Of a stretch of DNA of 64,000 bases, positions 1-64,000 are shown piece after piece. The stretch is taken from IMG/VR virus record IMGVR_UViG_3300026534_000035, positions 1 to 64,000 of that record; one strand, 5' to 3'. Under the pieces are notes generated by a model, which ran no database searches, was not told where the DNA came from, and saw nothing but the letters and a program-made list of their open reading frames with translations. The stretch's first letter is position 1. Each line of letters starts with the position of its first letter. The position numbers and the translations under genes are program-made. The stretch comes from a virus.

Positions 1-2
1 CT

Positions 3-302
3 AATTATAATGAAATATATACTGGAGACAGTTTTTCAAATAATGTCTGGTACCATGTAGCGGTATCTAGACACGGATCAAACATGTATTTTTTCATAAA
101 TGGAACTAAGGTCTACACATGGGTAATAAGTATAACAGATGCAATAAATACAGGAAGCTCTGGACTCATAATCGGAGCTAGATATGTTAATAATCAATCA
201 GAAATAACAGAATATTTAAATGGAAATTTAGATGAATTGAGGATTTCTAAAGGAGTAGCAAGATGGACAAGTGATTTTACTCCACCTACTGTAGAATACT
301 AA
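3..302 (+). CDS. LamG/concanavalin A-like domain virion protein, 5'-truncated by window edge
   Basis: Frame open from nt 3; WYHVAVSRHGSNMYFFING...YLNGNLDELRISKGVARWTSDFTPP is the typical phage LamG signature. Confidence 0.85.
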   Translation, partial: NYNEIYTGDSFSNNVWYHVAVSRHGSNMYFFINGTKVYTWVISITDAINTGSSGLIIGARYVNNQSEITEYLNGNLDELRISKGVARWTSDFTPPTVEY

Positions 303-323
303 AAAACGTATACTGGAGTCAAT

Positions 324-917
324 ATGAATAACAGTAAAGAAAAAATGAAAAAAGCTATTCACTCAGTAAACGAACAACTTCAGATAATAAGAAGTAATGT
401 GGAGCATTTAACTATAATTGCTGATTTAGATGAGGAGAGTAAAAAATCTTTAGATAATATATCTAATGCAGTTATTGAATGCTCTATGTTAATAAACAAA
501 GAATTTCTCAAACTACCTCAACTTCCGGTTGATAAAGTAACTACTAAAAACATGTTAAAACTTAAAAACAGAAATGTAAGGATTTTAATTATAGAAGATG
601 AGGATGATTTAGCCAGTCTCTTTAGTTCTAATTTAGATTATTTTGGATTAAAAACTTATGCAGTGTCTAATTTTTATGATGGGTTGGATATAATTGAAAA
701 AGAAAAAATAGATATTGTTATCTTAGATATAATGTTACCTGATGCTTATGGTCTTGATTGTATTGATACAATTTTAGAAAAAAATGAGAGTATAAAAATA
801 GTAGTAGTAACTGGTAAAATTGATGAACTTGACAAAGATTTAGATTATTTAAAAGGAAAGTGTTCTATTTTAACTAAGCCGTTTTCAGTAAGAGCTTTGT
901 TGGCAGCAATGCTCTAA
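324..917 (+). CDS. Response-regulator receiver domain protein with N-terminal HisKA-like helical segment
   Basis: REC motifs ILIIEDE, VILDIMLPD, VVVTG, LTKPF; N-terminus AIHSVNEQLQII...SLDNI resembles an H-box hairpin. Confidence 0.85.
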   Translation: MNNSKEKMKKAIHSVNEQLQIIRSNVEHLTIIADLDEESKKSLDNISNAVIECSMLINKEFLKLPQLPVDKVTTKNMLKLKNRNVRILIIEDEDDLASLFSSNLDYFGLKTYAVSNFYDGLDIIEKEKIDIVILDIMLPDAYGLDCIDTILEKNESIKIVVVTGKIDELDKDLDYLKGKCSILTKPFSVRALLAAML

Positions 918-957
918 AATTCTGCCTCTGCGGGCGGAAAGAAAGGAAAGGTAATGT

Positions 958-1179
958 ATGGAACATTTTGATGAATCTAACAATATCGATAATTTAACAA
1001 AGAAGTGGTGGAGTAAAGAGAGACAAGATTTAATCGAAAACATTGAAAAAGCCATTCAAACTACTGCTGCCAACCAAGATGTGTTAGAAATGATGATAGA
1101 TTTAATAAAAAAAACAAGAGTAAAAGTTAGTATGGCTGAATATTTTGAAGAAGAAAGGGGTGAACTAATCATTGAGTAG
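958..1179 (+). CDS. hypothetical protein
   Basis: ORF with AAGG-type RBS, tiles with neighbours. Confidence 0.6.
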   Translation: MEHFDESNNIDNLTKKWWSKERQDLIENIEKAIQTTAANQDVLEMMIDLIKKTRVKVSMAEYFEEERGELIIE

Positions 1180-1387
1180 AAGGGCGTGGACGTATACTGA
1201 AGAACAAACTTTGTTAAAAAATTATAGGGATTGTACTATAAAAGAACTAGAACGGCTTTTACCAACAAGGTCAAGAGACAGTATTAACAAAAAAATTAAG
1301 GTGCTTAAAGCTAAGGGTAAAATAAAAGAAGGAAAATCTGATGAGGCAAAAAACAGAGCCTACATACAAAGAACAAAGGAGATCTAA
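1172..1387 (+). CDS. Myb/SANT-like helix-turn-helix protein
   Basis: RAWTYTEEQTLLKNY...IKELERLLPTRSRDSINKK matches the W-T-x-E-E...R-S/T pattern of Myb-like domains. Confidence 0.65.
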   Translation: MSRRAWTYTEEQTLLKNYRDCTIKELERLLPTRSRDSINKKIKVLKAKGKIKEGKSDEAKNRAYIQRTKEI

Positions 1388-1392
1388 ATACA

Positions 1393-1716
1393 ATGACCGA
1401 TAACCCAGAATTTTTAGAAAAATCTATGTGTAATTCTTGTAAGTATAAAGTGGAAAGAGTAGTGGTTCTATTAGATACTGGTGACTGGAATATAGAAGTG
1501 TTTGATGATGATGCTCTTAATGAAGCAATAGAAAATGGCGACCCAATTCAATTCAAACATTTTTTATGCTCTAAACTTAGTTTAGATTTGGATCATATTG
1601 TAGTCGAGTGCAGCTGTTTTAAACCAAAACGTTCACATAGAACTAACAATGGGTTGATAAAAAATGAACGTGTTTTAGATCTTATAGACGATGATTTATC
1701 TAAAGAAACTAAATGA
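1393..1716 (+). CDS. hypothetical Cys-containing protein
   Basis: GGAG RBS; CxxC plus further Cys. Confidence 0.6.
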   Translation: MTDNPEFLEKSMCNSCKYKVERVVVLLDTGDWNIEVFDDDALNEAIENGDPIQFKHFLCSKLSLDLDHIVVECSCFKPKRSHRTNNGLIKNERVLDLIDDDLSKETK

Positions 1717-2440
1717 AATAGATAAAATAATAGAAAGTTGTTCTGTAGTAAGTAAAGTTTTAAAACATTTAAAAAAACATACTAAACAAGGAATGACAAC
1801 TAAAACACTTAATGTTTTAGCCGAAGAATTAATAAGAGAAGAGAATGCTTTACCAGGCTTTAAAAACTTTAATAACTACCCTTATGCTATTTGTGCATCT
1901 ATAAATGATATAGCTATACAAGGACTTCCCTGTGATAGACAATTAAAAACTGGAGATGTTTTAAAAATAGATGTTGGAGTATTAAAAGACGGATTTTATG
2001 GTGATGCCGCATTCACTATGGGAATTGGTGATATAGATATTGATGATGAAGTTCTTATTAATACTACAAAACAAGCCCTTTATAGTAGTATTTTAGTAGC
2101 TCAGGCAGGAAATACTATTAATTCCATTTCCCATGAAATACAAAAAACTGTTGAAAACAAAAAATTAACTGTCATAAAACAGTATGGCGGGCATGGCATT
2201 GGTAGAAGATTGCATGAGGAGCCGTTTATTAAAAATTTTACTACTAAAATAAATAGAGGACCGTTACTTAAAGAGGGAATGATTATTTGTATAGAACCTT
2301 TAGTAACAAAAGGAACAGACACATTAATTAGAACAGATAATGGTTGGTCAATGCGTACCAAAGATGGGGCCAATACAGCACATTTTGAACACACGGTACT
2401 AATAACAGGAAAATCGGCCGAAATATTAACTAAGAATTAA
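1691..2440 (+). CDS. map: Methionine aminopeptidase type I
   Basis: CASIND, IDVG..KDGFYGD, GHGIG..LHEEP, CIEP, AHFEHT metal-ligand motifs. Confidence 0.95.
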   Translation: MIYLKKLNEIDKIIESCSVVSKVLKHLKKHTKQGMTTKTLNVLAEELIREENALPGFKNFNNYPYAICASINDIAIQGLPCDRQLKTGDVLKIDVGVLKDGFYGDAAFTMGIGDIDIDDEVLINTTKQALYSSILVAQAGNTINSISHEIQKTVENKKLTVIKQYGGHGIGRRLHEEPFIKNFTTKINRGPLLKEGMIICIEPLVTKGTDTLIRTDNGWSMRTKDGANTAHFEHTVLITGKSAEILTKN

Positions 2441-2450
2441 AGGAGAATTA

Positions 2451-2903
2451 ATGAATTACGGATTAAGTTCTAAGCTGAGTGGGGTATATATCCCCTATGA
2501 TTTAGTTAGATCAAAAGAATTTATTGAATGGACCAAAAACCCAGAATTTAGAGTATGGATGTTTCTTCATGGATCAATTGTTAGAGCCAAAATGAAAAGA
2601 CATAAATTAGGTTTATATATTTTTGAAAAATTCTATTTGAACGGGCACGCTGTTTCATGGGCTACTCAAACAAAGATTTCCAATATGTTGAGTTATTCTG
2701 ACAAAAGTTTCGTGTCTCGTCAAATAAAACTATTAAAAAATAAAGGCATAGTAATTGAACACCAAGACAAGTTCAATGGAAAAAGAATTAAGCTTTATGA
2801 AACAGCGGAAGTATTAAGTTCAATGGACCAGCAAGAAGCAGTTTATGCTTTTGCTTATTTTCGGCAAAAAAACGCCGAAAAAAAACTATCAAAATTTTTA
2901 TAA
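2451..2903 (+). CDS. Winged-helix DNA-binding protein, possible replication-initiator N-terminal type
   Basis: ATQTKISNMLSYSDKSFVSRQIKLLKNKGIV HTH pattern; close to palindrome/AT-rich region. Confidence 0.55.
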   Translation: MNYGLSSKLSGVYIPYDLVRSKEFIEWTKNPEFRVWMFLHGSIVRAKMKRHKLGLYIFEKFYLNGHAVSWATQTKISNMLSYSDKSFVSRQIKLLKNKGIVIEHQDKFNGKRIKLYETAEVLSSMDQQEAVYAFAYFRQKNAEKKLSKFL

Positions 2904-2918
2904 AGGAGAATTAAGAAA

Positions 2919-3068
2919 ATGGCAGAAAAAGCTGAAGTAAAACTAGTAGTAAAAATGGGAGAGAAGGTTTATTCTTTGCCAATTGAAAAACTCCCAGAAC
3001 TGATCAAAGGTTATGGTGACGAGGTAGAAGATAAGGGTGTTATCGACACTATTTTGGATTGGTTCTAA
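2919..3068 (+). CDS. small hypothetical protein (49 aa, MAEKAEVKLVVK...ILDWF), absent from ORF track
   Basis: AAGGAG RBS upstream of ATG 2919; TAA 3066-3068. Confidence 0.65.
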   Translation: MAEKAEVKLVVKMGEKVYSLPIEKLPELIKGYGDEVEDKGVIDTILDWF

Positions 3069-3092
3069 TACAAAATAGTAAATAGTGTGCCG

Positions 3093-3157
3093 TTCATTAG
3101 TTGTCTCTCAGACAACTAATGGATGGTTCATTAGTTGTCTGAGAGACAACTAATGAA
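3093..3157. repeat. Nested palindrome: 29-bp inverted repeat whose arms are each palindromic
   Basis: ttcattagttgtctctcagacaactaatg-gatggtt-cattagttgtctgagagacaactaatgaa. Confidence 0.95.
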
Positions 3158-3159
3158 AG

Positions 3160-3280
3160 TTTATACCTTTTAATTAAGAATTAATAAGTTAATATAGTTT
3201 AAAACTAAATTAGGTTAATATAGTTTAAATTAAAATTAGTTTTTGAATTAATAATTTAACTTAAGTGAATTTTTTTTTCG
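3160..3280. other. Very AT-rich tract with 16-bp direct repeat (gttaatatagtttaaa at 3188 and 3214); candidate DNA-unwinding element of an origin
   Basis: Directly follows the nested palindrome. Confidence 0.5.
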
Positions 3281-3317
3281 ATCACCAACAACAAATGGTA
3301 AAAGGGGGATTTGCGCG

Positions 3318-3548
3318 ATGTTGTCAATAGAAGGAAATGTTGATGTGCTGATGGTTAATAAAACACTCACCACAAAACAAATTGGCCGGTCGGATGTGTT
3401 TTTAAACTTTTTCTGGAAAGGTTATAATGTTTCTTGTTACTGGGACGCAAAATCAAAAGAATTTATGTTGATTAATAGTTTATATGAATTTACTGAAGAT
3501 GAATTGGCTATTTTAAAGGCTAATTTTAGTAAAGCTTCTTTTTTATAA
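3318..3548 (+). CDS. hypothetical protein
   Basis: AAGGGGG RBS, ORF. Confidence 0.55.
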   Translation: MLSIEGNVDVLMVNKTLTTKQIGRSDVFLNFFWKGYNVSCYWDAKSKEFMLINSLYEFTEDELAILKANFSKASFL

Positions 3549-3705
3549 CTTGGTTGTTGACTGTTAATAGCCTTATTATGGGCCTAATTCGCTCTGTGTC
3601 GGCTTTTATTCGCTTAGGGTATACCACAGTATGGGTTACTAATAAAAACGCCTTTATGGTCGCGTTGTTGCGTTTAGATAAAATTAACGTTTAGGAGAAC
3701 TCATA

Positions 3706-3894
3706 ATGGTAGATGTAAGTAATATTTTTGGAATAGATATTTCTAATATAAAAAAGATATATTCTGTAGAATCAAGTAGTATATATACTATAGTGGGTAT
3801 TAGTATGAATGCTGGTCAGTCTTCTAACAGCCTTGATTTTGTTTTTTCTAGTTCATATAACCCACCGGATGGTGATTCTGTGGACTTTTTTTAA
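3706..3894 (+). CDS. small virion-associated protein
   Basis: AGGAG RBS; C-terminal FVFSSSYNPPDGDSVDF motif of the kind seen in phage tail proteins. Confidence 0.5.
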   Translation: MVDVSNIFGIDISNIKKIYSVESSSIYTIVGISMNAGQSSNSLDFVFSSSYNPPDGDSVDFF

Positions 3895-3921
3895 ATTTTT
3901 AAACAAAGGACATAGTATAAA

Positions 3922-5451
3922 ATGAGCAAAATATCGGATTATAAGATTGAAAAATTTACAAGTCTCAAAGATACTCCTAATACTTATGACCCAGGTAAAT
4001 ACGTAAAAGTGTTAACTAATGGATTGGATTATGATGTTGTTAATACTTCTACTAGTGGTTCTTCTGGCGGTGGATTAAATTATAATTATTATTTTGATAC
4101 AGCAGTTACAGGTACTGTAGCTAGTGGATGTGTTCAACTAAATGCCACCAATTATCCAGGTGTAAGCGAGGTAAACATAAGTTACTTTGATAAAGATGGG
4201 AATGATTTGTCTAATTGGATTAATAGCTGGGATGATAGTGATAAATCTGTGAAGGGTACATTGACTTTTCAAAGTGTGTCGTATGTAAATAAGTACGCTA
4301 TGTTTAAATTGGAAGAAACAGCTAATACAGTGTTCGGTTCTGGCAAAGATGGCGATGTTACTATTTCAGGGTCGGTAAATTTAAATACAGATATAGTTGC
4401 TTCAGGCAGATCTTACCCAGATATGGTTGCTTATAATGTGTCTTCTGTAGGGGCAAGTTCATGTCAAACAATGGCAACACCAAATGGTATTGTGTCTGGT
4501 GATGCAGTTTTGTTAATAAACTTACAAGGTGCAGGGTCTACTCAAGTCGATAATGTTGGAAATTACGAAATTTTCATTGTAGATTCTGTAGTAAATACAA
4601 CAGTAACTTTTAAATCTAATAAAACAAAACTTTATGGTAATAATGGTGGAGATTCTAATTTAGGTGTATCTCCTTCTAAACAAAGAGTTATGCTGATGAG
4701 AATTCCACAATATAATAACTTGACAATTGAGTCTGGAGCAGAGCTTTCAGGAAAGTCATGGGATGGTACCAAATATGGAGTAGTAGCCTGTATGGTTAAA
4801 AATTCAACTTCAGTAATCGGCTCTGTTGTATCTCCTATTGGTTATAGGGGTACTGGTGATCATGATGGAGAAAGTTACGGTGGTTTTTCTGGACTAGGTG
4901 GCGGCCACAGATATTGGTCAAATGGCAAAGGTGGAGGAAGTGGGGCTTATGCCTCTAATGGGTTGCCTGGTTTAAATGGTGGTTCTCCAGGTGGAACAGC
5001 TTATGGTGTAGCAGATTTATCAAAAATTTATTTTGGGTCAGCTGGCGGCGCCGAAAGTTCTAATAGAGGTGGGCATGGAGGAGGCATAGTTCTACTGTTT
5101 TCTAAAACATTAGATGTTTATGGTAATATCTCATCAAATGGTACTGGAGGGGTGAATTATGGTGGCAGTGGTGCAGGTGGTTCTATTTTATTAAAGTCTA
5201 ATAAATTAGCTGTATATTCTTCAACTATAGAAGCTCTTGGTGCTACTCGTATGAATGCTGGTAGTAATGGAAGAATAGCTATATACTACAATGCTTTAAT
5301 GGATTCTTTATCGGCTGTTAATCCCACGCCTTATACTGATTCTTTGACTTCTGGCGCTGATAAAATAAACTATAATGTTGCTTGGTTAAATAATAGTGGT
5401 AAATTTAATTATAATGAAGAAATAATAGTTTCTTATGCCTATAATTACTAA
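3922..5451 (+). CDS. Tail fibre/adhesin-like protein with glycine-rich domain
   Basis: FTSLKDTP module; FGSGKDGDVTISG, GDAVLLINLQG..VGNYE, RIPQYNNLTI, WDG, GGxGGGIV Gly-rich repeats. Confidence 0.75.
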   Translation: MSKISDYKIEKFTSLKDTPNTYDPGKYVKVLTNGLDYDVVNTSTSGSSGGGLNYNYYFDTAVTGTVASGCVQLNATNYPGVSEVNISYFDKDGNDLSNWINSWDDSDKSVKGTLTFQSVSYVNKYAMFKLEETANTVFGSGKDGDVTISGSVNLNTDIVASGRSYPDMVAYNVSSVGASSCQTMATPNGIVSGDAVLLINLQGAGSTQVDNVGNYEIFIVDSVVNTTVTFKSNKTKLYGNNGGDSNLGVSPSKQRVMLMRIPQYNNLTIESGAELSGKSWDGTKYGVVACMVKNSTSVIGSVVSPIGYRGTGDHDGESYGGFSGLGGGHRYWSNGKGGGSGAYASNGLPGLNGGSPGGTAYGVADLSKIYFGSAGGAESSNRGGHGGGIVLLFSKTLDVYGNISSNGTGGVNYGGSGAGGSILLKSNKLAVYSSTIEALGATRMNAGSNGRIAIYYNALMDSLSAVNPTPYTDSLTSGADKINYNVAWLNNSGKFNYNEEIIVSYAYNY

Positions 5452-5462
5452 GGAGCAAAACA

Positions 5463-5896
5463 ATGCCAGATAAATATACTAAGTTTTTAATGCATGGTGA
5501 TTCAACGAGAACTGGTTTTTCATTAATAGATAAAACAACCATAACTGCTGAACAAAAAATAATAGGGTCCCATTCTATTAAATGTGTCGCATCAGATGAG
5601 TCACATTTAAGTTGGTCGGACTCCTCAATTCAGGTGTATATAGATCTTTTGTAGGTACATGGTCTGGAGGTAATTCAGCATCTGATCCTACTTCTGATAC
5701 TTCAGGAAAATTAAAGATAAGCAGATTTGGTAATACCATACATATGTATTATTGGAATGATAGTTCATGGGTTTCACATAGAGATAATACAGAATATGTT
5801 TCCGGAACAATTGAGATCTCTTTACTTACGGCGACAGAGAATGCGTGCAGCATAACAGTAGATTATGATAATTTTGTAAGATATGCGGTGTTGTAA
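5463..5896 (+). pseudogene. Frameshifted chimera of two lectin-like virion gene fragments
   Basis: RBS+ATG, DKYTKFLMHGD LamG-type N-terminus, frame change near 5625 into an unrelated beta-sandwich C-terminus (GKLKISRFGNTIHMYYW...VDYDNF). Confidence 0.6.
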
Positions 5897-5936
5897 TGAA
5901 TTAAATTATTTATAGAAATAGTTTGAGGAGAAGACC

Positions 5937-7604
5937 ATGGGTATTTCGTATAAGTCTTACCGAAGCAGTAAGATTCCCAAAAAGAATGCTATTAATTCTA
6001 ATAGTCAAGAAGTAGTTACTGAAAATGGAATTAAAAATTATGTAGATTCCCACTCTAGTACGGCCTCAGGAACTGCAACAGAATGGGATCTTGTTTCATC
6101 TAGTAGCCAAGCAGTTGAGGGGCATGGTTATTTGGTGGATACTTCTGCGGGTGAGGTTACGTTGACATTACCTTCTTCGCCATCAACCGGAGATAAAATT
6201 TCTATAGTTGATTTAAAGGGTACTTTTGATACTCATAAATGCATTGTAGCAAGAAATTCAAACAAAATAATGAGTCTTAATGAAGACCTGGAATTGATTA
6301 ATGAAAATAATTCGATTAGTCTTGTATATTCTAACTCCAGTGAAGGTTGGAGAGTAGTAGATTCTACTCCGCTGAGTTCTGATGAGAATTCAGTAATAAA
6401 TGCTCCATTACTTCATATTCAAGAGCAGCAGCCTAATGGAACAAATGCGGGCAATTCTGTTTCTGGAATGAATCAAAGAACTTTAAATACTGTTGTTACT
6501 AATGAAATTTCAGGAGCCTCTTTAAGCTCTAATATGGTTACTTTACCAGCTGGTACTTATTGGTTAGAATGTAATGTTCCTGGTTGGGGAAGTGGTGCTT
6601 ATCACAAACTACTAATACGGGATGCTAGTGATAATAACTTACTGTTTGCTACTGGACCTTACTTGAATAATGGGACGGCTAATAACATAATTATTAGTGA
6701 TAGATTAAGTCTTACAACGACAACTACAATAAAAGTCGTTCATTATATAAGCTCTGGTGCTACAGATGGTTTAGGCAGAAAGGGTGATAATGCGTCAGCT
6801 ACTGGAGCCCCAGAAGTCTATACGGATTTAAAAATTTGGCGCCTGGACCAAAAGATTCAAACACCTGTAGTGGCCAAGCCCCCTAATACAGTTGTTTCTG
6901 GAGTCCTTGTTACTGGAAATATAATGGGCTTAGATTATGAAATGAGTAGTGGTAGTCCTGATGATACTGTAGTTATTAAACCTGGTTCGTGTATGGATGA
7001 TACTTTACAAGAAGAAATAATACTAACTTCTAACACAAATTTAGTTTTATCTTCGCCTAATATTAATACCATTTACCATTTATTTGTTACCAAAACATCT
7101 GGAGTGGTAGGTGTAGCTTATGATAGTGATGAAAATGGTGTAAATGTGACTGCAGATTATAAAAGATGGGTTGGTTTTGTTAGAACAAATAGTAGTGGTG
7201 ACATTTGTAAATTTGTAATGCAAGATAATTTATATTTTAATACACGTGCTTCAGAATCAATTGCTATTGATAGTATAACAACAACTTCAACTTTTGCTCT
7301 TATAGATATTTCTAATATTGTGCCTATTAATAGAATTAATGGTGTTATCATGGGCGCAAAAAGTAATAATACATCAACTTATATAGTGAACTTTAGTTCT
7401 GATGGTATAGGCACTGGAATGAGTATCGCAGCTACACCTAGCAATTGGGCATCTAGAGTAGACGATGGTGATTCCGCATTTTTAGCTCATAATTATTCTA
7501 ATGCGACAATTATGTTGTATAATAGTGGATTATATATAAATAATGGTAAGGAAACATCAGGTTCAGTTAAAATTTTGGTTAGGGGAGCTACTTTAAAAAG
7601 ATAA
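5937..7604 (+). CDS. Tail fibre protein
   Basis: VDTSAGEVTLTLPSSP..GW module, TLPAGTYW domain; paralog of next gene. Confidence 0.75.
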   Translation: MGISYKSYRSSKIPKKNAINSNSQEVVTENGIKNYVDSHSSTASGTATEWDLVSSSSQAVEGHGYLVDTSAGEVTLTLPSSPSTGDKISIVDLKGTFDTHKCIVARNSNKIMSLNEDLELINENNSISLVYSNSSEGWRVVDSTPLSSDENSVINAPLLHIQEQQPNGTNAGNSVSGMNQRTLNTVVTNEISGASLSSNMVTLPAGTYWLECNVPGWGSGAYHKLLIRDASDNNLLFATGPYLNNGTANNIIISDRLSLTTTTTIKVVHYISSGATDGLGRKGDNASATGAPEVYTDLKIWRLDQKIQTPVVAKPPNTVVSGVLVTGNIMGLDYEMSSGSPDDTVVIKPGSCMDDTLQEEIILTSNTNLVLSSPNINTIYHLFVTKTSGVVGVAYDSDENGVNVTADYKRWVGFVRTNSSGDICKFVMQDNLYFNTRASESIAIDSITTTSTFALIDISNIVPINRINGVIMGAKSNNTSTYIVNFSSDGIGTGMSIAATPSNWASRVDDGDSAFLAHNYSNATIMLYNSGLYINNGKETSGSVKILVRGATLKR

Positions 7605-7647
7605 CCAAGATTTAAAAAGACAGTATAAAATATTATGGGAGTAAATT

Positions 7648-8877
7648 ATGTCTAAAATTGGAGAGTTTTTTGGGAACCATAAACAATATGAACATACACC
7701 ATTACTTCATATACAAGATCAAAAACCAAATGGTACTCATGGTGGTGCATCGGCGGCGGGAATGAATCAAAGAACTTTAAATACCGTTGTTACTAATGAA
7801 ATACCTGGTGCCAGTCTTAGTAATAATTTAGTTACTTTACCAGCAGGCACTTATTGGATAGATGCTAGAGCTCCTCACTATCAGTCAGGTCGATCTAAAT
7901 TAATGATAATGGATTCCAATGGTACTGTTTTATTATTCAGTTCTGGTACCCATTCTGGCAGTAGTAGCTCTACTGCACTTTATAGTATAGTTTCAGGAAG
8001 GGTAGTTTTAACCTCTACTACAACTATTAAAGTTTCACAATATTTACAAGTATCCGCTGCTACTTATGGTCTGGGAGTAGAGGGTGATAATAATAATGGG
8101 ACTAGTGTAGGAGAGGTGTACACAGATTTAAGGATTTGGAAATTGGATGCTATAAAAACTTCACCTGTTATTAGTAATTTAAATCTTTATCCTTTACCTA
8201 GTAATAGTATGGTGACAGGTAATATGCATGGGCTAGAATATAATATGAATTCAAGCAGCCCTGATGATACTGTTGATATTACTCCAGGTATTTGTTATGA
8301 TAGTACTAATAATCAAGTTCTAACTTTAAGTAATCAAGCCACCGCACAGCTATCTTCACCCACCACCAATAGTATTTATCATTTGTTTTTATGCTATGAT
8401 GGAACTAATACCGCTTGTCATTTTGATTCAGATGAAAACGCTACTACTTTATTAGCAGGCCAATGGACACATGTGCGTTGGTTAGGTTTTGTTAGAACAA
8501 ATAGTAGTGGTAACATTTGTAAATTTGCCAGTAATGGAAACATGATAATTTTTACTAAAGCCACCGAAAACGAGGTAGCTAGTATGACTACTACGTGGAC
8601 ACAGATAGACCATTCATCTGTGATTCCAGTTAATAGGGTTGAAGGTATAGTCTATGGTATGACTAACGGCGATAATAATGGGTTGTGCATTTCATATGAC
8701 GCCACAAATGTAGCTGGAAAGGTTACTAAAGGAGCCGCATCTTCATATAATGACACTAATGTCAAAGTTTGGGGCGGGGATTATGGATTATTTATGCCGT
8801 TTTATTCAGATATGTATTTTAAATTAGACAGTGGCACAGGTAATTTAGCGGTTCATGTGATATTATTAAAAAGATAG
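7648..8877 (+). CDS. Tail fibre protein, paralog of the C-terminal ~400 aa of 5937..7604
   Basis: Shared PLLHIQ.Q.PNGT, GMNQRTLNTVVTNEI, RW.GFVRTNSSG.ICKF, LKR end. Confidence 0.75.
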   Translation: MSKIGEFFGNHKQYEHTPLLHIQDQKPNGTHGGASAAGMNQRTLNTVVTNEIPGASLSNNLVTLPAGTYWIDARAPHYQSGRSKLMIMDSNGTVLLFSSGTHSGSSSSTALYSIVSGRVVLTSTTTIKVSQYLQVSAATYGLGVEGDNNNGTSVGEVYTDLRIWKLDAIKTSPVISNLNLYPLPSNSMVTGNMHGLEYNMNSSSPDDTVDITPGICYDSTNNQVLTLSNQATAQLSSPTTNSIYHLFLCYDGTNTACHFDSDENATTLLAGQWTHVRWLGFVRTNSSGNICKFASNGNMIIFTKATENEVASMTTTWTQIDHSSVIPVNRVEGIVYGMTNGDNNGLCISYDATNVAGKVTKGAASSYNDTNVKVWGGDYGLFMPFYSDMYFKLDSGTGNLAVHVILLKR

Positions 8878-8897
8878 AATAATAAGAGGTATAAAAT

Positions 8898-9440
8898 ATG
8901 AAAGTAACACATATTGGGAATAAAGTAACTGGTATTAACCGATCTGCTATTGAAGGAGAATCTGAAATTAGCATTACACCACAAGATTTAACCAAAGGCA
9001 TGGATGTTGATTTATATACTGTAGAGGGCGGGGTTCTTATTCCAAAAAGCGATGAAGTCTTAGCTGCAGTAGAATTAGAACGAGCTAAATTAGCCCAAAA
9101 AGCTATAATTAAAGCTGCTAAAGAAAATGATCCAAGTAATGGTTTAACTGTTAGTTTACCTGGGCTTGGTCAAGATGTTAAAGTAGATTGTTATAAAACA
9201 AATCAAGATGATTTTAAACAGGGTTATGAGTATGCTATTCGTAATTCTTTAACTGAATCTACTTTAAGGGATTATGATAATGTTGAGCATACAATTCCAG
9301 TTTCAGATTTAAATGTTATTGTAAATGCTATTCAGGATTATTATATTGGGATAATTAACAAAAAATGGTCAAAAGATGCGGCTATTGAAGCATGTACCTC
9401 CATTGCTGAGGTAGAAGCAATTACTTGGTCTAATTCATAA
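8898..9440 (+). CDS. Tail fibre assembly protein (DUF4376-like)
   Basis: Follows fibre genes; LRDYDNVEH...KKWSKDAAIEACTSIAEVEAITW. Confidence 0.75.
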   Translation: MKVTHIGNKVTGINRSAIEGESEISITPQDLTKGMDVDLYTVEGGVLIPKSDEVLAAVELERAKLAQKAIIKAAKENDPSNGLTVSLPGLGQDVKVDCYKTNQDDFKQGYEYAIRNSLTESTLRDYDNVEHTIPVSDLNVIVNAIQDYYIGIINKKWSKDAAIEACTSIAEVEAITWSNS

Positions 9441-9445
9441 AAAAC

Positions 9446-9473
9446 TTGACAAATTCAAATGCGGTATTATATT
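9446..9473 (+). promoter_or_regulatory. sigma70-type promoter for tRNA-Ala/clpP
   Basis: TTGACA-16 nt-TATATT, about 10 nt before the tRNA. Confidence 0.7.
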
Positions 9474-9482
9474 TACAATAAT

Positions 9483-9558
9483 GGGGATGTAGCTCACCTG
9501 GGAGAGCACCTGCCTTGCACGCAGGAGGTAGCAGGTTCAAGTCCTGTCGTCTCCACCA
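9483..9558 (+). tRNA. tRNA-Ala(TGC)
   Basis: GGGGATG/CGTCTCC acceptor stem with G3.U70, anticodon loop CTTGCAC, GGTTCAAGTCC T arm, encoded CCA. Confidence 0.97.
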
Positions 9559-9585
9559 AAAATTTTAAGGAAAAGGAGAGATTTA

Positions 9586-10170
9586 ATGTCAGTATTACCT
9601 TATGTTATTGAAGGGTCTGGGAATGATGAACGGTCTTATGATTTATATTCTAGATTATTAAAAGACCGTATTATTTTTATTACGGGAACTATAAATGGAA
9701 GACTAGCAGATAATGTGATGGCGCAGTTGTTGTTTTTATCAGCTCAGGATAATAAAAAAGATATTAATTTGTATATAAATTCTCCAGGTGGAGAAGTTAG
9801 TGGAATGTTTGCTATTTTTGATACTATGAATCATATTAATCCTGATGTAGTTACTATAGGCTATGGAGTTGTAGCAAGTGCTGCTAGTTTTATTTTAGCT
9901 GCTGGAACTCGTGGCAAGCGATTTGCACTACCTAATACTGAAATTATGATACATGAACTTAGCGCCGGCGGACAAGGAAAGTTTAATGAGTTAAGAGCCA
10001 ATTATGAACATTGGATGTATTTGTATGAAAAAATGGCTGTTTATTATACTAAGTTTACAGGACAAACATTAAAAAGAGTTAAGGATGACATGCGGTTGGA
10101 TAACTATATGGATGTTGAACAAGCTAAAAACTATGGTAGATATGGATTAATAGATAAAATACAAGTATAA
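9586..10170 (+). CDS. clpP: ATP-dependent Clp protease proteolytic subunit
   Basis: YDLYSRLLKDRIIF, YINSPGG, ASAAS (Ser nucleophile), KRFALPN.EIMIH. Confidence 0.95.
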   Translation: MSVLPYVIEGSGNDERSYDLYSRLLKDRIIFITGTINGRLADNVMAQLLFLSAQDNKKDINLYINSPGGEVSGMFAIFDTMNHINPDVVTIGYGVVASAASFILAAGTRGKRFALPNTEIMIHELSAGGQGKFNELRANYEHWMYLYEKMAVYYTKFTGQTLKRVKDDMRLDNYMDVEQAKNYGRYGLIDKIQV

Positions 10171-10184
10171 AGGTAAATTAATTT

Positions 10185-11531
10185 ATGTCAACTTTTGGAA
10201 GTTTTAGAAAAATAAATGCTACTAATGTTATATTTGATAGTGTTGGGACTACTTTAACTGCGCATAATTCGGATGGTGCTTTTAGGCAATTAGATACTAA
10301 AATAGAAAATGTTACGGCTTCTGGTTCTGCTGGGGGTTCTTCTCCAGGAGTGCAACCACAAATTGTGGCGGTAAATCCTAATATAGATGAAATAGAGGGT
10401 GAGTGTTACCATACTTGGGCCGCTGCTGATTCATATATACAAACTCAAACGGTAGATGCTAATCATAGATGGGCTATAAAAATAGATGGTTCTAATAGTG
10501 AAAACATTGTTATGAAGAGCTATGTATCTATAGTGGGCACACCTAATAATACAATTTTAACTGGCCAACTATCATCAGATGTTACATTTTCTTTTAATAC
10601 AGACACGACTAGTAGTAGGGTGGAAAATTGTATTGTGACTAATATTCATACTACAAGAAGTATGGAGTTTATTCAATTTCATAACTGTAATTTATCTGGA
10701 GGCTCACCAACACTAGGATATTTGCAAGTTTTTAATGGCGCCGTGTCTGGTGGTAATTATGATGGTTTGGCTTACATGGAGTTGTTCGATGTTATGATTG
10801 TGGGCGGTGTTTTTACTAATCAATTAAACATGGTTGGTGGAGAGTTGTATAATAATTTTACAGTACATGGGGGAAAGTTTAAATCCGTTTATCTTTCTAG
10901 TGCTGGTTCTGGTGTATTATCACTGACAACTCCAACAGTTTTTGAGAGATGTAGAATAGAAACTAACATCAGTACCTCATCACAGCAACTTACATTAGAC
11001 CATTGTACATTTGACTCAAATCCTACTATCACTATAGATAGTGGTGGTTCTCTTTTTACCTATGGTTTATCCTCTAATTTTAATGTGGCAGGTTATTTAG
11101 ATAATTGGCATAATGTAGGGAGTGTTTACAGGTCTCCTGTAACTGGTTTTAGTGCAAGTAATACGCAAGAGGCATTAGATAAAATAGTTAGTAAAGAACG
11201 TTTATTTATAAATATTAGTTCCGCTAATGGCACTCTTAATATAGATTTGAATGCAGGTTCTTACTTTAAAACAACTATGACTGAGCATGCTAATGTTCAG
11301 GTTACAAACCTACCTTCTTCTGATGTAGCTAAAGAGGTTGTTCTAATTGTGCAGCAGTCTAGTGGTGGGACACAGTATTCTTTACAATGGCCAGGATATA
11401 TTTGTGAAGGCAGTAATAGTCCGGATATTACTAATGGGGAACCGGGTGCTAATTATATTTATAGACTTTATGTTTTTGGAAGTACTGTTTATGCTATATT
11501 AGTTGGTGCTAATATGTATGATATTCCGTGA
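10185..11531 (+). CDS. Virion structural protein, possible beta-helix domain
   Basis: ATNVIFD...AHNSDGAFRQL and SASNTQEALD docking-type motifs; C-terminal IDLNAGSYF...LIVQQ..GG..W domain. Confidence 0.6.
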   Translation: MSTFGSFRKINATNVIFDSVGTTLTAHNSDGAFRQLDTKIENVTASGSAGGSSPGVQPQIVAVNPNIDEIEGECYHTWAAADSYIQTQTVDANHRWAIKIDGSNSENIVMKSYVSIVGTPNNTILTGQLSSDVTFSFNTDTTSSRVENCIVTNIHTTRSMEFIQFHNCNLSGGSPTLGYLQVFNGAVSGGNYDGLAYMELFDVMIVGGVFTNQLNMVGGELYNNFTVHGGKFKSVYLSSAGSGVLSLTTPTVFERCRIETNISTSSQQLTLDHCTFDSNPTITIDSGGSLFTYGLSSNFNVAGYLDNWHNVGSVYRSPVTGFSASNTQEALDKIVSKERLFINISSANGTLNIDLNAGSYFKTTMTEHANVQVTNLPSSDVAKEVVLIVQQSSGGTQYSLQWPGYICEGSNSPDITNGEPGANYIYRLYVFGSTVYAILVGANMYDIP

Positions 11532-11552
11532 TGTTTTTAGGAGAGTAGTATT

Positions 11553-12254
11553 ATGAGATATGATAAAAAAGATGTAACAATTAAGAGAGATGGTAGAGTT
11601 TTAAAGCCTACTGGTCCAAGGGCTATGCAAATGAAATCAGCAATAAAGGCTCAAGAATCGGAAACAATAACATTATTAAAAGAACAGATAAAGGACCTTA
11701 TGAAAATTGTTGCTGAGAATAAAACAGCTAATATAGTTCCTCAAGGATACAGTGCAGAAGAAGTTGATAAAGAAATTAATAAAGCAGTCGAAGTAGCTGT
11801 TGTTGAAACTGAAAAGAAGACTCAAGAGATTATTTCTGATTTAAAAGAAGAGTTAGCTTATGTTAAAGAAGAGTTTAGAAAATATAGAAGCAAGTATAAT
11901 GAAGAGGCTTTTCAGGAATTACAGAATAAAGTAACCTCTTTAAAGGTAAGGCTTGAGTCAAAAGAAGAAATAATCGAGTCTTTTAAAGTAGCTACTGGAT
12001 CATCCAATATCAATGAGATTATAGAATCTATAAAAAACAAGGTTGATGTTCTTGTGAATTCTAAGTTTGAGGGAAACGAGTTTGTAGAAGATCCAGATAG
12101 ACCAGTAATAGAAACTAAGTTTATAGATCCACTAGATAATCAAGAGGCTTCTGATTTTGAACAGCACGTTAGTGTTGAGGAGGAGGAAGTAGCTGTTCAA
12201 GGGGATACTATAACTTCTAAAGTTAATAAGTTAAAAGACATACTTGGTAAATAA
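11553..12254 (+). CDS. Coiled-coil protein upstream of actin-like gene
   Basis: E/K-rich heptads, acidic tail, amphipathic C-terminus KVNKLKDILGK. Confidence 0.65.
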   Translation: MRYDKKDVTIKRDGRVLKPTGPRAMQMKSAIKAQESETITLLKEQIKDLMKIVAENKTANIVPQGYSAEEVDKEINKAVEVAVVETEKKTQEIISDLKEELAYVKEEFRKYRSKYNEEAFQELQNKVTSLKVRLESKEEIIESFKVATGSSNINEIIESIKNKVDVLVNSKFEGNEFVEDPDRPVIETKFIDPLDNQEASDFEQHVSVEEEEVAVQGDTITSKVNKLKDILGK

Positions 12255-12265
12255 TTGGAGGACTT

Positions 12266-13258
12266 ATGGGAAATAAAGGTTTAGATATTGGAACTAACAT
12301 GTTGGTTTCCGCCGGTGTAGGAGAAAATGAGGCTATAGTATTTAAAATGCAAAGAGATGCTTTTTATAGAATTACTCCTAAATCAGAAGTAAATAAAAAT
12401 AGTATTAGAATGGGCTTAGAAAAAAGAGGCGCCAATTTTATTGTAGATGGTAATGATTTTATAGTTGTTGGGGAAGATGCGTTAGATATAGCTATTGAAA
12501 GAAATGATACAGCTCAAAGACCACTTCAAAAAGGAATTTTGTCCCCTAAGGATAAGAGCTCTTTGCCTATGTTAAAGCTTATAATAGAGGGTTTAGTTGG
12601 CACTGGTTCTGGAGAAGATAAAATAGTTTACTCAGTTCCAGCAAAGCCCATAGACACTACCTTTGATATTGTTTATCATACCGAAATGATGGGAACCTAT
12701 TTAAGAAAAATGGGATACGTAGCACAACCTATTAATGAGGGATTTGCTATTGCGTTATCTGAACTTCTTGATGATGGTTTGACTGGTATTTGTTTGTCTT
12801 ATGGAGCTGGTATGACAAATGTGGTTGTGATTCACCAAGGAGACCCTTTGGTAGAGTTTAGTATGACTAAATCAGGTGATTTCATTGATGAATCTGTTGG
12901 AAATGCTTTAGATATACCCGCCAGTTTTATTCAAAAAGAAAAAGAAGCAGGTATAGATTTGAACAAGCCTACTAATCAAATCATGGAAGCCATTTCAGTT
13001 TATTATTCTACGGTGGTTAATTATACTTTTGATAATATCGCTTATGAATTGAAAAATAGAAAAAAACAATTGCCTATTTTTAGAGAACCAGTTCCGATAG
13101 TGGTTTCCGGTGGGTTGACTTTGGCTAAAGGTTTTGAAGATAAAGTTAAGCAGGCAGTATCAAGACTAGAATTTCCATTTATAGTTGGAGACATCAGGAG
13201 AGCGGAGTCTCCTATGAAAGCAGTGGCTAATGGCTGTTTGTTGGCATCGCAATTATAA
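12266..13258 (+). CDS. Actin-fold ATPase (volactin/MamK/MreB-like)
   Basis: GLDIGT (phosphate 1), YSVPA.PID, INEG.A (connect 1), SYGAGMTN (phosphate 2), VVSGG (adenosine), AVANG (connect 2). Confidence 0.88.
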   Translation: MGNKGLDIGTNMLVSAGVGENEAIVFKMQRDAFYRITPKSEVNKNSIRMGLEKRGANFIVDGNDFIVVGEDALDIAIERNDTAQRPLQKGILSPKDKSSLPMLKLIIEGLVGTGSGEDKIVYSVPAKPIDTTFDIVYHTEMMGTYLRKMGYVAQPINEGFAIALSELLDDGLTGICLSYGAGMTNVVVIHQGDPLVEFSMTKSGDFIDESVGNALDIPASFIQKEKEAGIDLNKPTNQIMEAISVYYSTVVNYTFDNIAYELKNRKKQLPIFREPVPIVVSGGLTLAKGFEDKVKQAVSRLEFPFIVGDIRRAESPMKAVANGCLLASQL

Positions 13259-13281
13259 TAATATATTAAAGAGGTTCTTAT

Positions 13282-14643
13282 ATGAGTTCATTTTCACAGT
13301 TCACTGAGATACAGCTATTCAACAATGTTGATAAAGATAATCTATCTAAAATTCATGGCTACACTCAGTATGGGGTATCTCAGTTTGTTAATGATACTAC
13401 TACATCTGGAACATCTTCTGTGGAAGAGCTGCCTTATGACGCTTTTACCATAGCTGCTCCTCCAGATGTGTATCCTTTGTCAGTAGAAGGCAGTACTGGT
13501 GATAATTTATCAGACCGGTTTGCTAGACATGTTTGGACTAATTGGGAGACAGTATATAATAGATGCAAAGTTAAGTTGTTGTGCTTGAACGGTGATGAGT
13601 TTTCGGCTGGGCCATTTAGTTCAAAAAATGAATTATATGATTGGTTGAATTCGGTTATTTCACATAATGGTAATGAAGTTGCTACTACTGCTATATTACG
13701 AGTATATGACGAAGTGGCTGGTGATATTCCTAGGATACAAAAGATGTACGGAGTTAATACTCTTTATGCTAATTTAGTAGGTGCTAGGAATACCAAAGCA
13801 TCTAGTGTTAAAACTGCTATGTCAGGAAATCAAATGTGGTTGGATATATTTGAGGCACTAACTTCCTATTACGCTGGTACTGGAGATTTACCGACTACTG
13901 TATCTAAATCAGATTTAGAGTCTGATAATGTAAGTTACTCTGGAGAAGGTATTGGTTCGAATAAACTTTTTTGGGTTGGAGCCAATAAAAGAAATCTTTA
14001 TGGTATCCCAAAAACTGGAAGCTATATATCTTTATCAGACACTGTTCCAGGTGATTATAGAAAGTTTTGGGATATTAGTAATGCTTCTTCTGTTAATCAG
14101 ACTGTTTCAGATCAGGGTATTTATCAATTACTTTCGCCGTGTTATGTTACATATGATGAATCTTCTAAGGCTTGGGAGATACTTTCACCATATCCAATAG
14201 GTAGATTCAGTTTTATGGCAGATGCTTTTTCAGATATCGCTGTAGTTATTGTATTCTTATTAAAGCATTTTAATGATTCGAATAAGTTTGCTTTTTATGT
14301 AAAGCCGGTAGGAGTTAATAGATTGTATGTAGATTATTTTAATATAAGTAAATATCAGCTGGAAGCTGTCGGTTTCAATAGAGATCGGCAGTTTAGAGTA
14401 AAGCCTGTAACCGTTACTAATTCTATGCAAGATTTGTATGGAGATAGAACAGGATTAACAAAACCCCAATGGATGATTTATGATTCTGATACTAAAGCAA
14501 CTAATGCTGGGTCTGTTGTTCCAAAATCTGTTAAATTCAGGTTGAGAAGAGTTTCTGACGGTAAGATAGGTAATCTAAGTATAGGAACCATGAAAATGAT
14601 TCCTAGAACCAGCGGAGCTTTTATGAAATGGTTAGTCGTTTAA
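13282..14643 (+). CDS. hypothetical protein (453 aa), possibly virion-associated
   Basis: GAGG RBS; long ORF; no recognised family. Confidence 0.6.
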   Translation: MSSFSQFTEIQLFNNVDKDNLSKIHGYTQYGVSQFVNDTTTSGTSSVEELPYDAFTIAAPPDVYPLSVEGSTGDNLSDRFARHVWTNWETVYNRCKVKLLCLNGDEFSAGPFSSKNELYDWLNSVISHNGNEVATTAILRVYDEVAGDIPRIQKMYGVNTLYANLVGARNTKASSVKTAMSGNQMWLDIFEALTSYYAGTGDLPTTVSKSDLESDNVSYSGEGIGSNKLFWVGANKRNLYGIPKTGSYISLSDTVPGDYRKFWDISNASSVNQTVSDQGIYQLLSPCYVTYDESSKAWEILSPYPIGRFSFMADAFSDIAVVIVFLLKHFNDSNKFAFYVKPVGVNRLYVDYFNISKYQLEAVGFNRDRQFRVKPVTVTNSMQDLYGDRTGLTKPQWMIYDSDTKATNAGSVVPKSVKFRLRRVSDGKIGNLSIGTMKMIPRTSGAFMKWLVV

Positions 14644-14658
14644 GCTCAAACGTGGAGA

Positions 14659-14744
14659 GGTCGGCTTGTTGGTAGTCCGGCCACTACGGGGTCGGCTTGT
14701 TGGTAGTCTGGCCCATACTTGGTCGGCTTGTTGGTAGTCCGGCC
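14659..14744 (+). repeat. Three 24-nt direct repeats (ggtcggcttgttggtagtcYggcc) with 7-nt unique spacers, 31-nt period
   Basis: Copies at 14659, 14690, 14721; spacers actacgg, catactt. Confidence 0.95.
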
Positions 14745-14747
14745 TTA

Positions 14748-14764
14748 ACCCCCCTTGTGGGGGT
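14748..14764 (+). other. GC-rich hairpin just before the amidase RBS
   Basis: accccc-cttgt-gggggt, followed by aaaaggag. Confidence 0.6.
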
Positions 14765-14782
14765 AAAAGGAGATGATTAATT

Positions 14783-15307
14783 ATGAGAATAGCTTTAATA
14801 ATAGGACATAAGAAAACCCGTCCAGGGGCCTGTAATGATTATTATGGGATTTGTGAATTTGAGTTTAATGAACAACTAGCTCAAGATGTTTCAGCTGCGT
14901 GTAATTTTGAGAATTTTATTGTGTACAGGAGGACATACAGTCAACTTCCTGGAGATGTAAATGGTTTGAACCCAGATGTCGTAGTGTCATTACATTGTAA
15001 TGCATTTAACCAGAAGGCTACAGGCACAGAGGTTCTTTACTACCATACATCAACGAAAGGAAAACAAATTGCTAGTGTTTTTCAAAAAAACATTGTAAAC
15101 ACACTTAATTTAGCTGATAGAGGTATTAAACCTAAGGGTGTTGAAGATAGAGGAGGTTATATTTTAAGATACACACACGCTCCTTGTGTTATTTTAGAGC
15201 CTTTTTTTATAGATAATAATAATGATTTGGAAATAGTCAGAAACAATTACGATGCCTTTGTAGGGGCGCTTATTAAAAGTTTTAAGGAGATTGAGAGTAT
15301 ACTCTAA
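14783..15307 (+). CDS. N-acetylmuramoyl-L-alanine amidase (Amidase_3), probable endolysin
   Basis: IIGH, E.EFN, SLHCNA, GTEVLY, VILEPFFIDN zinc-amidase motifs. Confidence 0.92.
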   Translation: MRIALIIGHKKTRPGACNDYYGICEFEFNEQLAQDVSAACNFENFIVYRRTYSQLPGDVNGLNPDVVVSLHCNAFNQKATGTEVLYYHTSTKGKQIASVFQKNIVNTLNLADRGIKPKGVEDRGGYILRYTHAPCVILEPFFIDNNNDLEIVRNNYDAFVGALIKSFKEIESIL

Positions 15308-16906
15308 ATGTCTAAGAAGATGTCAATAGATTTTATTAGGTCTTCTTTTGAGGAGGAGGGGTATGAGTTATTATCTAAAGAGTATTTTAATTCCTCTAAA
15401 CCATTAAATTATCGTTGTAATAACGGCCATGAGTATCAAGTATCTTGGAATAAATGGAGGTCTGGAAGAAGGTGCCCTTTTTGTAATCCGAAAGGGCGCG
15501 TGAGAAAAAGAACCATGGATTCTATAAAATCTGAGATGGCTGACGAAGATTATGAGTTGTTGACAGAAGGAGAATATAAAGGAAGTAAACAAAAATTATT
15601 ATGTCGTTGCCCAAAAGGGCACGAATATATAACATCCTGGGATGCATGGAAATATAAAGGGCATAGATGTAGTGTATGTAGTGGTAATATAAGATTATCC
15701 GTGGGTTTTATTAGTAAGAAAATGTTGGAAGAGGGTTATAAACTATTAACATCAACTTATTCCAATGCTTATAGTAAACTCACTTACCTTTGTCCTGAAG
15801 GGCATAAGGGAACTACTACTTGGGCAAATTGGTATAAAGGCAATAGATGTCCCGTTTGTTCTGGTAAGAAGAAACATGATATACATCATATAAAAAATGT
15901 TTTTGAGTCTGAAAATTATAAGCTATTAAGTAAAGATTATTATAATTGTAAACAAAAGCTTGAATTTGAATGTAGTAATGGGCATCGCCATGAAATAACT
16001 TGGAATAATTGGACACAAGGGCAACGGTGCTACAGGTGTAGTTGTTGCGGTGTGTCAAAAGATGAATTAGAGATATTAGATTATATAAAAAACCTTGGAT
16101 TTAAAGTTATTGAACGAGATAGAGAATTAATAAAACCATACGAATTAGATGTCGTGATTCCGGGTAATAAATTAGCCATAGAATATTGTGGACTATATTG
16201 GCATTCGGAATTATGTGGAAAGAATAGTAATTATCATATCAATAAATTAACACAGTGTAGACAAAGAGGGTATAGACTTATTACTATTTTTGAAGATGAA
16301 TATTTGAATTATAAGGATTTGGTGCTTTTTAATATAGCATTGAAATTAGGCGTGGCTAAGGCTAAGGTGTTTTATGCCAGAAATACAGAAGTTAGGGAGA
16401 TACCAACTTATGTGGCAAAAAATTTTTGTAACAAAAATCATTTGCAAGGATATAGTGGGTCAAGGATAAAACTAGGCTTGTTTCAGGATGATTGTTTATT
16501 ATCAGTTATGACTTTTTCTAAACCTTCTATATCTAAGGGGGCTAAGTATTATAATGAAGGTTCATATGAGTTAAGCAGATTTTGTACTAAGAGTGGGTGT
16601 AGAGTAATTGGTGCGGCTTCAAAATTATTGAAGTTTTTTATCAGAAACTATAGTTGTGAAAATCTGTTTTCATATGCAGATAGAAGGTGGTCTGATGGAA
16701 ATTTGTATTATAGTATAGGATTTAGTTTATCAGGAATAAGTAGGCCTAATTATTGGTATATTAAAAATGGCAAAAGGTTTCACAGGTTTTCTTTTAGAAA
16801 AAAGGATTATGAACCTAAAGAAGTCAGTGAATGGGAATTAAGACGTAGACAAGGATTAAATAGAATCTGGGATTGCGGCAATCTAAAATTTGAATTAAAT
16901 AAATAG
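15308..16906 (+). CDS. Hef-like free-standing homing endonuclease with four zinc-ribbon repeats and C-terminal GNAT/Mom-like domain
   Basis: 4x Y.LL...Y.....L...C..GH....W..W...RC..C; ELDVVIP..LAIEYCGLYWHS; IFEDE; NHLQG, YELSRFC, GAASKLL, SYADRRWS.GNLY. Confidence 0.8.
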   Translation: MSKKMSIDFIRSSFEEEGYELLSKEYFNSSKPLNYRCNNGHEYQVSWNKWRSGRRCPFCNPKGRVRKRTMDSIKSEMADEDYELLTEGEYKGSKQKLLCRCPKGHEYITSWDAWKYKGHRCSVCSGNIRLSVGFISKKMLEEGYKLLTSTYSNAYSKLTYLCPEGHKGTTTWANWYKGNRCPVCSGKKKHDIHHIKNVFESENYKLLSKDYYNCKQKLEFECSNGHRHEITWNNWTQGQRCYRCSCCGVSKDELEILDYIKNLGFKVIERDRELIKPYELDVVIPGNKLAIEYCGLYWHSELCGKNSNYHINKLTQCRQRGYRLITIFEDEYLNYKDLVLFNIALKLGVAKAKVFYARNTEVREIPTYVAKNFCNKNHLQGYSGSRIKLGLFQDDCLLSVMTFSKPSISKGAKYYNEGSYELSRFCTKSGCRVIGAASKLLKFFIRNYSCENLFSYADRRWSDGNLYYSIGFSLSGISRPNYWYIKNGKRFHRFSFRKKDYEPKEVSEWELRRRQGLNRIWDCGNLKFELNK

Positions 16907-16923
16907 GAGGATTTAATTTTAAA

Positions 16924-17148
16924 ATGAGTGAAAGATATGTTGGAACCGTGAAATGGTTCAGTAATGAAAGAGGATACGGTTTCGTTATTCCTGATTCTGA
17001 TCCTGATGTAGAGTATTTTGTGCATTTTAGTAGCATTCAGATGGATGGTTATAAGACTTTAAAGGCAGGTCAAGTTGTATCTTTTGAGTTGAAAGATACT
17101 GATAAGGGCATCCAGGCTGTAAATATTAAATTAGAAGAAAAAGAGTAA
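16924..17148 (+). CDS. Cold-shock protein (CspA family)
   Basis: GTVKWFSNERGYGFV (RNP1), YFVHFSSI (RNP2), GYKTLKAGQ.VSF. Confidence 0.95.
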   Translation: MSERYVGTVKWFSNERGYGFVIPDSDPDVEYFVHFSSIQMDGYKTLKAGQVVSFELKDTDKGIQAVNIKLEEKE

Positions 17149-17243
17149 ATATATTTAAATAATGCCATGTGTTTTATATTTTTAAAATCGGCTATATAAA
17201 TTACAAAGACCCTGGCCGGTGGTCTTATCAAAAGGAGGAAAAA

Positions 17244-17924
17244 ATGGTCTATGTTAATAAATTTGTAGTAGCTGTTAAATCTAATGGACGAATTGTTAGA
17301 GATTCTAACGGTATAGTGAGGTTGCCGTTTGGTTCGGATTATTCTTTGTTATTAAAAAATAAAAATTCAGTAAAAGCATTGGTTAATGTTGAAATAGACG
17401 GCGAAAATGTTTTAGACGGTAATTCAATTCTTGTAAGCCCTAACCAATCGACAATTCTTAAAGGTTTTATGGATGGGAGAAGAGTTAGAAACAGATTTAG
17501 GTTTATTCGTAAGACGAGACAGATTTCAAAATATAGGGGAGATAAAATTGATGATGGACTTATACGGGTAGAGTTTAGGTTTGAAAAAATAAAACCAGCT
17601 ATTATAGTTACCCCATATGTTCCCTATATTAAATATTATGGTAATTATTCTACAAATACTACTGCTAATATTTGTTGTAGTTCTTCCGATTCTGGGATAA
17701 CTACTCGTGGAGCTGAAATTAATCAAGTATTTAATTATGGGCACATTGGTGAACTTGAACCAGATTCAAGTGTTATAGTGTTGAAATTAGTTGGTAAAAC
17801 TAAGTCTGGTAAAATTCATAAAGTTGTTGCTTCTAAGAGTAAAATAACATGTTCTATATGTGGTAAGAAATCTAAGCATTATGCTAAATTTTGTAGTAGG
17901 TGTGGAACATATATAAAATCTTAA
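17244..17924 (+). CDS. Phage protein with C-terminal double zinc ribbon
   Basis: AAGGAGG RBS before ATG 17244; LPFGSDYSLLLKN..IDG, DGLIRVEF, CxxC..CxxC. Confidence 0.7.
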   Translation: MVYVNKFVVAVKSNGRIVRDSNGIVRLPFGSDYSLLLKNKNSVKALVNVEIDGENVLDGNSILVSPNQSTILKGFMDGRRVRNRFRFIRKTRQISKYRGDKIDDGLIRVEFRFEKIKPAIIVTPYVPYIKYYGNYSTNTTANICCSSSDSGITTRGAEINQVFNYGHIGELEPDSSVIVLKLVGKTKSGKIHKVVASKSKITCSICGKKSKHYAKFCSRCGTYIKS

Positions 17925-17925
17925 T

Positions 17926-17954
17926 TTGACAAATAAAACATATGGCATTATTAA
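17926..17954 (+). promoter_or_regulatory. sigma70-type promoter candidate
   Basis: TTGACA-17-TATTAA, similar context to the 9446 promoter. Confidence 0.5.
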
Positions 17955-17966
17955 TAGGAGTTATTT

Positions 17967-18380
17967 ATGCTTGTAGGTGAATTATTATTAAGAATTAAAA
18001 TATTAAAGAAAAATATAAAAGATATAAAAAGACATTTAGCTAATAAAGAAGAAAATAATTCTAACAATAGTTATAATGACTTTATATCACAGTTGTTTGC
18101 TCACATTGAACAGTTGAGAAGTTATACTACTATTTTAATGAGGAGCAATGAGTCATCTAAGATATCTGTCGGTAATAAAGAGGTTACCATCTCTGATGCA
18201 GTTTCTTTAAAAAAGGCTATAACACATAAGATAGAAATACTAAGTTCTATGATTGAGAACAATACGAATAGAGATTTAAACATCTTTAATCTTATAGAAG
18301 AGCGAGACAAGCTTTTCGAAGAATATATCTATTTAATGTCTTTAATTAATGATAATGATTGGAGCAAAGAAATCCAATGA
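17967..18380 (+). CDS. Helical protein, DIP1984-like
   Basis: M..GE.LLR...; TISDAVSLK; ERDKL...INDNDW pattern. Confidence 0.5.
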   Translation: MLVGELLLRIKILKKNIKDIKRHLANKEENNSNNSYNDFISQLFAHIEQLRSYTTILMRSNESSKISVGNKEVTISDAVSLKKAITHKIEILSSMIENNTNRDLNIFNLIEERDKLFEEYIYLMSLINDNDWSKEIQ

Positions 18381-18607
18381 TTAAAAAAATGTGGGTTAAA
18401 TTTAATGGGATGGATGTAGAATGTTTTTGTGACTATCATCATAGAAAATGTGTTTCCAAAGAATGTAGGCCTTTTGTAGTGAAATTTATAGACATATCGG
18501 AAGAAGAAAAAGCGGAAGAAGTCACTCGTGAGTTTGATAAAGCGGCAAAAAAGTTTCAATCAGAGTTGGTAAAAACTTTGAAAGTGATGGATAGAATTAA
18601 GAAGTAG
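18377..18607 (+). CDS. hypothetical protein
   Basis: ATGA overlap with upstream stop; Cys-rich N-terminus. Confidence 0.55.
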   Translation: MIKKMWVKFNGMDVECFCDYHHRKCVSKECRPFVVKFIDISEEEKAEEVTREFDKAAKKFQSELVKTLKVMDRIKK

Positions 18608-18619
18608 GAGGGTTTAAGT

Positions 18620-19228
18620 ATGATTGTAGGTATTAGTGGCAAAGCGAGGTCTGGAAAGGATACGTTTGGAAAATTTTTGGCGGAGGAATTAAGTAAATCA
18701 GAAGCAGAGCTTTATATATTAATGGCCTATGCAACTGAGCTTAAAAATAAAGTTCAAAAAGATTTTGATTTGTCTTATGCTCAATTATGGGGGGATAAAA
18801 AAGAAGTTGAAGATAAGCGTTATCCAAAGCCGGATGGTTCGGGATTTTGGACTGCTAGAGAAATTTTACAAAATTATGGTCAGTTTTATAGAACTATAGA
18901 CTATCGTTTTTGGATTAAAAAGCTGTTTGATGTTATAGATGATAAAAATTATAAAAACGTAATAATTACTGATTTAAGACATCCAAATGAAGTAGATGCA
19001 GTACTTGATAAAGGCGGTTTTCATATAAAAATTATTAGGCCTTCTAAAAGTAAACCAACTATTCATAATTCTAAACATATATCAGAAACAGCTTTGGAGA
19101 AGGATTATAAAGTAGATATAAAAGTTAATAATGATGGTAATTTGGATGCTTTAAAAAACAATACAAAAGAGGTTGTTAAGGCTTTGTATTTCTTATTAGA
19201 AGGATCAAAGTCTAAGAATAATAAATAA
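18620..19228 (+). CDS. Deoxynucleoside monophosphate kinase
   Basis: IVGISGKARSGKDT P-loop, REILQ, IITDLRHPNE, HISETAL. Confidence 0.9.
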   Translation: MIVGISGKARSGKDTFGKFLAEELSKSEAELYILMAYATELKNKVQKDFDLSYAQLWGDKKEVEDKRYPKPDGSGFWTAREILQNYGQFYRTIDYRFWIKKLFDVIDDKNYKNVIITDLRHPNEVDAVLDKGGFHIKIIRPSKSKPTIHNSKHISETALEKDYKVDIKVNNDGNLDALKNNTKEVVKALYFLLEGSKSKNNK

Positions 19229-19241
19229 AAGGAGAATTAAA

Positions 19242-19577
19242 ATGGCTAAAAAGAAACAAAAAACATTTAATATTTCTGTGGATCCTGCTCAAGTTGTTTA
19301 TACCAGTATTTCAAAGTCAAGCGGTGGGTATAATAATGCTAGAATGGTAGTAAAGGCTAATGATAAAGAGTATATGTCCATTAGTTATGAGTGGGAAGGC
19401 TCCGGAGTTCCTGCTTTTGCTATTAATTTAATGAGTTTTATGCAGAAAAATGGTGTAGAGACATCCGGGGTTTGGAAAGGTCAAGAGAAGGCCTACGAAG
19501 AATACGCTGCACAGTGTGGGAACAAAAAGAAAACAAAGAAAAAAGACAAAACTAAGAAGTCAGATAAAGAGATGTAA
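19242..19577 (+). CDS. hypothetical protein, Lys-rich tail
   Basis: AAGGAG RBS. Confidence 0.65.
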   Translation: MAKKKQKTFNISVDPAQVVYTSISKSSGGYNNARMVVKANDKEYMSISYEWEGSGVPAFAINLMSFMQKNGVETSGVWKGQEKAYEEYAAQCGNKKKTKKKDKTKKSDKEM

Positions 19578-19601
19578 ATAATAAAGTAAGGGGGTATTAA
19601 T

Positions 19602-19847
19602 ATGGCTATACCAATAGAAGATTTTAGAGAACCACAATGGGTTAGGTATCTTACTAGATACCCACTTTCAGATGATAGGACTATGAGATTTTCTACGGTA
19701 GTTGCCCCACGACACTACCCCCAAAGGTATAATAGCGATGACCCTAGTACAGCTTGGAAACAAGCAGGTTATAATCCTAATGATAATTCTACTAGAGTTC
19801 AGCACATCAATCTAACTTCTGATGATTATACCCTTAGACCCTATTAG
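19602..19847 (+). CDS. hypothetical protein
   Basis: AAGGGGG RBS. Confidence 0.6.
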   Translation: MAIPIEDFREPQWVRYLTRYPLSDDRTMRFSTVVAPRHYPQRYNSDDPSTAWKQAGYNPNDNSTRVQHINLTSDDYTLRPY

Positions 19848-19877
19848 TTGTAATAGAATTAAAGGAAAGGTTATAGA

Positions 19878-20438
19878 ATGGTTCAATATAATAGACGTAT
19901 AGAGATGTTCAAGGATGAATTGGATAGAATCTTTGATACTAAAATTAAAGAGTTTACTAAAGTTTGTTTAATGGTAGCCCCAGATTATTTTTTTACTGAT
20001 TGTCCTGCTAGTAGTAGTGGTAAGTATCATCCATTGGATGAACTTGCTGGGGATGGTACTGTAATACATACAAAAAAAGTTTTTACTGTTGCTTATGCTA
20101 TGTGTAGAGCTTTAGGTTGTGAAAATAGAAGAGACGAAGTTTTGTCTTCTTGTATAATTCATGATTTATGTAAACAAGGTTTGAAAAAAACAGGGCATAC
20201 AGTTAAAAATCACCCAGAATTAGCTGCTAATCTTCTAGAATCAGTGCAAAAGGATACTCAGTATTTAAAAACTGATTCTTTTAAAATAATTTATAATGCT
20301 GTTTTTTATCATTACGGTCCATGGACTGTGAATAAATATACAAAGAGCTTATCTATGTATACTCCTGAAGAATTGTGTGTTTATTTATCTGATTATACAG
20401 CTAGTAAACGGGAATTTGAAATTCATTATAAGAAATAG
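19878..20438 (+). CDS. HD-domain phosphohydrolase
   Basis: PASSSGKYH, HTK, IIHDLCKQG, NHP, HYGPW, SDY. Confidence 0.85.
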   Translation: MVQYNRRIEMFKDELDRIFDTKIKEFTKVCLMVAPDYFFTDCPASSSGKYHPLDELAGDGTVIHTKKVFTVAYAMCRALGCENRRDEVLSSCIIHDLCKQGLKKTGHTVKNHPELAANLLESVQKDTQYLKTDSFKIIYNAVFYHYGPWTVNKYTKSLSMYTPEELCVYLSDYTASKREFEIHYKK

Positions 20439-20446
20439 GGGGAGAC

Positions 20447-20776
20447 ATGTTTAATAATTCGGAGTTTAAAAGAGATTTAAATAGACGTATGAAAAACACT
20501 TCGATAGGAGAACTTTCTCCAGGAGTTACTCCTAGGAGATATACACCTCCGGGAGGAGAGAAGCAGCATAGAGAGCGAATTCATAGAGAGAGTAAATTTG
20601 CTGATGAACATAAAAACCTACCTTTTTCTTTTTCTAAGCCTGTAAAACCCAAGCGTCATAAATTTGTCGAATGTGATAGTTGCGGTAGTATTTTTTATGT
20701 ACCAGTAAATACGGTTGGAGTTGTTTGCAGAGAATGTAAAAAATTTTCATCTGTTTCGGAGGTGGTTAATGCATAA
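20447..20776 (+). CDS. Zinc-ribbon hypothetical protein
   Basis: CDSC...CREC. Confidence 0.6.
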   Translation: MFNNSEFKRDLNRRMKNTSIGELSPGVTPRRYTPPGGEKQHRERIHRESKFADEHKNLPFSFSKPVKPKRHKFVECDSCGSIFYVPVNTVGVVCRECKKFSSVSEVVNA

Positions 20777-21269
20777 TAAAAGGGGTAGAAGGGGCAGACC
20801 TATAGGATATAAGCTTAGTGAGGAGAGTAAACGAGCTATAAGTGAGGCTAAAAAAGGTCAATTTCATAGACAAGAGACAAAAGATAAAATTTCAAAATCA
20901 TTAATTGTGTATTTTAGAAATAAAAACCCCGTTTCTGTAGAAATGATAAAGTATTATAGTAGACTTAATAAAGGCGAGGCGTGTGAGTGGCTAGGCAACA
21001 GTAGAGAACACATAGATTGTTGTGATGAACTTGTTACAGAAAAAACCTTACGTAATAAACAAAAAATAGAAATAACGTGTGGTGCTAATATAGAATTATT
21101 TAGTCATTCATTGACTCCAGAACTACTTGTACTATTCAAAGAATATGCGACACGACTCGGAATAACTACTGATTTGGCTTATGACTTATTGGAGAATGAT
21201 GAAAAAGGCTCACCCTATTCATATCCTCCAGAGGCTATTAATGACCCAGTAGATAAAGACCAGGAGTAA
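20769..21269 (+). CDS. NUMOD3 DNA-binding motif protein
   Basis: GGAGG RBS before ATG 20769; GYKLSEESKRAISEAKKG..H.QETKDKISKS. Confidence 0.65.
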   Translation: MHNKRGRRGRPIGYKLSEESKRAISEAKKGQFHRQETKDKISKSLIVYFRNKNPVSVEMIKYYSRLNKGEACEWLGNSREHIDCCDELVTEKTLRNKQKIEITCGANIELFSHSLTPELLVLFKEYATRLGITTDLAYDLLENDEKGSPYSYPPEAINDPVDKDQE

Positions 21270-21272
21270 ATT

Positions 21273-21809
21273 ATGGCAGGTGTTAAAGGTAGAAGCGGCC
21301 GCCGCGGAAAGGTTGAGCCGAAGAAATTATTAAAAAACATTGTTCCGGTGTCAGATTTGTACACTGAAGAAGAATTAAAATTGTATAATAATCTACTTGA
21401 GGTGTATTTGTTGGACTTTGATAGTGATGATCTAACTTCAAGTGATATGGATGACATCATTGATTTAGCAAAAAATAGAGTAATAGAAATTCGTCTATTA
21501 AAAACTAGTAAAGAATCTCCAGACAGGCAGTTAGATATTTCTGCTGCGCTAGATAAAATAAGAAAGCAAAATGATAAAATAAAAGAGAATCTTTCTTATC
21601 GTAGGAAAGATAGAATAGATCCTCATAAATATAAAGGGTTTTCTATAGTAGATTTAGCTGTTGCTTTTGATGAAGAATGTAAATTAAAGTTACAAGAAAA
21701 GACTCAAAAACTACTAGAAAAAGAAAAAGAAATTTTAAAAAAACGGGAAGAGAGTGGGTACGTAGGAAATAGATTCGATACGGATGTAACTGAAGAGGAT
21801 AAAAAATAA
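21273..21809 (+). CDS. Putative terminase small subunit
   Basis: MAGVKGRSGR N-terminus; directly upstream of TerL. Confidence 0.55.
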   Translation: MAGVKGRSGRRGKVEPKKLLKNIVPVSDLYTEEELKLYNNLLEVYLLDFDSDDLTSSDMDDIIDLAKNRVIEIRLLKTSKESPDRQLDISAALDKIRKQNDKIKENLSYRRKDRIDPHKYKGFSIVDLAVAFDEECKLKLQEKTQKLLEKEKEILKKREESGYVGNRFDTDVTEEDKK

Positions 21810-23534
21810 ATGGCATCTGATTATTCTGTTGTAATGGAGCAAGGTAAGAGGTTAATAGAGTTTTATAGACAAAATCCTTGTATAGCAGCTTATGACTTAT
21901 TGGGTGTTGATTTGGCTCCTATTCAACGCCTTGTTTTTAAAGATATGTGGTTTAAAAACTATGTTATAGCCGTTTGTGGAAGAGGGGCAGGTAAAACGTA
22001 TCTATTAGGTCTTCTTGCTACATTAAGTGGATTACTTTATCCCGGATATAGAGTTGGTTTAATTGGTCCTGTTTTTAGGCAATCAAAAATGATTTTTTCA
22101 GAAGTAGAAAAGCTATATTCTAAATCTTCTATTTTGAGACAGGCGTGTGTTAAAAAGCCTACAAGAGGTTCTGACTTATGCTATTTGCAATTCAAATCGG
22201 TAGGTGGAAATAATGGATCCTACATAGAAGCACTTCCTTTGGGAGTAGATGGAGGCAAAGTTCGTGGGTCTCGTTTTTATTTAATTGTAATAGATGAGTT
22301 GGCCCAAGTTCCTGATAAAATACTTGACATGGTGGTTAGACCAATGGCTGCGACTTCCTTGGAACCTATGGAAAATGTCCGTAGAATAGAAAAACAAACA
22401 CGTTTAATAGAGTTGGGACTAGCTACAAAAGATGACTTCGAGGATTCTACAGTAAATAAAATAGTTATGGCGTCGTCTGGTTATTATAAATTTAATCATA
22501 TGTGGCGTAGAATGAAAGATTATTGGCGCCAGCTGGATGAAGCCCAAAGACGTGGTGAAGAATGCCAATATGCTGTTTGGCAAGTTCCATATCAAGATTT
22601 ACCAGACGGCTTCTTAGATTTAAATAACATCAATGAAGCTAAGCGAGTTATGTCTTCAGTTGAGTTTCAAATGGAATATGAAGCCGTTATGATTTCTGAT
22701 TCAGAGGGGTTTTTTAAGGCATCATTATTAGATAATTGTACTTTTAATAGCGGTGTAGTTTTTGAAGAAGTTGGAAAAAAGGGTTATAAATACATAGTTG
22801 GGGTTGACCCAAACCAAGGTGGTGATGCTAGTTGTGGTGTATCTATAATTAAATGCTCGCATCCAAATGAGTTAGTAAATGTATATGAACTTAAGGGAAA
22901 AACTACCCAAGAACTAACTATGTTTATTCAGGATATAATTAAAAAATTTGATTGTTTTATTTACATGGATCGCGGCGGCGGCGGAAAAGCAATAATGGAT
23001 TTATTAGAAGAGGGCTATAATGATTCAAAACCAGTCATAGATGTAGAAAATCCAGACAATAGATTTAAAGAAGGTAAACGTATATTACATATGATTAATT
23101 TTACTCCAACTTGGATTTCTGATGCTAATTTTGCTACATTATCTATGCTGGAAGATAAAAATTTAAAATTTCCAGAACCCCCTGTTTCTAGTATAGCAGA
23201 TGATGAGGCTTTGGCATTTGAGAGAGTAAAGATACTGAAATCCCAGATGTTAAATATTGTAGTTAGTCAAACTAGGACTGGGGTTTTACATTTTGATACT
23301 CCTAGAAAAGGCCAAAACAAAGACTTGTATTCTTCGTTGATTTTAGCTGCGTATGGAGTTAAAGATTATGAGCACTCATTAGAAGAGGATACCTCCCCTG
23401 TGTTATTTAATAGTGGTGGTATGCTGCGCCCGCATGATAAATCTAATTGGAATGAGCTTACTTCTGGTAACGTGCCTGGTAATGCTATAACTAATTCCGC
23501 AGCACTTTTGGCAGGCAAAAAAAGAATTAAATAA
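21810..23534 (+). CDS. terL: Terminase large subunit
   Basis: Walker A GRGAGKT, Walker B LIVIDE, coupling MASS, FQMEYEA, nuclease IVGVDP, YMD, KDLYSS. Confidence 0.93.
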   Translation: MASDYSVVMEQGKRLIEFYRQNPCIAAYDLLGVDLAPIQRLVFKDMWFKNYVIAVCGRGAGKTYLLGLLATLSGLLYPGYRVGLIGPVFRQSKMIFSEVEKLYSKSSILRQACVKKPTRGSDLCYLQFKSVGGNNGSYIEALPLGVDGGKVRGSRFYLIVIDELAQVPDKILDMVVRPMAATSLEPMENVRRIEKQTRLIELGLATKDDFEDSTVNKIVMASSGYYKFNHMWRRMKDYWRQLDEAQRRGEECQYAVWQVPYQDLPDGFLDLNNINEAKRVMSSVEFQMEYEAVMISDSEGFFKASLLDNCTFNSGVVFEEVGKKGYKYIVGVDPNQGGDASCGVSIIKCSHPNELVNVYELKGKTTQELTMFIQDIIKKFDCFIYMDRGGGGKAIMDLLEEGYNDSKPVIDVENPDNRFKEGKRILHMINFTPTWISDANFATLSMLEDKNLKFPEPPVSSIADDEALAFERVKILKSQMLNIVVSQTRTGVLHFDTPRKGQNKDLYSSLILAAYGVKDYEHSLEEDTSPVLFNSGGMLRPHDKSNWNELTSGNVPGNAITNSAALLAGKKRIK

Positions 23535-23614
23535 AAACATAATTAACTAACCTGCTTATTTATAGAGCTATTAGTGTTTTTAGCTTCTGTATAGGTAAAA
23601 TAGTGGAGGCACTG

Positions 23615-24103
23615 ATGCTTTATAATGACTTATCTATTTTCAATAGATCTTTTTGGGATTTATGGATTCAGAAACTTCTTAGAAATATAGCTTCCGTAAA
23701 ATACCAATGGCTAGCTTTTTTATACGTACCGGTTGTGTGGGGAATGTTTCATACTAATCCTGCAGATAAAACCCCATGGATTTCATCGGCATTAGGATTA
23801 GGATTTTTGGGTGGTGGTTTTATAACATTGGCTACGAGTAGGATGATTGTTAGAACTAAGCTTAGAGAAGATGCAGATGATACTTCTAAACCTTACCCAA
23901 GAACTGAAGCGGTTACTGAACCAAATATATCTAAATCAGATGTTAGAAAAGCGGCGGTAATTAAGAAGAAAATAGAGAAGGCTATAGATGAGTCTGAAAT
24001 ATCTAGTGCGAAAGCTAGAGCTGCTAAGAAGAAATTAGAATTATATAAAGCTACCTTGAATACAAGTGGTATACATGATAATTCGTTAGATACGGATATA
24101 TAG
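23615..24103 (+). CDS. Membrane protein, holin candidate
   Basis: Two hydrophobic segments then a highly charged C-terminus; GGAGG RBS. Confidence 0.5.
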   Translation: MLYNDLSIFNRSFWDLWIQKLLRNIASVKYQWLAFLYVPVVWGMFHTNPADKTPWISSALGLGFLGGGFITLATSRMIVRTKLREDADDTSKPYPRTEAVTEPNISKSDVRKAAVIKKKIEKAIDESEISSAKARAAKKKLELYKATLNTSGIHDNSLDTDI

Positions 24104-24105
24104 TT

Positions 24106-25086
24106 ATGAAAGTTTATATTACCTTATGGGATATAATGAAATCCATTATAGTTATTGGCATTGTAGCTTTGTTATTTTTTAAAGGAGATTTATACTGGGA
24201 TAAAGTAGCCTCTGCTATGGGTAATAAAAATTCCACTCAGATTACTAGGCCAGTTTTAGAAAGAATAACTGAAAACGCAGTTCGATTGTCTAACAAAGCT
24301 AATGATAAAAGATTTAGTGAATTAGAGAAAAAATTAGATAGGTCTAATTCTATAGCTTTAAAAATAGCAAAAGAATATGCTAATAAAACTGGTTCTAATT
24401 TAAAAACTTTGGGTCAAATTGTTGCTGACATGAAGTCATCATTTAATACCCAAAAGCCTGATAAATATATTGATAAAGAAAAAATTTCTAGGTCTTATGA
24501 TGATGTTGATATAGTTAGAACTATGCCTAATGGAGAGCAGTTGCCTATGGGCTGGGTAAAATATCATCCAGCATTAAATGATGAAGATCCTTTTACAGTA
24601 TTTAACTATCCTCTTGAGTATTATACAACTATAGTTAAAACAGAGAATGAAGATGGGCTTTTTTCATATAGTGTAGATGCTTATGTAGAGAATAATTATG
24701 TTAAAAAAGTAAGAGGCAAAAAATTTCCATTACATATAAAAAATGTTACATTTGAAGAAAAACTTATAAAAGATAAAAAATTTAGATTTAATCCAAGAAT
24801 AGCTCTTGGAGGCGCTTTTAATGATAAAAATATATTTCCTATGTTGAATGTGAGTTTATGGAGTTATGGTAGAACTAAGAGGGATATGGATTGGCGGTTT
24901 GGTATTTTTGGAGCCGGCGCTTATAGTTCTAATGGTTCAACTTATGGTGCACTCTCTGCTTCTCCCTTTGAATATAACTTAGGAAACCATATACCATATA
25001 TTGAAAACTTATTCATAGGACCGACATTTAATTTTACTACTGGCGGAGATACGGCTTTTGGGTTTGAGATTTCTATACCGTTTTAG
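24106..25086 (+). CDS. N-terminally anchored protein with coiled coil and C-terminal amphipathic beta strands (spanin-like candidate)
   Basis: SIIVIGIVALLFF TM; ends FGFEISIPF. Confidence 0.45.
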   Translation: MKVYITLWDIMKSIIVIGIVALLFFKGDLYWDKVASAMGNKNSTQITRPVLERITENAVRLSNKANDKRFSELEKKLDRSNSIALKIAKEYANKTGSNLKTLGQIVADMKSSFNTQKPDKYIDKEKISRSYDDVDIVRTMPNGEQLPMGWVKYHPALNDEDPFTVFNYPLEYYTTIVKTENEDGLFSYSVDAYVENNYVKKVRGKKFPLHIKNVTFEEKLIKDKKFRFNPRIALGGAFNDKNIFPMLNVSLWSYGRTKRDMDWRFGIFGAGAYSSNGSTYGALSASPFEYNLGNHIPYIENLFIGPTFNFTTGGDTAFGFEISIPF

Positions 25087-25095
25087 GAGGATACT

Positions 25096-25281
25096 ATGAG
25101 TGATGTAAAAAGCAAAACACCGTGGTGGATAGAGGATTGGCCAGAAGATTATACTAGATCCAGAAGCGGCGCAACATATAATATAGATGATATTATAGGT
25201 AGAAAAGATTATCAAAAATATAGTTTAGATACTGATGATCCTACTACAGTTTCAGGACAAGATGGTAAGATTTTAATATAG
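25096..25281 (+). CDS. small hypothetical protein
   Basis: AGGAGG RBS. Confidence 0.65.
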   Translation: MSDVKSKTPWWIEDWPEDYTRSRSGATYNIDDIIGRKDYQKYSLDTDDPTTVSGQDGKILI

Positions 25282-25290
25282 GGGATTTAT

Positions 25291-27168
25291 ATGAAATCAG
25301 AGGATATTCAAAAAATAACTAAAGAGTTGAAAGAAAAATTTCCTGAAGTAGGTATAGAAAGCATTGATGTTGACGAGACTTCAGGTAAATCCACGTTTTA
25401 TTTAAGACCCACTAAAAAAACACTGGCTTTTTTAGATAATCAAGGGGCGGTAATTCCGAAACAATATCAGGAAAAAGCAGCTGTTATCAATAGAGATGCT
25501 ATAAATAGAAGTAATTTGGACTTATTAAGGGGCGTTGCTGATGCTTATACCGAAACACCCATCAACGCGTTTAAAAGGGCCATAAAATATTATTTTGTAA
25601 ACCCATTGGTTGGGTCGTCTGTGGACTTGCTGTCCGCTTTAACTTGTAAAGGTTTTGAGAATGATATTGATGATGATAAGATTAAACAGTTTTATGATGT
25701 GTGGGCATTTGATGTAGACTTTAAACAGGTTTTGGATTGGATTGCCTTAGATTTTTTTAAGGTAGGGCAGGTGATAACTTACAAAGTTGTAGCTAAATAT
25801 GAACCCAGGGTTTCTTACTTATCTCCTGTACCAGGAACTAAAATAAAGAAACCATCCAAAAAATCGGCAGGACTAGAAACAGCGGCTAAGAAGAATATTT
25901 GGTCAAAAGGCCATTTGCCCATAGCTTATACAGTTTTAAACCCCACTCTAACTACTATAGAGGGTAATTTATTGTTTGATAAAGTTTCTGTTAAAATAAC
26001 CTTACCGCAAGAATTAACTGGGCTGCTTAAAAAGCCTAAAAATGAGCTTACTGAAAATGAAAAGGATTTAATAAAATCTCTGCCCGCGGATTTAAAAAGG
26101 GCTGCTGAAAAAGGCGGAGAATACCAACTTGATTCTAGATTAATAGGTATTATAAATTACAGAAAGCAACCTTATGAAAGGTATTCCAGACCTAGAATAG
26201 GAAGAATTTTTGATGCGTTAGAATATAAAAGACAATTACAAGAAGCAGATACTAGCACTTTAGATGGTATTTCCAATTACATCCTTAAAGTGACTATTGG
26301 TAATGATGAATATCCTGTGACTCAGCAAGAAGAGCTTACTGCTGTTGCTAATTTATTTAATACCACTAGTAAAAGTTTTGACGTGGTATGGAATCACACT
26401 CTACAGATAGAAAAAATAGTTTCCCCTGAAATTGAAGCTATTTTAGGGCAAGATAAATATAAACAAGTTAATGAAGATATTACTGGTGGTTTATCTATTC
26501 CAAGAATGATGTTGGATGGTGTAGGAGAATTGGGTACAGCAGAATCTCAAATGGTTTCCAAAAGTATTTCTGAATTGGTAACATACGCTAGAAATCAAAT
26601 TGAAGGATGGATTTACATGGAATATAGACAGATAGCAGAAACTATGGGTTTTGATAGGTTTCCTAAAATTCGTTGGGATGAAGGTATTCTTAAAGATCCT
26701 ATTTTATACATGAATACTTTAGCGGCATTGGTGGATAGACGCATGATAAGTTACAAAACTGCATTAGAAGAGCTGGGGTATGATTATCCTAATGAAGCCA
26801 ACAATATGAAATCAGAATTTGATTTAGTTCAGTCAGGTATTTTCGGAATTATAGGATCCCCTTGGCAACAAGCTAAAACACAGCCTTCACAGGGCGCACC
26901 TACTGGTTCTCCCTCACAGGGTAGACCTAAGGGACAAACTAATACCAAGACTAAGGAGACCGCTCCTAGTGCTCAAAGAGGACAAAAACCAAACCAAAAA
27001 TTACAAGATTTAAAGAAGAAAGCCGCCTCTTTAAAGATAATTGAAAATATACCAGAAATGACAGCAAAACAATATGCCGCTTTTTTGGACGGAGCTAAGG
27101 AAATACTTAATGAAGATGAATTTGCTGTATTTTTAGACAATGTTTCAAAAGTTAGGTTTGGTGTGTAA
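25291..27168 (+). CDS. Portal protein
   Basis: Position after TerL; YYFVNPLVGSSVD, RKQPYERYS.P, FPKIRW, C-terminal QGRPK linker. Confidence 0.8.
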   Translation: MKSEDIQKITKELKEKFPEVGIESIDVDETSGKSTFYLRPTKKTLAFLDNQGAVIPKQYQEKAAVINRDAINRSNLDLLRGVADAYTETPINAFKRAIKYYFVNPLVGSSVDLLSALTCKGFENDIDDDKIKQFYDVWAFDVDFKQVLDWIALDFFKVGQVITYKVVAKYEPRVSYLSPVPGTKIKKPSKKSAGLETAAKKNIWSKGHLPIAYTVLNPTLTTIEGNLLFDKVSVKITLPQELTGLLKKPKNELTENEKDLIKSLPADLKRAAEKGGEYQLDSRLIGIINYRKQPYERYSRPRIGRIFDALEYKRQLQEADTSTLDGISNYILKVTIGNDEYPVTQQEELTAVANLFNTTSKSFDVVWNHTLQIEKIVSPEIEAILGQDKYKQVNEDITGGLSIPRMMLDGVGELGTAESQMVSKSISELVTYARNQIEGWIYMEYRQIAETMGFDRFPKIRWDEGILKDPILYMNTLAALVDRRMISYKTALEELGYDYPNEANNMKSEFDLVQSGIFGIIGSPWQQAKTQPSQGAPTGSPSQGRPKGQTNTKTKETAPSAQRGQKPNQKLQDLKKKAASLKIIENIPEMTAKQYAAFLDGAKEILNEDEFAVFLDNVSKVRFGV

Positions 27169-27201
27169 GTCCTTTTAAATTTTAAATAAGGAGAATTTTA
27201 A

Positions 27202-28380
27202 ATGGAAAACTCAGTTTATTTAGAGGCAGATATTAAAATAGAAGAAGGAACTGAGGCTTTATGGGAAGCAGCTTCATCAGTCATAGAATTACCAAAAGAC
27301 AAAGAAAAACAAGTGGATTTGATGTATTTTTCTGCTATTTTTGTTTCTTCAGGAGAAAATCTTAATCATGCCTATTTTACACCTTCCGAACTTGTGAAAG
27401 CCGAAGGTACTATTATTAATAAAGCTTTAGATGTAGAGCATAAGGAAGATGAAATAATTGGTCATATTTATGATAGGGTTTTTATGGATAAGGAAGGCAA
27501 CTCGTTAGATTTGGAAGAATTAGCCAGTATGGAAACTGCTAGTTTGGATAGTAAAGATATTCACATTGCTATTGCTGGTATTATTTACAAAAACAGGTTT
27601 CCAGAAATAGCTAAAGAAGTTGCTGAAGGAAAATGGAAAGTTAGTATGGAAGCATACTATCAAGACTATGATATAAAGATAGGTGATTTACTTATATCTA
27701 AAAAAGAGGCTGAGTTTTTAGGTATAGCTTCTAACAATAGTATGTTAGGAAAAGTGGCTAAGGTATTTAAGGAGAAAAAAGAAATTGCCAAAGGAGCTGT
27801 AGCACGTGTTCTCAGAGGACTAACCTTTTCAGGTTGCGGAATAGTTGAAAAACCAGCTAATCCTCCGTCAGTAATCTTAGAAACTGCAAAACAAACTGAT
27901 AAAAAAGAAGATAGTACTGAGTTGGAAATAGTGTTGGAATTGGATGAGGATAATAATGTAACCTATTCTAAGGTAGAAGGCCCTAAAAATAAAGATAACA
28001 TTTCTGTTGAATCAAAAAACACTTCTACCAAAGAAAATTCAGAGGATAAAAAGTCTACAGAGGAAACTGAGGCAGGAAAGTTAGAGTATAAGGATACTGT
28101 TGGTCTTTGTGTTAATTACCAAAGGTATGTGTATAAAGATGAGTCTTCTAGGTCTGAAGCTGATTTACTACACCAAGATTGGTGTAGTAAGTATTCTACT
28201 GGTTGTACTTCTTTTTCTAGGAGTGCTACCGATGAAGATTGTTTGATACACAAAGTAGAGAAAGCCATTTCTGTTTACTTGAAATCTTTAGAAAAGAAAT
28301 CAAGTGTAGAGGCAAGACGGAAAAGTCTTTTAAAAACTTTGGAAATGACCATTGCTAATGCTAGAAGCAAAGATTTTTAA
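27202..28380 (+). CDS. Prohead (capsid maturation) protease
   Basis: DVEH..IIGHI, KVSME, FSGCGIVEKPA motifs; position after portal. Confidence 0.75.
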   Translation: MENSVYLEADIKIEEGTEALWEAASSVIELPKDKEKQVDLMYFSAIFVSSGENLNHAYFTPSELVKAEGTIINKALDVEHKEDEIIGHIYDRVFMDKEGNSLDLEELASMETASLDSKDIHIAIAGIIYKNRFPEIAKEVAEGKWKVSMEAYYQDYDIKIGDLLISKKEAEFLGIASNNSMLGKVAKVFKEKKEIAKGAVARVLRGLTFSGCGIVEKPANPPSVILETAKQTDKKEDSTELEIVLELDEDNNVTYSKVEGPKNKDNISVESKNTSTKENSEDKKSTEETEAGKLEYKDTVGLCVNYQRYVYKDESSRSEADLLHQDWCSKYSTGCTSFSRSATDEDCLIHKVEKAISVYLKSLEKKSSVEARRKSLLKTLEMTIANARSKDF

Positions 28381-28398
28381 TTGAAGGAGGTATAGAAT

Positions 28399-28827
28399 AT
28401 GCCACAACTGAACGTCGGTCAAACAGGGACACTTAAAAGTGTTCCTAAGCTTACCAAGATTTCCGCTGATGACAATACTCGAATGGTTTTTAAGAGTATG
28501 GGCAATAATCATGTCTACCCTTTTATGTGGGGATCAAGTCATTTGATTAGCGGCGGAGCCGATACTGTTGTAGCCAGTGGTGTTAAATTTCATGGGCTAG
28601 AGTTAGCTAAACATTGTAATATAGTGTTAACTGTAACAAGTGGTACTCAAGATGGTTATGTTTACATAGAAAAAGATATTGCATCTAATATGGTTACAGT
28701 TAAATCTACTGGTAGTAACAGTGTAGAAGTTGACATTAGATGGATGCTTGCATCTACAGATCCTGAAATTGAAGGGCTACATTGTAGTGGGTTGGGAACC
28801 CCTTTCCCAAGCCAATGGAGTAGATAA
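28399..28827 (+). CDS. Head-module hypothetical protein
   Basis: AAGGAGG RBS; between protease and scaffold. Confidence 0.6.
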   Translation: MPQLNVGQTGTLKSVPKLTKISADDNTRMVFKSMGNNHVYPFMWGSSHLISGGADTVVASGVKFHGLELAKHCNIVLTVTSGTQDGYVYIEKDIASNMVTVKSTGSNSVEVDIRWMLASTDPEIEGLHCSGLGTPFPSQWSR

Positions 28828-28929
28828 AACTGATTAGTTTTAGGAATAGGATAAGGAATTAATAATAAAAATACTAAGAATAGATTTTTAATGTCAGGTT
28901 GGTATTAAATTACATAGGAGGTATTATTG

Positions 28930-29643
28930 ATGGATGAAAAACTTTATGAGGATATTAAGTCTGTAGTTGCTAAAATTTTTTCAGAAAAAGAAGAATCTGA
29001 AAAAGTTGCGCAGACCGAAGAAGCTCTTCGTGAAGCAGCAGATACAATTGCTGATTTAACTACTACGCTTGAAAAAAGAAATGAGGAATTGAAGGTTTAT
29101 GAAACTGAAGCCACAGAATTAAAAGAACAAGTTTCTACTTTTGAATCTGAGCTTGAGGCAGCCCAGGAAGAGAAGAAAGAACTTGAGACTAAAATGGCTG
29201 AGGTTGAAGCGTCGCTCGAAGATATTAAGAAAGACAGACTTTCAGAAAAAAGAATGGCTGAGTTGGAAGAAGCGGGTGTTAAGATCGCTGATGATGAGGC
29301 TCAGACAGCTAAAGTCAGAGAAATGTCTGATGAGGAATTTGTTTCATATAAAAGTGAATTGGTTTCTATTCGTGAATCTGTTGTGGCCGAATTGGCAAAA
29401 AATAAGGAAAGTTCAACAGATGACAACGCAGAAGACTCCGGAAAAACTGCAAGTACAAAGGCAGCTGATGAGAAAGCCAGTGATGGAGATGATGATGGAG
29501 GAGATCCTCCTCCGGCAAACATTGATAAAACAAAAGCAGTTACAGCTGCTTTAAATTTTGAAGGCCGTCCTTCAGATGATATGATTGCTAAATATGCGGA
29601 GTTAGGAAAAGCGTTGGCGGAAGAAATGAAGAAGTCTAAATAA
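28930..29643 (+). CDS. Scaffolding protein
   Basis: Acidic coiled coil upstream of capsid genes. Confidence 0.7.
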   Translation: MDEKLYEDIKSVVAKIFSEKEESEKVAQTEEALREAADTIADLTTTLEKRNEELKVYETEATELKEQVSTFESELEAAQEEKKELETKMAEVEASLEDIKKDRLSEKRMAELEEAGVKIADDEAQTAKVREMSDEEFVSYKSELVSIRESVVAELAKNKESSTDDNAEDSGKTASTKAADEKASDGDDDGGDPPPANIDKTKAVTAALNFEGRPSDDMIAKYAELGKALAEEMKKSK

Positions 29644-29678
29644 TTTTGTTAGTAATTTAATTAAGGAGGAAAAAGGAT

Positions 29679-30344
29679 ATGTTTGTACCAAGACATCCTG
29701 TTGTTGAAAACCAATTCTGTACTTATGGTGCGCAGACGGGGACCGGATCAGCTGGAGTAGGCGGTGTTATTTGTTATGCTGGAGCTGCCTTATACCTATC
29801 TAATAGTGCTGCTAATCAAGAGGCCATAGTGTACAGGTATGATAGAGTAAGTACCGAACCTACAAATGCTGATGAGCGTGTGCCTTTTGGTTTATCTATG
29901 CAAAAGGTAAAGACTGATTATCACCAAGTTCATCCTACAATGTATTTTATGCCTGGTGATTTAGGGTCTAGTGATGTTATCGCTGCTCCTACATATGATG
30001 GCGCGGGTAATATTACAGGCACCGCTGAAGCTCCTGTAGGTGTGGCACATCTAGGTATTTGGGACACAGTACATTATACTGCAGAGTTTACAGGTACTGC
30101 TGGAACAAATGCAGTTGTTTCTGCTGCTATAGCTCCTGGTGCTCTTATGTATGTGGCTGCAAATGCTGGCGCTAGACTTACTACAAGTAATTCAGCTGCT
30201 GGTAGTGATACATATGATGGAAAGCGTCTGCCTCATGTGACCACTGTTGTAGCCAGAGTGTGTAAAGGTGTTAGTGCTGCTAAAGCTACAGCCAATATCA
30301 ATAACGTTACGCTTTACCCCATCAGAGTGAAACTGATGGTTTAA
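29679..30344 (+). CDS. Capsid decoration/minor head protein
   Basis: Gly/Ala-rich, directly before MCP; PFGL, GIWDT.HY, PGALMYV..GARLTT. Confidence 0.65.
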   Translation: MFVPRHPVVENQFCTYGAQTGTGSAGVGGVICYAGAALYLSNSAANQEAIVYRYDRVSTEPTNADERVPFGLSMQKVKTDYHQVHPTMYFMPGDLGSSDVIAAPTYDGAGNITGTAEAPVGVAHLGIWDTVHYTAEFTGTAGTNAVVSAAIAPGALMYVAANAGARLTTSNSAAGSDTYDGKRLPHVTTVVARVCKGVSAAKATANINNVTLYPIRVKLMV

Positions 30345-30414
30345 TTTTATAAAAAAATGGGATTAAGGCATGTTTTAATGCTTCCCAAATTATTTCAAGG
30401 AGGAGTTTGATATT

Positions 30415-30597
30415 ATGGAAAGACAAGAAATGATGGAGCTTTTTAGAGCTACTGCTGACATTAATACTAAAGAAGGCATAGCTGCTTATAGGGCTTTTGC
30501 TGCTGCCATTACAACTCCTATCCTGCAGAAGGTTGAATTGGAATCTATTATGAGACAGTTGTTTGCCGTGGAGCGTTTGGGTCCCGGCGCACAGGCT
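30415..30597 (+). CDS. Major capsid protein exon 1 (61 aa)
   Basis: AAGGAGG RBS; ends ...PGAQA at a U that pairs with the IGS ggcctgt (30622-30628). Confidence 0.88.
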
Positions 30598-31669
30598 TAA
30601 TGGTACTCACTGGGGGTATACGGCCTGTTAAAACTTTGCTATATGCTGGAAAATCCTAAAGCCGTCCTTTACTGATATGGTGATAATAAGGAGGATATAT
30701 GGACAATCATGCAGGTAACTTATTAAAGTGTTGTAGTACTAATTATTTGGCTGGTTTGATAGATAGTGATTTTGGAGTTTACATACATAAGTTTTTTCCA
30801 AGAGGAAAACTACAGTTAAGACCTACAATTCAGTTTGTTAGTGCTAATAAAGATATAATTGAGGTTTTACATCAAGTTTTTAAAAGTGTTAATATAAACC
30901 ATCATATTGCACATAGAAAAGGCACTGTGAGTAGAGACAAAAAGGAATTGACTATTTCCAGATTATCTAAATGTAGAGACTTTTCTGAATTGTACAAGGC
31001 CAGTTGTGTAGTAAGACGCGGGCAGTTAGAGCTAATTTCTAAATATTGTGCAAACAGATTATTTATGGTAGATAATTATGGATGGAAACAAAATAATACT
31101 CCATATACTAAATATCAAATGACTTTATATGATGAATTATCTTTTTTAAATAGTAATTATAATAAAGATTATGGGTTTAGAAACCGTACTTTATCATGGT
31201 TAGCAGGTTTTATAGATGGTGATGGTTCCTTTTGTTTTGTAGTAACTAATAAAAATAGAATTATCCCTACTTTGGATATTATTACTGGATCTGATACTTG
31301 TTTAGCTAATTTGATTGAAATTTTTGATGCCGCGGGCATAAAATATTATATTAGAAAATCTCCATCTAAAGCTACTAAAAGAATTAAAACCAATAAAATA
31401 TATAATATATATATAAGATCCTTTAATTCTTTATTTAAAATATCTAACTTACTAAAAGATAAATTGATTATAAAGCATCAGCAATGTAAGAATATTATTG
31501 ATTATATTAATTTATGTAATGAATGTAGATCAATAACATATACTAAGTCTGATATAGTTTGTAGAAATAAAATATTAAACACTAAATAAGACACCTCAGA
31601 GACTAATACGCAAAGCACCTAATGGTGATGATAGAGTCCACTTATTATAGAAATATAATAAATTAAGTG
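30598..31669 (+). mobile_element. Group I intron 1 in major capsid gene (1072 nt)
   Basis: P1 acaggcU/Ggccugu; P3 ctttgc/gcaaag; P tgctggaa; R ctcagagacta; S gatgatagagtcc; P9.0 actt/aagt then terminal G; P10 actggg/cccagt. Confidence 0.9.
30699..31589 (+). CDS. Intron-encoded double-motif LAGLIDADG homing endonuclease
   Basis: YLAGLIDSDFG and WLAGFIDGDGSF; AAGGAGG RBS; lies between Q and R elements. Confidence 0.92.
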   Translation: MDNHAGNLLKCCSTNYLAGLIDSDFGVYIHKFFPRGKLQLRPTIQFVSANKDIIEVLHQVFKSVNINHHIAHRKGTVSRDKKELTISRLSKCRDFSELYKASCVVRRGQLELISKYCANRLFMVDNYGWKQNNTPYTKYQMTLYDELSFLNSNYNKDYGFRNRTLSWLAGFIDGDGSFCFVVTNKNRIIPTLDIITGSDTCLANLIEIFDAAGIKYYIRKSPSKATKRIKTNKIYNIYIRSFNSLFKISNLLKDKLIIKHQQCKNIIDYINLCNECRSITYTKSDIVCRNKILNTK

Positions 31670-31684
31670 GTTTACCCAGTCGCT
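31670..31684 (+). CDS. Major capsid protein exon 2, 15-nt micro-exon (VYPVA)
   Basis: GTT TAC CCA GTC GCT between intron 1 terminal G and intron 2 P1; restores an in-frame AQA-VYPVA-EDF. Confidence 0.85.
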
Positions 31685-32596
31685 AAATCATTTGGCGCCC
31701 TATATAGTAATATGTAGGTGAAAAAGAGAACTATATGCTGGAAACTCCTGTTAGGCTTTAAGTACCAAAGTGTAAAAATCTTAAAGATAGGGACAATCAG
31801 CAGGGAAGCCTTTTTTATTGGCCCCTCAACGACTATGAAAAGGAACAATTACATGAAGAAAAATCTTCACACACAAACAAATAGTAAGTACTATAAGCTT
31901 TCTTTATTAGCATCCATGGCTTTATGGGATGGTCATATAACTAAAAAAGGAAGATTATGTGTTAGACATAGCCAAAAACAACTAGAATACTTACAATGGA
32001 AGGCTGATTTATTGTATAATGCTTTTGATAGAAAAGTAAACGTTAATAAGTATGGTGGTAAATATCCATACTGTGAAATATCTTTTACAAATGACATAAC
32101 TAAACGTTTAAGAAAGTTATTATATATAGATGACAAAAAAACTATTAGTCAGTCAGCTTTAAATTTATTAAAAACTTCTGTTGCTTTATTAATAATGTAT
32201 TTAGATAATGGTTGTTTAGTCTTGCATAAGTTTAAGAATGATAAAACTAAAATTAAAAGTAGAGAAATATATCTATCTAGCCATTCTTTTGGTTATAGTG
32301 GTAACGAAATGTTAAAATGTTGGTTTAAGCGTAACTTTAATATTACCACTAGTTTAAGAAAAGATAGAGGCCGTACTTACATCGCTTTTAATGCCACTAA
32401 TGCTAATAAACTTTTAAATTTGTTTGATGCTGTTCCTGACAGTATGGTGTATAAGATTGATATGAAATACACTTACCCACGTTCTCCTTCCTTATAGGAA
32501 GATGATATAGTCTGAACTCATAGGAAACTATGAGAGGGAAAGTCGAAGAACTTTCCCCGCCTAGTTTTTATACTAGGTCATAAAAGTAACAGAGTG
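31685..32596 (+). mobile_element. Group I intron 2 in major capsid gene (912 nt)
   Basis: P1 cgcU/Ggcg; P3 gagaac/gttctc; P atgctggaa; Q aatcagcagg; R ctcaacgacta; S gaagatgatatagtct; P9.0 actc/gagt then terminal G; P10 aaatc/gattt. Confidence 0.9.
31853..32497 (+). CDS. Intron-encoded LAGLIDADG_2-type homing endonuclease (start 31835 or 31853)
   Basis: SMALWDGHI, HSQKQLEYLQWK, IMYLDNG, S.HSF, SMVYKI; inserted between P7 5' strand and P3 3' strand. Confidence 0.85.
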   Translation: MKKNLHTQTNSKYYKLSLLASMALWDGHITKKGRLCVRHSQKQLEYLQWKADLLYNAFDRKVNVNKYGGKYPYCEISFTNDITKRLRKLLYIDDKKTISQSALNLLKTSVALLIMYLDNGCLVLHKFKNDKTKIKSREIYLSSHSFGYSGNEMLKCWFKRNFNITTSLRKDRGRTYIAFNATNANKLLNLFDAVPDSMVYKIDMKYTYPRSPSL

Positions 32597-33469
32597 GAAG
32601 ATTTCGAGATTCCAGTTTGGGTCCTTCCTGGATTAGGATATGTAGCACAGAATTTTATTGAAGGCATTGGAGAAGAGGTGTATGTTCCCACTTTTACAAT
32701 CGATGCCTCAGCAGATTGGAAATTAACGTATGCACGTGACTCTCGTATTGATATTGCTCAACGTGCAGCTGCTAGAGTAGCCAAAGACTTGGCTAATTAT
32801 GAGGAAGAGTGTGGTTGGCGTGTAATTATGCCCGCTGCTACTTCTGCTTTTTCGGGTAAAGGTTTGTTGGGTTCTCGCCCAGCTCCTATTTATGAAATTA
32901 GCAACGCTTCTACAGGTGCTGGTTATTTGTCAAAGGAGCTGATTAATAAAATGATGGTGGGTTTCAAAAGAATCGGCCGTCAGTTAACTGACATTTATAT
33001 TTCTCCTGAGGACGCTGCTGATATTCGTGAATGGACTGACACAGATATTGATCCTGTCACTAGACGTGAGATTTTTCAGGCTTCTGGTATGGGATCTATT
33101 TGGAGTGTTAGGCTCCATGAAGTACAGCACTTAGGAGCTGTTGGGTTGTACAATATCAATGGTCATTCATCTCAGTATGGTAAATTTATTGCTGATAGTG
33201 GGGAAAGTTATAACGCTTATACTTTAGATAACCCCAATGTTACCAATGCTGATGGTACTATAGCTACTTTGGGCGAAACACAGATTATAGGTTTTGATTT
33301 GTCTACAAACGATTCACTAGTCATGCCTATCAGAAAAGAGTATGAAGCTCTTGAAGATCCAACTTTATTGCGTAGTCAAAAACAAGGCTTTTTTGGTTGG
33401 GCTGAATTAGGTTTCGCATGTTTGGATAGTAGAATGCTGGGAATTGGTGTTATTGACCGTAGTTTATAA
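32597..33469 (+). CDS. Major capsid protein exon 3 (290 aa); spliced product 356 aa, probably HK97 fold
   Basis: EEVYVPTF, IYISPEDAADIREW, QGFFGWAELGFA; position after scaffold/decoration genes. Confidence 0.88.
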   Translation, partial: EDFEIPVWVLPGLGYVAQNFIEGIGEEVYVPTFTIDASADWKLTYARDSRIDIAQRAAARVAKDLANYEEECGWRVIMPAATSAFSGKGLLGSRPAPIYEISNASTGAGYLSKELINKMMVGFKRIGRQLTDIYISPEDAADIREWTDTDIDPVTRREIFQASGMGSIWSVRLHEVQHLGAVGLYNINGHSSQYGKFIADSGESYNAYTLDNPNVTNADGTIATLGETQIIGFDLSTNDSLVMPIRKEYEALEDPTLLRSQKQGFFGWAELGFACLDSRMLGIGVIDRSL

Positions 33470-33483
33470 AATGAAAAAAAGAG

Positions 33484-33523
33484 TCAATGTGCTCTGTTAG
33501 TAAAAGGGTGCAGAGCACATTGA
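33484..33523. other. 13-bp stem-loop after MCP (stabiliser or terminator)
   Basis: tcaatgtgctctg...cagagcacattga. Confidence 0.7.
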
Positions 33524-33538
33524 AACTTAGAATGGTTT

Positions 33539-33859
33539 ATGATGTTTTATAAATTAATTTTTGCAGTGGTAGTTACTGAAGCTTTTACTGAATTAATTAC
33601 TAAGGCTGAAATAACAGAGCCTATTAGGAAGTTTATATTTACTAAAGGACATAAGAACAGGGTTTTTAATTGGTTACATAGGTTATTGGATTGTGGGTAT
33701 TGTACGTCGGTTTGGATAGGTGCGTTTATGGCGTTGTTTTTATTTAAGGATGTTCATTTTGTGACCCCTTATTTGGATTGGTTGTTTATAGGATTGGTGC
33801 TTCATAGATTTTCTAATGTATTACATTTTGTAATTGATAAGCTTAGAGGATCAATGTAA
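33539..33859 (+). CDS. Small membrane protein, DUF1360-like
   Basis: T.LIT...I.EPIR; LLDCGYCTSVW; hydrophobic helices. Confidence 0.7.
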   Translation: MMFYKLIFAVVVTEAFTELITKAEITEPIRKFIFTKGHKNRVFNWLHRLLDCGYCTSVWIGAFMALFLFKDVHFVTPYLDWLFIGLVLHRFSNVLHFVIDKLRGSM

Positions 33860-33886
33860 TTTAAATTCTATGGAAGGAGCTTAAAT

Positions 33887-35884
33887 ATGGCAAGAAGCTT
33901 ATTTGAACAACTACAGCAAGTTAGAGGTACTCGTACATTTTTCACAGATATGAAACGACGCCTTGCTGAAACTGCTGGTAGACATTATTATACTGGCACG
34001 CTGACAGCCGTTTCTGGTTCTACTACAGTTACAGATCCTTCTAGTTTTGGAGTAGACGAGGTCAATAACTTCGTTGTTATTGATAGTGGCGCTGCAGCCG
34101 GCACTTATAAAATTACTGCCGTGTCTGGAACTACTGCTACTATTAATCCTGCAGCTGCTGGGAGTGATTCAAGTGCGGCTTATAGGCGACACTACTTTCA
34201 AAACTTGGAAGATGATTTGAACTATATTAGATACATGATGGATCTTGTTGTAGGTGAGGATAGTTGGTATGATGAGCCTAATACCAACCTTAAAGATATG
34301 GCTTATCTTATCCCCAAACGTCCTAATTATGTAGGGGAGACTTCTCAGTATGCTATTAGGCCTGGTACTGTTTCATTCGCCATTGATGATATTGATCAGA
34401 CTGGTAAAGTTAGTAGTGGTGCCCCTTCAACTGAATATACTGATAATACATCAAGTGTTTCGGCAGGTACATCTATTAGATTTACTGATGATAACACCAT
34501 GGAAATCAGTATTTCTGGCGGTTTTTATCCCGCGGATGAAGGCACACTTTATATTTATAGAGATTCTGCTGTTATAGGCCAGTTAGATCTGGCTTCTGCT
34601 TGGACTAGTGATGGTTGTTCTTACGAAGATTCTGAATCTGATGTAGGAACTAACCCAAATCACACAGCAGGAGGTACTGGTACTGACGTTATTAGTCTTA
34701 CTAATAGACGTTGTATGAATACATCAGTTGATGGTTACTCTAGTTTTTGGCCAGCCTATCAAATTGCTAGTATGAGTGCTACAGTGACTTTGCCAGCAGG
34801 ATTCCAGGGACAAATCACCGTACAACATTCTGTCGGTGGTAGTCAGAATTATACTTATGCTAGTTTCTGGGTAGATACAACAAGTCAGGCAATAACTGCT
34901 GCTGCTCCAACAGTTTCCTTGGCATCTGCGACTAATAAACATCTTAGCGGTGTTCCTTATTATACATCAAATACTACTTTCACTGTAACTGGTAATAATA
35001 GTGATACATTATTTGATCGTGGTTATGTTGATAATCCTATGACGTTGCATGTGGGACAATTTAATGCGTCTGATGTAACTCCTACATTATCGCAGATTGG
35101 CTTTACTGAGCCATTGGCCATTACTGATACTATATCAGGACAGTCAGGTTATTCCGCTACTATTACTGTTGGTACGGGTAATTTTAGGGATATGGATGCT
35201 AGAGCCCAGGCCACTTACAGAAATGTGTTTGCGAGTGCTACCTCTGGTGACTCTGCTGCTGGAACATATAGAATTGATACATATGGAACAACTAGCACGA
35301 GCACAGTAGAGTATTTTGATGATGAAAATAAACGTTTTAAGGGTGATGAGAATTTTAATAATACAAGTATTACTTGGACTGACAGCAACTGGAGTTCTTC
35401 TGATAATATTACTACATTAACAGAAAAAGGTCTGGTTGTTTATAATGGTACCTTAAAGTATCCTACAATTAATCATTCTACATTCTCCCCAGCCGGACCA
35501 GATTATTCAGGTCAGACAGGGGACTTTTATTATTACAGGGTGTTTATTGCTTCAGGCGTGTTTACTCAAGGTACTATAACTTTTGATGGTTGGAGTAATG
35601 CTCTTAATGTGATTCAAGGAAGTAACGTGCAGGTCCAATTAAGATATCCTAATTGCTCTGATTATGGTAATAACAATACAAGTGTTTGGCAAGATTTAAG
35701 TGTTGATCAGACGGTGTATGGAGGTAATGGGTGTCTTGGTTCTGGTTCGTCTGGATCTTCTGTTGCTTTTAGTTTTGGAACTACTAGCTCTAGTTCTTAT
35801 GGTAATAGAGTTATCATGAGAATTAAATTCTCAGCTAGTTCGGTGACGGCATTGAATTCTGTCACTTTTAGTCCTACATTGTAA
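33887..35884 (+). CDS. Virion structural protein
   Basis: S/T/G-rich; MARSL.EQL.Q N-terminus, LEDDLN.IR, EYFDDENKR, PDYSG.TG..YYYR. Confidence 0.7.
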   Translation: MARSLFEQLQQVRGTRTFFTDMKRRLAETAGRHYYTGTLTAVSGSTTVTDPSSFGVDEVNNFVVIDSGAAAGTYKITAVSGTTATINPAAAGSDSSAAYRRHYFQNLEDDLNYIRYMMDLVVGEDSWYDEPNTNLKDMAYLIPKRPNYVGETSQYAIRPGTVSFAIDDIDQTGKVSSGAPSTEYTDNTSSVSAGTSIRFTDDNTMEISISGGFYPADEGTLYIYRDSAVIGQLDLASAWTSDGCSYEDSESDVGTNPNHTAGGTGTDVISLTNRRCMNTSVDGYSSFWPAYQIASMSATVTLPAGFQGQITVQHSVGGSQNYTYASFWVDTTSQAITAAAPTVSLASATNKHLSGVPYYTSNTTFTVTGNNSDTLFDRGYVDNPMTLHVGQFNASDVTPTLSQIGFTEPLAITDTISGQSGYSATITVGTGNFRDMDARAQATYRNVFASATSGDSAAGTYRIDTYGTTSTSTVEYFDDENKRFKGDENFNNTSITWTDSNWSSSDNITTLTEKGLVVYNGTLKYPTINHSTFSPAGPDYSGQTGDFYYYRVFIASGVFTQGTITFDGWSNALNVIQGSNVQVQLRYPNCSDYGNNNTSVWQDLSVDQTVYGGNGCLGSGSSGSSVAFSFGTTSSSSYGNRVIMRIKFSASSVTALNSVTFSPTL

Positions 35885-35911
35885 ACTTATAAGAAAGGAG
35901 AAATCTAAATT

Positions 35912-38900
35912 ATGGCGTTTAATGATACTTATAGAGAAAGCATTCAAAGTAAGCATCTTAGCAATGTAGGATTTACTTCAACTGCCAAAGGCGTTACTAA
36001 TGAGGCATTTGCTCTTAAGAACCCACATCAGGTTTTAGCTAGTCAAGTTCCAGTAACTGATGTAGTTTCTGATTATGGGCCACTTACTGCTAGTGGTATT
36101 GCTGCTGGTAAAGTTGAAGAGCACATTGTAAAGCTAACAGCAGATCCTACAGTTAATAGTAATAAAGCGTGGATTGCTTACGAAGATAATTGTCAAACAG
36201 CAGGACATTCGTCTAGAGGTCATGTAAGATTAGACCAATGGATGAGATATGCTGAGACACAGTATAAACTACGATTATTTGAGGATAATGGTACAGGTAC
36301 TGGTTACGATTCCAATAAAGAAATTTTACCTTCAGAAACATCTTTCAATTGGGAATATGACCAGTCTGCTGGTGTTGTATATTTTGACGCGGACCCCTCT
36401 GCCAATGGTAAAACTCTTCCATTGTGGGGCGTTTTTTATAAATATACTGGTGATATGGTTTCGGATTCACTTGCGTCAATTAGTGGAACCGTTGGCGCCC
36501 ATAATCATGATGATAGATACTACACTAAGACTCAACTTGACAATGGTCAATTAGATAATCGTTATTATACAGAAACAGAGATAGATAGTATGCTGACTAC
36601 TACCTCTGGTTATTTACAAAGTGAAATTGATAATACGTATACTCAGTCTGAGGTTGATAGTTTAATTAGTACTACTTCTGGATCGTTGCAGAATGATATT
36701 GTTTGGGAACAAACCTGGAGTGGCGTAATTCAGCCCAAGGCTGGTAAATATTTAGGTTCACCTATTTATACTACGGGTGATGTAACAATTGGCGGAAATT
36801 TAACTGTTACTGGTACACAGTTTATTTCTAATACTGAGACAGTTCAAATTGAAGACAATTTATTAGTAATTAATTCTGGAGAAACCGGCGCAGGCGTAAC
36901 CGAAGGTCAAGCTGGTATTCAAGTAGATCGCGGGACTGCTCCTGATTATTTCTTCTTATATGATGAGAATCAAGATAACTTTAGGGTTGGGGTTTCTGGT
37001 ACTCTTCAGGCTGTTGCTACACGAGAAGACTCTCCAGATAGTAACAGGGTTCCTTGGTGGGATGGTACTAATTATAGATTTGATACACATGGAACCTCTT
37101 ATATAACGATTGATACTACAGCTGATTCTATTAGTGCTTATGCTGGTTCTACAAAGCTTATGGGGGTAGCTTCTTCCTCACAGAGTTTTGGTGATACAGC
37201 TGCTGATGGTACCAATATAGTTGTAAGTCAAAGTAATGAGACCGTTGTAATAACTGCATCTGGTGTAACAGAAGCTACTTTTGGTACTAATGGTATGAGT
37301 TTGAGCTCAGGTGCGTCTGTAACTGATATTACTACAGTGATGGCCACACCTGGTGATGACGATACGTTAGTTACTGAAAAAGCTATTTATACATATGTAG
37401 ATTCAGTTTCGGGTACTTTGAGCCAAAGTACTACTAATCTTGATATATATAGATCTTTTACAGATGGTACTTCTACATCTGATGCATCCGGTAATACTGA
37501 TACATTTACATTTGCAGGTACTGGTGGTACTACCGTAACTATTGATTCAGCTACGGATAAATTGACTATTGATTCTTTCGACACATTCTTAGATCTTACT
37601 GACACACCTGGTGCTTACACAGCTAATAATACTCTTTATATGACAGCTGCTGGAATTGCCAGTAATTCGTCTGTAACGTTTGATCCAAGTAATAGTGAAT
37701 TTAATGTAGGCGGTGTTTTTAGTTTATCGGCTGGTACTACTGTAAATGAAATAGTTTCAAGTGTTGATAGTAATTCTACTGATGATCAATTGCCCACAGC
37801 TGGTAGTGTGTTTAGTTTAGTAAATTCAGTTTCTGGTACACTAAGTAGTGCTACTACCGCTTTAGATTTTTATAAGTACATAACGGATGGCGCTAATACT
37901 GCTGAGGCATCCGGGAATGATGATACACTTACTTTTGCTGCTACTGGTGGGGCATCAGTTACAGTTACACCTGGAACTGACACTATTACTATCGATGCTT
38001 TTGATACATTCTTGGAATTGACAGATACTCCAAGTGGCTATACAGCTAATAATATGCTCTATATGACGGCTACTGCTGTTGCTGATACCTCTGCTATGAC
38101 ATTTAATCCTACAACTAGTGGTGTAACGTTTGCTCACGATGTTAGTGTTGAGGGTTATTTATCATTAGCTAGTGGAACTTCCGTTAATGAAATTGCAACT
38201 TCTATTGGCAGTAATACTAATGATCAGCTGATTACGGCCAAGGCGGTTGAAGATTATGTAGATGGCCAGATGAATTTGGTAGATGCATATAAATATGTAA
38301 CCAATGGTACTACAACAACTACAGCTTCAGGTCTAGATACACTTACTATAAATGGTAGTAACGGTGTGTCTATTACAGTAGATTCCTCTACAGATACAGT
38401 TAGTGTGGTTGGGCCTTCGCAGCCAGTGGCTTACGAGGCTGAACTTACTTATAACGCCTCCGGTGGTTATTGGGCATACAATGGCGGTTTTGCTTCAGTG
38501 CCTAGTGATTTAGAAGTGTTCTTAAACGGTGTAAAAAATAAGAACGATTCCGATTATTATACAGCCGCTGTTGTTGGTGGCGAGTTAAGAATCACCTTTG
38601 CCTTTGATACCTATGCGGAAGATTGGGCTAATATAACTTATGGTACTGTTTGGAATGGAGCTACTTGGTCTAGTATAACATCTAATGCTAATGTTTCATC
38701 TGGACAAAGAATTATTGTTGATACTTCTGGCGGAACTGCTTACACATTAACATTGCCTGGAAGTCCTACAATGGGAGATGAAATTCATTTCTTAGATGGT
38801 GGGTATAATTGTGGTACAGTTAATGTAACACTTGCTAGAAATGGTAATAATATAATGGGCTTGTCCCAGGATATGACTATTGATACAGACGGCGCAGCAT

Positions 38901-38947
38901 TTAAACTAGTGTATTATAATGCAAGTCGTGGTTGGGTTATTTTCTAA
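35912..38947 (+). CDS. Large fibre-like virion protein with ~140-aa internal repeats
   Basis: HNHDDRYY, IEDNLLVINSGE..AGIQVDRG, repeated TFL.LTDTP.YTANN.LYMT blocks, C-terminal VDTSGG...GW module. Confidence 0.75.
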   Translation: MAFNDTYRESIQSKHLSNVGFTSTAKGVTNEAFALKNPHQVLASQVPVTDVVSDYGPLTASGIAAGKVEEHIVKLTADPTVNSNKAWIAYEDNCQTAGHSSRGHVRLDQWMRYAETQYKLRLFEDNGTGTGYDSNKEILPSETSFNWEYDQSAGVVYFDADPSANGKTLPLWGVFYKYTGDMVSDSLASISGTVGAHNHDDRYYTKTQLDNGQLDNRYYTETEIDSMLTTTSGYLQSEIDNTYTQSEVDSLISTTSGSLQNDIVWEQTWSGVIQPKAGKYLGSPIYTTGDVTIGGNLTVTGTQFISNTETVQIEDNLLVINSGETGAGVTEGQAGIQVDRGTAPDYFFLYDENQDNFRVGVSGTLQAVATREDSPDSNRVPWWDGTNYRFDTHGTSYITIDTTADSISAYAGSTKLMGVASSSQSFGDTAADGTNIVVSQSNETVVITASGVTEATFGTNGMSLSSGASVTDITTVMATPGDDDTLVTEKAIYTYVDSVSGTLSQSTTNLDIYRSFTDGTSTSDASGNTDTFTFAGTGGTTVTIDSATDKLTIDSFDTFLDLTDTPGAYTANNTLYMTAAGIASNSSVTFDPSNSEFNVGGVFSLSAGTTVNEIVSSVDSNSTDDQLPTAGSVFSLVNSVSGTLSSATTALDFYKYITDGANTAEASGNDDTLTFAATGGASVTVTPGTDTITIDAFDTFLELTDTPSGYTANNMLYMTATAVADTSAMTFNPTTSGVTFAHDVSVEGYLSLASGTSVNEIATSIGSNTNDQLITAKAVEDYVDGQMNLVDAYKYVTNGTTTTTASGLDTLTINGSNGVSITVDSSTDTVSVVGPSQPVAYEAELTYNASGGYWAYNGGFASVPSDLEVFLNGVKNKNDSDYYTAAVVGGELRITFAFDTYAEDWANITYGTVWNGATWSSITSNANVSSGQRIIVDTSGGTAYTLTLPGSPTMGDEIHFLDGGYNCGTVNVTLARNGNNIMGLSQDMTIDTDGAAFKLVYYNASRGWVIF

Positions 38948-39019
38948 TACCCCGTAATTATGTTTTAACCTATGTTTTAAAGGAAAAGTTAATGATTATT
39001 TAGAAAAGGAGAAGTTATT

Positions 39020-39481
39020 ATGAATGGTTATGTACAAAATAAATCACCTATGTGGGCTCACGCTATGAAAAGAACCATAGGCCCTGGTAGAAAGATACCT
39101 TTAGATGAACTGTATGAACAATATGGGAAGAAATATTCTTTGACACCTGGAGATGAATTCGTAGCGTGGCTCAAGAGTGTGAAACTTAAAGATACTAATA
39201 AATGGGAAGTAGTTTTATTGCCAGATAATGCTGAAATGGAAGAAGAAGTTGTTGTTTCTAAAGAAAAAGACGATAAAAGTTTAGGCAGGGTTGATGATAT
39301 GGATGCCTTGGATATTGTTGATCTTACTGTTAGAAAGGCTAGAGAACTAATTCCTGTTTGTACTAATAAAAAATTACTTAAATTAGCTTTAAATGAGGCT
39401 AATAGTAGAGCACATAAAGATAGTTTATGTAGAATTTTGAGAAAACGAATTCAAGAATTAGATAGTATGGTTAGAAGTTAA
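39020..39481 (+). CDS. hypothetical protein
   Basis: AAGGGAG RBS. Confidence 0.65.
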   Translation: MNGYVQNKSPMWAHAMKRTIGPGRKIPLDELYEQYGKKYSLTPGDEFVAWLKSVKLKDTNKWEVVLLPDNAEMEEEVVVSKEKDDKSLGRVDDMDALDIVDLTVRKARELIPVCTNKKLLKLALNEANSRAHKDSLCRILRKRIQELDSMVRS

Positions 39482-39510
39482 ATACATAATAGTTAGGGGG
39501 AAAATAAAAC

Positions 39511-40812
39511 ATGGCTAGAAGTTTACTCAGACAGCTAGAACAAATTAGGCGTTCGATGACATATGATGACGCGGTTTCTAATGTAAATTCTTCTAGTGTT
39601 GCAGAACCCACTGTATCAGGTTCCCTAGAGGCTGATTTGAATGTAATCAGAACTCTCGTCAAAGACGCTAAGGGTACTACCAACTGGTTTGATTCTTTAG
39701 GTAAGTATTTTGATCCTAGTAATACTGATGCCAGTAATACAAATAATAAGGAGTTGAATTTATCTAATTTATCTGGTAATACACTAGATGCAAAAACTAT
39801 AATTCTTCCAGTACGAGAAGATAACTCTGGGAATGGTTTTGCTGTAACTAGTGCTAGTACTGGGTTTCTATTTACTACTACGGCTCCATATGCTACTCCT
39901 GCCGACAGACGTGGTTTACCTATTTTTGCAAGTACTGCAAACAATGGGTCTTATTACGATGAGGGTGGCTCGGATCGTGTTTGTATGATAGATGTTATAG
40001 ATATGAATACTGGTTCTCAGATTAAAACCAATGCAGGTGACACTATCTATGCTAAGTTTCATGATGGTGCTGACTTTGCTGGTTCTGGCGCTGGAAATGA
40101 TGTTTATGTTCGTTTTTACGCCAATAATAGTGCTACAGATTTAAGCACAGTGTCGGGTACCACTCCTTCTCATATTCAGATTGTGTATCCTAGAAGAAAA
40201 GTTTTATCAGATATGGAAGAATATGATTGGGCACGTACAGATTTCATTAATTCTTGGGAAGGTGATGTAGAATTAATGGAAGATATTTATAACTTGTGGA
40301 GTTATACTGGTGCTACTGATAATGATGGCAGTCCTTTGCCATGGAGTAATGACACAGCTAGTTACATACTATCATCTAATCCAAGTGACTTGAAGTCCGC
40401 AGTTGATGCGCTTAATGATGGTATTGGGAGTAGATTATATTCCCAGGATAATTATATCAGCGATGGTCAAACTATTACAGCTTCTTTAGATGCTATTGAT
40501 CAAGAACTTAAAACTTTAAGTGATAGTATTACTGCAAGTTCAGCTGATAAATATGTGGAAACACTTAGTTCAAGTATTACTAAGAATGTAGCACATACGT
40601 TACCTGGTAGTATTAGTTATACTCCTGATTCTACATCCGGAGCTGAAGGCAAAAATATGGATGTATATGTAGATGGTCAGTTGCTCGCTGCTTCTACGGG
40701 TACTAATGGTGCCAATGGAGACAGAGATTATTCTGAAACTAGTAGTACAAGTATTACTTTTATGTTTGATGTACAGGCTGGAAGAAACATAACATATGTA
40801 ATAAGGCAATAA
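39511..40812 (+). CDS. Virion structural protein
   Basis: MARSLLRQLEQ, SLEADLNVIR; C-terminal MDVYVDGQLL...DYSE.S.TSITF. Confidence 0.7.
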   Translation: MARSLLRQLEQIRRSMTYDDAVSNVNSSSVAEPTVSGSLEADLNVIRTLVKDAKGTTNWFDSLGKYFDPSNTDASNTNNKELNLSNLSGNTLDAKTIILPVREDNSGNGFAVTSASTGFLFTTTAPYATPADRRGLPIFASTANNGSYYDEGGSDRVCMIDVIDMNTGSQIKTNAGDTIYAKFHDGADFAGSGAGNDVYVRFYANNSATDLSTVSGTTPSHIQIVYPRRKVLSDMEEYDWARTDFINSWEGDVELMEDIYNLWSYTGATDNDGSPLPWSNDTASYILSSNPSDLKSAVDALNDGIGSRLYSQDNYISDGQTITASLDAIDQELKTLSDSITASSADKYVETLSSSITKNVAHTLPGSISYTPDSTSGAEGKNMDVYVDGQLLAASTGTNGANGDRDYSETSSTSITFMFDVQAGRNITYVIRQ

Positions 40813-40826
40813 GAAATAAAAAATAA

Positions 40827-40855
40827 CAGTGGCTCGATTATTTATCGGGCCACTG
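40827..40855. other. Intergenic stem-loop
   Basis: cagtggctcgat-tattt-atcgggccactg. Confidence 0.65.
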
Positions 40856-40887
40856 AAGAATTTGGGTTTAAAGGGGGAAGTTTAAAT

Positions 40888-41241
40888 ATGCAAGTTCAAA
40901 GTCCTAATAGAGAAGAAGATACTAAATTAAGGAATATTTTATTTAAGGCCGAGGATAAGAAACTTATAAGTAAGGAAGAAGTTGGTTTTATTTCAGCTTT
41001 GGTAAAAAGATATAATGCTGAGATTGAACGAAAGATAAAACAGCTTTATACCCTTCAAGGGGAAATAGCACAATTAAAAACTAATGAATTGATTATAGTA
41101 AATATGTTAGAAAATGTTATAGCAGCTGCTGAAAGAGATGAAGCTAGACGGGAAACCATGAAGCGTATAAGAGGGGAAGGTCAGGAAACGGCAGCCGCTG
41201 AAAAACAGGAGTCAAGTGTAGAACCGACACATAGCGATTAA
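40888..41241 (+). CDS. Coiled-coil hypothetical protein
   Basis: AAGGGGG RBS; heptad pattern. Confidence 0.65.
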   Translation: MQVQSPNREEDTKLRNILFKAEDKKLISKEEVGFISALVKRYNAEIERKIKQLYTLQGEIAQLKTNELIIVNMLENVIAAAERDEARRETMKRIRGEGQETAAAEKQESSVEPTHSD

Positions 41242-41385
41242 ATAAAATACTTTTATATTGATAGAGGTAAATTTGATGACCAGAACGTACTATTTTAAAA
41301 ACTCTGATAAAAATAGTCCACTCCTAAAGGAGTATTCTGGTCATTTGTATTTTGTGAGTATACAAAATAGGAGACGGTAATTTAC

Positions 41386-42150
41386 ATGATTGTTTTAAGG
41401 AAACTAGGTGGGAAAGGAATAACGTCAGTAGTTGTAGCTGATCCTTTGTCTGGTTTAAAGGATGGAAGTAATCAGGTATTTAATACTACTACTAATTACA
41501 TTAAAGATAAGATTACTATATTTTTTAATGGACAAGCTCTTCATAGTCCGAGTGATTTTATTCAAAGCGGACCAAAAGAAATAACTTTTATACATGTATT
41601 TCCCACCAGTGATTCAGAACTTAGAGCAATTTATGAAGTAGAAGGAAGCTCATTTAATATTGATCATGGAGCATTAAGTGGTTTATTAGATGATGATCAT
41701 CCACAGTATTTAAATACTGTTAGAGGTGATAGTCGGTATTATACCAAATCAGAGATAAATACTTTATCAGGTACTCTCTATGATGCTATATTAAATCATC
41801 ACGATGAGTTTATAGGTTTATTGGATACCCCGACCACTTATAGTGGTCATGAAGGTAAGTATGTTAAAGTTAGAAATGATGGTTCTGGGTTAGAGTTTTC
41901 TGAAATAAAGGACGAATTAAATGGAAAAGAGTCATTAGTAAGTGGTGCGACTTCTTTGTTTGTGCCTTTTTCTAATGTACTTAGTTCTTCGAATTATACT
42001 ACTACAGTGTCTTTAGAAAACACTATTGATGCAGAACCTTCGATTTACTCTACACTAGTTTCTAACACAACTGTAAGTGGTTTTACTGTTTTATTTTCTG
42101 GTGATATGGATTCACCTAATTATAAACTAAATTGGATAGTTAAAATATGA
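41386..42150 (+). CDS. Virion fibre/decoration protein
   Basis: G.KDGSNQVF..IFFNGQ, HGALSGLLDDDHPQY, LLDTPTTYSG, GFTVLFSGD C-terminal domain. Confidence 0.7.
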   Translation: MIVLRKLGGKGITSVVVADPLSGLKDGSNQVFNTTTNYIKDKITIFFNGQALHSPSDFIQSGPKEITFIHVFPTSDSELRAIYEVEGSSFNIDHGALSGLLDDDHPQYLNTVRGDSRYYTKSEINTLSGTLYDAILNHHDEFIGLLDTPTTYSGHEGKYVKVRNDGSGLEFSEIKDELNGKESLVSGATSLFVPFSNVLSSSNYTTTVSLENTIDAEPSIYSTLVSNTTVSGFTVLFSGDMDSPNYKLNWIVKI

Positions 42151-42166
42151 GGAGGGTATTTAATAA

Positions 42167-43222
42167 ATGGCTAAATTTCAAAGCAAACATTTAAAACTAA
42201 AAGACAACCAACGAGTTTATTTTGGCACTGGTGACGATGTTAGTTTGTATTATGATGGCACTGATTTTCTGTCAGACGCCCCTATAGTTGGAGAAAAAGC
42301 TACTAAAAACACACATTTAGTTCGTTATGACCAACTATTGACTACTTCTGGAACATTACAGGATCAAATCACAGCGTTGTCTATATTAGATTGGCAGGAA
42401 TCGGTTGAATCTCGTTCAGCTACTCCGCCTGCTACTCCTGCTCAAGGGCAAAGGTTTTTAGTAATACCAACAGCTACTGGCGCCTGGGCGGGACATGAAG
42501 ACGATATAGCTGAATATAATGGTAGTTCTTGGGATTTTGTAACTCCTACAGCAGGCACTGCCGTATATGTGGAAGATGAACAACTTCTATATTTGTATGA
42601 TGGTTCACAGTGGGGGCCTATGGGAATGTCTATGTCCCATAGTGACTTGCAAGATTTAGGAAATGATGATCATACTCAATACATTAGAGTAGATGGAACT
42701 AGAGCTTTTACAAGCACCGTTGGTGGCGTTGATCCTATAGCATCTAGTGATTTAACTACTAAAAACTATGTAGATAATGAGATTGCTACTTTAAGTGGTT
42801 CCTTAGTCAATGACATGATCACTGACCATGGTGATTTAACTGGATTAGGAGATGATGATCATCCACAGTATGTGAGAGTGGATGGAACCAGAGGTTTTAC
42901 GGCTACCGTTAGTGGTGTTGATCCAGTGCAGCCTACTGATCTAGCTACCAAAGAATATGTTGATCAACAGGTCGGCGGAGGAATTAAAACTGGTAGAGAA
43001 ACTTTAGCTACTAATGACAGTAGTAAGTCAGTAACCTTTGCTAGTGCTTACGCAGATACTAATTATACTATTAGTGTTATGATGAATAACACGGTGGACG
43101 CTAATCCAGCTATTTATCCGACAATTATTTCTGCTAAGGCAACTACTGGGTTTACAGTTTTATTTTCTGGTGATATTGATTCTACTAATTATCAACTTGA
43201 ATGGATTTGTGTGCACGACTAA
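42167..43222 (+). CDS. Virion fibre protein with DUF2793-like segment
   Basis: WQESV..TPPATP..G.RFLV...ATGAWAGHEDDIAEYNG..W.F; two DDH.QY.RVDGTR repeats. Confidence 0.75.
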   Translation: MAKFQSKHLKLKDNQRVYFGTGDDVSLYYDGTDFLSDAPIVGEKATKNTHLVRYDQLLTTSGTLQDQITALSILDWQESVESRSATPPATPAQGQRFLVIPTATGAWAGHEDDIAEYNGSSWDFVTPTAGTAVYVEDEQLLYLYDGSQWGPMGMSMSHSDLQDLGNDDHTQYIRVDGTRAFTSTVGGVDPIASSDLTTKNYVDNEIATLSGSLVNDMITDHGDLTGLGDDDHPQYVRVDGTRGFTATVSGVDPVQPTDLATKEYVDQQVGGGIKTGRETLATNDSSKSVTFASAYADTNYTISVMMNNTVDANPAIYPTIISAKATTGFTVLFSGDIDSTNYQLEWICVHD

Positions 43223-43244
43223 ATAAACTTAATGGCGGAAAACA

Positions 43245-45278
43245 ATGGGTAGATTTAAGGGTAAAGACTTATATCTAAAAAACGATGACCAAATTTATTT
43301 TGGTGATAATAAGGAAGTCGCTCTGTGGTATGACAACAATGATTTGCAATTAAATCATACCATTAGTGGTGTTGCTGCCACAGAGGACTACCATCTTGTA
43401 CAAAAGCAATATGTAGACGCTACTGCTTCTGGGAGCCAAGGCCCTCCAGGATATGGGGTATTTGCGTTTGCTAGGGTAGATGCTGATGGTACGCTTAGAG
43501 ATAGTTATAATTTATCTGTTAATAAATCTGCTACTGGAACTTACGATTTTACTTTCACATCTCGACCTAAAAATGAATATTATAGTGTACAAGCGCAGCC
43601 GTATCAAACTGTTACCGATACGAACGCTATGGTATCAAATGTAACTACTACTGGTTTTACTATTAAAGTAGGGCAAGGTGATAATGGGTCTTCTCCAGAT
43701 ACACTGCGGGATACTGATTTTTCGGTAATAGTTATAAACTCAGATGGATCAACTACTACGGCTAGCGGAGTAGGTTATTTGTGTGCATGTCAAATAAGAC
43801 GTACTACAGATTATACATATACCACATCTTGGGAGGATGTAACTTGCGACACTACGGACGTTGAAAATACTTCATTACTAACTCATGATACTACTAACAC
43901 TGAACGTATTAATATTGGAGCTACAGGTATATATTCAATAAGTTATGACATGAAAGCCGCGTTAGATCCAAATTCTTCTACGAGTGTTGTTAGGGCGTCT
44001 GGTAGGTTGGTGAAGAATGATACCACCGTTATTCCAGGTAGTGTGATTTACGCGGATGTGTATCAGGGAGAGATCCATGATGTAGATGCTACTTGTATTG
44101 CGCAGCTTACAGTTGGTGATTTTATTTCCTTGCAAGCTATGAAGGGTAACACCGATACCATGACAGCTCCTTACGACACTATTTTAAATATAGTAAAATT
44201 AGATGGAGTTAAAGGAGTTAAAGGAGATAAAGGAGATAAAGGAGATAAAGGCGAAGACGGTGTAGTCACTATTTCAGGGTCTCTTACAGGTTATTTTGAT
44301 GCTTATGATAGCACTGGGGGAACGACTGTTGGTACATCTTGGGTAGATGTGCCACTTACTACCGAAAGACATAAAACATCTGATTTATTTTCTCATAGTT
44401 CGGGTTCTTCTGAATTGGAAGTACTTAAGTCTTATACATATATAATTACTGCTAGAGTTACTACAGCTATTACCAATGGTACTAACAGAACTGATAGTAT
44501 TATGCGAATAGTTAAAGATACTGGAAGTGGTTATTCAGAAATTCCAGGCTCGCGCGGAAAAATGTATAACAGAACCAATAATTATGGAGAGAATACTGCT
44601 ACAGTAACTGTTATAACTCCTTTGAATAAAAACGATAAAATAAAAGTTCAGGCGATTAGAGATAATGGAACTTCTACTCTTGAATTAGAACAAAACGGTT
44701 CGTCTCTTTCTGTTTTTACTACTACTGGAGAAAAGGGTGAAAAGGGTGCTGATGGGGCTCCTGGATCAGGTTCCAATATGTCAATAAAACACGAAGACAC
44801 TACTGTATCAGGTAGCCCATTTTCAATAATGAATTTTACTGGAGATTCTGTACAGGATGTGAGAGATGAAGGCGGAGGTCAAGTAGAAGTTTATATAGAG
44901 TCTACTTTTGGTTCTTGGTATGGTTGGGCTACAAGTGATAGCACTAGTAGTACTAATAGCACTTCTTATGTTAATAAGCTGATTTATACTACTCCAACTG
45001 TTCCTGCGGGAGATTATAGAATAGGTTGGCAATTTGAATGGCGCAGAAACAGTACTGGTAATGATTTTAAAGCACGGGTACAAATAGATGATACTACTAC
45101 ATTAATGGAAATGAATGAAGAAAGTAAGGATCCTAATTCGTGGCACCATGTGGGAGGTTTTTCTATTTCTAGTTTATCTAATGCAATTCATCACATAGAT
45201 ATAGATTTTTCCGGGGAAACTACTAGTAATCGGAGCTATATTAGAAGAGCACGAATTGAGTTTTGGAGGATTTCTTAA
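43245..45278 (+). CDS. Fibre protein with collagen-like linkers and tandem C1q-like beta domains
   Basis: GVKGVKGDKGDKGDKGED and GEKGEKGADGAP linkers; G.Y.I domain motifs. Confidence 0.75.
   Translation: MGRFKGKDLYLKNDDQIYFGDNKEVALWYDNNDLQLNHTISGVAATEDYHLVQKQYVDATASGSQGPPGYGVFAFARVDADGTLRDSYNLSVNKSATGTYDFTFTSRPKNEYYSVQAQPYQTVTDTNAMVSNVTTTGFTIKVGQGDNGSSPDTLRDTDFSVIVINSDGSTTTASGVGYLCACQIRRTTDYTYTTSWEDVTCDTTDVENTSLLTHDTTNTERINIGATGIYSISYDMKAALDPNSSTSVVRASGRLVKNDTTVIPGSVIYADVYQGEIHDVDATCIAQLTVGDFISLQAMKGNTDTMTAPYDTILNIVKLDGVKGVKGDKGDKGDKGEDGVVTISGSLTGYFDAYDSTGGTTVGTSWVDVPLTTERHKTSDLFSHSSGSSELEVLKSYTYIITARVTTAITNGTNRTDSIMRIVKDTGSGYSEIPGSRGKMYNRTNNYGENTATVTVITPLNKNDKIKVQAIRDNGTSTLELEQNGSSLSVFTTTGEKGEKGADGAPGSGSNMSIKHEDTTVSGSPFSIMNFTGDSVQDVRDEGGGQVEVYIESTFGSWYGWATSDSTSSTNSTSYVNKLIYTTPTVPAGDYRIGWQFEWRRNSTGNDFKARVQIDDTTTLMEMNEESKDPNSWHHVGGFSISSLSNAIHHIDIDFSGETTSNRSYIRRARIEFWRIS
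44205..44258 (+). repeat. 9-bp tandem repeat encoding collagen G-X-Y
   Basis: ggagttaaa x2, ggagataaa x3, ggcgaagac. Confidence 0.9.
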
Positions 45279-45299
45279 TGATAGGGGGTAAGGTAAAAA

Positions 45300-47198
45300 A
45301 TGAGTTTTAAATACATATATTCTATAGAAAAGGATTTTCCTAATTCTAAAGTTGACACAGAAGCTCTTGTTTATGAGATAAGAGAATCTAGTATAACTAT
45401 AGCCTTGGATTACGTTTTTATATCTAATGAAATAGAATGTCATATATTTATGAAGGCGGAGCTTGTTGAAGATGAACATCTTATTTTAAATCAAATAGTT
45501 AGTCAACATACAGGAGAACCTCTTCCAGGAGTACAACAATCTAATACAGTTGATGTTACCAGAATAATTAATGAGAATAATAAGTGTGTTGATGTAGACG
45601 ATCGTGGAAGAATGAAAGTTTTGAGTTTTGTTACCCCCCAAGAACACGAGCTTTCAGGTCCCCAGCATACTGGGAGGTTGTCTTCAAAACAACTCCCCGA
45701 TTGTGTGGCTAGATGCACAGATTTAACGGCTTTGTCGGGAACTCTAACTCAAAATATGTATGATTTTGCAGAAGAGTATTATGATAAACCGGAGATAGAT
45801 TTATTTTTGAAGGGAAAGGCTCCACTGGCGCATGATCATGATTTACGATATTATAAAAAACCAGAAATAGATGATTTAATTATTACAGATCATAATAAAT
45901 TATCAGGCCTATCTAATGATGATCACTTACAGTATTTGAATGTTGAGAGAGGCGATGATAGGTATTTTACTAAAATTTCTGTTTATACTATTTCAGGTAG
46001 TTTACAGAATGATATAGATAGCAAGTCAGACAGCAACCATATACATGATGATAGGTATTATACTGAAGAGGAAGTAAATTCTAAATTATCTAGTAAGTCT
46101 GACCTTTCTCATACACATTTACATAAAGATTTAGATGGACTATCTGAAGATGACCATCCACAATATCTATTGGCTAATGGCAAGCGACATGTCGATGGTG
46201 ATTTAATTATTTTTGGTAACTTATCTGTTAGTGGGACCCAGTTTATTACTAATACTGAGATTGTAGAAATTCAGGATAACTTACTTCTTATAAATAATGG
46301 TGAACAAGGGCCTGGTGTTTCTTCTGGATTAGCTGGAATTGAGATAGATAGAGGAACGGAGCCTTCTTACAGATTTATTTTTGATGAAGTTCATGATGCC
46401 TTTAAAGCTGGTGCTTCAGGGACAGAAGATACTGTGGCATTAGTACAGGATTTTCCTATTACAGAAGGATATGTTCCTTATTGGGTTTTACATAATAATG
46501 ATGTAATACCTCATTATGAATTAAGTATAAAGGATAGTTTACATATAAACAACATCGCTTCTAAAGATTTTGTAAATTCCACTGCAATTTCTTTACAGCA
46601 AAACATTGATACAAAAGCAGATTTAAGGCATACCCATGTAGAGTCGGATATTACTAATTTAGTTCATGATGCGGTAAAAATACATGGGAGGCCTATAGAC
46701 AAGCCACAACCCGAAGATGATGGTAAACGCATTATTTATAATGCATCAGAAAACAAATTTGAATTACGACAAAGTGGATCCGGCGGCGGCGGTGAGTCTT
46801 TCCCATTCTCGTATTTTTATAGAGTAGCATCTCCTGAAAAAGTGTCTACTACTGCTTATGAAGAGAAGTGGTATGAGAAAACTAAATTAGTAGTAAATGT
46901 TCCAGAAGGTACTTATAGAATAGGGTGGTATTATCAGTGGTTATGTACATCTACAAGTAGAAGTATCATTGTGAATTTGTTTGAAGATGGGGTAGATTTA
47001 CATGATTATAGATTTGATGGTATTTTATACTCGGAAGTAGAGCCCAAGGATTATAGATGTTATTACACAGATAGTGGTTTTAGATATATAGAGTTGGATG
47101 AAGGTGAGCACACGTTTAGATTGCGTTTTCAAGCAAGTAGACATGGGGCTGTAGTTTATATGTGGAATACAGAGATTGAGTTTTGGAGAGTAGGATAA
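45300..47198 (+). CDS. Fibre-like virion protein, His-rich repeats
   Basis: HxH/HDDRYY/DDHPQY repeats; IQDNLLLINNGE..AGIEIDRG; G.YRIGW..IEFWR C-terminus shared with 43245. Confidence 0.7.
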   Translation: MSFKYIYSIEKDFPNSKVDTEALVYEIRESSITIALDYVFISNEIECHIFMKAELVEDEHLILNQIVSQHTGEPLPGVQQSNTVDVTRIINENNKCVDVDDRGRMKVLSFVTPQEHELSGPQHTGRLSSKQLPDCVARCTDLTALSGTLTQNMYDFAEEYYDKPEIDLFLKGKAPLAHDHDLRYYKKPEIDDLIITDHNKLSGLSNDDHLQYLNVERGDDRYFTKISVYTISGSLQNDIDSKSDSNHIHDDRYYTEEEVNSKLSSKSDLSHTHLHKDLDGLSEDDHPQYLLANGKRHVDGDLIIFGNLSVSGTQFITNTEIVEIQDNLLLINNGEQGPGVSSGLAGIEIDRGTEPSYRFIFDEVHDAFKAGASGTEDTVALVQDFPITEGYVPYWVLHNNDVIPHYELSIKDSLHINNIASKDFVNSTAISLQQNIDTKADLRHTHVESDITNLVHDAVKIHGRPIDKPQPEDDGKRIIYNASENKFELRQSGSGGGGESFPFSYFYRVASPEKVSTTAYEEKWYEKTKLVVNVPEGTYRIGWYYQWLCTSTSRSIIVNLFEDGVDLHDYRFDGILYSEVEPKDYRCYYTDSGFRYIELDEGEHTFRLRFQASRHGAVVYMWNTEIEFWRVG

Positions 47199-47214
47199 TA
47201 TTGGAGGGATTATT

Positions 47215-48213
47215 ATGGCGGCACAAAAATACACATTTTTAATATCAGTAGATTTTCCTAATAAGATAGTTGCTGCTGATAGGTTGGAAGCGGAGATTAA
47301 TTCAGCGGATGAAATTTTAGTAGCATTGGACTATATTACAGTTGTGGGGGATACTTGTGATATTTGGTTCAAAGAATCTTTGAGTCCAGAAGGGGAAGTT
47401 AAATTACGTGAAATAGTTGCTAATCATAGTGGTCAGCCTTTGGATCAATATGATAAAATAGAAGTGGTAAATAAAGTAGAGTTGGCAGTAACTAATCGGT
47501 CTAATAAATTAGAAGTTCACGAATCTTCTCGTGTTAGAGGAACGACAACATATTTCACTGGCGCCGGAGATAATGTAAATGATATAACGGATGTTGGTAA
47601 TGGAGAACTTTTTATATTAAAACATAGAGTTGGAGAGTCGTTTGAGCAAAATTTGTATATTGATTTCAATATTGTAGAAAACGAGACTTGGATTCATGAG
47701 GGGTATGTAATTTGGCATAATGCCCAATTTGATACTATTTCTTTTACTATTGTCCCTTGTTTAACTGAATACACTGTTTCAAGTGGAACTAATTTTAATT
47801 TATATGGGGGTTATTTAGTAGTTCCTGCAGCAGGTGATGGGCATATTGAAGTGACCTCTGATTTAACTGATGCTAGAGGGGGTCTAGTATATATACCAGT
47901 TTCAGAAGATGGGACTAGGCGTACTCCTGCATTTTGGAATGCAGATTGGAATTCTGCCACGAAGAAGTATGAAAATATAACTCCAGCACCAACGGGAAAT
48001 GGCTCTTACAACATGTTTACATTAGAAGTTCCTTTAGGAAGATTTGTAAATAGATTGCCTCTACTCGGGCAGGGGTTTCAAAGAATGCAAAGTGCTGATT
48101 CAGATGAACTTGGGCAGGGTATGCGGCTTAGAGCCACATTATACACCACTGAGCCAGACCATGACTGGGAAATGGCGTGTATGTTAACATTACATAGAGC
48201 ACACACAGTGTAA
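47215..48213 (+). CDS. Virion protein, N-terminus paralogous to 45300
   Basis: Y...I..DFPN..V....L..EI...ALDY. Confidence 0.65.
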   Translation: MAAQKYTFLISVDFPNKIVAADRLEAEINSADEILVALDYITVVGDTCDIWFKESLSPEGEVKLREIVANHSGQPLDQYDKIEVVNKVELAVTNRSNKLEVHESSRVRGTTTYFTGAGDNVNDITDVGNGELFILKHRVGESFEQNLYIDFNIVENETWIHEGYVIWHNAQFDTISFTIVPCLTEYTVSSGTNFNLYGGYLVVPAAGDGHIEVTSDLTDARGGLVYIPVSEDGTRRTPAFWNADWNSATKKYENITPAPTGNGSYNMFTLEVPLGRFVNRLPLLGQGFQRMQSADSDELGQGMRLRATLYTTEPDHDWEMACMLTLHRAHTV

Positions 48214-48236
48214 GAAGCTGTAGAAAGGATTTAATT

Positions 48237-48953
48237 ATGTATTTATTTTTATCTGATTTACATTTAGGGTCGCCATTATTTAAAATTAAGAATGAATTAT
48301 TAAAATTAATTACTGATGATAAATATAGCAGAATATATATTATCGGGGATATTATTGATACTTGGGAAGAGGACTACCATAAAGTAGTTTCAGAATTTAA
48401 GGATGTAATTGATTGTATAAACAACTCTCCTAAATTTATTGTTCTAATTAAAGGGAATCATGATCCAGAGATAAGTATTATGAAATTCTTGTTTCCTAAC
48501 AAGCCCGTGTATTTTAAATATGAAACGTCTTTGGGTAATAATACGGCCTTATTGTTTCATGGTGATGAATTCGATTATAAAATTACTAAGCATATAACTT
48601 TAGCCAGGTTTTTATTTCCTATACAGTGGTTCTTAGAGCGTCTAGGATTTAATTTTAATTGGTTTACTTTAAACTTATATCATTCTATATCAAAAAAAGT
48701 CCAACATAAAAAATACGATGCCTTGGTGCTGGATATTGAAAAAGAAGCAGTTGAAAAATATAAGGATTATGACTTGATAATTATGGGGCATACACACAAA
48801 CATAAACTAATTAAATTAAGTGATAACAGATACTATATTAATACTGGAGCATTGATAAATTATCCTGTTTATGCTGAGTTTAATGAAGAAGATTCTACCT
48901 TTACAATTAAAAAATTTGAAGGAGTAGAATATAATGATAAAGCTAATTTATAA
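48237..48953 (+). CDS. Calcineurin-like metallophosphoesterase (LpxH-like)
   Basis: SDLHLG, GDIID, GNHD, HGD, GHTH, NTG. Confidence 0.88.
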   Translation: MYLFLSDLHLGSPLFKIKNELLKLITDDKYSRIYIIGDIIDTWEEDYHKVVSEFKDVIDCINNSPKFIVLIKGNHDPEISIMKFLFPNKPVYFKYETSLGNNTALLFHGDEFDYKITKHITLARFLFPIQWFLERLGFNFNWFTLNLYHSISKKVQHKKYDALVLDIEKEAVEKYKDYDLIIMGHTHKHKLIKLSDNRYYINTGALINYPVYAEFNEEDSTFTIKKFEGVEYNDKANL

Positions 48954-49509
48954 CATTAAATCTAAAATAATAGCCTGGGTAGCTGATATACGTATTTATG
49001 GTTGGCCGATGTTTTTTATATTTGCTGGGGAGTCACACTATCAAATAAAAGGGCCAGACCAACGTCAAATTTTGAATTTATTACAACCAGGGGATGTTTT
49101 ACTGAGGCGGTATGATCACTATTTAGGTAGTTTAACTATAAAAGGGTATTGGTCTCATGCTGCTTTATACGTTGGGGACGATCATGTTATTCATATGTTA
49201 GGTAAAGGAGTTACGAAAGAGGATATCCTTACTTTTATGAGATGTGATAATATAATGATATTAAGATTAAAAGATAACTATATTGTACCTGGAGCAATTG
49301 ATAAAGCATATAAATTTTTAAATGAGGGCGTGAATTATGATTATAATTTTGACTATACTACCGCTGCTAGGCTATACTGTACTGAAATGGTAGATAATTG
49401 CATAGGTTACAAAGTTAAACAAGAATATCCTGATAAAAAATTCATCCTTCCAGATTATTTTAAAGACTGTACTGATGTGTTTGACATTATTTGGACAAAG
49501 AAAAAATAG
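48934..49509 (+). CDS. Permuted papain-like NlpC/P60 enzyme (YiiX/YaeF family)
   Basis: QPGDVLL, WSHAALY, YDYNF, LYCTEMV (His before Cys). Confidence 0.88.
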   Translation: MIKLIYNIKSKIIAWVADIRIYGWPMFFIFAGESHYQIKGPDQRQILNLLQPGDVLLRRYDHYLGSLTIKGYWSHAALYVGDDHVIHMLGKGVTKEDILTFMRCDNIMILRLKDNYIVPGAIDKAYKFLNEGVNYDYNFDYTTAARLYCTEMVDNCIGYKVKQEYPDKKFILPDYFKDCTDVFDIIWTKKK

Positions 49510-49518
49510 AGGTGTGTT

Positions 49519-50001
49519 ATGGCACGTAGTGAAATTAGAGAAGATCAAGTAAAAGATGATGATTTTTTGTCGCCGTGGGAACACGATCATGAAGCACACC
49601 ATTATTTTATACGAGAGTTAGATACACCTACTACATATAGTGGGTATGCTGGTAAGTATGTAAGAGTTGATACTACTGCTAGTGGACTTATTTTTTCGGA
49701 TGTTGTGTTAGAGGAAAATTGGCAAAAAATATCTTCAAATTATACTGCCTCTGTTGGTGACTGTTTGTTTTTGGACTCTACTGTAAGTGGTATTGTGATA
49801 ACTTTGCCAAGTAATCCTTCAATGGGTAACAAGATAAAGTTTATAGATGGTCCAGGTAATTGTTCTACTAATAATGTAACAATTTCTGGCGCGGGCCAAA
49901 AGATTTTTGGAAATAATGATGATCTTATAGTAGATGAAGACGATGCATATTTTGCATTGGTTTATTATAATAGTTCTGTTGGTTGGAAATTAGGAGTGTA
50001 A
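49519..50001 (+). CDS. Small fibre/decoration protein
   Basis: ELDTPTTYSG module plus ITLPSNP..G..I..ID...LVYYN...GW module. Confidence 0.7.
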   Translation: MARSEIREDQVKDDDFLSPWEHDHEAHHYFIRELDTPTTYSGYAGKYVRVDTTASGLIFSDVVLEENWQKISSNYTASVGDCLFLDSTVSGIVITLPSNPSMGNKIKFIDGPGNCSTNNVTISGAGQKIFGNNDDLIVDEDDAYFALVYYNSSVGWKLGV

Positions 50002-50019
50002 ATTTTATGGAGGATTGTT

Positions 50020-51063
50020 ATGGATCAAGCTTTTAGTGATTTAAAATATAAATATGTGGATAATGCAATTACTACACTATCCGGAAATATAGTTAGTGAT
50101 GCTCCCTCTCAGTTAGATACATTAAATAAAATAGCTTTGTCTATTAATTCTGACCCAAATTATAAAACTCATACCCATGATGATTTATATTATGGAAAAG
50201 ATTACATAGACACTGCTCTTAGTGGTACAGGTAGTGGGACTACAAAGTATATGTTGTTTGATTTTAATTTTAATAAAGACTATGATCTTGATACTTTGTT
50301 TACTACCGGATATTCGAGTAACTTTGTCCCTCAAACTGGAATAATAAGTGACGTTATTTTATCGGGATATGTTTCTGGTAAAATTAATATAGAATTAATA
50401 AAAAACAATTCAGTAGAAAATGTGCCAGATGTTGGGACTGTTATTATGACGCCGTCCTCAGGAATTGAGTTTACTGGTAAAGCTTTTGGAGGTGATAAAG
50501 TAATGAATATTACACCTTCTAGGCATGCAAGTAACAATTCAATAGATAGTGATTTGGCAACGTTTGATAACATATTTTTTAATGATTTTGAATACAGGTT
50601 TGGTGATAGCCCCAAACGTCTAATGTCCACTAAAATAACTATTTCTACTCATAATGGTTGGATAAGTACATTAGATGGGAATTTAGATGTTTATTACATC
50701 CCTGTGGGTAAAACAATCCCATCTGAGTATGTGAAGTTAGGCACTATTCATTGTTATAGTGGGGATCCTGATTGGTCTCATCATGTCTCTGAAATTATAG
50801 TTTCTAATAATGGGTGGGTTTATGCTGATGGTATATATCTTGTTCATACAGACGGAGCTTTTGAGGAGGGCTGGGCACACCTTGAAGAAGTTGAGTGTTA
50901 CACGTTTGATAATCCTCCTTATACCGCTGATAGGATAGGCTCTTTTTCAAATTGGTCTGATACCACATTATCTGCTGGAGATATTTTATCTGCTAGATTA
51001 GTAAGTAATCAAAAAAGCATTATTTATGTTAATGTTAGTGTTATTATGGAGGTAAATAGCTAA
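50020..51063 (+). CDS. Tail fibre-like protein
   Basis: AP.QLDTL.KIA..IN.DPN fibre motif; HTHDDLYY. Confidence 0.65.
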   Translation: MDQAFSDLKYKYVDNAITTLSGNIVSDAPSQLDTLNKIALSINSDPNYKTHTHDDLYYGKDYIDTALSGTGSGTTKYMLFDFNFNKDYDLDTLFTTGYSSNFVPQTGIISDVILSGYVSGKINIELIKNNSVENVPDVGTVIMTPSSGIEFTGKAFGGDKVMNITPSRHASNNSIDSDLATFDNIFFNDFEYRFGDSPKRLMSTKITISTHNGWISTLDGNLDVYYIPVGKTIPSEYVKLGTIHCYSGDPDWSHHVSEIIVSNNGWVYADGIYLVHTDGAFEEGWAHLEEVECYTFDNPPYTADRIGSFSNWSDTTLSAGDILSARLVSNQKSIIYVNVSVIMEVNS

Positions 51064-51440
51064 TGCATTTGGATTCAGATATAGTTAAATTATTCAATGA
51101 AACAGGGGTTGAGGCATTAAAAGAGGTTATAGAAATGGGTAAAACTGAGTCATTTAGAAATTATATGATTCAGAATTTTAGGTGGTTTATGGGCAACTTT
51201 GTTCCTCATGGACAACGACATAGATGTGAAGCAGCGTGGTATAGATTTTATATTGATCATGGAAGGCTTATTAAACAAATAGATTATAATAAGATAATAA
51301 ATAAAACATTATCGGAAGAGGAAGTAATAAAACATCTTATGTCAGTAGCTGATGCTTATGAGGAGCAGTATGGGCTGGATGTACTAAATTCTAAAAAATC
51401 TAAGAAAATTAATAAGACCTTATTATTAAAAGGATTTTAA
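51063..51440 (+). CDS. hypothetical protein
   Basis: GGAGG RBS; TAATG coupling. Confidence 0.6.
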   Translation: MHLDSDIVKLFNETGVEALKEVIEMGKTESFRNYMIQNFRWFMGNFVPHGQRHRCEAAWYRFYIDHGRLIKQIDYNKIINKTLSEEEVIKHLMSVADAYEEQYGLDVLNSKKSKKINKTLLLKGF

Positions 51441-51462
51441 ATAAGTATATAGGAGAAGAAAA

Positions 51463-51993
51463 GTGATTCGTGCTGATATAAATGAAGAGTTTCCAATATC
51501 TGTATCTTTGGTCGATGAGGTAGACGGGACTTTAGTTACTAATCAAGTTGTTAAGTATGATGTACGCACTATAAATGATACTTCACTTTCTCCTCCATTG
51601 ACTGGTGTTTTGTCTGAATCTTCAGTAGAGCCTGGTATTTATACTACTGATTTAGCAATAAGTTCTCCTGGAGAATATATTTTTTACGCTACTTGTTCTG
51701 GTTTTTTACCGAATACTGAAGAGATACTTATAAATGAAGAAAATGTTTATGAACTAATTAAACAAAACAGACATTATAATATTTCAGTAGAAGATGTTCC
51801 TAGAACAAATACAATTCCTACTGCTTCACAGGCAGTAAGACATGTTCCATTAGGTAAAACTGATTATATTATTACCACTATTAAATATGATAATATGTCA
51901 GATTGGTCTGGAAGCACTGTTTCTGGGACCACCTATGCTTGGTATAGAACAATAAATGAGGATGTTCCTTATAAGATGGGAGGCCCGTTCTAA
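51463..51993 (+). CDS. Virion structural protein (Ig-like)
   Basis: PGIY...PGEY motif. Confidence 0.55.
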   Translation: MIRADINEEFPISVSLVDEVDGTLVTNQVVKYDVRTINDTSLSPPLTGVLSESSVEPGIYTTDLAISSPGEYIFYATCSGFLPNTEEILINEENVYELIKQNRHYNISVEDVPRTNTIPTASQAVRHVPLGKTDYIITTIKYDNMSDWSGSTVSGTTYAWYRTINEDVPYKMGGPF

Positions 51994-52421
51994 TGGATGT
52001 AAGGTACCTAGGATGGGCGGGGTATCAATTAGCACCTTGTGCCGCTACTGCTAGTGGTATAGGTGGCTCTGGTTCTATTGAACTAGAAGAAGGATGGCAA
52101 CTAATAGCCATACCAATTCAATATGGATACTGGGATTCTTCCACTCATTCTCATGTTCATGACGGCATTACGCCAGCAAAATTTAAGAATTATGTTTTAG
52201 ATCAAATAACTGATGTTTATGGATCAGGTGTTGTTGAAGTAGCAAATACGTATTTGGGGGATAATCAGTTTTTTTGGTCCTATGTTGTAGGAAGTACACC
52301 AGAAAGCAGTCCAAATAATTTTAAATTAGTATATGCAGATGGTCCTAATTTAGAAATTACAGGTTTTTGGATTAAAATAATAGGTCCTAATAGTCCATAT
52401 ATAATTGTTTGGGGAGAATAA
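51993..52421 (+). CDS. Virion structural protein
   Basis: L.EGWQLIAIP...GFWIK motif. Confidence 0.55.
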   Translation: MDVRYLGWAGYQLAPCAATASGIGGSGSIELEEGWQLIAIPIQYGYWDSSTHSHVHDGITPAKFKNYVLDQITDVYGSGVVEVANTYLGDNQFFWSYVVGSTPESSPNNFKLVYADGPNLEITGFWIKIIGPNSPYIIVWGE

Positions 52422-52424
52422 TAG

Positions 52425-54200
52425 ATGGCGCTGAATATTACATTAGATGGTTTTGTTTATAAAGAAGATGGGACTATAAGTTCATCTAATGTGTCTTATC
52501 AAGCTTACTTTTACAAAGCCAACTCTGGTTCCTCTAATTCAAAGTGGAACAGTTCTCGTATTGTGGAAGCGACTGGTTATTATTCTATTAATTTGGGAGA
52601 TGGTGATTGGCTTACTCAAAATGGTTCTGCCGCCGCCGGCGATGTTATTATTTTGGTTTTTTGGTCGCCAGTATCTGCTGACAGAATGGACTCATGTGGT
52701 TTTTTAACTCAATGGTCTTGTTTTAGAGTAGTTTTGGATGGCTCAAGTACTTATACAACACAGGTTCAGATTAAATCAAACTATTGCCCCAATCTTAGTT
52801 GGTCATTACCAACTACGGGGTTGGTTAATCATAATATTACATTGGCGAATAATAGCACTGATCAGCATCAGTGGAATTTTATGGGAAATACTATGTACCA
52901 GAGAAATACTTGGTACACTACTCTCATGTCAGTGAACAAGGTGAACAATTCTGGTTACGATTGGGGAGATGGTAATTTCAATAGTAATTTACCAGGGACC
53001 ACAAACGGCACTCATAGTTGGTCTTCTAGTGGGGATTATGATGTACAAATAATTATTGAGGATGATTGTGATTGTACAGTAACAGGCACCGATACTATTA
53101 GGATTTTTAATAATCCCCCTGTGCCAGACATCGCTATGACACCGGCTGATCCAGATCCTAATGAGCCAGTAGCGTTCAGATACTCTGGAACAGACGTTGA
53201 TGATAGTATTAGTAATATAGCATGGGTGATAGAAGATAATGGTTCCTACGGTCATACAGACACTTTAGCAGATGTTGGGAGAGACACGACTGTTCCTCAC
53301 ACCGAAGGGCTGGGCACATCTTGGTGTGGAGAGTCTGCTTCTGCTGGTGCTTTTACTAATCCAGGTAGCCATAAAGTTTCAATTGTTATAAGTTGGTGGG
53401 ATGGATTTAATATTCAAACAATGAATTATGAGGAATATTTTAATCAGCGGGTTTTTAATGGCCCTACTGTAAGTTTTACTCAGATCCCAGCTCAGGCTAC
53501 TGTGGGTTCTGGGGTTGTGTTTGATAACTCTACTATTAATTATGATAGGGTGGGTTTAGGCTTACCTAATTGTACCGAATATGATTGGTTCTGGACCGAT
53601 GGTAGTATTACCAATAGTGAGTTGGATAAGCTTTATGATTTTGATTTTGAGAGGACTCCGACTTCTGTTGATTGTAATGTAAGGTTATGTGCTTCTTGGA
53701 GTGATGGTTGGCAGACTCATTACTCTTGTCACACTGAATCAGTGGTGTTTAAAACCACAGTGACAGTGTCAGAAGAGGACTGTTATTATAAACTTGGATT
53801 AATTGGAACATCTTCAGATGGAAGTGTTTCGGGCTATAGTTGGACTGTATCATCAGGAACCACTGAAACAGGTCCTTGGACCGAGGTCTGGAATAGTCCT
53901 ACTAATATGAGTCAAAACCCAAAAACAATTTGTTTTACTGCTATAGGTTGGTATAAAATAGATGGGTATATATATGGTGGTGGAACTACTTCCGATAGTG
54001 AAATAATTTACATTACTGAAGTATGCCCAGCCACAGTTTCGGGAACTGTTCCAGTGTGTGAACCTGAAATAACAAGTCACGAAATAGGCAATGTAACTAT
54101 TAAAGTGGATGAAGTTTTGAAACCTCATATGAGGGGTTCGTTTGACATGAAACCATGCGTAACTACTATTAATACTTTTCCTGGGCCTAAGAATTTATAA
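52425..54200 (+). CDS. PKD/Ig-like repeat virion protein
   Basis: YDWGDG...HSWSSSGDYDV....D; N.PP; D.D..I...W; FTNPG. Confidence 0.75.
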   Translation: MALNITLDGFVYKEDGTISSSNVSYQAYFYKANSGSSNSKWNSSRIVEATGYYSINLGDGDWLTQNGSAAAGDVIILVFWSPVSADRMDSCGFLTQWSCFRVVLDGSSTYTTQVQIKSNYCPNLSWSLPTTGLVNHNITLANNSTDQHQWNFMGNTMYQRNTWYTTLMSVNKVNNSGYDWGDGNFNSNLPGTTNGTHSWSSSGDYDVQIIIEDDCDCTVTGTDTIRIFNNPPVPDIAMTPADPDPNEPVAFRYSGTDVDDSISNIAWVIEDNGSYGHTDTLADVGRDTTVPHTEGLGTSWCGESASAGAFTNPGSHKVSIVISWWDGFNIQTMNYEEYFNQRVFNGPTVSFTQIPAQATVGSGVVFDNSTINYDRVGLGLPNCTEYDWFWTDGSITNSELDKLYDFDFERTPTSVDCNVRLCASWSDGWQTHYSCHTESVVFKTTVTVSEEDCYYKLGLIGTSSDGSVSGYSWTVSSGTTETGPWTEVWNSPTNMSQNPKTICFTAIGWYKIDGYIYGGGTTSDSEIIYITEVCPATVSGTVPVCEPEITSHEIGNVTIKVDEVLKPHMRGSFDMKPCVTTINTFPGPKNL

Positions 54201-54213
54201 TGGAGGATACTAA

Positions 54214-55164
54214 ATGATTTCTTTAACTTTTACAGTAGATAATGTGGATACTGTTTTACAGATTTATGATCAAATAGAAGTTATAAAATACACAGGCACT
54301 GATGCGCAGCCCGAAACCCCTGTGGGCGATGTAATAGCTTTGACTGATTGGGTAGTTGTTAGTGGTACGGGTTCTAATGTACCTATTAGTTTATCTTCTG
54401 GTCAATCACAATATCAAGCGTATGATACATCAGGAACTGCTTCTAATTGGTATTCTTCTAGGTATAGCTCATCAACAGATAGTAGTGTTTATAGTGGTTG
54501 GACTGATCCTATTTTAGGTGAGGCTGGTGATTTATATTATAATCCTCTTTTTCCGGCGGAGATAGATTATGGAAGTACTGATCAAATGATCATAGATCGG
54601 ATTAGAGTATTAATAGGAGATCCTAAAGGATTGAACAGAGAAGTTGGGGAACCAGAAACTGCTTCTATAATGGACAATAATAAAACTTATTATTTAGAAG
54701 AAAAAGGCTGGCCAGTTTCTATAACTATGAATGGTAAACAATTTACCGATATAGGTAATCCTACTATAAATGGGTACAGGTATTTAACTTTTAAAGAAGA
54801 TATCTCTAAGCCAGTTACAATAAGTGGAGTAACATATGCAGTGGATGTATGGTATTATACTTTTAGAAATAGTGATAGACAAATTATGGCTGTTTATGAA
54901 AGCACTCCTCCGCCTGCAGGATTAACCACTTCAACAGCTACTACAGAGGTTTATATTTTAGCGGCCGCGGTGGATCTTGTAAGGTCTGAGTTGTTGCTAG
55001 ATGCTAATGAGGATGGGGCTTTGGTGGCTGATGAAGGAAGTAAATACAATCCCACGCCAGGGCTTGATGCTAGAAGACGACTTTTAAATGATTTAAATAA
55101 AAAACTATCAGATTTAATTCATTCTCTTAAAATGGGTGGGATAACTGGTGTTCTTATTGACTAA
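54214..55164 (+). CDS. Putative head-tail adaptor
   Basis: IDRIRVLIGD motif; synteny. Confidence 0.55.
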   Translation: MISLTFTVDNVDTVLQIYDQIEVIKYTGTDAQPETPVGDVIALTDWVVVSGTGSNVPISLSSGQSQYQAYDTSGTASNWYSSRYSSSTDSSVYSGWTDPILGEAGDLYYNPLFPAEIDYGSTDQMIIDRIRVLIGDPKGLNREVGEPETASIMDNNKTYYLEEKGWPVSITMNGKQFTDIGNPTINGYRYLTFKEDISKPVTISGVTYAVDVWYYTFRNSDRQIMAVYESTPPPAGLTTSTATTEVYILAAAVDLVRSELLLDANEDGALVADEGSKYNPTPGLDARRRLLNDLNKKLSDLIHSLKMGGITGVLID

Positions 55165-55181
55165 TACTTCCAGGAGTTGAG

Positions 55182-55781
55182 ATGAGACGAAAACGAATCA
55201 GTAAAAGAACTCGTGAAAAATTTAAGAAAACTATTAGAAATGTAATCGGTGATCTTAGTAGAGAAGTATTGGTATATTTAAAACCAAGGACTAGTGAATG
55301 TCCAAATTGTTATTATGACAAATTGACTAATTCATCTACTGGCAAATGTAAATGGAATCCTGTAGAGGCAAGGGATAAACAACAGGCTTGGATCGCAGCG
55401 GGCAACAAAACAACTAGATATAAGTTTTTTGTAAAGGGCCGATGTCCTGTATGTGGAGGCAAAGGTTACTTAGAGACTATTAGAAAAAAATGGGTTGATG
55501 CTTTAGTGATTTGGAATCCCGGATCAAGAATTGCTGGGAATGATGCTATGGCAACTCCTGCGGGCACAGAGGGAACTACTACTGTAGAATTAAAATTACA
55601 CCCTAGATATTATGATTTACTAAAAGAGTCTCAAAAAATAGTTGTTGATAATATAGAGTGTAATATGACAAGGCCTCCTCTTCTTAGAGGTCTGGGAAAT
55701 GAAGCAGTATTGATAATTACCGCTCATACGACTGGTAAGTTTGATAAAGATGTTGGAAAAGATATTAAGGAGTATAGATGA
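55182..55781 (+). CDS. Putative head-closure/neck protein with zinc finger
   Basis: CPNC...CPVCGGKG; synteny. Confidence 0.5.
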   Translation: MRRKRISKRTREKFKKTIRNVIGDLSREVLVYLKPRTSECPNCYYDKLTNSSTGKCKWNPVEARDKQQAWIAAGNKTTRYKFFVKGRCPVCGGKGYLETIRKKWVDALVIWNPGSRIAGNDAMATPAGTEGTTTVELKLHPRYYDLLKESQKIVVDNIECNMTRPPLLRGLGNEAVLIITAHTTGKFDKDVGKDIKEYR

Positions 55782-56386
55782 TGGCTATTTTTAATGATGT
55801 TAATAAAGCCATTAAAGTAACTAAGAAAAAGTTAGCTACATTATTTAATTCATCTTTAACTGATGAAGTTAAAACTATGATAGAAGAAGCCTATGAAGAA
55901 AAACTATTTGGAGTAGTCCCAAAAGGTGATTTAGGACGACCAGAAGATTTCTATGACTTATTTGTGGAGAGATTAAACAATTTTGAATTTGTAAGACACG
56001 AAGCTGAGTCTTTACATTTTAATTGTCCTTCCATAGATACGTTTGATTTTAGTGGTGCTCTATCTTTTTTGAAGGTTATTTTAGAAGGAATTGTTGGTTT
56101 TTATTATATAATACCTTCAGAAACTTATAGGTTACTAGGGTATACTCCACCAGATTTTAGCACTGATATTTATTTGATTAATGAAAATGACCCACTAGTT
56201 AATGATATCACACAACGTCTGGGGAAGCAGTTTTTGAATGTGTACGCCTTTTCTAATAGTGGCCCAATAGATATTTTTAGTGAGGCAAAAGATTTTATTG
56301 ATACCTTTGCTCATAAAATTATTAAAAATTCGCTTGTAGAAATAACCAATAAAATAGAAAAAGATTACAGTGGGAGAGTTGTATAA
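55778..56386 (+). CDS. Putative neck/tail completion protein
   Basis: Synteny only. Confidence 0.45.
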   Translation: MMAIFNDVNKAIKVTKKKLATLFNSSLTDEVKTMIEEAYEEKLFGVVPKGDLGRPEDFYDLFVERLNNFEFVRHEAESLHFNCPSIDTFDFSGALSFLKVILEGIVGFYYIIPSETYRLLGYTPPDFSTDIYLINENDPLVNDITQRLGKQFLNVYAFSNSGPIDIFSEAKDFIDTFAHKIIKNSLVEITNKIEKDYSGRVV

Positions 56387-57330
56387 TGAGTTATGAAATG
56401 AAGAGTATAAGGAAAGAGGATCTTAGTGTATACCATTATCTAAAAGAAGTAGTTTTGTCTGATTTTGTAGAAATAGATGAAAATATCCCTTTGGTATATA
56501 GCGAAAAATTATCTAGTGTTAATAATGATGCGGATCCTTCTACGAATATCTTAGTTTATACAGCTGAAACTGTTACCCAGCCTAATCCAATTTCCAGAGG
56601 ACGTGGTTGGTTATATTTTGATACAGTGTCAGGAACTCAATCACAGTTGTGTGAGCCCTATATAGTTGTGTCAGGAACTCGTGCGGATGGTGTACCGGTA
56701 TTTGGGACCCCCGAACAATCCACTTCCGTGATTGTTTATGATTCTAATTTTAATATAATTGACAGCTCATTGTATATGATAGACTATGTTGATGGACGAA
56801 TAGTCACTGATGATGTTTCATTGGATTTAGCTTACGTTACATACAAATGGTATTATGTAAGTGTTGTGGAGGGCTGGGAACTACTTGATGTGGCTGATCC
56901 TCCAATAGTTGTTATAGATATTCAATCCACCGTTAAAATGGGCTATCAATTAGGTGCTGGAAAAAAGATTATAAGACGTGGTGATATTCATATTTTTGCC
57001 TCCAGTTCAGCAGAACTTAAAGATTTGTCAGAGACTATTTATGATGGGTTATATTTGAGAAGCTGTCCTTTGTATAATTTTTCTTTGGGCGATGTTTTAG
57101 ATTATGATGGAACTTTTTATGGGAGAAAAGAAGACCCTAATAAACTAACCTCCCTATTTGATAGAACCCATAGTAAAAAAATTATAGGTAATTTAGAGTT
57201 TAATAAAGTTGTGGCACGTAATGTTGGTTTACCACCAATATTAACACGAAATAGAGAAGAAATAATGAATGATTTAAATGCTTACAGAGCAAAAGTAAGT
57301 TTTGAATTGATATCTTATACACCTGCATAG
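56386..57330 (+). CDS. Putative tail terminator
   Basis: PPIVVID...YQLG...IHIFA.S..E..DL; directly before major tail gene. Confidence 0.55.
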   Translation: MSYEMKSIRKEDLSVYHYLKEVVLSDFVEIDENIPLVYSEKLSSVNNDADPSTNILVYTAETVTQPNPISRGRGWLYFDTVSGTQSQLCEPYIVVSGTRADGVPVFGTPEQSTSVIVYDSNFNIIDSSLYMIDYVDGRIVTDDVSLDLAYVTYKWYYVSVVEGWELLDVADPPIVVIDIQSTVKMGYQLGAGKKIIRRGDIHIFASSSAELKDLSETIYDGLYLRSCPLYNFSLGDVLDYDGTFYGRKEDPNKLTSLFDRTHSKKIIGNLEFNKVVARNVGLPPILTRNREEIMNDLNAYRAKVSFELISYTPA

Positions 57331-57453
57331 GAAAAGGCCTTATCGTTTTTAGCTTGCCTCGGCTAATCTACGATAAACTAATGTATTGGTAAGATATCGA
57401 AAACCAACCTGATTACTTTTTCTGATAAGGATAAAATAGGAGGAGTAAGTAAT

Positions 57454-59058
57454 ATGGCTAGAAATAGAATAATTTATGCGTCTCAGAGCGTGTGGTGTAA
57501 TGGTGAGGTCCTTTATAGAGTTCAATCTTTGGGATCAACCACTACGTTTACGTCAGAAGACATTTTTGAATTAGGTCATTTAGACATCGTAGATGTTGTA
57601 GATGATGTTCCTGCAGTGGCAGTTACATTAAATACAAATGACTTTGGTGATCTTCGGACGGCAGCTACTTTGGCACAATTACCCGCTGTAAAACGTGCTA
57701 TGAACGCCACTACTAATAGTACTAATGCTAATTTAAGAGTGGTGGACAGCGCCGGTATGGCTACAGGTACTTATTTACATGGTGTCTGTTTGGCTGACTT
57801 TGCAGTGGTATGTGGTAATTTGCCTGGTGTTACGTTGTGGGCGCCAGTTCAGGATGAGTGTTCTTTGGGCACTTTGGATCCTAACATTGACCAAACTCTG
57901 TTCTTAGACGAAGTTTATGTTAACAGTATAGAGCTAGGTTATACAACTGGAGCTAATGCAACTGAAAACTTTGGAGCTGAAACAGATAATAAAAAATGGT
58001 TTTTAAATGATGGTAGATTTATAACAATGGATGCCTTCGATGGAGCAACACTTGCTTCAGGAATTAGTGCAGGGTATATTACACTAAGTCTTCCAATCTC
58101 AGCTACCATTCCTACCTTGTCTGATGGCACTATTGGTTTTCTGCGTAAATCAGAAGATGGTGCTCCCGCAGTTACTTGGTATGATGTTTCTGCTAATGCA
58201 GTAAAGAATGTGGAAATAGTAGTTGGTGTGGCTGCTGCTACTGATACTTACGTATATCACAAAACAGCTACAGAGCACAGAGTGTATTTACCAACTGGCG
58301 CAGATGCTCCAGCAGCGGCAGACAGAATAGAGGTAATTTATTCCGCTGATGCTTATGGTACTTCTGCTACTGGTAAGTATTTTGAAATTTTGGATACTAC
58401 TAGTCGTCCTGACATGATTGGCGCAATTAGACAGGGCCAGGTGGAAGTTTACATTGTTTCTGATTCTGATACATCTTATAGAGGTGCTTGGAGATTGACT
58501 GGTTGTACAACTACGGCTGACCTAACTCGTACACCTTTGGCAGAATTAGGACATTTGGCACCATATGATAGACCACTAACAGTTCCTGTTCCGATTACAG
58601 TAACTGTAGACTCTACCATGGGTGACTTGGAGAATTGGGCTATGTTTGCAGATCAGCTGCCTGCTTATGATGCTAATACTCTGGATGATATTAGTCTTAC
58701 AGATTTAATGTCTTCAGATGATCTTAAGTTGGTCGTTATGGTTTATGCTCAAACCGACGAAGAAGCTGGTGGAACTGGTTCTAATAGAAAAATTGCTGCG
58801 AATAGTCCTTTGATTGGCCAGAATTATTGGGTAGATGGTGTTATGGGAACATACGCCGCCGCCGGCGAATCAGAACACCCATTGAAAACTATTATTGTTG
58901 AGCATCTAAAAATTACGGATGAGGGTAACACTTTAGATATGGGTGCTAATATGACACAGACTTTTGGTTTCAGGTCAACAAATGACTTGTATATGATTAA
59001 GGGTGGTGTGTCTATTACGAATATTACTAGTGGAAATAAAGTAAGACGTAACGGATAA
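57454..59058 (+). CDS. Major tail (tube) protein
   Basis: RNRIIY...RVQS..T...EDIFELG...P.V.VTL; strong RBS; flanked by hairpins; followed by chaperones and TMP. Confidence 0.7.
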   Translation: MARNRIIYASQSVWCNGEVLYRVQSLGSTTTFTSEDIFELGHLDIVDVVDDVPAVAVTLNTNDFGDLRTAATLAQLPAVKRAMNATTNSTNANLRVVDSAGMATGTYLHGVCLADFAVVCGNLPGVTLWAPVQDECSLGTLDPNIDQTLFLDEVYVNSIELGYTTGANATENFGAETDNKKWFLNDGRFITMDAFDGATLASGISAGYITLSLPISATIPTLSDGTIGFLRKSEDGAPAVTWYDVSANAVKNVEIVVGVAAATDTYVYHKTATEHRVYLPTGADAPAAADRIEVIYSADAYGTSATGKYFEILDTTSRPDMIGAIRQGQVEVYIVSDSDTSYRGAWRLTGCTTTADLTRTPLAELGHLAPYDRPLTVPVPITVTVDSTMGDLENWAMFADQLPAYDANTLDDISLTDLMSSDDLKLVVMVYAQTDEEAGGTGSNRKIAANSPLIGQNYWVDGVMGTYAAAGESEHPLKTIIVEHLKITDEGNTLDMGANMTQTFGFRSTNDLYMIKGGVSITNITSGNKVRRNG

Positions 59059-59074
59059 TGTATCTATAGGAAAA

Positions 59075-59099
59075 AGAGTGGGCACTTTGTGTCCACTCT
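59075..59099. other. Stem-loop after major tail gene
   Basis: agagtgggcac-ttt-gtgtccactct. Confidence 0.65.
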
Positions 59100-59124
59100 G
59101 ATCAAAAAAGGAGGAGTATAGGAT

Positions 59125-59382
59125 ATGTCTGGGAAAGATAAAAGTATGGACAAAATGAATAGGTTTGTTAAATCAGAAGTAACGGCTATGTTTGAACGTA
59201 TTCTTGATTATGCACAAATAGCAGTTCCAACTGAAGCTGTGTATAAAGCCCTAAGATCAAAAATTTTACGGGCGGGGAATGATTGTATAAGAAGAATACA
59301 AGCACATAATACAAAATTCTATGATGTAGAATACAAACCTGTTTCTGAGGATGTAATAAAAGTAGATAAAGTAACTAACTAG
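59125..59382 (+). CDS. hypothetical protein
   Basis: AGGAGG RBS. Confidence 0.65.
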   Translation: MSGKDKSMDKMNRFVKSEVTAMFERILDYAQIAVPTEAVYKALRSKILRAGNDCIRRIQAHNTKFYDVEYKPVSEDVIKVDKVTN

Positions 59383-59413
59383 AAGAGGAAATGGTATAGG
59401 AGGTGTATATAAA

Positions 59414-60163
59414 ATGGTAGAAGAAAAAACTGATGATAGACGTGTTTTTATAGGACCAGATGAAGTAACTGAGTATTTTATTGCTACTCCAAGCGCAGAA
59501 GATATTAGGGGAGCAGATTGGCAGTATAGTAAAGTTTATACTTCAAGCTTGGTAGCGGGAATAACTACAAGTGCCGAGATGATGGATATTTTGATGAGAC
59601 GGGGTATTATAGGCCCTGAGTTTGAGCAACGTTCACAAGAACTTACTGAAAATTTAAATAAAGCTATTTTGGAATTGGATGCTGCAAAGACTCCTGAAGA
59701 AAAACAAGCCTTGGCCATAGTAGTAGCCAATGCTAGAGAAGAATTATTCCAATGGAGTCAAAGACTTAATGGTCCTATGGCTAATACATGTGAACAATTG
59801 GCTGATGATGCACGTTTAGAGTATTTAACATCGTGTATGGTTCAAGATAAAGACGGAAAAAGAGTTTGGGATTCGTACGAAAGTTATTTAACTGAAAGAA
59901 ATCAGGGTTTGGCTAATAGAGCTAGATTTGAAGTAATGTTGTTCTTACAAGGATTAGATTCTGATTTTTTGGAGAACACACCAGAAGCAGTGGCGGTTAA
60001 AGAAGCAGAAAGACAATTACTAGCTGAATCTGAAAAAGCTATTAATTTAGCCAATGCCATGATGGAAGAAGAAGCTCAGAAAAAGTCTAAGCCCAGTTCT
60101 AATAAAAAGAAAACTACCAAGAAAAGTTCTTCTAAGAAAAAAACTACTAAAGCAAAGAAATAA
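59414..60163 (+). CDS. Putative tail assembly chaperone
   Basis: Helical; between tail tube and TMP; TCEQLADDARLEYL similar to SAETKAEEDRYNFL of next gene. Confidence 0.55.
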   Translation: MVEEKTDDRRVFIGPDEVTEYFIATPSAEDIRGADWQYSKVYTSSLVAGITTSAEMMDILMRRGIIGPEFEQRSQELTENLNKAILELDAAKTPEEKQALAIVVANAREELFQWSQRLNGPMANTCEQLADDARLEYLTSCMVQDKDGKRVWDSYESYLTERNQGLANRARFEVMLFLQGLDSDFLENTPEAVAVKEAERQLLAESEKAINLANAMMEEEAQKKSKPSSNKKKTTKKSSSKKKTTKAKK

Positions 60164-61167
60164 TGGATTTATCTTTAGAGGAATTGGAAGGCTACCTGAA
60201 TGTTATTTTAATAGCTCAAAAAATAATAGAAATCAGGGGGCTGGAACTGGTATTTAAGCAACCAGATGTCGCTTTGAAAATGAAAGCGGCTATGGTTTAT
60301 AATAAAGCGTATAAGGAGGCCATTAATAGTGGTCTCCTTTCTCGCAAAGACTTGTCTGAATTAATTAAAAAAAGACATATAATTTCTGAAGAAGAACTTA
60401 ATAGGCTTAGTAGGTTAGAGAGTAAATTAGAAGCTCAAAAAATTTTGTTGAGCAAAACTACAAAAGTTAGAGCTAATCAGGATAGACTTAAAAAAATAAT
60501 TTCGGATTTGGAATCTGAAATATTTAGTATTAAAGAAAAAGAAATGTCCAAACTTATGCTTTCTGCGGAAACTAAAGCAGAAGAAGACAGGTATAATTTT
60601 TTATGTGCCAAAAGTGTATATCATAATGATTCTCTTTTTTGGCCATCTTATGAGATATATAAAAAAGAAACGAATTTGTTATTAAAGAATGAAATTTTAT
60701 CTGAGTTTATGGCTTTTTATAATGGTATTTCTACAGATGTTATTAGATATATTGCTAGACATAATTTATGGAGAGTGAGATATGTAACAAGTAGAAAAAC
60801 TTCTGAGGCATTATTTGGTAGACCTACTTCAGAGTATACAATAGATATGCTTAATTTAGCTTTTTGGTCTAATTATTATCAACAGATTTATGATATGTTG
60901 CCAGAAGACAGGCCCCCTGAAAGTATTATAGAAGATGATGAAGCACTAGATGCTTACATGAAATCTTTCTATGATGAACAAGAAAAAGAAGCAATGGCAA
61001 GGAAGGCGGAACGGAAAATAGGTGGCAAACTGTCAGCGTTTGATCAAGAAGAAGTAATAGTAACTCGATCTAATGAGTTATATGAAGATATTAAATATGA
61101 TAAACCAAGAGAAGCGCAACGAATAAGGGATAAAACGGATATTAGGAAAAAGGCACGGCGTAGATAG
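60163..61167 (+). CDS. Putative second tail assembly chaperone
   Basis: IARHNLWR, WSNYYQQIY.M..E.P...IIEDDEALD; precedes TMP. Confidence 0.6.
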   Translation: MDLSLEELEGYLNVILIAQKIIEIRGLELVFKQPDVALKMKAAMVYNKAYKEAINSGLLSRKDLSELIKKRHIISEEELNRLSRLESKLEAQKILLSKTTKVRANQDRLKKIISDLESEIFSIKEKEMSKLMLSAETKAEEDRYNFLCAKSVYHNDSLFWPSYEIYKKETNLLLKNEILSEFMAFYNGISTDVIRYIARHNLWRVRYVTSRKTSEALFGRPTSEYTIDMLNLAFWSNYYQQIYDMLPEDRPPESIIEDDEALDAYMKSFYDEQEKEAMARKAERKIGGKLSAFDQEEVIVTRSNELYEDIKYDKPREAQRIRDKTDIRKKARRR

Positions 61168-61214
61168 GTATATATAATTATATAATATTTTATTATTAAT
61201 TGGAGGAGCTTATC

Positions 61215-64000
61215 TTGGCTAATGACATTAATGTAAATTTTAATTTAAAAAACAACCCTTCTAACTTACCGGCGGCTCCTACTTTATCAGGAAACAAGCA
61301 GCTGGCTGCAACATTAGAGAAAATATTAGTTCCAGTTCTAAAAAACATTGAGCGAGGCTCATCTGATGCACTTAAACGTGCAATGATAGAGTATAGTAAA
61401 TCTACGTCTCAAGGTGGGGGTTCTGCTAATTCCAAAGAATTTGAAAAAATTTTTAATAGTAGTTTTAATAATTTTGGTAAAAGACTCGCTCGTATATTAG
61501 AACAGCTTATTTTACATCTCAATAAAGGTACTAGTCCACAACAATTTCAAACAGAACTTAAAAAAGCTATACGTACTGAGGTAGATATAGCTTTAAATAA
61601 GTTTCAAAAGAAGGCCTCCTCTCATAATATAGGTATATCTACATCCCAGCAAACACAAGCAGCCGAAAAAATCACTGATGCATTGGTTAAAAAATACGAT
61701 GCGTCATTAAGTGGGCATGTTGCGAAATTATCTGTTGCTATTAATGAACTTAAACAGCTGACAGAAAAAAGTATGCTTGCTATTAAAGAAGGAAAACAAG
61801 CGTATGAGAATAAAGATTTAAAGCATGCTGTTTCTGCTATTCAAAAAGGGATAGAGGTTTTACATCAAAAAGAACAAACACAAGCAGCTTTTAAAGAACT
61901 TAAAGAGGTTAGTAAGCAATTAGGCGAGCAGCAAAAAGATGTTGCTAAGCAGATAGCAGAAGGTATTAAAACTTTAAAGAGCACTGTAGATAGTAGAGCA
62001 TATAGAGCTAAAAAAGAGATATCTAAATCTCCTGTTGAGGTTTCTACTGGAATTACTAAAGAAGTTATAACTGCCTTAAAAAAGATTCCTGGGATTTCTG
62101 AAAACAAAGAGCTCATTAAAAAAATAGAGCTTATTAACAACAATATAACAAGTATAGAAACAGCTGTTAAATCTTTTAAAGAGCTTAAAAAAGTAGTTGA
62201 TCAAGCTAAAAAAACAAAATCAATAGATGTAGAAGAGTATAAAAAAATAGTACAGCTTTTTAAAGATTTAAGTACTGCTGGTGGAAAATTTAAAACACTT
62301 CCTAGACGAGATAGGGAAGAGCTTAAATCTCCAGTAGTAGAAAAAATGGTAGCTGTTGTAGCTAAGTATGATAAAAGAGCTCAAGCTCTTTTAGAATATA
62401 TACATAGTATTCAAAAACCGACCGCCGAACCTTCTACAGTGTCTATAGCACCTAAAGGTATTAAGTCGATTGAGACCGCTGTCGAAAAGGGGATTGAAGA
62501 GGGGTCTAAGAAAAAAACTGCTGTTGATAAGGCAATGGCTGCTTATACAGCAAAAGAAATTAAAAATGTAGTAAAGGAATTTATTTCTGAATACAAAAAA
62601 ACAATACAAGAAGCATCTTCTAAAAAAATAGATACTAAGTTTCTAGAAGCCGCATATAAGTCAGGTAGTTTAAAAGGAGTAATTAAAAAGGCGACTGAAA
62701 TTAAAGGAACAGAAAAATTAAGAGAGTCTGCTAATGTTTTATTAGGAATGGGTGACCAAAAAGACATATCTAAGGCTATTTCTGATATGTCTGATAAATT
62801 TGGAAGTATAAGTGACGGCTTAGACTCGCTTCAAGATACTTTAAAAAGAGCCACTAAACAAGTGGAGGAGTCTGTTCCAGAGGGTTTGAAAAAGAAGGGC
62901 GAAGATGTAGCAGCCGGTTTAGAAGATTTAAAGAAAAGTATTGAAGAGAGTGTAAAAGCTAGTGATGGAGTCACAGAAGAATTAAAGAACATTAAACCGC
63001 CTACTAAGTCTACTCCGAAATATAGTTCTTCAAGAGATACTTTAAATAGAATAAGTTTACAAAAAAAACTACAACAACGACAAGTTACTGAATACCCTGA
63101 AACTTTAATTTCTCCTGATTTGGATATTAAAAAACTGTTGGGGTCTTCTTTAAAATCTAAAAATAAGTCTATATCCGAAGCCTCTAAAGAAATAGGTAAA
63201 AATGTAGAAGACTTGGCTAGTTCTTTGAGTAAATTACAAAAAGATATTGTAGACACTCTAGAAAACGGCTTACCTCGTAAAAAGAACTGGCATTGGGAAA
63301 TAGTTAAAAGAGCTGGTGATGATATCTCTAAGTATTTTAAAGCCGCCGGCGGAGCAGGTGAAGCTAATGCTAAAAATGCTCGTTATTGGAAATTACAAAT
63401 TGCGGATGTGTCGAAACTTAAAGAATTTTTAGAAAAAGGCTCAGACGATTTAACTGGTGTGGTTACACTAGTAAATGAAGCTAAAAGAAAATTAATTAAT
63501 GATATTACTAAGTATAAATCTAATACGAATGATTTGGCTGAAGGAATAGCTGAATGGATAAAAACTACTTCTGATAGAGAAATAAAAGAATGGGGTGATA
63601 TAAAAAATTCATATGTGGCACACAGAAATAAACAGCTTAGTGTAATAAAGAAAAAATATAAGGGTGGCACGGTATCTAGAGCTATGATTGACGATATTAA
63701 GAAGACTTTTTCTGAGGATCTTTCTAATATCTTTCAGGATACCTATGCTACAGTGGTTGCTAATAAAGAACTCTCTTCTAAAAATTTAGTTAGGAATATT
63801 CACATCCCTGCATTACGCTTATCTAAGACTGGAACACCTGTTTTGGAAACGGCATCAGGAAGCCAACGTGCAGTAGCTGGTTTTGCCAAATTTACTACCG
63901 GTTTAGAAAAATTGTTTTCTAAAGTAGAAAAAACTTCTATACCATTAGAAGATATAGGAAAGTATAAAGAAGAAATTCAGTCTATTGGGATTAGACCTAC
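61215..64000 (+). CDS. Tape measure-like protein, 3'-truncated by window edge (not in ORF track)
   Basis: GGAGGAG RBS, TTG start (MANDINVNFNL...); frame open at spot checks and at window end; K/E/A-rich helical; synteny. Confidence 0.75.
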   Translation, partial: MANDINVNFNLKNNPSNLPAAPTLSGNKQLAATLEKILVPVLKNIERGSSDALKRAMIEYSKSTSQGGGSANSKEFEKIFNSSFNNFGKRLARILEQLILHLNKGTSPQQFQTELKKAIRTEVDIALNKFQKKASSHNIGISTSQQTQAAEKITDALVKKYDASLSGHVAKLSVAINELKQLTEKSMLAIKEGKQAYENKDLKHAVSAIQKGIEVLHQKEQTQAAFKELKEVSKQLGEQQKDVAKQIAEGIKTLKSTVDSRAYRAKKEISKSPVEVSTGITKEVITALKKIPGISENKELIKKIELINNNITSIETAVKSFKELKKVVDQAKKTKSIDVEEYKKIVQLFKDLSTAGGKFKTLPRRDREELKSPVVEKMVAVVAKYDKRAQALLEYIHSIQKPTAEPSTVSIAPKGIKSIETAVEKGIEEGSKKKTAVDKAMAAYTAKEIKNVVKEFISEYKKTIQEASSKKIDTKFLEAAYKSGSLKGVIKKATEIKGTEKLRESANVLLGMGDQKDISKAISDMSDKFGSISDGLDSLQDTLKRATKQVEESVPEGLKKKGEDVAAGLEDLKKSIEESVKASDGVTEELKNIKPPTKSTPKYSSSRDTLNRISLQKKLQQRQVTEYPETLISPDLDIKKLLGSSLKSKNKSISEASKEIGKNVEDLASSLSKLQKDIVDTLENGLPRKKNWHWEIVKRAGDDISKYFKAAGGAGEANAKNARYWKLQIADVSKLKEFLEKGSDDLTGVVTLVNEAKRKLINDITKYKSNTNDLAEGIAEWIKTTSDREIKEWGDIKNSYVAHRNKQLSVIKKKYKGGTVSRAMIDDIKKTFSEDLSNIFQDTYATVVANKELSSKNLVRNIHIPALRLSKTGTPVLETASGSQRAVAGFAKFTTGLEKLFSKVEKTSIPLEDIGKYKEEIQSIGIRP

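Follow-up and report, generated by a model that had tools for sequence, protein, structure and literature searches.

Capsid-gene introns are known in lactococcal phage Tuc2009, mycobacteriophage LittleE and the crAss-like phages, and the case described here is a further example that is nothing new in kind. In the Delta and Zeta groups of crAss-like phages, capsid genes are cut by group I introns with endonuclease domains, one example being in five fragments (PMC7886860, Yutin et al. 2021). For the LittleE capsid intron, RT-PCR and N-terminal sequencing demonstrated splicing (PMC3706429, Pope et al. 2013), and the Tuc2009 capsid-gene intron is cited in the same paper. A passage of PMC3073962 citing Landthaler and Shub 1999 describes three group I introns in one gene, called orf182, of Staphylococcus phage Twort, and exon skipping between these similar introns. 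An earlier note on this DNA had implied that introns in a capsid gene are exceptional; such introns, including several per gene, had already been published (PMC3706429, PMC7886860).

The locus studied here resembles the crAss-like genes in being a phage major capsid gene in several pieces, with group I introns bearing endonuclease domains, recognised by comparative metagenomics. The capsid family and the phage lineage are unrelated, however, and ribozyme structures, guide pairings and micro-exons are absent from PMC7886860, whereas here the introns are separated by 15 nt and alleles with one intron or none are on record. In LittleE, too, the most highly expressed virion gene contains an intron of group I type that bears a LAGLIDADG-like ORF. 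LittleE and Tuc2009 have a single intron, with experimental proof of splicing for LittleE, while the present phage has two predicted introns around a 15-nt exon. In Twort, as described in that passage, a single gene likewise holds several group I introns related to one another, although the gene is a different one, and the exon skipping reported there is the obvious risk for the present micro-exon.

We analysed a window of 64,000 nt (positions 1-64,000 of IMG/VR record IMGVR_UViG_3300026534_000035) from an uncultivated phage of a hydrothermal-vent metagenome; the phage record is 80 kb and approximately 29% complete according to CheckV. It is very probable that the sole capsid gene found on this record carries two independent, mobile LAGLIDADG group I introns around a 15-nt exon and is spliced to encode a protein of 356 aa (Table 1).

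Table 1. Coordinates in the window of the capsid exons, predicted introns and putative homing endonuclease genes.
Feature	Coordinates	Strand	Size	Remarks
Capsid exon 1	30415..30597	+	61 codons	ends in ...CAGGCT; blastn alignment to L001 stops at 30597
Predicted intron 1	30598..31669	+	1072 nt	group I, site A, after codon 61; terminal G at 31669
Putative homing endonuclease gene 1 (intron 1)	30699..31589	+	296 aa	double-motif LAGLIDADG: LAGLIDSDF and LAGFIDGDG
Capsid micro-exon	31670..31684	+	15 nt	GTTTACCCAGTCGCT, encoding VYPVA
Predicted intron 2	31685..32596	+	912 nt	group I, site B, after codon 66; terminal G at 32596
Putative homing endonuclease gene 2 (intron 2)	31853..32497	+	214 aa	from ATG at 31853; LAGLIDADG_2 family
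Capsid exon 3	32597..33469	+	290 codons	followed by TAA

As the earlier note had proposed, joining the three exons (61+5+290 codons) gives a continuous frame, and the product agrees with intron-less homologs along its whole length. At the protein level, exon 1 shares 95% identity with residues 1-63 of P0003, which is intron-less, and exon 3 shares 96% with its residues 66-356. The coordinates and frame of the join proved exact: a length of precisely 356 aa is found in 75 of the best 120 capsid homologs listed, and in a blastn comparison with the intron-less locus L001, positions 30300-30597 and 32597-33591 align, leaving exactly 15 nt of L001 unaligned. The unaligned stretch likewise encodes VYPVA and shares 12 of 15 bases with the micro-exon of the window, every difference being synonymous. 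Intron-less homologs had been predicted to read AQAxYPVAEDF, and all nine that were read contain AQAVYP[VI]AEDF within the junction ...GPGAQA-VYP[VI]A-EDFEIPVW.... Five residues of the form xYPxx occupy the micro-exon position in 79 of 80 related viral loci (VYPVA in 56), and Y63, P64 and A66 are invariant among relatives of the capsid protein. A degenerate pattern for DNA encoding VYPVA occurs once across the two strands of the window, at 31670, against 0.04 occurrences expected by chance; in viral contigs, a degenerate micro-exon pattern had a single match, L103, which is GC-rich and unrelated.

Exon 1 is preceded by an AGGAGG ribosome-binding site, and the first codon of intron 1 is an in-frame TAA. 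Gene callers, as had been anticipated, miss the micro-exon with its five codons entirely, and they report exon 3 as a 291-aa ORF starting at a GTG at the end of intron 2. Two of the capsid homologs (P0001 and P0002) are this same call. As the record is an incomplete metagenome assembly, it might be argued that the arrangement is a chimera, or that the gene is a dead one on a defective phage. Short contigs from a second study span 31504-31882, that is, the end of intron 1, the micro-exon and the start of intron 2, with zero differences, and a 36.6-kb contig, which is possibly from the source sample, also covers the junctions with zero differences. The matching independent contigs indicate that the arrangement is not an assembly artefact. 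Neither the endonuclease ORFs nor the exons are disrupted, and we consider a chimera or a dead gene extremely improbable. The exact spliced or intron-less junction of this allele had no match in metagenome contigs, and a look-up of RNA runs for this stretch returned none. A candidate joint from 30477 to 32792 (X4) was rejected as a spliced or intron-less form, as its shorter side comprises 27 letters at a likeness setting of 85% and points to a relative or chance.

The identity of the product is assigned by profile match and by position in the head module, which together predict an HK97-type major capsid protein. A profile of the intron-less homologs matches the phage G gp27 major capsid protein (PDB 6wkk_A, E=1.6e-15), and there is a match to the major head protein family phrog_2522 (E=1.6e-13); the Pfam Phage_capsid score, 12.6 bits, is under the cut-off of 24.2. 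Terminase and portal genes lie upstream. An AlphaFold2 model from a shallow alignment had a mean pLDDT of 33. There is one capsid locus on the record; as this is only partly complete, a capsid paralog may be present elsewhere in the genome.

Several features identify both inserts as predicted group I introns. Each has an exon U before the 5' splice site and a G at the intron end, and the U.G pair in P1, the terminal G and P10, which had all been noted previously, are present in both, with P10s that covary in relatives. RNAalifold found compensatory pairs in P2, P5a, P9 and P9.1, and inspection of the alignment added P3. When the introns were scanned as halves rather than in full, all four halves matched Rfam model RF00028 and, across the genome, such matches occurred in this capsid gene only. 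The model is split by the ORFs, and each half consequently scored less than the gathering cut-off of 50. No intron was reported by Rfam for the whole window at the gathering threshold, for 30400-32800 at E<=10, or for six related loci (68.7 kb) at the gathering threshold. An ORF-less homolog at the intron 2 site in L093 scored 71.8 bits (E=1.6e-18; cut-off 50) in a narrow scan and was missed in the six-locus scan; hence, speed filters lose these introns. Inteins were ruled out by an in-frame stop within the first 11 codons of each intron and by the ribozyme core.

In intron 1, the 5' half matched RF00028 weakly (14.9 bits, E=0.073) and the 3' half scored 32.0 bits (E=4.7e-7). P1 pairs ACAGGCU (30591-30597) with GGCCUGU (30622-30628) at 7 of 7 positions, with U.G at the splice site. 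P3 is CUUUGC/GCAAAG, and the intron also has P4, P5, P5a, P6 (with the ORF inside), P7, P8 and P9. Comparison with L097 and L100 in RNAalifold recovered P1, P4, P5, P5a, P7, P8 and P9. The distal pair of P1 at site A is A-U, G-U or U-A across the window and its relatives. The existence of a P10 had been foreseen correctly, although its register, ACUGGG/CCCAGU, was shifted within the same G-run. The better pairing is GUUUACCC/GGGUAUAC (7 of 8 pairs), with a guide at 30614-30621 directly 5' of the P1 guide. We prefer this register because it covaries in two relatives, L097 and L100, where it tracks synonymous changes in the exon; with a P1 loop of only 8 nt, L097, a site-A relative, offers no equivalent of ACUGGG/CCCAGU.

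Intron 2 gave 35.1 bits (E=9.1e-8) for its 5' half and 26.8 bits (E=2.1e-5) for its 3' half. Its P1, between GUCGCU of the micro-exon and GGCGCC (31694-31699), has 5 of 6 pairs with U.G at the splice site; Rfam and RNAalifold found it alike, and it is the pairing (cgcU/Ggcg) proposed before. One P1 pair at site B (alignment columns 7/24), C-G in the window, appears as G-C in four relatives. The P10 guide AAAUCAUUU (31685-31693) pairs with GAAGAUUU of exon 3, forming GAAGAUUU/AAAUC(A)UUU with 8 pairs and one bulge, and this pairing covaries in relatives. P3 (GAGAAC/GUUCUC) and P7 (GACUAU/AUAGUC) are accompanied by P2, P4, P5, P5a, P6, P8, P9, P9.1 and P9.2, and RNAalifold found compensatory changes in 14 of 40 and 6 of 22 predicted pairs.

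The core of intron 2 is nevertheless split: P7 and the 3' strand of P3 are separated by approximately 640 nt, which include the ORF, whereas relatives have 2-3 nt there. Pairing of the insert ends into a closing stem was no better than in shuffled sequence. These two features could hinder folding. It is possible, though unlikely, that intron 2 no longer self-splices and depends on a protein helper (for example a host factor, or the intron's own LAGLIDADG protein serving as maturase), or that the allele is crippled. LAGLIDADG maturases are known from fungal mitochondria. On the other hand, subgroup IA introns tolerate extra helices (P7.1/P7.2) between P7 and P3, and all core helices of intron 2 are intact and covarying. 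A crippled allele is also difficult to reconcile with exons free of decay, at 95-96% identity to intron-less proteins, and with recovery of an identical allele in two studies.

Both introns carry intact genes for double-motif LAGLIDADG proteins, which we predict to be active endonucleases. Gene 1 begins in the 3' strands of P5 and P4 and occupies the P6 loop, and its ribosome-binding site, AAGGAGG, is within the 3' strand of P5a. The Pfam scores of its product were 27.2 bits for LAGLIDADG_3 (cut-off 22.5), 25.5 for Hom_end (21.1) and 22.1 for LAGLIDADG_1 (23.1). This protein is 46-54% identical to the site-A intron ORFs of L097 and L100 and weakly similar to I-OnuI-type enzymes in the PDB (E=4e-3). 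Gene 2, for which an alternative in-frame ATG at 31835 is possible, sits between the 5' strand of P7 and the 3' strand of P3, with its last codons passing through the latter into P8. Its product matches LAGLIDADG_2 (66.5 bits, cut-off 25) and phrog_11023, has the motifs MALWDGH and MYLDNGC, and shares only 23-24% identity with the ORFs of the site-B introns in L090 and L096, both located in P6. A search of viral contigs for close relatives of both endonucleases yielded distant matches only.

We propose that the late pre-mRNA folds into two ribozymes. In intron 1, P1 would pick the 5' splice site and P10 would hold the micro-exon; in intron 2, P1 would define the 5' splice site where the micro-exon ends and P10 would hold exon 3. 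Two guanosine-initiated splicing reactions, in either order, would then produce the mRNA for the 356-aa protein. The micro-exon does serve both introns, as the earlier note suggested: nucleotides 1-8 pair with the P10 guide of intron 1 and nucleotides 10-15 with the P1 guide of intron 2. The same note held that this sharing may impose an order of splicing. As the guide pairings involve different nucleotides and do not overlap, no order is imposed by the sequence.

The two ribozymes are approximately 55% identical over P3-P6, and skipping between similar introns has the Twort precedent cited in PMC3073962; exon 1 might be joined directly to exon 3, yielding a 351-aa protein as the main product. 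Such skipping is very hard to accept, as the five residues, three of them invariant, are retained in 79 of 80 relatives, and both introns have guides matching the micro-exon. Inclusion of the micro-exon remains our preferred reading. The two guides nearly cover the 15-nt exon, and the endonuclease gene of intron 2 interrupts its core at an unusual place, between P7 and P3', so that cooperative, ordered or maturase-dependent splicing, the maturase being an intron-encoded LAGLIDADG protein, is conceivable. We regard it as a minor possibility, and to our knowledge such splicing of a capsid mRNA is undescribed for a phage. If this were true, the mini-exons of 15, 24 and 29 nt found in three related phages (the present one and two relatives), which represent three different combinations of intron sites, would be a natural test bed for the minimal exon shared by two group I ribozymes.

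Four insertion sites fall within codons 58-72 in this capsid family. L097-L099, L101 and L102 have the site-A intron only; L090, L094, L096 and L123 have the site-B intron only, and ORF-less forms of the latter are found in L093, L095 and L091. These single-intron relatives and the other mini-exons indicate that codons 58-72 are an intron hot spot. Both introns target the most conserved stretch of the capsid protein, and homing of one element after the other, both of them found singly in relatives, is the most likely origin of the double-intron allele. Micro-exons are also known from fungal mitochondrial genes such as cox1, where group I introns with LAGLIDADG genes have gathered in conserved segments, in an organellar setting as opposed to the bacteriophage late gene described here. 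The locus is a clean comparative case of gene callers losing part of an essential phage gene, of homing-endonuclease introns accumulating in the most conserved capsid stretch, and of one 15-nt exon that can hold the recognition sequences of two ribozymes. Annotation of metagenomic phages should expect split capsid genes and join them by use of intron-less relatives.

The site-B intron pattern was found in 119 stretches of metagenome contigs, only 3 of which are capsid loci. Over 64-147 nt, the 5' core of intron 2 shares 78-85% identity with introns of AR9/PBS1, SPbeta-like, Acinetobacter and Clostridioides phages. These introns, which include those of the AR9/PBS1 terminase gene, belong to the same broad ribozyme lineage as intron 2 but differ from it in gene, insertion site and guide sequences; the terminase gene of Bacillus phage AR9 is itself annotated as joined from five pieces.

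The capsid gene lies in three collinear coding pieces, with a 1072-nt and a 912-nt insert between them, and the joined structure proposed in the earlier note is confirmed by comparison with uninterrupted homologs. Exon 3 as query retrieved 631 homologs, and 75 of the best 120 are exactly 356 aa, the length predicted after splicing. The junction reads (G/A)PGAQA-VYP(V/I)A-EDFE(I/V)PVW in all nine homologs read, in agreement with the AQAxYPVAEDF anticipated by that note, and a five-residue xYPxx segment occupies this point in 79 of 80 related viral loci. An alignment of 24 sequences shows no variation at Y63, P64 or A66. An intron-less viral locus, L001, aligns with the window at 30300-30597 and 32597-33591 and leaves over exactly 15 nt. 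These also code for VYPVA, and three synonymous changes are all that distinguishes them from the micro-exon of the window. Position 31670 is the single place in the 64-kb window where the degenerate coding pattern for VYPVA is found (0.04 expected). Contigs from a second study span 31504-31882 with zero differences, and the record, which is about 29% complete, holds only one capsid locus. ORF callers miss the micro-exon, as had been claimed: they return only a 61-aa ORF and a 291-aa ORF, the latter starting at the GTG that ends intron 2, and database entries for the contig are exactly this 291-aa fragment. A search for RNA runs containing the sequence found none, so we infer that the capsid transcript is spliced.

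Features of the capsid locus and of the surrounding window
Feature	Position	Strand	Description
tRNA gene	9483-9555		Rfam 62.9 bits
532-aa ORF	15308-16906		phrog_559, E=5.7e-131
Terminase gene	21810-23534		upstream of capsid gene
Portal gene	25291-27168		upstream of capsid gene
Two ORFs directly 5' of capsid gene	28927-30344		acidic coiled-coil (scaffold-like); 221-aa Gly/Ala-rich
Capsid gene exon 1	30415-30597	+	61 codons
Intron 1 (site A, after codon 61)	30598-31669		RF00028: 5' half 14.9 bits, E=0.073; 3' half 32.0 bits, E=4.7e-7
ORF 1 (in intron 1)	30699-31589		296 aa, double-motif LAGLIDADG
Micro-exon	31670-31684	+	5 codons, VYPVA
Intron 2 (site B, after codon 66)	31685-32596		RF00028: 5' half 35.1 bits, E=9.1e-8; 3' half 26.8 bits, E=2.1e-5
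ORF 2 (in intron 2)	31853-32497 (span also taken from 31835)		LAGLIDADG_2, 66.5 bits
Capsid gene exon 3	32597-33469	+	290 codons plus stop

Sequence matches and gene order support the assignment of the product as a major capsid protein, as the note had it. P0003, a homolog with no intron, gives a match to PHROG 2522 'major head protein' across the junction region (E=1.6e-13), a homolog profile matches the solved gp27 capsid protein of Bacillus phage G (PDB 6wkk, E=1.6e-15), and terminase and portal genes lie upstream. The match to Pfam Phage_capsid is under its cut-off, and we infer the protein's fold. The two ORFs directly 5' of the capsid gene gave no Pfam or PHROG match.

The identification of both inserts as group I introns is borne out by several lines of evidence. 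A U precedes each insert and a G is its last base. Neither intron was detected by Rfam over long scans, because each contains an ORF; all four halves match RF00028 when taken separately, at scores below its 50-bit cut-off. A relative, L093, carries a 280-nt intron without an ORF at the exact intron-2 site, which exceeds the cut-off (71.8 bits, E=1.6e-18) and is clearly homologous to intron 2 in its core and 3' end. Among relatives at the same sites, RNAalifold recovered P1, P2, P4, P5, P5a, P9 and P9.1 for site B, with compensatory changes in 14 of 40 and 6 of 22 predicted pairs in the two halves, and P1, P4, P5, P5a, P7, P8 and P9 for site A. By inspection of the alignments, P3 covaries at site B (GAGAAC/GUUCUC, AAGAAC/GUUCUU) and at site A (CUUUGC/GCAAAG, UUUCGC/GCGAAA, UCUUGC/GCAAGA). 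In its core, intron 2 is similar to introns of AR9/PBS1, SPbeta-like, Acinetobacter and Clostridioides phages. Other contigs from this community match intron 2 in its P7'/P9 core alone (run X2, 32492-32534) before diverging, a sign that co-occurring genomes may contain more introns of the lineage.

The micro-exon is paired by both introns. Intron 1 P1 is ACAGGCU/GGCCUGU (7/7 pairs). The distal pair, A-U in the window, is replaced by G-U in L097 and by U-A in L100, two relatives with a site-A intron. The P10 of intron 1 pairs GGGUAUAC, directly 5' of the P1 guide, with micro-exon nucleotides 1-8 (GUUUACCC; 7/8 pairs), and the counterparts in L097 (GUGUAUCC/GGACGCAC) and L100 (GUAUAUC/GAUGUAU) track the synonymous differences of their own exons. 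The micro-exon thus stands as the P10 partner of intron 1, but the register first proposed, ACUGGG/CCCAGU, is shifted within the same G run and is unconserved in relatives. Its role as P1 partner of intron 2 holds: GUCGCU/GGCGCC forms on nucleotides 10-15. The corresponding P1 reads GUGGCU/GGCCAC in four relatives, with both bases of one pair exchanged (G-C to C-G). The P10 of intron 2 joins AAAUC(A)UUU to GAAGAUUU in exon 3, and this pairing is 8/8 in three relatives (L090, L096, L123). Since the two introns recognise separate parts of the micro-exon, the sequence gives us no grounds to expect an obligatory splicing order, which the shared micro-exon had been thought possibly to impose. With these small corrections, the earlier interpretation is supported.

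ORF 1 begins in the P5/P4 3' strands and occupies the P6 loop, with its ribosome-binding site in P5a; the ORFs carried by the site-A introns of L097 and L100 share 46-54% identity with it. ORF 2 is placed between the P7 5' strand and P3', an unusual position for an intron ORF and a junction of only 2-3 nt in relatives; it terminates inside P8, and its last eight codons are supplied by P3' and P8. In L090 and L096 the site-B intron carries an ORF in P6 that is distantly related to ORF 2 (23-24% identity), and in L093, L095 and L091 it carries none. A single ribozyme lineage would therefore have acquired unlike endonuclease genes at separate positions, as would agree with the usual cycle in which homing elements are gained and lost. 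Elsewhere in the window, PHROG families annotated HNH or homing endonuclease match the 532-aa ORF very strongly, and there is a weaker match to Mom-like DNA-modification; the ORF appears to be free-standing, outside any intron.

Each intron also occurs alone, site A without site B in L097-L099, L101 and L102, and site B without site A in L090, L094, L096 and L123; the window allele would therefore bring together two elements, each mobile on its own. Other short exons are found in L091 (3413-5050, - strand), where introns after codons 58 and 66 flank 24 nt (AQAVYPVA), and in L100 (1479-3060), where 29 nt separate the site-A intron from an intron of 239 nt that interrupts codon 71 and has no ORF. 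Four capsid introns, after codons 66, ~89, 137 and 213, are present in L093 (- strand, about 2230-6710) and L095 (2441-6707); the site-B intron is ORF-less and the other three bear endonuclease ORFs. The codon-137 intron is common to L097-type loci, with an ORF 75% identical; taking the relatives together, introns downstream of the codon 58-71 sites lie near codons 89/90, 137, 205 and 213. Both window introns fall where the protein is most conserved, and this part of the gene is a hot spot for introns. Most loci are intron-less: among the best 80 of 255 viral loci none has a site-A or site-B intron, 79 are uninterrupted across the junction, and nearly all matched in tblastn as one stretch (residues 1-356).

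Group I introns in capsid genes have been described before. LittleE carries one whose splicing was demonstrated (PMC3706429), and the same paper cites another in phage Tuc2009. They are reported for crAss-like phages as well, one capsid gene being in five fragments (PMC7886860), and a Twort gene with three introns is reported to undergo exon skipping (PMC3073962). We found no published phage precedent for an exon of 15 nt flanked by two complete group I introns that each bear an endonuclease gene; set against the published phage cases, the difference is still one of degree. The window also contains a tRNA gene, whose anticodon loop, CUUGCAC, reads as UGC (Ala).
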